From Candidatus Heimdallarchaeota archaeon (lineage in GTDB: Archaea > Asgardarchaeota > Heimdallarchaeia > JABLTI01), in assembly GCA_030614005.1 (NCBI GenBank), contig JAUWKS010000077.1:1-14294 (forward strand): DNA of 14,294 nucleotides, given 5' to 3'. Below, one piece after another: positions 1-14,294 of this stretch (position 1 is its first letter; each line of letters begins with the position of its first letter). The notes beneath the pieces are model-generated. The model made no database searches. It worked only from the letters and a program-made list of their open reading frames with translations, and had not been told where the DNA came from. The position numbers were made by a program, and so were the translations under genes.

Positions 1-1
1 G

Positions 2-427
2 AGCAGACATAGAACCATGCAAAGCAGTGGTTCGATTGGTCGCTTCGCTGGATTCCTAAGCTACAAAGCACGTCGAGTAGGTAAGAAAGTAATAAGGCTC
101 AGTGAACGAAGAACAACCAAAAGATGCAGTTACTGCATGAATATGGAGAAAAGGAAACTCTCCGAACGAACTATTAGTTGTGACTATTGTGGACTAGTAA
201 TAGATCGAGACACAAGCAGTGCAGGAACCCAAATGCAGCGCTTCCTCGCTTTACTAGCACTATCACAGAAACGCCTTGTGGTCAGGCAACGACTCTTGAA
301 AGATATTCGAGCCTTTCGAGAGAAGTTTTTTACGATACACAGCCAAACGTCAAATGAAAGTTTCTCCCCCTCCAGGGGAGTTGGGTGGACTCGCAGAAAG
401 TCAAAAGTTAACAAAAACTCTTATTAG
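2..427 (+). CDS. tnpB: TnpB-like RNA-guided endonuclease (IS200/IS605 family), C-terminal part, truncated by the window start
   Basis: The frame is open from nt 2 (SRHRTMQSSGSIGRFAGFLSYKA), so the listed ATG at 17 is internal. It shows the F..L.YKA helix, 'KKVIRLSERRTTKRC', a zinc ribbon CSYC...CDYC and a RuvC-III-like 'DRD' motif, in the standard TnpB C-terminal order. Confidence 0.85.
   Translation, partial: SRHRTMQSSGSIGRFAGFLSYKARRVGKKVIRLSERRTTKRCSYCMNMEKRKLSERTISCDYCGLVIDRDTSSAGTQMQRFLALLALSQKRLVVRQRLLKDIRAFREKFFTIHSQTSNESFSPSRGVGWTRRKSKVNKNSY
330..400 (+). mobile_element. Putative IS200/IS605 right-end / omegaRNA scaffold region overlapping the tnpB 3' end
   Basis: GC-rich island in AT-rich DNA. 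Hairpin CTCCCC(364-369)/GGGGAG(375-380) followed by GGACTCGCAGAAAG, which resembles ends I recall from archaeal tnpB elements. The TnpB omegaRNA is known to overlap the gene's 3' end. Boundaries are approximate. Confidence 0.45.
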
Positions 428-504
428 AACTCGTTAACCAAGATAGACCATAAAGAACTTCCTTGAAGTGAATTAACCAAATGAAATTTGGAGATATGTA
501 CATC

Positions 505-1872
505 ATGCCTACAACCGATTTAAGACCTTTCTTTAATCCTAAAAGCCTTGTTTTAGTTGGCGCTTCAGAACGTCCTGGTTCTATTGGTGGAATGTTAGCG
601 AAACACCTACTTGAGGGGAAATTTGAAGGTGAGCTTTATTTCACTAATCTAAAGAGAGAATCAATTTTCAATCAGAAATGTTATCCTAATCTTGAAGCAT
701 TACCTGCTGATCCAGAATTAGCTGTGATAGCAATTCCAGCAAAATTTGTCCCTGCTGAACTAGAGAACTGTGCAAAAAGAAATATCCATCATGCAATTGT
801 CCTTAGTGGTGGCTTTTCTGAAGTTGGCAATGTTGATTTAGAGAATGAACTCATTCGTGTTGCAAAAGAGCATGACATCAGAATTATTGGACCCAATTGT
901 GCAGGAATTGTTTCCACACATACAAAAATGGTTGCTGCTATGGAAAACACCTACATTCCGGGTGGGTTATCAATTATTTCCCAAAGTGGCGCACTTGCAG
1001 GTTCTATGATGTTACGTGCAACCTACGAGGGATTGGGAATTGATAAATGGATATCTTTTGGAAATGCATCTGATGTTGAAGAATCTGAATTGTTGAAATA
1101 TCTAGCTGAAGAAAAGAATTCTCCAACAAAAGTAATATTCCTTTATCTTGAAGGTGCTACTCACGGAAGAAAATTAATTACTGAAATGAGTAAAGCTACA
1201 AAACTTAAACCGGTTATATTCCTTAAAGGTGGAAGAACAGCAATTGGTAATAAGGCTGCAATGACTCATACTGCATCATTAGGAGGAGACCCTAAGATAT
1301 ACAAATCTATTGCAAAACAAACAGAGGCTATTTGGGTTGAATCTTTAGATGAAGCATTTGACACTTATTCTGCTTTAGCTTCTTATTTGAATAAAGGAGG
1401 AAAGCGAACTGCAATCGTCACCAATTCTGGTGGTCCTGGCGTTTTAATCTCGGATAATCTTGATATGCTTGGTTTAGAACTTAATCAACCTTCAGATAAA
1501 TTACGAGAACAACTTAAAGACCTTCCAGCGGCATGTCCTCGAGAGAACCCATTTGATTTGCTCGGTGATGCAACACCAGAACGGTATGAATTAGCTTTGA
1601 GAGCATTAGCTTCTTCTGGAGAATTTGATACCATTATTACAGTGATGGTTCCCCCTGGAGATGCAGATATTAATGGTGTTGCCAATGTTATGGTTTCAAT
1701 TGCAAATGAGAAACACAATACAGCAATTATTGGTTGTCTATTAGCAGGAAAGAAAGTAGAGAATGCTGTTAAAATCCTTCGAGATAATGATATCCCTACG
1801 TTTCCAACACCTAAGCGAGCTGCTTGGGGCGCTCATGCATTAAATATGTGGAAAGAAATCCGAGAAAGTTAA
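505..1872 (+). CDS. acdA: Acetate/acyl-CoA ligase (ADP-forming), alpha subunit
   Basis: FFNPKSLVLVGAS CoA-binding Rossmann start, SGGFSE, RIIGPNCAG, ISQSGAL, FGNASDV, FLYLEG, phospho-His motif AMTHTAS (His codon 1267-1269), IVTNSGGPGV, NPFDLLGDA. The start is placed at ATG 505 because GGAGAT (490-495) is an SD-like motif about 10 nt upstream. The ORF track start of 481 is possible. Confidence 0.92.
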   Translation: MPTTDLRPFFNPKSLVLVGASERPGSIGGMLAKHLLEGKFEGELYFTNLKRESIFNQKCYPNLEALPADPELAVIAIPAKFVPAELENCAKRNIHHAIVLSGGFSEVGNVDLENELIRVAKEHDIRIIGPNCAGIVSTHTKMVAAMENTYIPGGLSIISQSGALAGSMMLRATYEGLGIDKWISFGNASDVEESELLKYLAEEKNSPTKVIFLYLEGATHGRKLITEMSKATKLKPVIFLKGGRTAIGNKAAMTHTASLGGDPKIYKSIAKQTEAIWVESLDEAFDTYSALASYLNKGGKRTAIVTNSGGPGVLISDNLDMLGLELNQPSDKLREQLKDLPAACPRENPFDLLGDATPERYELALRALASSGEFDTIITVMVPPGDADINGVANVMVSIANEKHNTAIIGCLLAGKKVENAVKILRDNDIPTFPTPKRAAWGAHALNMWKEIRES

Positions 1873-1896
1873 GGATTATTTAACTTTCTTTGTCAC

Positions 1897-1903
1897 TTTT
1901 TTT
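1897..1903 (+). terminator. Poly-T archaeal-type terminator candidate for acdA
   Basis: T7 run 25 nt after the acdA stop, within a T-rich 37-nt gap between convergent genes. Confidence 0.5.
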
Positions 1904-1909
1904 AGCAAC

Positions 1910-4900
1910 TTATTCTATTGGAGTGATAATTATTTGGGCAAGGGATCTAAAGCTTGAGTAAAAAGTATTCGTTGCTGATTTTCCAATGTATCTTTCGTTC
2001 AAATCACCGAAGAATTCAAGCGCTTTGAACTCTTTTCTGTTTAAATTGCTTACCAATGCTCTCCTAAGGAAGAGTTCAATTGATTGTGAGTCCTTTGTTC
2101 TTTTGGGTGGGTCGAAAGCTTCTAGAGATAATCTAATATCTGTTGCATCATCTATCTCTTTTACAAAATAAAGTGAATCAATTGTCCCAAGGATAAAGTT
2201 CAGATGCGCTGCTGGAAGTTTAACCCTACCAAGAGAAATGTACCACAATTTTCTCTTATCATCAAAATCAACTTTGTTTCCTACTGCGAAAACATCAAAA
2301 GGTAAGCTTAAAGCTGTTCGAATGCTTTGATTGAAGATTGGTATTGCTTCTTCTACTATTGTTCTTCTGATAATTGATTTTCGTGCACCATTTATACGTT
2401 TCTTCTTGTATGCTGCTTTCAAATTATTATTTATTTTTCCTTCTAAAGAATTATTACCATTTGAAGAAATATCCTTCTTTCCAACACCATCCCAGAAAAA
2501 TTTCGATTCAAGATCCTCAATGTATTGAGAATCAACAAACCATATTGAAGTATAAATTTTCATCAGGTTTTGAAAATCTCCAACTAATGACCCAAAGCTA
2601 CCTTTAATTTTTGTGACAAGCAAATGACTTAATGCTTTTTCGAATTCAATTGGGTGATATTTTAAGGAAGGAGATATTTCATTAACAACTTCCTGAGAGA
2701 GCAGATTCAGTTCTTTGCTCCCTGTGAAGATTTTTCTCATAATGCCTCCTCCGGCCACTAAACTTGTAAGAGATCTATGCAACGTTTTCAATTTCTTCAA
2801 AGTAATACCGAATTTTTTCTTTCCGCTAATATCTCCAGCAGAAATTTTTGATTGCTTGTCAAATTTAGAGATAGCATTTTTCAAATTCTTTTGTCGTCTT
2901 TCAATAATTTTTACCGCAAATTTCACCCAAAGATGTTCCAAAACCTTCGGATACCCTAAAATTGTTTCAACTTTACCTTCAAGTTGTAAGGAAGGAATTT
3001 TAACTTTGAGTGATTTTAATTGAGAAACAGTTATATTACTCATCTTCTTTTGATCAATTGGTTTCAACCAACCAGAATTATAGGCTTCATGTGCTAATTC
3101 AATTGCAGTTGGGAGAATTGACTTTATTTTTGTGTTTTTATCAAGAATTTTTATTCCTTCACTGGAGAATAATTCACGACCACCAGGTCTTCTAATAATT
3201 TTATCTAGAAACTCTTTTAAAATGAATAAACTTTGAAGTTCAGAAGCAAGTTTTTCTATCATTCTAAGTAATTCATTTGGGGGGGAAGGCAATTTTTCTG
3301 GACCGAAAATTGTCTGTAATATTCTTGAAATAGTAGTTTCAAGAGATGAACGAAATGATTGAGAGAAGAAACCAAGATTTTCAAACGTTTCAAATCGTTG
3401 TAAAGTAGGTTTAGCACGAGAAATTCTTCTCAGCACTGTTTTCTTAGTATCTGGAACAATGTTAAATTGTAGTTTCCTTTCAAATTCACGGATACTATTT
3501 GCTAAAATAATTTCTGGTTTGCTTCTCCTGCCTTGAACGGTTTTCTCCAAACAATCAGCAATGAGAGTATAAACCATATCTGGAACATCACGTAATTGAT
3601 AGGGTTGTATCACATTCTGCAAAAAGTAAAGAATCATCAAATCTTGTGTAGAAGGATTCTTTTCATTTGTTAATGTTGAATAAGTTTGCCCAATTACATT
3701 GTACAAAATAACAGCTTCATCTAAAGATGTTCTGAATTTTTCAAGAGCTTCTTTGGATAGCTTCTTTACAGTGGGGCCCAAGGATGAAAAAGTTGGGTCT
3801 GCTAGAAGTATGAAAGGGTGTTCCTTCTTGACTGTACTAATAAATTCCTCATAGACTTTATCTAAAATCAATGATTCATTTTTCACAACATCATTTGGTG
3901 TATATTTAGAAGTAACTAGTCTAATTATCAAGAGAATTCTTTCTAGAACCCAATTTTTATCCACTAAAGCATCTTTCAATATTTTTGCTAATGTTGTCTC
4001 AACAATTTGATCCAATTCACTCTTAGCGAAAACGTTCTCTTTTGACATAGAAACGAATTTTAGCGGGAATTTTTTGAACAATTTCCGATAAAGTTCTTTG
4101 TTTGTTGCTTTTATTATTTCTGAGACAACCTTGGGTAATTTATCGTTTTTAGCGACCAATATTTTCTCAAAGATTGTTCCTTCGTCAATTAAATCAACAC
4201 CGGATATTTCAATAGACCCTCGTGCCGACAAAGCTCTGGAAGCTTCCATTAACTGAGAAAAAACTTTACCAATTTCTTCAGTAATTTCCTTCCTGGAAAC
4301 AGATGTTTTTTTGTTGAGAAAAGCTTCAATTAGTTTTTTAACTTCATTCATAGGGTTTGAGTGGGACGCAAAATAGAGTGGGAATAGAGCATCATCCTTT
4401 ACACCTTGAATGTAAATATATCTTGCAAGCTCTCGTTGCAGTTCACTTTGAGACATAGAAGATAGTTTTATTGAGTCCTTGGATTGAGACCACGTTTCGA
4501 AATCCGCTTGATTTACCCAAATATCTTCAAACAAGGCAACAATTTTTGGTTTGAATGCTTTTGTGAAATAGCGTACTTTATCACTTGATTTCTTATACAT
4601 GAAGTGTGCTGCAGAAATTATTTGGTCTATTCCTTCCTCCATCCTTGGAACAAGTCCAATACTTGTATAATGTGACTCGAATTTGGTAACAATTTCTTTT
4701 GCTAAAACTTCAGCAAAATTAACTATGAAATTCAAATCTTTATCTGGACCCGAATAGCCTCGAATGGCAACCAAAATGACAGGATTTTGCTCACCAACAA
4801 CAACCATCTTTGAAACGATAACACCATTTGGAAATCTGGACAAATTAATGCTAGAATTTTTTTTATACTCTGGTGAAGATTTATCCCCTCCGAGACCTAT

Positions 4901-5023
4901 TTCTTCTGCGAAACTTGCTAAGGCTCCACCTAGAGCAGATACTAATGAAGTATCCGTTTGTATATAACCAAGTGAAAGAAAATCTGTATTATCTTCGCGT
5001 GAAATAATTATCTGAGAGTCCAA
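1910..5023 (-). CDS. Large hypothetical protein P1 (1037 aa): N-terminal longin-like domain plus long helical region; paralog of 7789..10971
   Basis: 3.1-kb uninterrupted ORF with a TTG start; an in-frame TAG at 5056-5054 bounds the 5' end. The N-terminus reads as beta-beta-alpha-beta-beta-beta-alpha-alpha (QIIIS / FLSLG / LVSALGGALASFAEEIG / SINLSRF / GVIVSKMVVV / PVILVAIRG / two helices), the longin topology. It is collinear with P2 along its whole length. No transmembrane segment or signal peptide seen. Confidence refers to the CDS; the longin call is about 0.6. Confidence 0.9.
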   Translation of the reverse strand: MDSQIIISREDNTDFLSLGYIQTDTSLVSALGGALASFAEEIGLGGDKSSPEYKKNSSINLSRFPNGVIVSKMVVVGEQNPVILVAIRGYSGPDKDLNFIVNFAEVLAKEIVTKFESHYTSIGLVPRMEEGIDQIISAAHFMYKKSSDKVRYFTKAFKPKIVALFEDIWVNQADFETWSQSKDSIKLSSMSQSELQRELARYIYIQGVKDDALFPLYFASHSNPMNEVKKLIEAFLNKKTSVSRKEITEEIGKVFSQLMEASRALSARGSIEISGVDLIDEGTIFEKILVAKNDKLPKVVSEIIKATNKELYRKLFKKFPLKFVSMSKENVFAKSELDQIVETTLAKILKDALVDKNWVLERILLIIRLVTSKYTPNDVVKNESLILDKVYEEFISTVKKEHPFILLADPTFSSLGPTVKKLSKEALEKFRTSLDEAVILYNVIGQTYSTLTNEKNPSTQDLMILYFLQNVIQPYQLRDVPDMVYTLIADCLEKTVQGRRSKPEIILANSIREFERKLQFNIVPDTKKTVLRRISRAKPTLQRFETFENLGFFSQSFRSSLETTISRILQTIFGPEKLPSPPNELLRMIEKLASELQSLFILKEFLDKIIRRPGGRELFSSEGIKILDKNTKIKSILPTAIELAHEAYNSGWLKPIDQKKMSNITVSQLKSLKVKIPSLQLEGKVETILGYPKVLEHLWVKFAVKIIERRQKNLKNAISKFDKQSKISAGDISGKKKFGITLKKLKTLHRSLTSLVAGGGIMRKIFTGSKELNLLSQEVVNEISPSLKYHPIEFEKALSHLLVTKIKGSFGSLVGDFQNLMKIYTSIWFVDSQYIEDLESKFFWDGVGKKDISSNGNNSLEGKINNNLKAAYKKKRINGARKSIIRRTIVEEAIPIFNQSIRTALSLPFDVFAVGNKVDFDDKRKLWYISLGRVKLPAAHLNFILGTIDSLYFVKEIDDATDIRLSLEAFDPPKRTKDSQSIELFLRRALVSNLNRKEFKALEFFGDLNERYIGKSATNTFYSSFRSLAQIIITPIE

Positions 5024-5030
5024 TTTTAAT

Positions 5031-5053
5031 CCAAACTGATTGAGCGCTTTAAA
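5031..5053 (+). repeat. 23-nt imperfect direct repeat, copy 1 (copy 2 at 7892..7914)
   Basis: ccaaactgattgagcgctttaaa versus cctaactgattgaacgctttaaa: 21/23 identical. Confidence 0.6.
5046..5053 (-). promoter_or_regulatory. Candidate TATA box (TTTAAAGC) for leaderless P1 transcription
   Basis: The box begins exactly 30 nt upstream of the TTG start at 5023, matching archaeal leaderless geometry. P2 shows the same spacing. Confidence 0.45.
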
Positions 5054-5064
5054 CTATTCAATAA

Positions 5065-5083
5065 ATATATGTAGATATATGTA
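5065..5083. repeat. Short tandem direct repeat ATATATGTA x2 (10-bp period) in the divergent P1/V4R intergenic region
   Basis: atatatgta at 5065-5073 and 5075-5083. Low complexity, so it could be chance. Confidence 0.35.
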
Positions 5084-5303
5084 TTTTGGAACGTTATATT
5101 ATTATCATTTGAATAAAAATAAAACCTTTTAAAACAGTTTTGAAGATTTCTAAGATTTAAGAATTTGATTGTTTTTGTTTTTTTGCTTAAATTATCTGGT
5201 ATCCTAAGTATTTTAAATTAAATTGAATATGAAAGTAAAGCAAGACATTAGAATAACTAAACATTTTATCAAAAACGCTTGAATACAAATTATTACTCAA
5301 AAA

Positions 5304-6359
5304 ATGGTTGTGAAACATCGCATGGCTTTCAACATTATCAAAGAACAAAGAATGATTCGTACAATCTTTTACTCACTACTTCAATCTGCAGAGCTTATTG
5401 CTGATGATAAGCAATTAAGTGACGTATTTGTTTCCAACGTGGGAAAATTTGTTCGAGAGAGAACAATAATTGATGAAGGAACAAAAGAAATGAAAGAGGT
5501 TGCTTCAGAATTATTAACTGTTTTAGGATGGAAAAGTATCAGCATAAATTATAATAATAATCAAGGGACTGGAAAAGTTCTCCTTGGGAGAAATAGGTAC
5601 ATCATTAAAGAAGTAACAGATAACAAAGGGACTTTGTTATTTATACAAGCGATTTTTCAAGGAATAGGATACCATCTGTTTAATGCTCCAACCGCTGCTA
5701 CCGTGAAGCTTTCATTTAGCACAACAAGTCATTATGAAATTACCCTTCAAAGATTAAGAGAAGCTAGTTCAGAAGAAAGGCCACTAAGATCATCTGCCGG
5801 TTCAGCTTTAGTTGTAGATACATCACTTCATGGTGATTTGGAGATAAGCGATATTTTCAGTCCAATCTTCCAGAAAAGCTTACCTGAAATCTTTCTATTT
5901 GAAACTGCTTGGAAAGTTATTACCGAATCGTATGTTGCTAATTTTTCCGCAGAAGGAGATGAATCCCTAAGGGAAGCATTAAAAAATGAATCTATGGTAA
6001 ATCTTTCTCGATTCATAACTAAGATAATTGAAGAAGAAACTGAAGAAGAAATATTGAATGTGTCAGAATTAATTGGTGAGTTTATTGTTAAAATCCTTAC
6101 AACAAAAACCAATGAACCCCTTTCTAATTTGCTTCAGTCAACTCTCCAAGATCGTCATGCTAAGAGTTACTTAATTTACTATGAATGTCGAAAATTCTGT
6201 GCTGATAAGAAAATGCCTAACAGGTGTACATTTATTCGTGGTATGTGGGTAGGTATCTTAAGTGAAATCTATGGCATACCAATTAAAATTAAGGAATTAT
6301 TCCATGCAGGCAAAAGAGATCGATATTGTATGATGGAATTAGCTCCTGATAAAAATTAA
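5304..6359 (+). CDS. V4R/Bet3(TRAPP)-like fold protein, probably with two tandem domains
   Basis: The C-terminal V4R signature is CTFIRGMWVGILSEIYGIPIKIKELFHAGKRDRYCMMEL (C..RG...G...v.vkE..[C/H]...D..C). The N-terminal half has a second Bet3/V4R-like pattern (NVGKFVRE...LLTVLGW-beta...FIQAIFQGIG...ATVK...HYEITL) with no cysteines. An alternative start at 5322 has GTGA upstream. Confidence 0.8.
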   Translation: MVVKHRMAFNIIKEQRMIRTIFYSLLQSAELIADDKQLSDVFVSNVGKFVRERTIIDEGTKEMKEVASELLTVLGWKSISINYNNNQGTGKVLLGRNRYIIKEVTDNKGTLLFIQAIFQGIGYHLFNAPTAATVKLSFSTTSHYEITLQRLREASSEERPLRSSAGSALVVDTSLHGDLEISDIFSPIFQKSLPEIFLFETAWKVITESYVANFSAEGDESLREALKNESMVNLSRFITKIIEEETEEEILNVSELIGEFIVKILTTKTNEPLSNLLQSTLQDRHAKSYLIYYECRKFCADKKMPNRCTFIRGMWVGILSEIYGIPIKIKELFHAGKRDRYCMMELAPDKN

Positions 6360-6379
6360 AAGTTGTATGGAGTGTTCTT

Positions 6380-7678
6380 CTAGCTCTCCTTTTTTATTTC
6401 TCTTGAAATTTTTGCAATAGCTAGTGACGAAACTTCGGTTATAGTCAGACCTGTATTCTTGGTAATTGCTTTTACATCTTCAAATTCAGGTTTAAAGTGA
6501 ACGATTTCACCATCCTTTCCATAAGCAATCTTTCCTCTAATCTTCCAATCTTTTCCTTTAATTTTAATAGTGAATTCTTGGATTTTCCGTGAAAGCATTA
6601 TTTTCCTATTTCGTGAAATTCGCACCCCAATTGTACTTGTTTGATTCATAATCTCTGTTGCAAATTTCAGTTCATCATCTGGTGAGCAGAGTACAGTAAT
6701 TTTTGTTCCAGGTCTTCCTTTTTTCATAAAAATAGGAGTAAGGAAAACATCTTTTGCCCCTAATTCTAGTAATCTAGCACTTAAAAAGCCAATAGTTTCA
6801 CCAGAACAATCATCGATATTTGTTTCAATAACTAAAATGTCTTCTCGTTGATAGTCTGTTTGTATCAACGAACCCACAAATAATCTCAAAGCATTGGGTG
6901 ATTTTTCAAATTGCTTTGTTCCAAATCCTACACCGCATTTTTCCATTGTAAATGCAGGTGATTCTTTTTGAATTGAATATTCGTTTGTACTCATAAGAGC
7001 GGCAATGATTATTGCTGCAGTTGGAGTAAACAATTCTCCACCCAAAGTACCAACTTTGGAGGGAATCTGATATTTTTTCACTATTTCTACTACGGCAGGT
7101 GCTGGTACGGCTAAAGTTCCATGAGAGAATGTTATAGTACCTGAACCCAGAGCTATAGGCAAAACAGATAATTTCGCATCAAATAATTTCATTTTATCTA
7201 ATAGATATGCTGTCCCTAAAACATCTAGAAAAGTATCTAATGAGCCTGCTTCATGGAGATGAACTTTTTCAATTGGTTCACCATGAGCTTTGGACTCTGC
7301 TTCAAAAAGCACCTCAAATGCTTTCTTGCTAAATTGAATTGCTTTCTTAGATAGAGCTAAAAGTTTGATTGCTTCCTCAACAAGTTCAAAAGCTTGGGGA
7401 GCATGCATGTGCCTCTGAGGCTCAGATATTTTTATATCAAGATGAATACCCTGAATTGCCCTTTCATTTTTGCGCTCAATTTTAATGACTAATTCTGCTT
7501 TTCCTTCAAGCTTCGCAGCTTTGATTATTTTGTTTGCTAGCTCATTTACGAGTATTTCTCGCATTTTATCTGCTTTCGTTGCATCCTTTGACTCAGTAGC
7601 ATACAGGTCCAATAAAGCACCTAGAAACATATCTCCTGCTGCACCAGTAATTTGACCATCAATAACTAATATTTTCAT
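6380..7678 (-). CDS. larC: Nickel-pincer cofactor biosynthesis protein LarC (nickel insertase)
   Basis: GAAGDMFLGALLDL, VHLHEAGSLDTFLDV, SHGTLAVPAPAV, GELFTPTAA, GVGFGTK, PNALR, ETNIDDCSGE, DVFLTPIFMKKGRPG, TSTIGVR and KPEFEDV are all LarC hallmarks. The start was moved to ATG 7678 (MKILVID), which matches the family N-terminus; the track gives TTG 7717. Confidence 0.93.
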   Translation of the reverse strand: MKILVIDGQITGAAGDMFLGALLDLYATESKDATKADKMREILVNELANKIIKAAKLEGKAELVIKIERKNERAIQGIHLDIKISEPQRHMHAPQAFELVEEAIKLLALSKKAIQFSKKAFEVLFEAESKAHGEPIEKVHLHEAGSLDTFLDVLGTAYLLDKMKLFDAKLSVLPIALGSGTITFSHGTLAVPAPAVVEIVKKYQIPSKVGTLGGELFTPTAAIIIAALMSTNEYSIQKESPAFTMEKCGVGFGTKQFEKSPNALRLFVGSLIQTDYQREDILVIETNIDDCSGETIGFLSARLLELGAKDVFLTPIFMKKGRPGTKITVLCSPDDELKFATEIMNQTSTIGVRISRNRKIMLSRKIQEFTIKIKGKDWKIRGKIAYGKDGEIVHFKPEFEDVKAITKNTGLTITEVSSLAIAKISREIKKES

Positions 7679-7760
7679 TATTATTTCACAGACCTTTATA
7701 GGAGGATTAGACAACAACTACAGTTTTTAGTTCTATATCCATTGAACTTAATAATAATTG

Positions 7761-7776
7761 ACAAGTAAAAACTTGT
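7761..7776. promoter_or_regulatory. Perfect inverted repeat ACAAGT-AAAA-ACTTGT between the P2 stop and larC (operator or terminator hairpin candidate)
   Basis: 6-bp perfect arms with a 4-nt spacer, 12 nt downstream of the P2 stop and about 80 nt upstream of the larC ATG. Confidence 0.3.
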
Positions 7777-7788
7777 TGTTTAATTTTA

Positions 7789-10700
7789 TTAGCTTTGGTC
7801 TATTGATTCCAATATTAGCTGTTCCAGAATCCTGCTTCTTGTAAAGAATAAATCAGCAGCTTGTTCACCAATATATTCATCCACAAGTTCCCCTAACTGA
7901 TTGAACGCTTTAAAGTGTCTCGTTCGTAAAGTATCCTTCAATCCATCACGAAGATATACCCTCATTGAATGAGCTTTTTTCTTCCTTGAGCTAAACGTAG
8001 GTAATAGATCATCAATCATCATAAGGACTCTAGTTTTTCCATCAGAAGTTTTCAAGAATTTGGTATGGTTCATTTTCTCATAATCAGGTTGTAAATATTT
8101 TTTATCGATATTTATCGAACCCATTTCAATGTAGAAATCCTTTGTTCGATTATCAAGTCTCACCAGCAAATCATCTTTTATTGAATCAAAAGCTACACCA
8201 ATTGCTTCTCTAACCACTTTCTTGAATAGTAAGGATACTTCTTGTTCAATGGTATTTCTTACTACTGTTTCTTGATCCAACTTCCCTCGACTGGCTGCTT
8301 CTTGTTGTAAATTTTCCAAAATCTTCTTCTCCAGTGGCAGGTTCCTTTTAGAGTTCTTTTCTAAAACACTCCAAAGTATATCTTCCTTTAATTTGCGTAC
8401 ATATTCAGAATCGCGTACCCAAGTTGAAGCATACAATTCAGACAAAAGACTGAAGCTTCCAAGCACTGCAGTAGTATCGGAGATTATTTTCCTACCATAG
8501 ATTATTCCTTGTTCAGAATCAATAGCAAAATTTTCGGGGTAATAATTTAAAGCAGAAAATTGCTCTAGAGAAGCTTCGTATAGCAAATTTCGAAGGTCTT
8601 TTTTCCGTGCGAAAATCTTTTGGAAAAAGTTTCCACCAGAAAACAGCTGATTTAAAGCTTTCATAAGGCTCTTTGTTTTTTTTATTATTGAAGCGTATCT
8701 CTTCTTTTTTGTTGTGGATCCAGAAGAGGTTTTTTGTTTTGCTTCTATTTTATGCAAATAGTTGTTTAATGACTGATATCGATTTCGGAAAGCACTTTCA
8801 GCGAATAGAACCCAAAGTTCTGTTAGTATTATTGGGTCTTTTATCAGTAGCGTAATTTTATCTGTCAAACCATTTGTTTCAATAGTTACTCTTTTTATGA
8901 GAAATTTACTATCAGATATTTTTGAAGAATCTCTTTTGATAGAGCTTGGATTTACATTCTTGGGAGCAATTTTAGTACTTGAAATTTTATCCGAGGGCTT
9001 GGTTGATTTGGCATCCGTAAACCATCCTGTTTCATAAGCAATTCGTGCCAATTCCAAAGGAGATGGTAAAATGCTTTGGTATTTTAATGCGGTGAGCAAT
9101 AATGATTCCGCATCTTTACTAAAAAGTGCCTGAGCACCAGGTTGTTCGGTTATTGCTTGAATAATACTTCTGAATGAGAAAATTCCTTGCGAATTAAAGA
9201 CAATCTTTTCTATTGCTTCGGAAAGTAATTGTGGTGGTTGAGGATGTTCTTTTGTTCCAAAGAACATTTCAAGAATTTTAGCCACAGTTAATTCCATAGA
9301 ATTCGAAAATGCTTTTGAGAAGAAGGATAAAGCTTCTATGTTTTCAAAACTCTCTCGAGTTATTTTTGATGATTTAAACTGTTTCAAAATAGAGATTTTT
9401 ATTCCGTTTGGAATTGAGAATTGTGCATCCCTTTCGAAACTTCTAATGTTTCTTTGCATTAGCGATAATACAGGATCCTTAGATGGGGAAGCACTGCTTA
9501 CATCTCTCAGTACTCCATTCACCAAACGAAAGACAATTTTAGGTATTGATCTAAATTGATATTGCCGCACAAGGTTTTGCAGAAAATATATCTCAATTAA
9601 ATTCGGAATTGTTGTTATCTTCAAATGCGAGATCGATTTATTGATTTGACGAATAATATACCATAATGCCATTGCTTCATCTTGGGCTGATCTAAATTGT
9701 TCGAATGCTTCTTTCGCCAGTTTTGTTGAGATGTTCAATAAGCGCTTCAGTTTTTCATCGGCTAAAATCAGAAATGGATCTTCTTTCTTAATGAGTTCGA
9801 TAAATTGATCTTGTACTCTGTTAAGAATTTCCTCGCTTTGATTTATCACTTCTTCTGGAGTATAATTAGAAGCAATGTTGCTTAAAATAGAGAAAATTTG
9901 CTTTGATATTTGCTCAGTATTGGCATATGACTTGTTTATAATTGACTTTGCAGTTTTTTCAAAAGTTTCTTTGATAAATGGTATATCAATATGTTTAGTT
10001 TCACTGCACGATAGAAATTTCAGTGGATAATTTTGATATAACTTTTGTAAAAGTGTTTTATATATTTCCTCAAGAATTTGTGTACGTGTTTTCTCTATAG
10101 TACCCAATTTTGCTACTTGAATTTTCTCAAAAATTAAATCTGCATTGATTAAATCAACACTCTCAATTTCTTGTTTGCGTCTTCTTGAACGAGAGCTTGA
10201 CATCTTGCTTAGTTGAGAAACAATTTTGCTGATTTCATTCGAAATATCAGTTCTCGCTGTTTTAGAATTTTTCTTCAAATAATCATTGATTGTTTTATCG
10301 ACTAAACGAAAATCATCTGCTCCAGCAAAATATAAAGGGAATAATGCATCGATTGCTACACCTTCTTGGTAGAAATATTTTGTAAAATCGTCCTTCATCT
10401 GTTGAATTTTTGCTGGTTCAAACTTATGTGAGCGAAAGGCAAGTCGATGGATTCCTTTATCGCTTTGGTTTTCCCAGATATCTGCTAATAATTGTGATAC
10501 ATTTTTATCCATCTTTTTTGCAAATTCTTTTAGTGTATTTGGTGAGTCCTTGTAGAGCTCATTCACAACTTTAGGAATTAATTTCAATGCGTTTTCCAAT
10601 CGAGGTATTTCTCCACCTCCGGTATACAATTTTTCAAAAGTACTTATGATTTTATTTGCAAGGAGTGTACCATAATCAATTAGAAACATGTGATGATATT

Positions 10701-10971
10701 GTTCTAAATCACCAAAATCCCGTATTGCGATCATAATAGATGGTTTATAATTATCTATTTCTAGCCATTTAGATATCAAAACTCCATTCTGGAATTTAGA
10801 ATAATTAGCATTTGTTGCACCGATATCAGATAACCCCATCTCTATTGCAAAACTTGCAAGTGCACCACCAAGAGCTGAAACTAAAGCAGCATCATCTTGG
10901 ACAGAACCTATTGAGAAAAAACTTGTAGTATCTTCATGCGAAATAATGATTTGTGCAACCAATTGTATCAT
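7789..10971 (-). CDS. Large hypothetical protein P2 (1060 aa): N-terminal longin-like domain plus long helical region; paralog of 1910..5023
   Basis: 3.2-kb ORF. Blocks shared with P1 in the same order: QIIIS, LVSALGGALASFA, F[PQ]NGV, DIW.NQ, DALFPLYFA, VDLI, IFEKI.VAK, PLKF, KKE.PF, YFLQN, SILP, AY..GW, LWV.FA, GG...KIF, YIG. Confidence refers to the CDS; the longin call is about 0.6. Confidence 0.9.
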   Translation of the reverse strand: MIQLVAQIIISHEDTTSFFSIGSVQDDAALVSALGGALASFAIEMGLSDIGATNANYSKFQNGVLISKWLEIDNYKPSIMIAIRDFGDLEQYHHMFLIDYGTLLANKIISTFEKLYTGGGEIPRLENALKLIPKVVNELYKDSPNTLKEFAKKMDKNVSQLLADIWENQSDKGIHRLAFRSHKFEPAKIQQMKDDFTKYFYQEGVAIDALFPLYFAGADDFRLVDKTINDYLKKNSKTARTDISNEISKIVSQLSKMSSSRSRRRKQEIESVDLINADLIFEKIQVAKLGTIEKTRTQILEEIYKTLLQKLYQNYPLKFLSCSETKHIDIPFIKETFEKTAKSIINKSYANTEQISKQIFSILSNIASNYTPEEVINQSEEILNRVQDQFIELIKKEDPFLILADEKLKRLLNISTKLAKEAFEQFRSAQDEAMALWYIIRQINKSISHLKITTIPNLIEIYFLQNLVRQYQFRSIPKIVFRLVNGVLRDVSSASPSKDPVLSLMQRNIRSFERDAQFSIPNGIKISILKQFKSSKITRESFENIEALSFFSKAFSNSMELTVAKILEMFFGTKEHPQPPQLLSEAIEKIVFNSQGIFSFRSIIQAITEQPGAQALFSKDAESLLLTALKYQSILPSPLELARIAYETGWFTDAKSTKPSDKISSTKIAPKNVNPSSIKRDSSKISDSKFLIKRVTIETNGLTDKITLLIKDPIILTELWVLFAESAFRNRYQSLNNYLHKIEAKQKTSSGSTTKKKRYASIIKKTKSLMKALNQLFSGGNFFQKIFARKKDLRNLLYEASLEQFSALNYYPENFAIDSEQGIIYGRKIISDTTAVLGSFSLLSELYASTWVRDSEYVRKLKEDILWSVLEKNSKRNLPLEKKILENLQQEAASRGKLDQETVVRNTIEQEVSLLFKKVVREAIGVAFDSIKDDLLVRLDNRTKDFYIEMGSINIDKKYLQPDYEKMNHTKFLKTSDGKTRVLMMIDDLLPTFSSRKKKAHSMRVYLRDGLKDTLRTRHFKAFNQLGELVDEYIGEQAADLFFTRSRILEQLILESIDQS
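7892..7914 (+). repeat. 23-nt imperfect direct repeat, copy 2 (inside the P2 3' coding region; copy 1 at 5031..5053)
   Basis: 21/23 identity to the sequence immediately upstream of P1. Confidence 0.6.
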
Positions 10972-10993
10972 CTGCCTATTTTTTGCCCTGTAT

Positions 10994-11001
10994 CTATATA
11001 A
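10994..11001 (-). promoter_or_regulatory. Candidate TATA box (TTATATAG) for leaderless P2 transcription
   Basis: Begins exactly 30 nt upstream of ATG 10971; no clear SD before the ATG. Confidence 0.5.
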
Positions 11002-11152
11002 TCCACTTTGGAATACCCGTGCCTTTAGAATTTTAGCTTTTTTTCACTTTAAACTTGTTTGGACTCGTTTTAATATTTATGTTTGTGACATTTGTTCATT
11101 TAAAACAAAAAAATCCATTAACAAATCTTATTATGTTTGATTGTGTAGGACA

Positions 11153-11191
11153 TTTATATAAGACAAATTAATTTGAATTTATTATTGGTGA
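11153..11191 (+). promoter_or_regulatory. Candidate TATA box TTTATATA (11153-11160) and SD GGTGA (11187-11191) for the ATPase gene
   Basis: Consensus archaeal TATA box, predicting a TSS near 11183, followed by an archaeal-type SD 5 nt before ATG 11197. Confidence 0.55.
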
Positions 11192-11196
11192 AAAAT

Positions 11197-13839
11197 ATGG
11201 AATATGAGTTTGGAAGATCACCTTGTCATTATTTACCAACAGTGTTGGATCGCTTAGCAGATTTGAACAGTTCGATTATTGATCCGCATGAACGAGCATT
11301 GCTTGCACGAGCAAATATGCTTGCTTATGAACTAACGGATACTAAAGTATATACCACAAATGCAAGAAAAATCGGCAAAGAAATTATGAGGGACATTCTT
11401 ACAAGAGAAAGTTATTTACCAAAAGAATCTGAAATTAAAGTTCTTTATTATCTTCAACGAGAAGGTTCAATTGATTTTAATGAAGCACAAATAGATCGTT
11501 TAATTGAACTCCAAGAAGAATGGCCTGATCCAGATGATCGTATTGGTGCCTTATTATTTGCTTATTCACTTTCAATAGATAAAAAAGATCTCAAAGAAAA
11601 GATTTACGAATTACTAGAATCACTTCCTCGTGAAGAAAAACTATGGCCATATTGTTCTGCTTATATAATGTCCAATAGAGAGTTCGAATTTCCAAATAAC
11701 ATTCTTGACTTAGCCAAAGAAGTTACAGGTGGGGAAGAAGCTGCTGCCTATCTGGATAAAGTTATCTGGATTAAATCAATGTACGACCCAGATTTTGGTC
11801 CCAGGAGTTTCGATGCTAGAAAAGCATTATCAAAGGAAATAGAGCAATGTGACGTTCCAATTGACTTACTGGCTGTTTTAGGTTATATGAGAAACGAAAA
11901 TGTTCTTGAGAATATCCAAAGGAATATTGATGAAGTGAGCGAAAGTCTAAGTTTCGCACCAACAGTTGACCTGCCTATAGAAGCTAGGCGCGCACCAACA
12001 GATGATTCAATTATTCTAGGTCGTGGTAGTTCTACTATCAGAAAAATAGGTTGTCAAGGGACAATGTATTTGGGTAGAGTATCAGAAAAAGGCAAGCATA
12101 ATTTGTATGGCAAAAAAGTACTTGTAGATGCAGTCTTTCCTCATGTTATTTTCATTTCAGGACATAGAGGCTCTGGAAAAAGTTATACTCTTGGCGTTAT
12201 CGCAGAAGAACTTTCGAAAGCAGACCTCGGTGTTGGTGTTATTCTTATTGACCCAATTGGAATCTTTTGGGCGTTGAAAAAAGAAAACTCAGATGTAAAT
12301 GAAAGTGTTCTTCTAGAGAAATGGGGACTTACTCCCGATTTTCTGAAAAATATTGAAATTTTCACCCCAATTGGTATCTATAATGATTATCGAGATGAAA
12401 CTGTTGATTCACCTTTTGCTTTGAAACCTTCTGACCTTCATATTGAAGATTGGTGCAGAACTTTCGATATTGATCGATATGAAATTCGCGGAACTGTTCT
12501 TGAAAAAGCAATGCAAATAGTATCTCGAGAACAACCAGATTACTCACTTGATGATCTAATAGATGCTTTAGATGATCCAGTAATTGTTAATAGCTATCGT
12601 TCAGATTCTATTCAAGCCATTCGTTCTCGTATGAATGCTGCAAAAGTCTGGGGAATCTTTTCAGGAAATGGTACACCTCTTTCAGCATTAAGCTCACCAA
12701 ATAAGGTTTCTGTTTTGGATATCAGTAATCCAAAGATTGGCGATAGTTTACGTGCACTTCTTGTGGGCATAATTGCGCGAAAAATCCTTGAACAAAGAAT
12801 CAAAAGCTCTCGAGGTGAATTATTCGAAACTTCAGGTGAAGACGATGGATCAATACCAGTTACTTGGTTACTAATAGATGAAGCTCATGTTTTAGTACCA
12901 AATAACAAGAAAACTGCTGCATCGGACCCGCTTATTGAGTATGCCAAGCAAGGTCGTAAACCAGGTTGTGCTCTTGTCTTAGTAACTCAACAACCATCAG
13001 CAATGCACAAGAATATTATGAGCCAGATTGATATTATGATTACGCACCTACTCACATTTGAAGATGACATTAAAGCATTTCTAAAACGTGTACCTTCTTC
13101 AGTACCAGATAGATTCGAAGAATCAGATTTCATACGCAGTATGCCAACAGGTGTTGGATTAATATCTGATCAAAAGACTCAGAACAGAAGTTTAGTCGTG
13201 AAAATTAGACCAAGAACTTCCTTGCATGCTGGAAGAGAAGCAGTGCCAAAATCTCTACGAAGTAAAATGCGAAATCAAAAGCAGGCTGCAACTCATATTC
13301 TTGATAAGCGAGATGTAGTAATTGAAACTAAAATTCCAGATAAGGTTGAAAAACTAATCCCAGAACCAATACCTGACAGAAAAGCTCCTAGGAAGAAAGA
13401 AAGATCACAAACACGTCCTGAAAGAAAATCACATAAGAAACCAGCTTCGACAGGGGACTTTCCAGTTCCAGAAGCAACAAAGTTTCCACCAAAGATGCTT
13501 CTAAGTATTCTTGAAAGAAAGTTGGAATACGGACAAAATACGTATCTCTTTGATGGCTCAAAATCAACCAGGTTCGATAAACATCAAAGATCCGGTGTAC
13601 TCAAGGCATCTGTAAATGAGGTAATACCACCAATAATAAAACAACTTGAAGAAATCGGTTGGGAAATTGAAAATACTATTGCTGAACAATCCTCAGTAGT
13701 AATTTTAATGAGGCTTGAAAGTGCAACACTGGGTATTTCATATGCTATACAAGATGGCAATACTGCAATATCATTTATCGTTGTTGCTAAAGAACGTTTC
13801 AAGAAAAATGTCTATAATAAGATATTCAATTTAAGATAG
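11197..13839 (+). CDS. HerA/FtsK-superfamily (DUF87/COG0433-type) P-loop ATPase with an N-terminal helical extension and a C-terminal alpha/beta domain
   Basis: YLGRV strand, PHVIFISGHRGSGKS Walker A (12160-12183), IDPIG, LLIDEAH Walker B (12868-12888), QGRKPG arginine motif and LVTQQPS, in the HerA-family order. The start was moved from TTG 11173 to ATG 11197 on SD evidence. Confidence 0.88.
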   Translation: MEYEFGRSPCHYLPTVLDRLADLNSSIIDPHERALLARANMLAYELTDTKVYTTNARKIGKEIMRDILTRESYLPKESEIKVLYYLQREGSIDFNEAQIDRLIELQEEWPDPDDRIGALLFAYSLSIDKKDLKEKIYELLESLPREEKLWPYCSAYIMSNREFEFPNNILDLAKEVTGGEEAAAYLDKVIWIKSMYDPDFGPRSFDARKALSKEIEQCDVPIDLLAVLGYMRNENVLENIQRNIDEVSESLSFAPTVDLPIEARRAPTDDSIILGRGSSTIRKIGCQGTMYLGRVSEKGKHNLYGKKVLVDAVFPHVIFISGHRGSGKSYTLGVIAEELSKADLGVGVILIDPIGIFWALKKENSDVNESVLLEKWGLTPDFLKNIEIFTPIGIYNDYRDETVDSPFALKPSDLHIEDWCRTFDIDRYEIRGTVLEKAMQIVSREQPDYSLDDLIDALDDPVIVNSYRSDSIQAIRSRMNAAKVWGIFSGNGTPLSALSSPNKVSVLDISNPKIGDSLRALLVGIIARKILEQRIKSSRGELFETSGEDDGSIPVTWLLIDEAHVLVPNNKKTAASDPLIEYAKQGRKPGCALVLVTQQPSAMHKNIMSQIDIMITHLLTFEDDIKAFLKRVPSSVPDRFEESDFIRSMPTGVGLISDQKTQNRSLVVKIRPRTSLHAGREAVPKSLRSKMRNQKQAATHILDKRDVVIETKIPDKVEKLIPEPIPDRKAPRKKERSQTRPERKSHKKPASTGDFPVPEATKFPPKMLLSILERKLEYGQNTYLFDGSKSTRFDKHQRSGVLKASVNEVIPPIIKQLEEIGWEIENTIAEQSSVVILMRLESATLGISYAIQDGNTAISFIVVAKERFKKNVYNKIFNLR

Positions 13840-13843
13840 AAAA

Positions 13844-14293
13844 ATGGATGGATGTGAAGCTATCATGCCTAAGAAAAACAAAATTGATACTTCAGCATTC
13901 ATTGCTCAGAATGAACACATCTTTACAAAACTTTACGAAATACTACTTTGGCCTATCATTCAACCCCTACTATTTGGTATTAATGATGAAATACAAGGAA
14001 CGATTAAACAAGAAGTTTGGATGCTATTCTATTCCAAACTTCAAAAGAAAAATCACAAATCTAAATTACAGAATTTAATCCCCCCCGAAGAAACGCAAAT
14101 ACTGGATTTTATTTCTTCATTAGTCGATGATTTTGCAGAAAGTTTCTATGAAGAAATGATTGAAGAAGAGGATCCCAATAAAGTAATTGAATCCGTAACT
14201 GAACTCATTAATCAACAAATAATCCTATCTTGGATTGAATTAGTAATAGAACAGACAATAACTCCATTGTTAATATTTAGTTTAAAATCCCAA
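13844..14293 (+). CDS. Hypothetical protein, partial (runs off the window end); missing from the ORF track
   Basis: My translation: MDGCEAIMPKKNKIDTSAFIAQNEHIFTKLYEILLWPIIQPLLFGINDEIQGTIKQEVWMLFYSKLQKKNHKSKLQNLIPPEETQILDFISSLVDDFAESFYEEMIEEEDPNKVIESVTELINQQIILSWIELVIEQTITPLLIFSLKSQ. No stop in 150 codons. It starts 4 nt after the ATPase stop; the likely start is ATG 13865, with GTGA upstream. Confidence 0.8.
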   Translation, partial: MDGCEAIMPKKNKIDTSAFIAQNEHIFTKLYEILLWPIIQPLLFGINDEIQGTIKQEVWMLFYSKLQKKNHKSKLQNLIPPEETQILDFISSLVDDFAESFYEEMIEEEDPNKVIESVTELINQQIILSWIELVIEQTITPLLIFSLKSQ

Positions 14294-14294
14294 A

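Follow-up and report, generated by a model that had tools for sequence, protein, structure and literature searches.

The window analyzed here, meaning the whole 14,294-nt stretch of DNA, belongs to a Heimdallarchaeota genome of 3.6 Mb with about 33% G+C and 90% completeness. Two large paralogous genes, which we designate P1 and P2, lie on its minus strand, and each is divergent from a neighboring gene. The following features are referred to below:

1910-5023, minus strand: P1, 1037 aa, defined by its open reading frame and translation and by a full-length AF2 model
4586-5023, minus strand: predicted longin-type domain of P1, aa 1-146, from DSSP assignments on two AF2 models and fold matches
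4964-5020, minus strand: predicted beta1-loop-beta2 of P1, aa 2-20, second most conserved 13-mer
4907-4945, minus strand: residues 27-39 of P1, LVSALGGALASFA, core of predicted helix alpha-1
4805-4846, minus strand: predicted beta3-turn-beta4 of P1, aa 60-73, third most conserved 13-mer
5304-6359, plus strand: 351-aa protein, divergent from P1
7789-10971, minus strand: P2, 1060 aa, paralog of P1 with 32% identity in a full-length, end-to-end alignment
10846-10884, minus strand: P2 copy of the helix, aa 30-42 counted from the ATG
10768-10806, minus strand: predicted beta3-turn-beta4 of P2, aa 56-68, NYSKFQNGVLISK, conserved with P1
11173-13839, plus strand: HerA/DUF87-type ATPase, 888 aa, divergent from P2

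At its start (2-427, plus strand), the contig encodes the C-terminal portion of a protein resembling TnpB/Cas12f1 and carrying a TNB domain (E 7e-14). The upstream codons of P2 include a stop in two orthologs (G005 and G011), and a TTG or GTG start is conserved three codons downstream. Judging from these sequences, the ATG listed for P2 (10971) is probably wrong and the conserved TTG at 10962 the true start. With this start, both paralogs would open with M-[DV]-[AS]-Q-I-I-I-S. The upstream regions of P1 and P2, compared in five genomes, have nothing in common beyond AT-rich boxes, and we saw no shared regulation.

Gene organization and distribution of the P1/P2 family

The gene order ACS, P1, 351-aa gene, LarC, P2, HerA-like ATPase, and downstream gene is fixed in four other genomes (G010, G009, G007, and G005), and the HerA-P2 pair is present in a second genus too. 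A family HMM found matches in 10/10 other genomes of one GTDB family and in 0/289 genomes representing 29 further families of the phylum. Across 185,579 species genomes, a pattern scan returned 17 loci, nearly all in Heimdallarchaeota or Promethearchaeati MAGs. Among Heimdall-type Asgard archaea, a single GTDB family encodes P1/P2 proteins, and because of this restriction they more likely represent a lineage-specific elaboration than the direct ancestor of a eukaryotic complex.

The HerA-like ATPase, with 69-93% identity among genomes of the family, is far better conserved than P1 and P2 and is encoded by 11/11 genomes of the family versus one partial match elsewhere in the class. It carries an N-terminal extension of about 320 aa matching no assigned family. 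The gene of about 363 aa downstream of the ATPase has no Pfam match.

The 351-aa protein ends with a V4R-like motif, C..FC...NRC.FIRG.W.G.LSE...HAGKRD.YC, in which a His replaces the usual V4R Cys. Its nearest Atlas clusters include V4R in 15% and 97% of their members, and one of its relatives shows a sub-threshold V4R match (E 0.029). Compared with tandem V4R proteins, it reaches an hhalign probability of 1.3% (E 0.041). It has no Pfam match, the Pfam V4R model misses the family in every genome searched, and its profile does not match any PDB sequence. These sequence signals weakly suggest a V4R/Bet3-like protein. The 351-aa family is present in 57/80 genomes of the class, most of which lack P1 and P2, and no P1/P2-like gene was found at four loci encoding its relatives in other families.

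Conservation of a 13-residue peptide in both paralogs

Translation of the reverse complements confirms that LVSALGGALASFA is encoded by both P1 and P2. The two DNA copies differ at 8/39 bases, all synonymous: seven third positions and one first position of a Leu codon (TTA vs CTT), which therefore differs at two positions. This agrees with the preliminary description of the locus, made from the sequence alone, which had reported the same peptide and the same number of silent differences. Its count of 29 matches in the first 42 aligned residues becomes 28/42 when counted by hand; the N-terminal excess of identity that it pointed out is real, with 25 identities in the first 40-column window of the P1/P2 alignment versus about 12 in a typical window. 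The 13 residues form the longest identical stretch of this alignment, and a run of that length arose in 7/20,000 shuffles of the identity vector. The second longest is the nonapeptide DALFPLYFA (P1 4367-4393, aa 211-219; P2 10324-10350). The identity of the helix is genuine and significant.

We aligned 30 P1-type and 24 P2-type proteins and computed the entropy of each column. Among these 54 sequences, residues 27-39 have the lowest entropy of any 13-mer in the protein (0.22 bits); residues 3-15 and 60-72 come next, at 0.52 and 0.55 bits, and the mean elsewhere is about 1.8 bits. Since the helix stands at 0.22 bits against this average, conservation is not equally high along the protein, and the strong purifying selection previously proposed for the helix is borne out, no other part of the protein being so constrained. 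The segments beta1/2, alpha-1, and beta3 are the three most conserved of the protein, alpha-2 and alpha-3 being far less so, and 25 of the 56 invariant columns fall within residues 1-86. Nine helix residues never change (L27, A30, L31, G32, G33, A34, L35, F38, and A39), nor do E41, G43, and L44 just past the 13-mer. V28 is replaced by I in 2/54 sequences and S29 by A in 1/54. The variable positions are A36 (A/T/S/N), S37 (S/N/D), and E40 (E/V/Q/I). In beta1-loop-beta2, Q4, I6, E10, T13, F15, S17, and G19 are invariant, as are N60, F64, and G67 in beta3-turn-beta4, where S62 and N66 are nearly so.

At the nucleotide level, all 13 helix codons vary synonymously among 19 distinct DNA copies. Codons of both the AGT and the TCN classes are used for Ser29; the serine was thus retained through a switch of codon class. 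Close orthologs from G000, the genome of the window, and from G010 show a dN of 0.061 and a dS of 0.39-0.53 for both genes, with zero nonsynonymous changes in the helix. Between P1 and P2, the proportion of synonymous differences is 0.72 overall, that is, saturated, and 7-8 of the 11.3 synonymous sites of the helix differ (pS about 0.66). P1 and P2 each form a clade with 100/100 support by maximum likelihood, which, together with the saturation of synonymous sites between them, upholds the earlier proposal of an old duplication. As these sites are saturated, recent gene conversion between P1 and P2 is ruled out. Conversion or chance identity as the origin of the shared helix is extremely improbable, given the eight synonymous differences in 39 bases, close to the saturation level of the whole genes, the fixation of the same residues in 54 sequences of both clades, and the rarity of such a run among the shuffles.

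With an entropy of 1.34 (vs about 1.8), the C-terminal 37 residues rank second in conservation among the 50-residue bins. An invariant Y-I-G motif (P1 Y1012-G1014, positions 1982-1990 of the window) is located there, within the last 37 or so codons of both genes. This conserved extreme C-terminus could be a second interaction module.

Predicted fold of the N-terminal domain and comparison with known longin proteins

We obtained AF2 models of full-length P1 (mean pLDDT 83.5) and of its residues 1-147 (pLDDT 68.5), both based on a shallow alignment of 54-62 sequences. In both models, DSSP assigned five strands (beta1 2-8, beta2 15-18, beta3 60-64, beta4 67-73, and beta5 82-88) and three helices (alpha1 25-41, alpha2 94-114, and alpha3 128-145). 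The resulting order, beta-beta-alpha-beta-beta-beta-alpha-alpha, is that of longin domains. Unlike in roadblock domains (alpha-beta-beta-alpha-beta-beta-beta), no helix lies ahead of beta1: beta1 begins at residue 2, and a conserved start codon immediately precedes it in all orthologs.

Among 48,161 chains compared with VIA-align, longin domains ranked at the top, each spanning residues 1 to about 146. The three best matches, with 122-129 aligned residues, were the TRAPPII chain 7e2c_H (Z 10.0, 129 aligned residues, rmsd 3.5), sedlin 2j3w_A (Z 9.8), and synbindin 2zmv_A (Z 9.6). The SRX domain of the SRP receptor (Z 8.6-8.7), Sec22 (Z 8.0), and the AP mu/sigma subunits (about 8) followed, so that the lead of TRAPP over SRX, Sec22, and AP subunits is of 1-2 Z units only. 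Mon1 was also among the full-domain matches, and CPLANE, BLOC-3, FNIP2, NPRL, and C9orf72-SMCR8 chains were among the structural matches. Roadblock chains (MglB, LAMTOR, and Asgard roadblock) did not exceed Z 7 (6.5-7.0), and their alignments ended at residue 117. The best Foldseek match was the Lokiarchaeal longin dimer 8yqg_A (E 7e-4, probability 1.00); Sec22b, Lst4, and Tca17 also reached a probability of 1.00.

Sequence comparisons did not return these families. P1, P2, and the family and N-terminal profiles gave no meaningful match with Pfam, NCBIfam, PADLOC, or PDB sequences (none at all with PDB sequences for the N-terminal profile). Sixteen N-terminal domains, searched with E values up to 10, matched none of the curated Pfam longin families (Longin, Sedlin_N, Sybindin, Fuz_longin, and others), nor is the domain recognized by longin or roadblock sequence profiles. 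Robl_LC7 (PF03259) matches neither the N-terminal domains nor any other part of the window; its 13 matches in the genome all lie outside it. Searched against 1.84 billion representatives, the N-terminal profile retrieved its own family and two spurious matches to repetitive proteins, and a search for shorter proteins with this domain gave contig-end fragments only. The models and fold searches nevertheless support a longin-type N-terminal domain, closest in shape to the TRAPP longins, and place the conserved helix as its alpha-1, as the preliminary description had predicted.

The trunk of about 900 residues is modeled as all-helical, with a small C-terminal alpha/beta part. Neither Foldseek nor VIA-align, run with the full-length model, gave a credible fold match past residue 150, and with this undivided query no DENN match was obtained for residues 150-1037. 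The pLDDT of alpha-1 is low (41-65 across the two models, about 55 in the full-length one). With the trunk included, the value for beta1 improves from 55 to 81 and that for alpha-1 does not, a weak hint from the models that the trunk may attach elsewhere and leave alpha-1 uncovered. In the full-length model, DALFPLYFA is close to the longin domain, and a number of the alignments with longins run on to residues 214-220. The loop between alpha-1 and beta3 (P1 aa 45-59, window 4847-4891) is 7-10 residues longer than in P2 (aa 48-55). It is Lys/Glu/Ser-rich, variable, and predicted to be disordered in P1 (pLDDT <50), and short and conserved in P2.

Three groups of known proteins can be compared with P1 and P2. 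The TRAPP core longins (TRAPPC2/sedlin, TRAPPC4/synbindin, and TRAPPC1/Bet5) are the best full-domain matches and have the same order of secondary structures. In TRAPP, two longins are joined via alpha-1 and beta3, and the pair bears the Rab on its single-helix face (PMC3747258). However, a TRAPP longin is a stand-alone subunit of 140-220 aa and the P1 domain heads a chain of 1037 aa; the domain gave no sequence-profile match, and Sedlin_N finds nothing in the genome. TRAPP longins associate with subunits of the Bet3/V4R fold; the 351-aa neighbor of P1 is at best weakly V4R/Bet3-like.

Large paralogs with a leading longin domain are likewise found in Mon1-Ccz1, Fuzzy-Inturned, HPS1-HPS4, FLCN-FNIP, NPRL2-NPRL3, and C9orf72-SMCR8. 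Unlike in these paired eukaryotic GTPase regulators, no second or third longin or other fold was detected by Foldseek or VIA-align in the trunk of P1, and P2 is dispensable in one lineage. A GP motif has been described for GAP-type longins (PMC12290439). This motif of the FLCN/SMCR8/NPRL2 class is absent from beta1-beta2, where the consensus of residues 1-20 is MDAQIIISREDNTDF.S.G.; R9 is fixed in P1 and is H, R, N, or Q in P2. The third group, the Asgard stand-alone longin and roadblock proteins (8yqg, 9jue, and Thor-RB/MKD1-RB of PMC10933270), comes from the same phylum and shares the core fold, and 8yqg, the best Foldseek match, was deposited as a dimer. These proteins are small or fused to a GTPase, whereas the P1 domain heads a large chain and does not have the N-terminal helix of roadblocks.

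P2 loss and possible roles of the helix

Four genomes of the genus do not encode P2: G002 (contig C153), G003 (C164), G006 (C221), and G008 (C188). In G006, G002, and G008, the block consists of the downstream gene, HerA, LarC, the 351-aa gene, and P1, and the gap between HerA and LarC at the expected P2 site is 273 bp. Over the whole genomes of all four, the family HMM detects P1 only, the extra short matches being P1 C-termini adjoining ACS. The P1 sequences of the P2-less genomes are sister to those of the P2-bearing G004 and G005 (94/99 support). As the P2-less lineage is nested among P2-bearing lineages, the loss of P2 is secondary. P1 retains every invariant helix residue in these genomes. 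An obligate P1-P2 heterodimer therefore cannot account for the invariance, for which the preliminary description had suggested a P1-P2 heterodimer or a shared partner: the helix is not kept solely for P1-P2 pairing. Self-pairing, a common partner, and intramolecular packing are possible, as is cross-pairing where both paralogs exist. This clean loss with retention of the P1 helix, together with the analysis at the level of the helix, is new, and the lineages with one paralog versus two provide a natural experiment.

P2 orthologs are interrupted in two MAGs, at about codon 201 in G001 (contig C250) and at codon 523 in G005. The G001 interruption is a GAA to TAA change on a low-coverage contig. 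That of G005 is a frameshift, but the databases contain an intact protein whose N-terminus is identical. Both are probably assembly errors, although they may reflect early P2 decay.

On a helical wheel, L27, F38, L31, I42, L35, and V28 form one hydrophobic stripe (0-100 degrees). Invariant small residues border it, namely A39, G32, and G43 along one edge and A30, A34, and E41 along the opposite edge. Of the outward-facing residues, S29 and G33 are fixed (98% and 100%) and positions 36, 37, and 40 vary. Positions 29, 30, 32, 33, 34, 36, 37, and 39 are never bulky in the 54 sequences. The small-residue face noticed earlier is therefore present, even though its outermost positions vary. The dimer interface of longins "consists of beta3 and alpha1", beta3 being its edge strand, and the GTPase site of the dimers is on the face with a single helix from each domain (Levine et al., PMC3747258). 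The same central-helix region is responsible for roadblock dimerization (Tran et al., PMC10933270). The literature thus agrees with the preliminary statement that longins dimerize through alpha-1 and use this surface for GTPases.

The stripe (L27, V28, L31, L35, F38, and I42) most likely packs on the five-stranded sheet, and the remaining positions would give a smooth surface. Alpha-1 and beta3 would be the elements for side-by-side pairing, as in longin and roadblock pairs, and alpha-1 would sit on the single-helix face holding a partner, usually a small GTPase. This surface would be a working interface inherited from the pre-duplication protein, serving self-pairing (and potentially cross-pairing in genomes with P2), the binding of a partner shared by the paralogs, or both. 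That this surface is an interface, what it would bind, and the oligomeric state are inferred from the conservation of alpha-1 and beta3. We give an inherited pairing or partner interface an even chance of explaining the invariance of the helix. In its favor, conservation is concentrated in beta1, beta2, alpha-1, and beta3, the last two being the published interface elements. Against it, the outward A36, S37, and E40 vary, which fits a helix held mainly by packing on its own sheet, the AF2 confidence of alpha-1 is low and the underlying alignment shallow, the conserved gene block contains no small GTPase gene, and longin and roadblock profiles do not match.

A purely structural constraint, in which the helix is wedged between its own sheet and the same chain, with Gly and Ala allowing close packing and no partner involved, is conceivable but rather unlikely. 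It would fit the invariance of the stripe and of both small flanks and the variation at the outermost positions 36, 37, and 40. The conserved residues of beta1, beta2, and beta3 could simply be the core of the helix itself, and DALFPLYFA is close enough to the longin domain to be drawn into alignments, with model ranges from 1 to 214-220. However, alpha-2 and alpha-3 pack on the same sheet and are much less conserved, G33 (100%) and S29 (98%) are kept while facing away from the stripe, and including the trunk in the model does not raise the confidence of alpha-1. Moreover, where alignments take in such distal segments, these stand in for alpha-3, a helix lying on the other face of the sheet. 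The groove of alpha-1 and beta3 might instead dock a helix of the same protein, for example the conserved C-terminal helices, in a closed state. In Ykt6, Sec22, and VAMP7, the SNARE motif folds back in this manner onto the longin domain. The conservation of the C-terminal bin, with Y1012 and G1014 invariant, and the presence of longin SNAREs among the structural matches are compatible with such a docking, but no SNARE-like heptad motif was found, and we consider this analogy very unlikely to hold.

An obligate heterodimer in which the alpha-1 helices of P1 and P2 pack together, and are identical for this reason, is improbable. It would account for the identical alpha-1 and beta3 residues of both paralogs, and P1 and P2, in all genomes that have both, are separated by about 6 kb and keep the same gene order. 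Mon1-Ccz1 and FLCN-FNIP are eukaryotic longin pairs of related subunits. Related subunits also form the longin complexes Bet5-Trs23 of TRAPP and NPRL2-NPRL3 (PMC3747258, PMC10933270). The secondary loss of P2 in four genomes, with an intact helix in P1, argues against this pairing as the cause of the identity, as does the divergence usually seen between the two helices of known longin heterodimers.

Whichever role the helix fulfills, the family combines a longin head with a giant protein whose trunk has no recognized fold, and its candidate interface elements have been fixed through an old duplication. Residues S29, A30, G32, G33, and A34 of the helix and N60, S62, and F64 of beta3 make a short target for mutagenesis and interaction assays, which could reveal whether longin platforms in archaea already function in the eukaryotic manner.

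No small GTPase gene was found in the conserved gene block. The genome has 40 Ras-type GTPase matches, none in the window, which are candidate partners of an interface common to P1 and P2. Conceivably, P1 (and P2 where present), paired through alpha-1 and beta3, could form with the trunks, and perhaps with the V4R-like neighbor, an exchange factor or scaffold for one of these approximately 40 GTPases, as an independently elaborated archaeal counterpart of TRAPP or of Mon1-Ccz1-type regulators; we regard this proposal as improbable. A more conventional Asgard GTPase-regulator cluster is found elsewhere in the same genome, on G000 contig C57 (about 31900-34700), where a Ras-type GTPase gene, four roadblock-domain genes, and a V4R-domain gene lie side by side.
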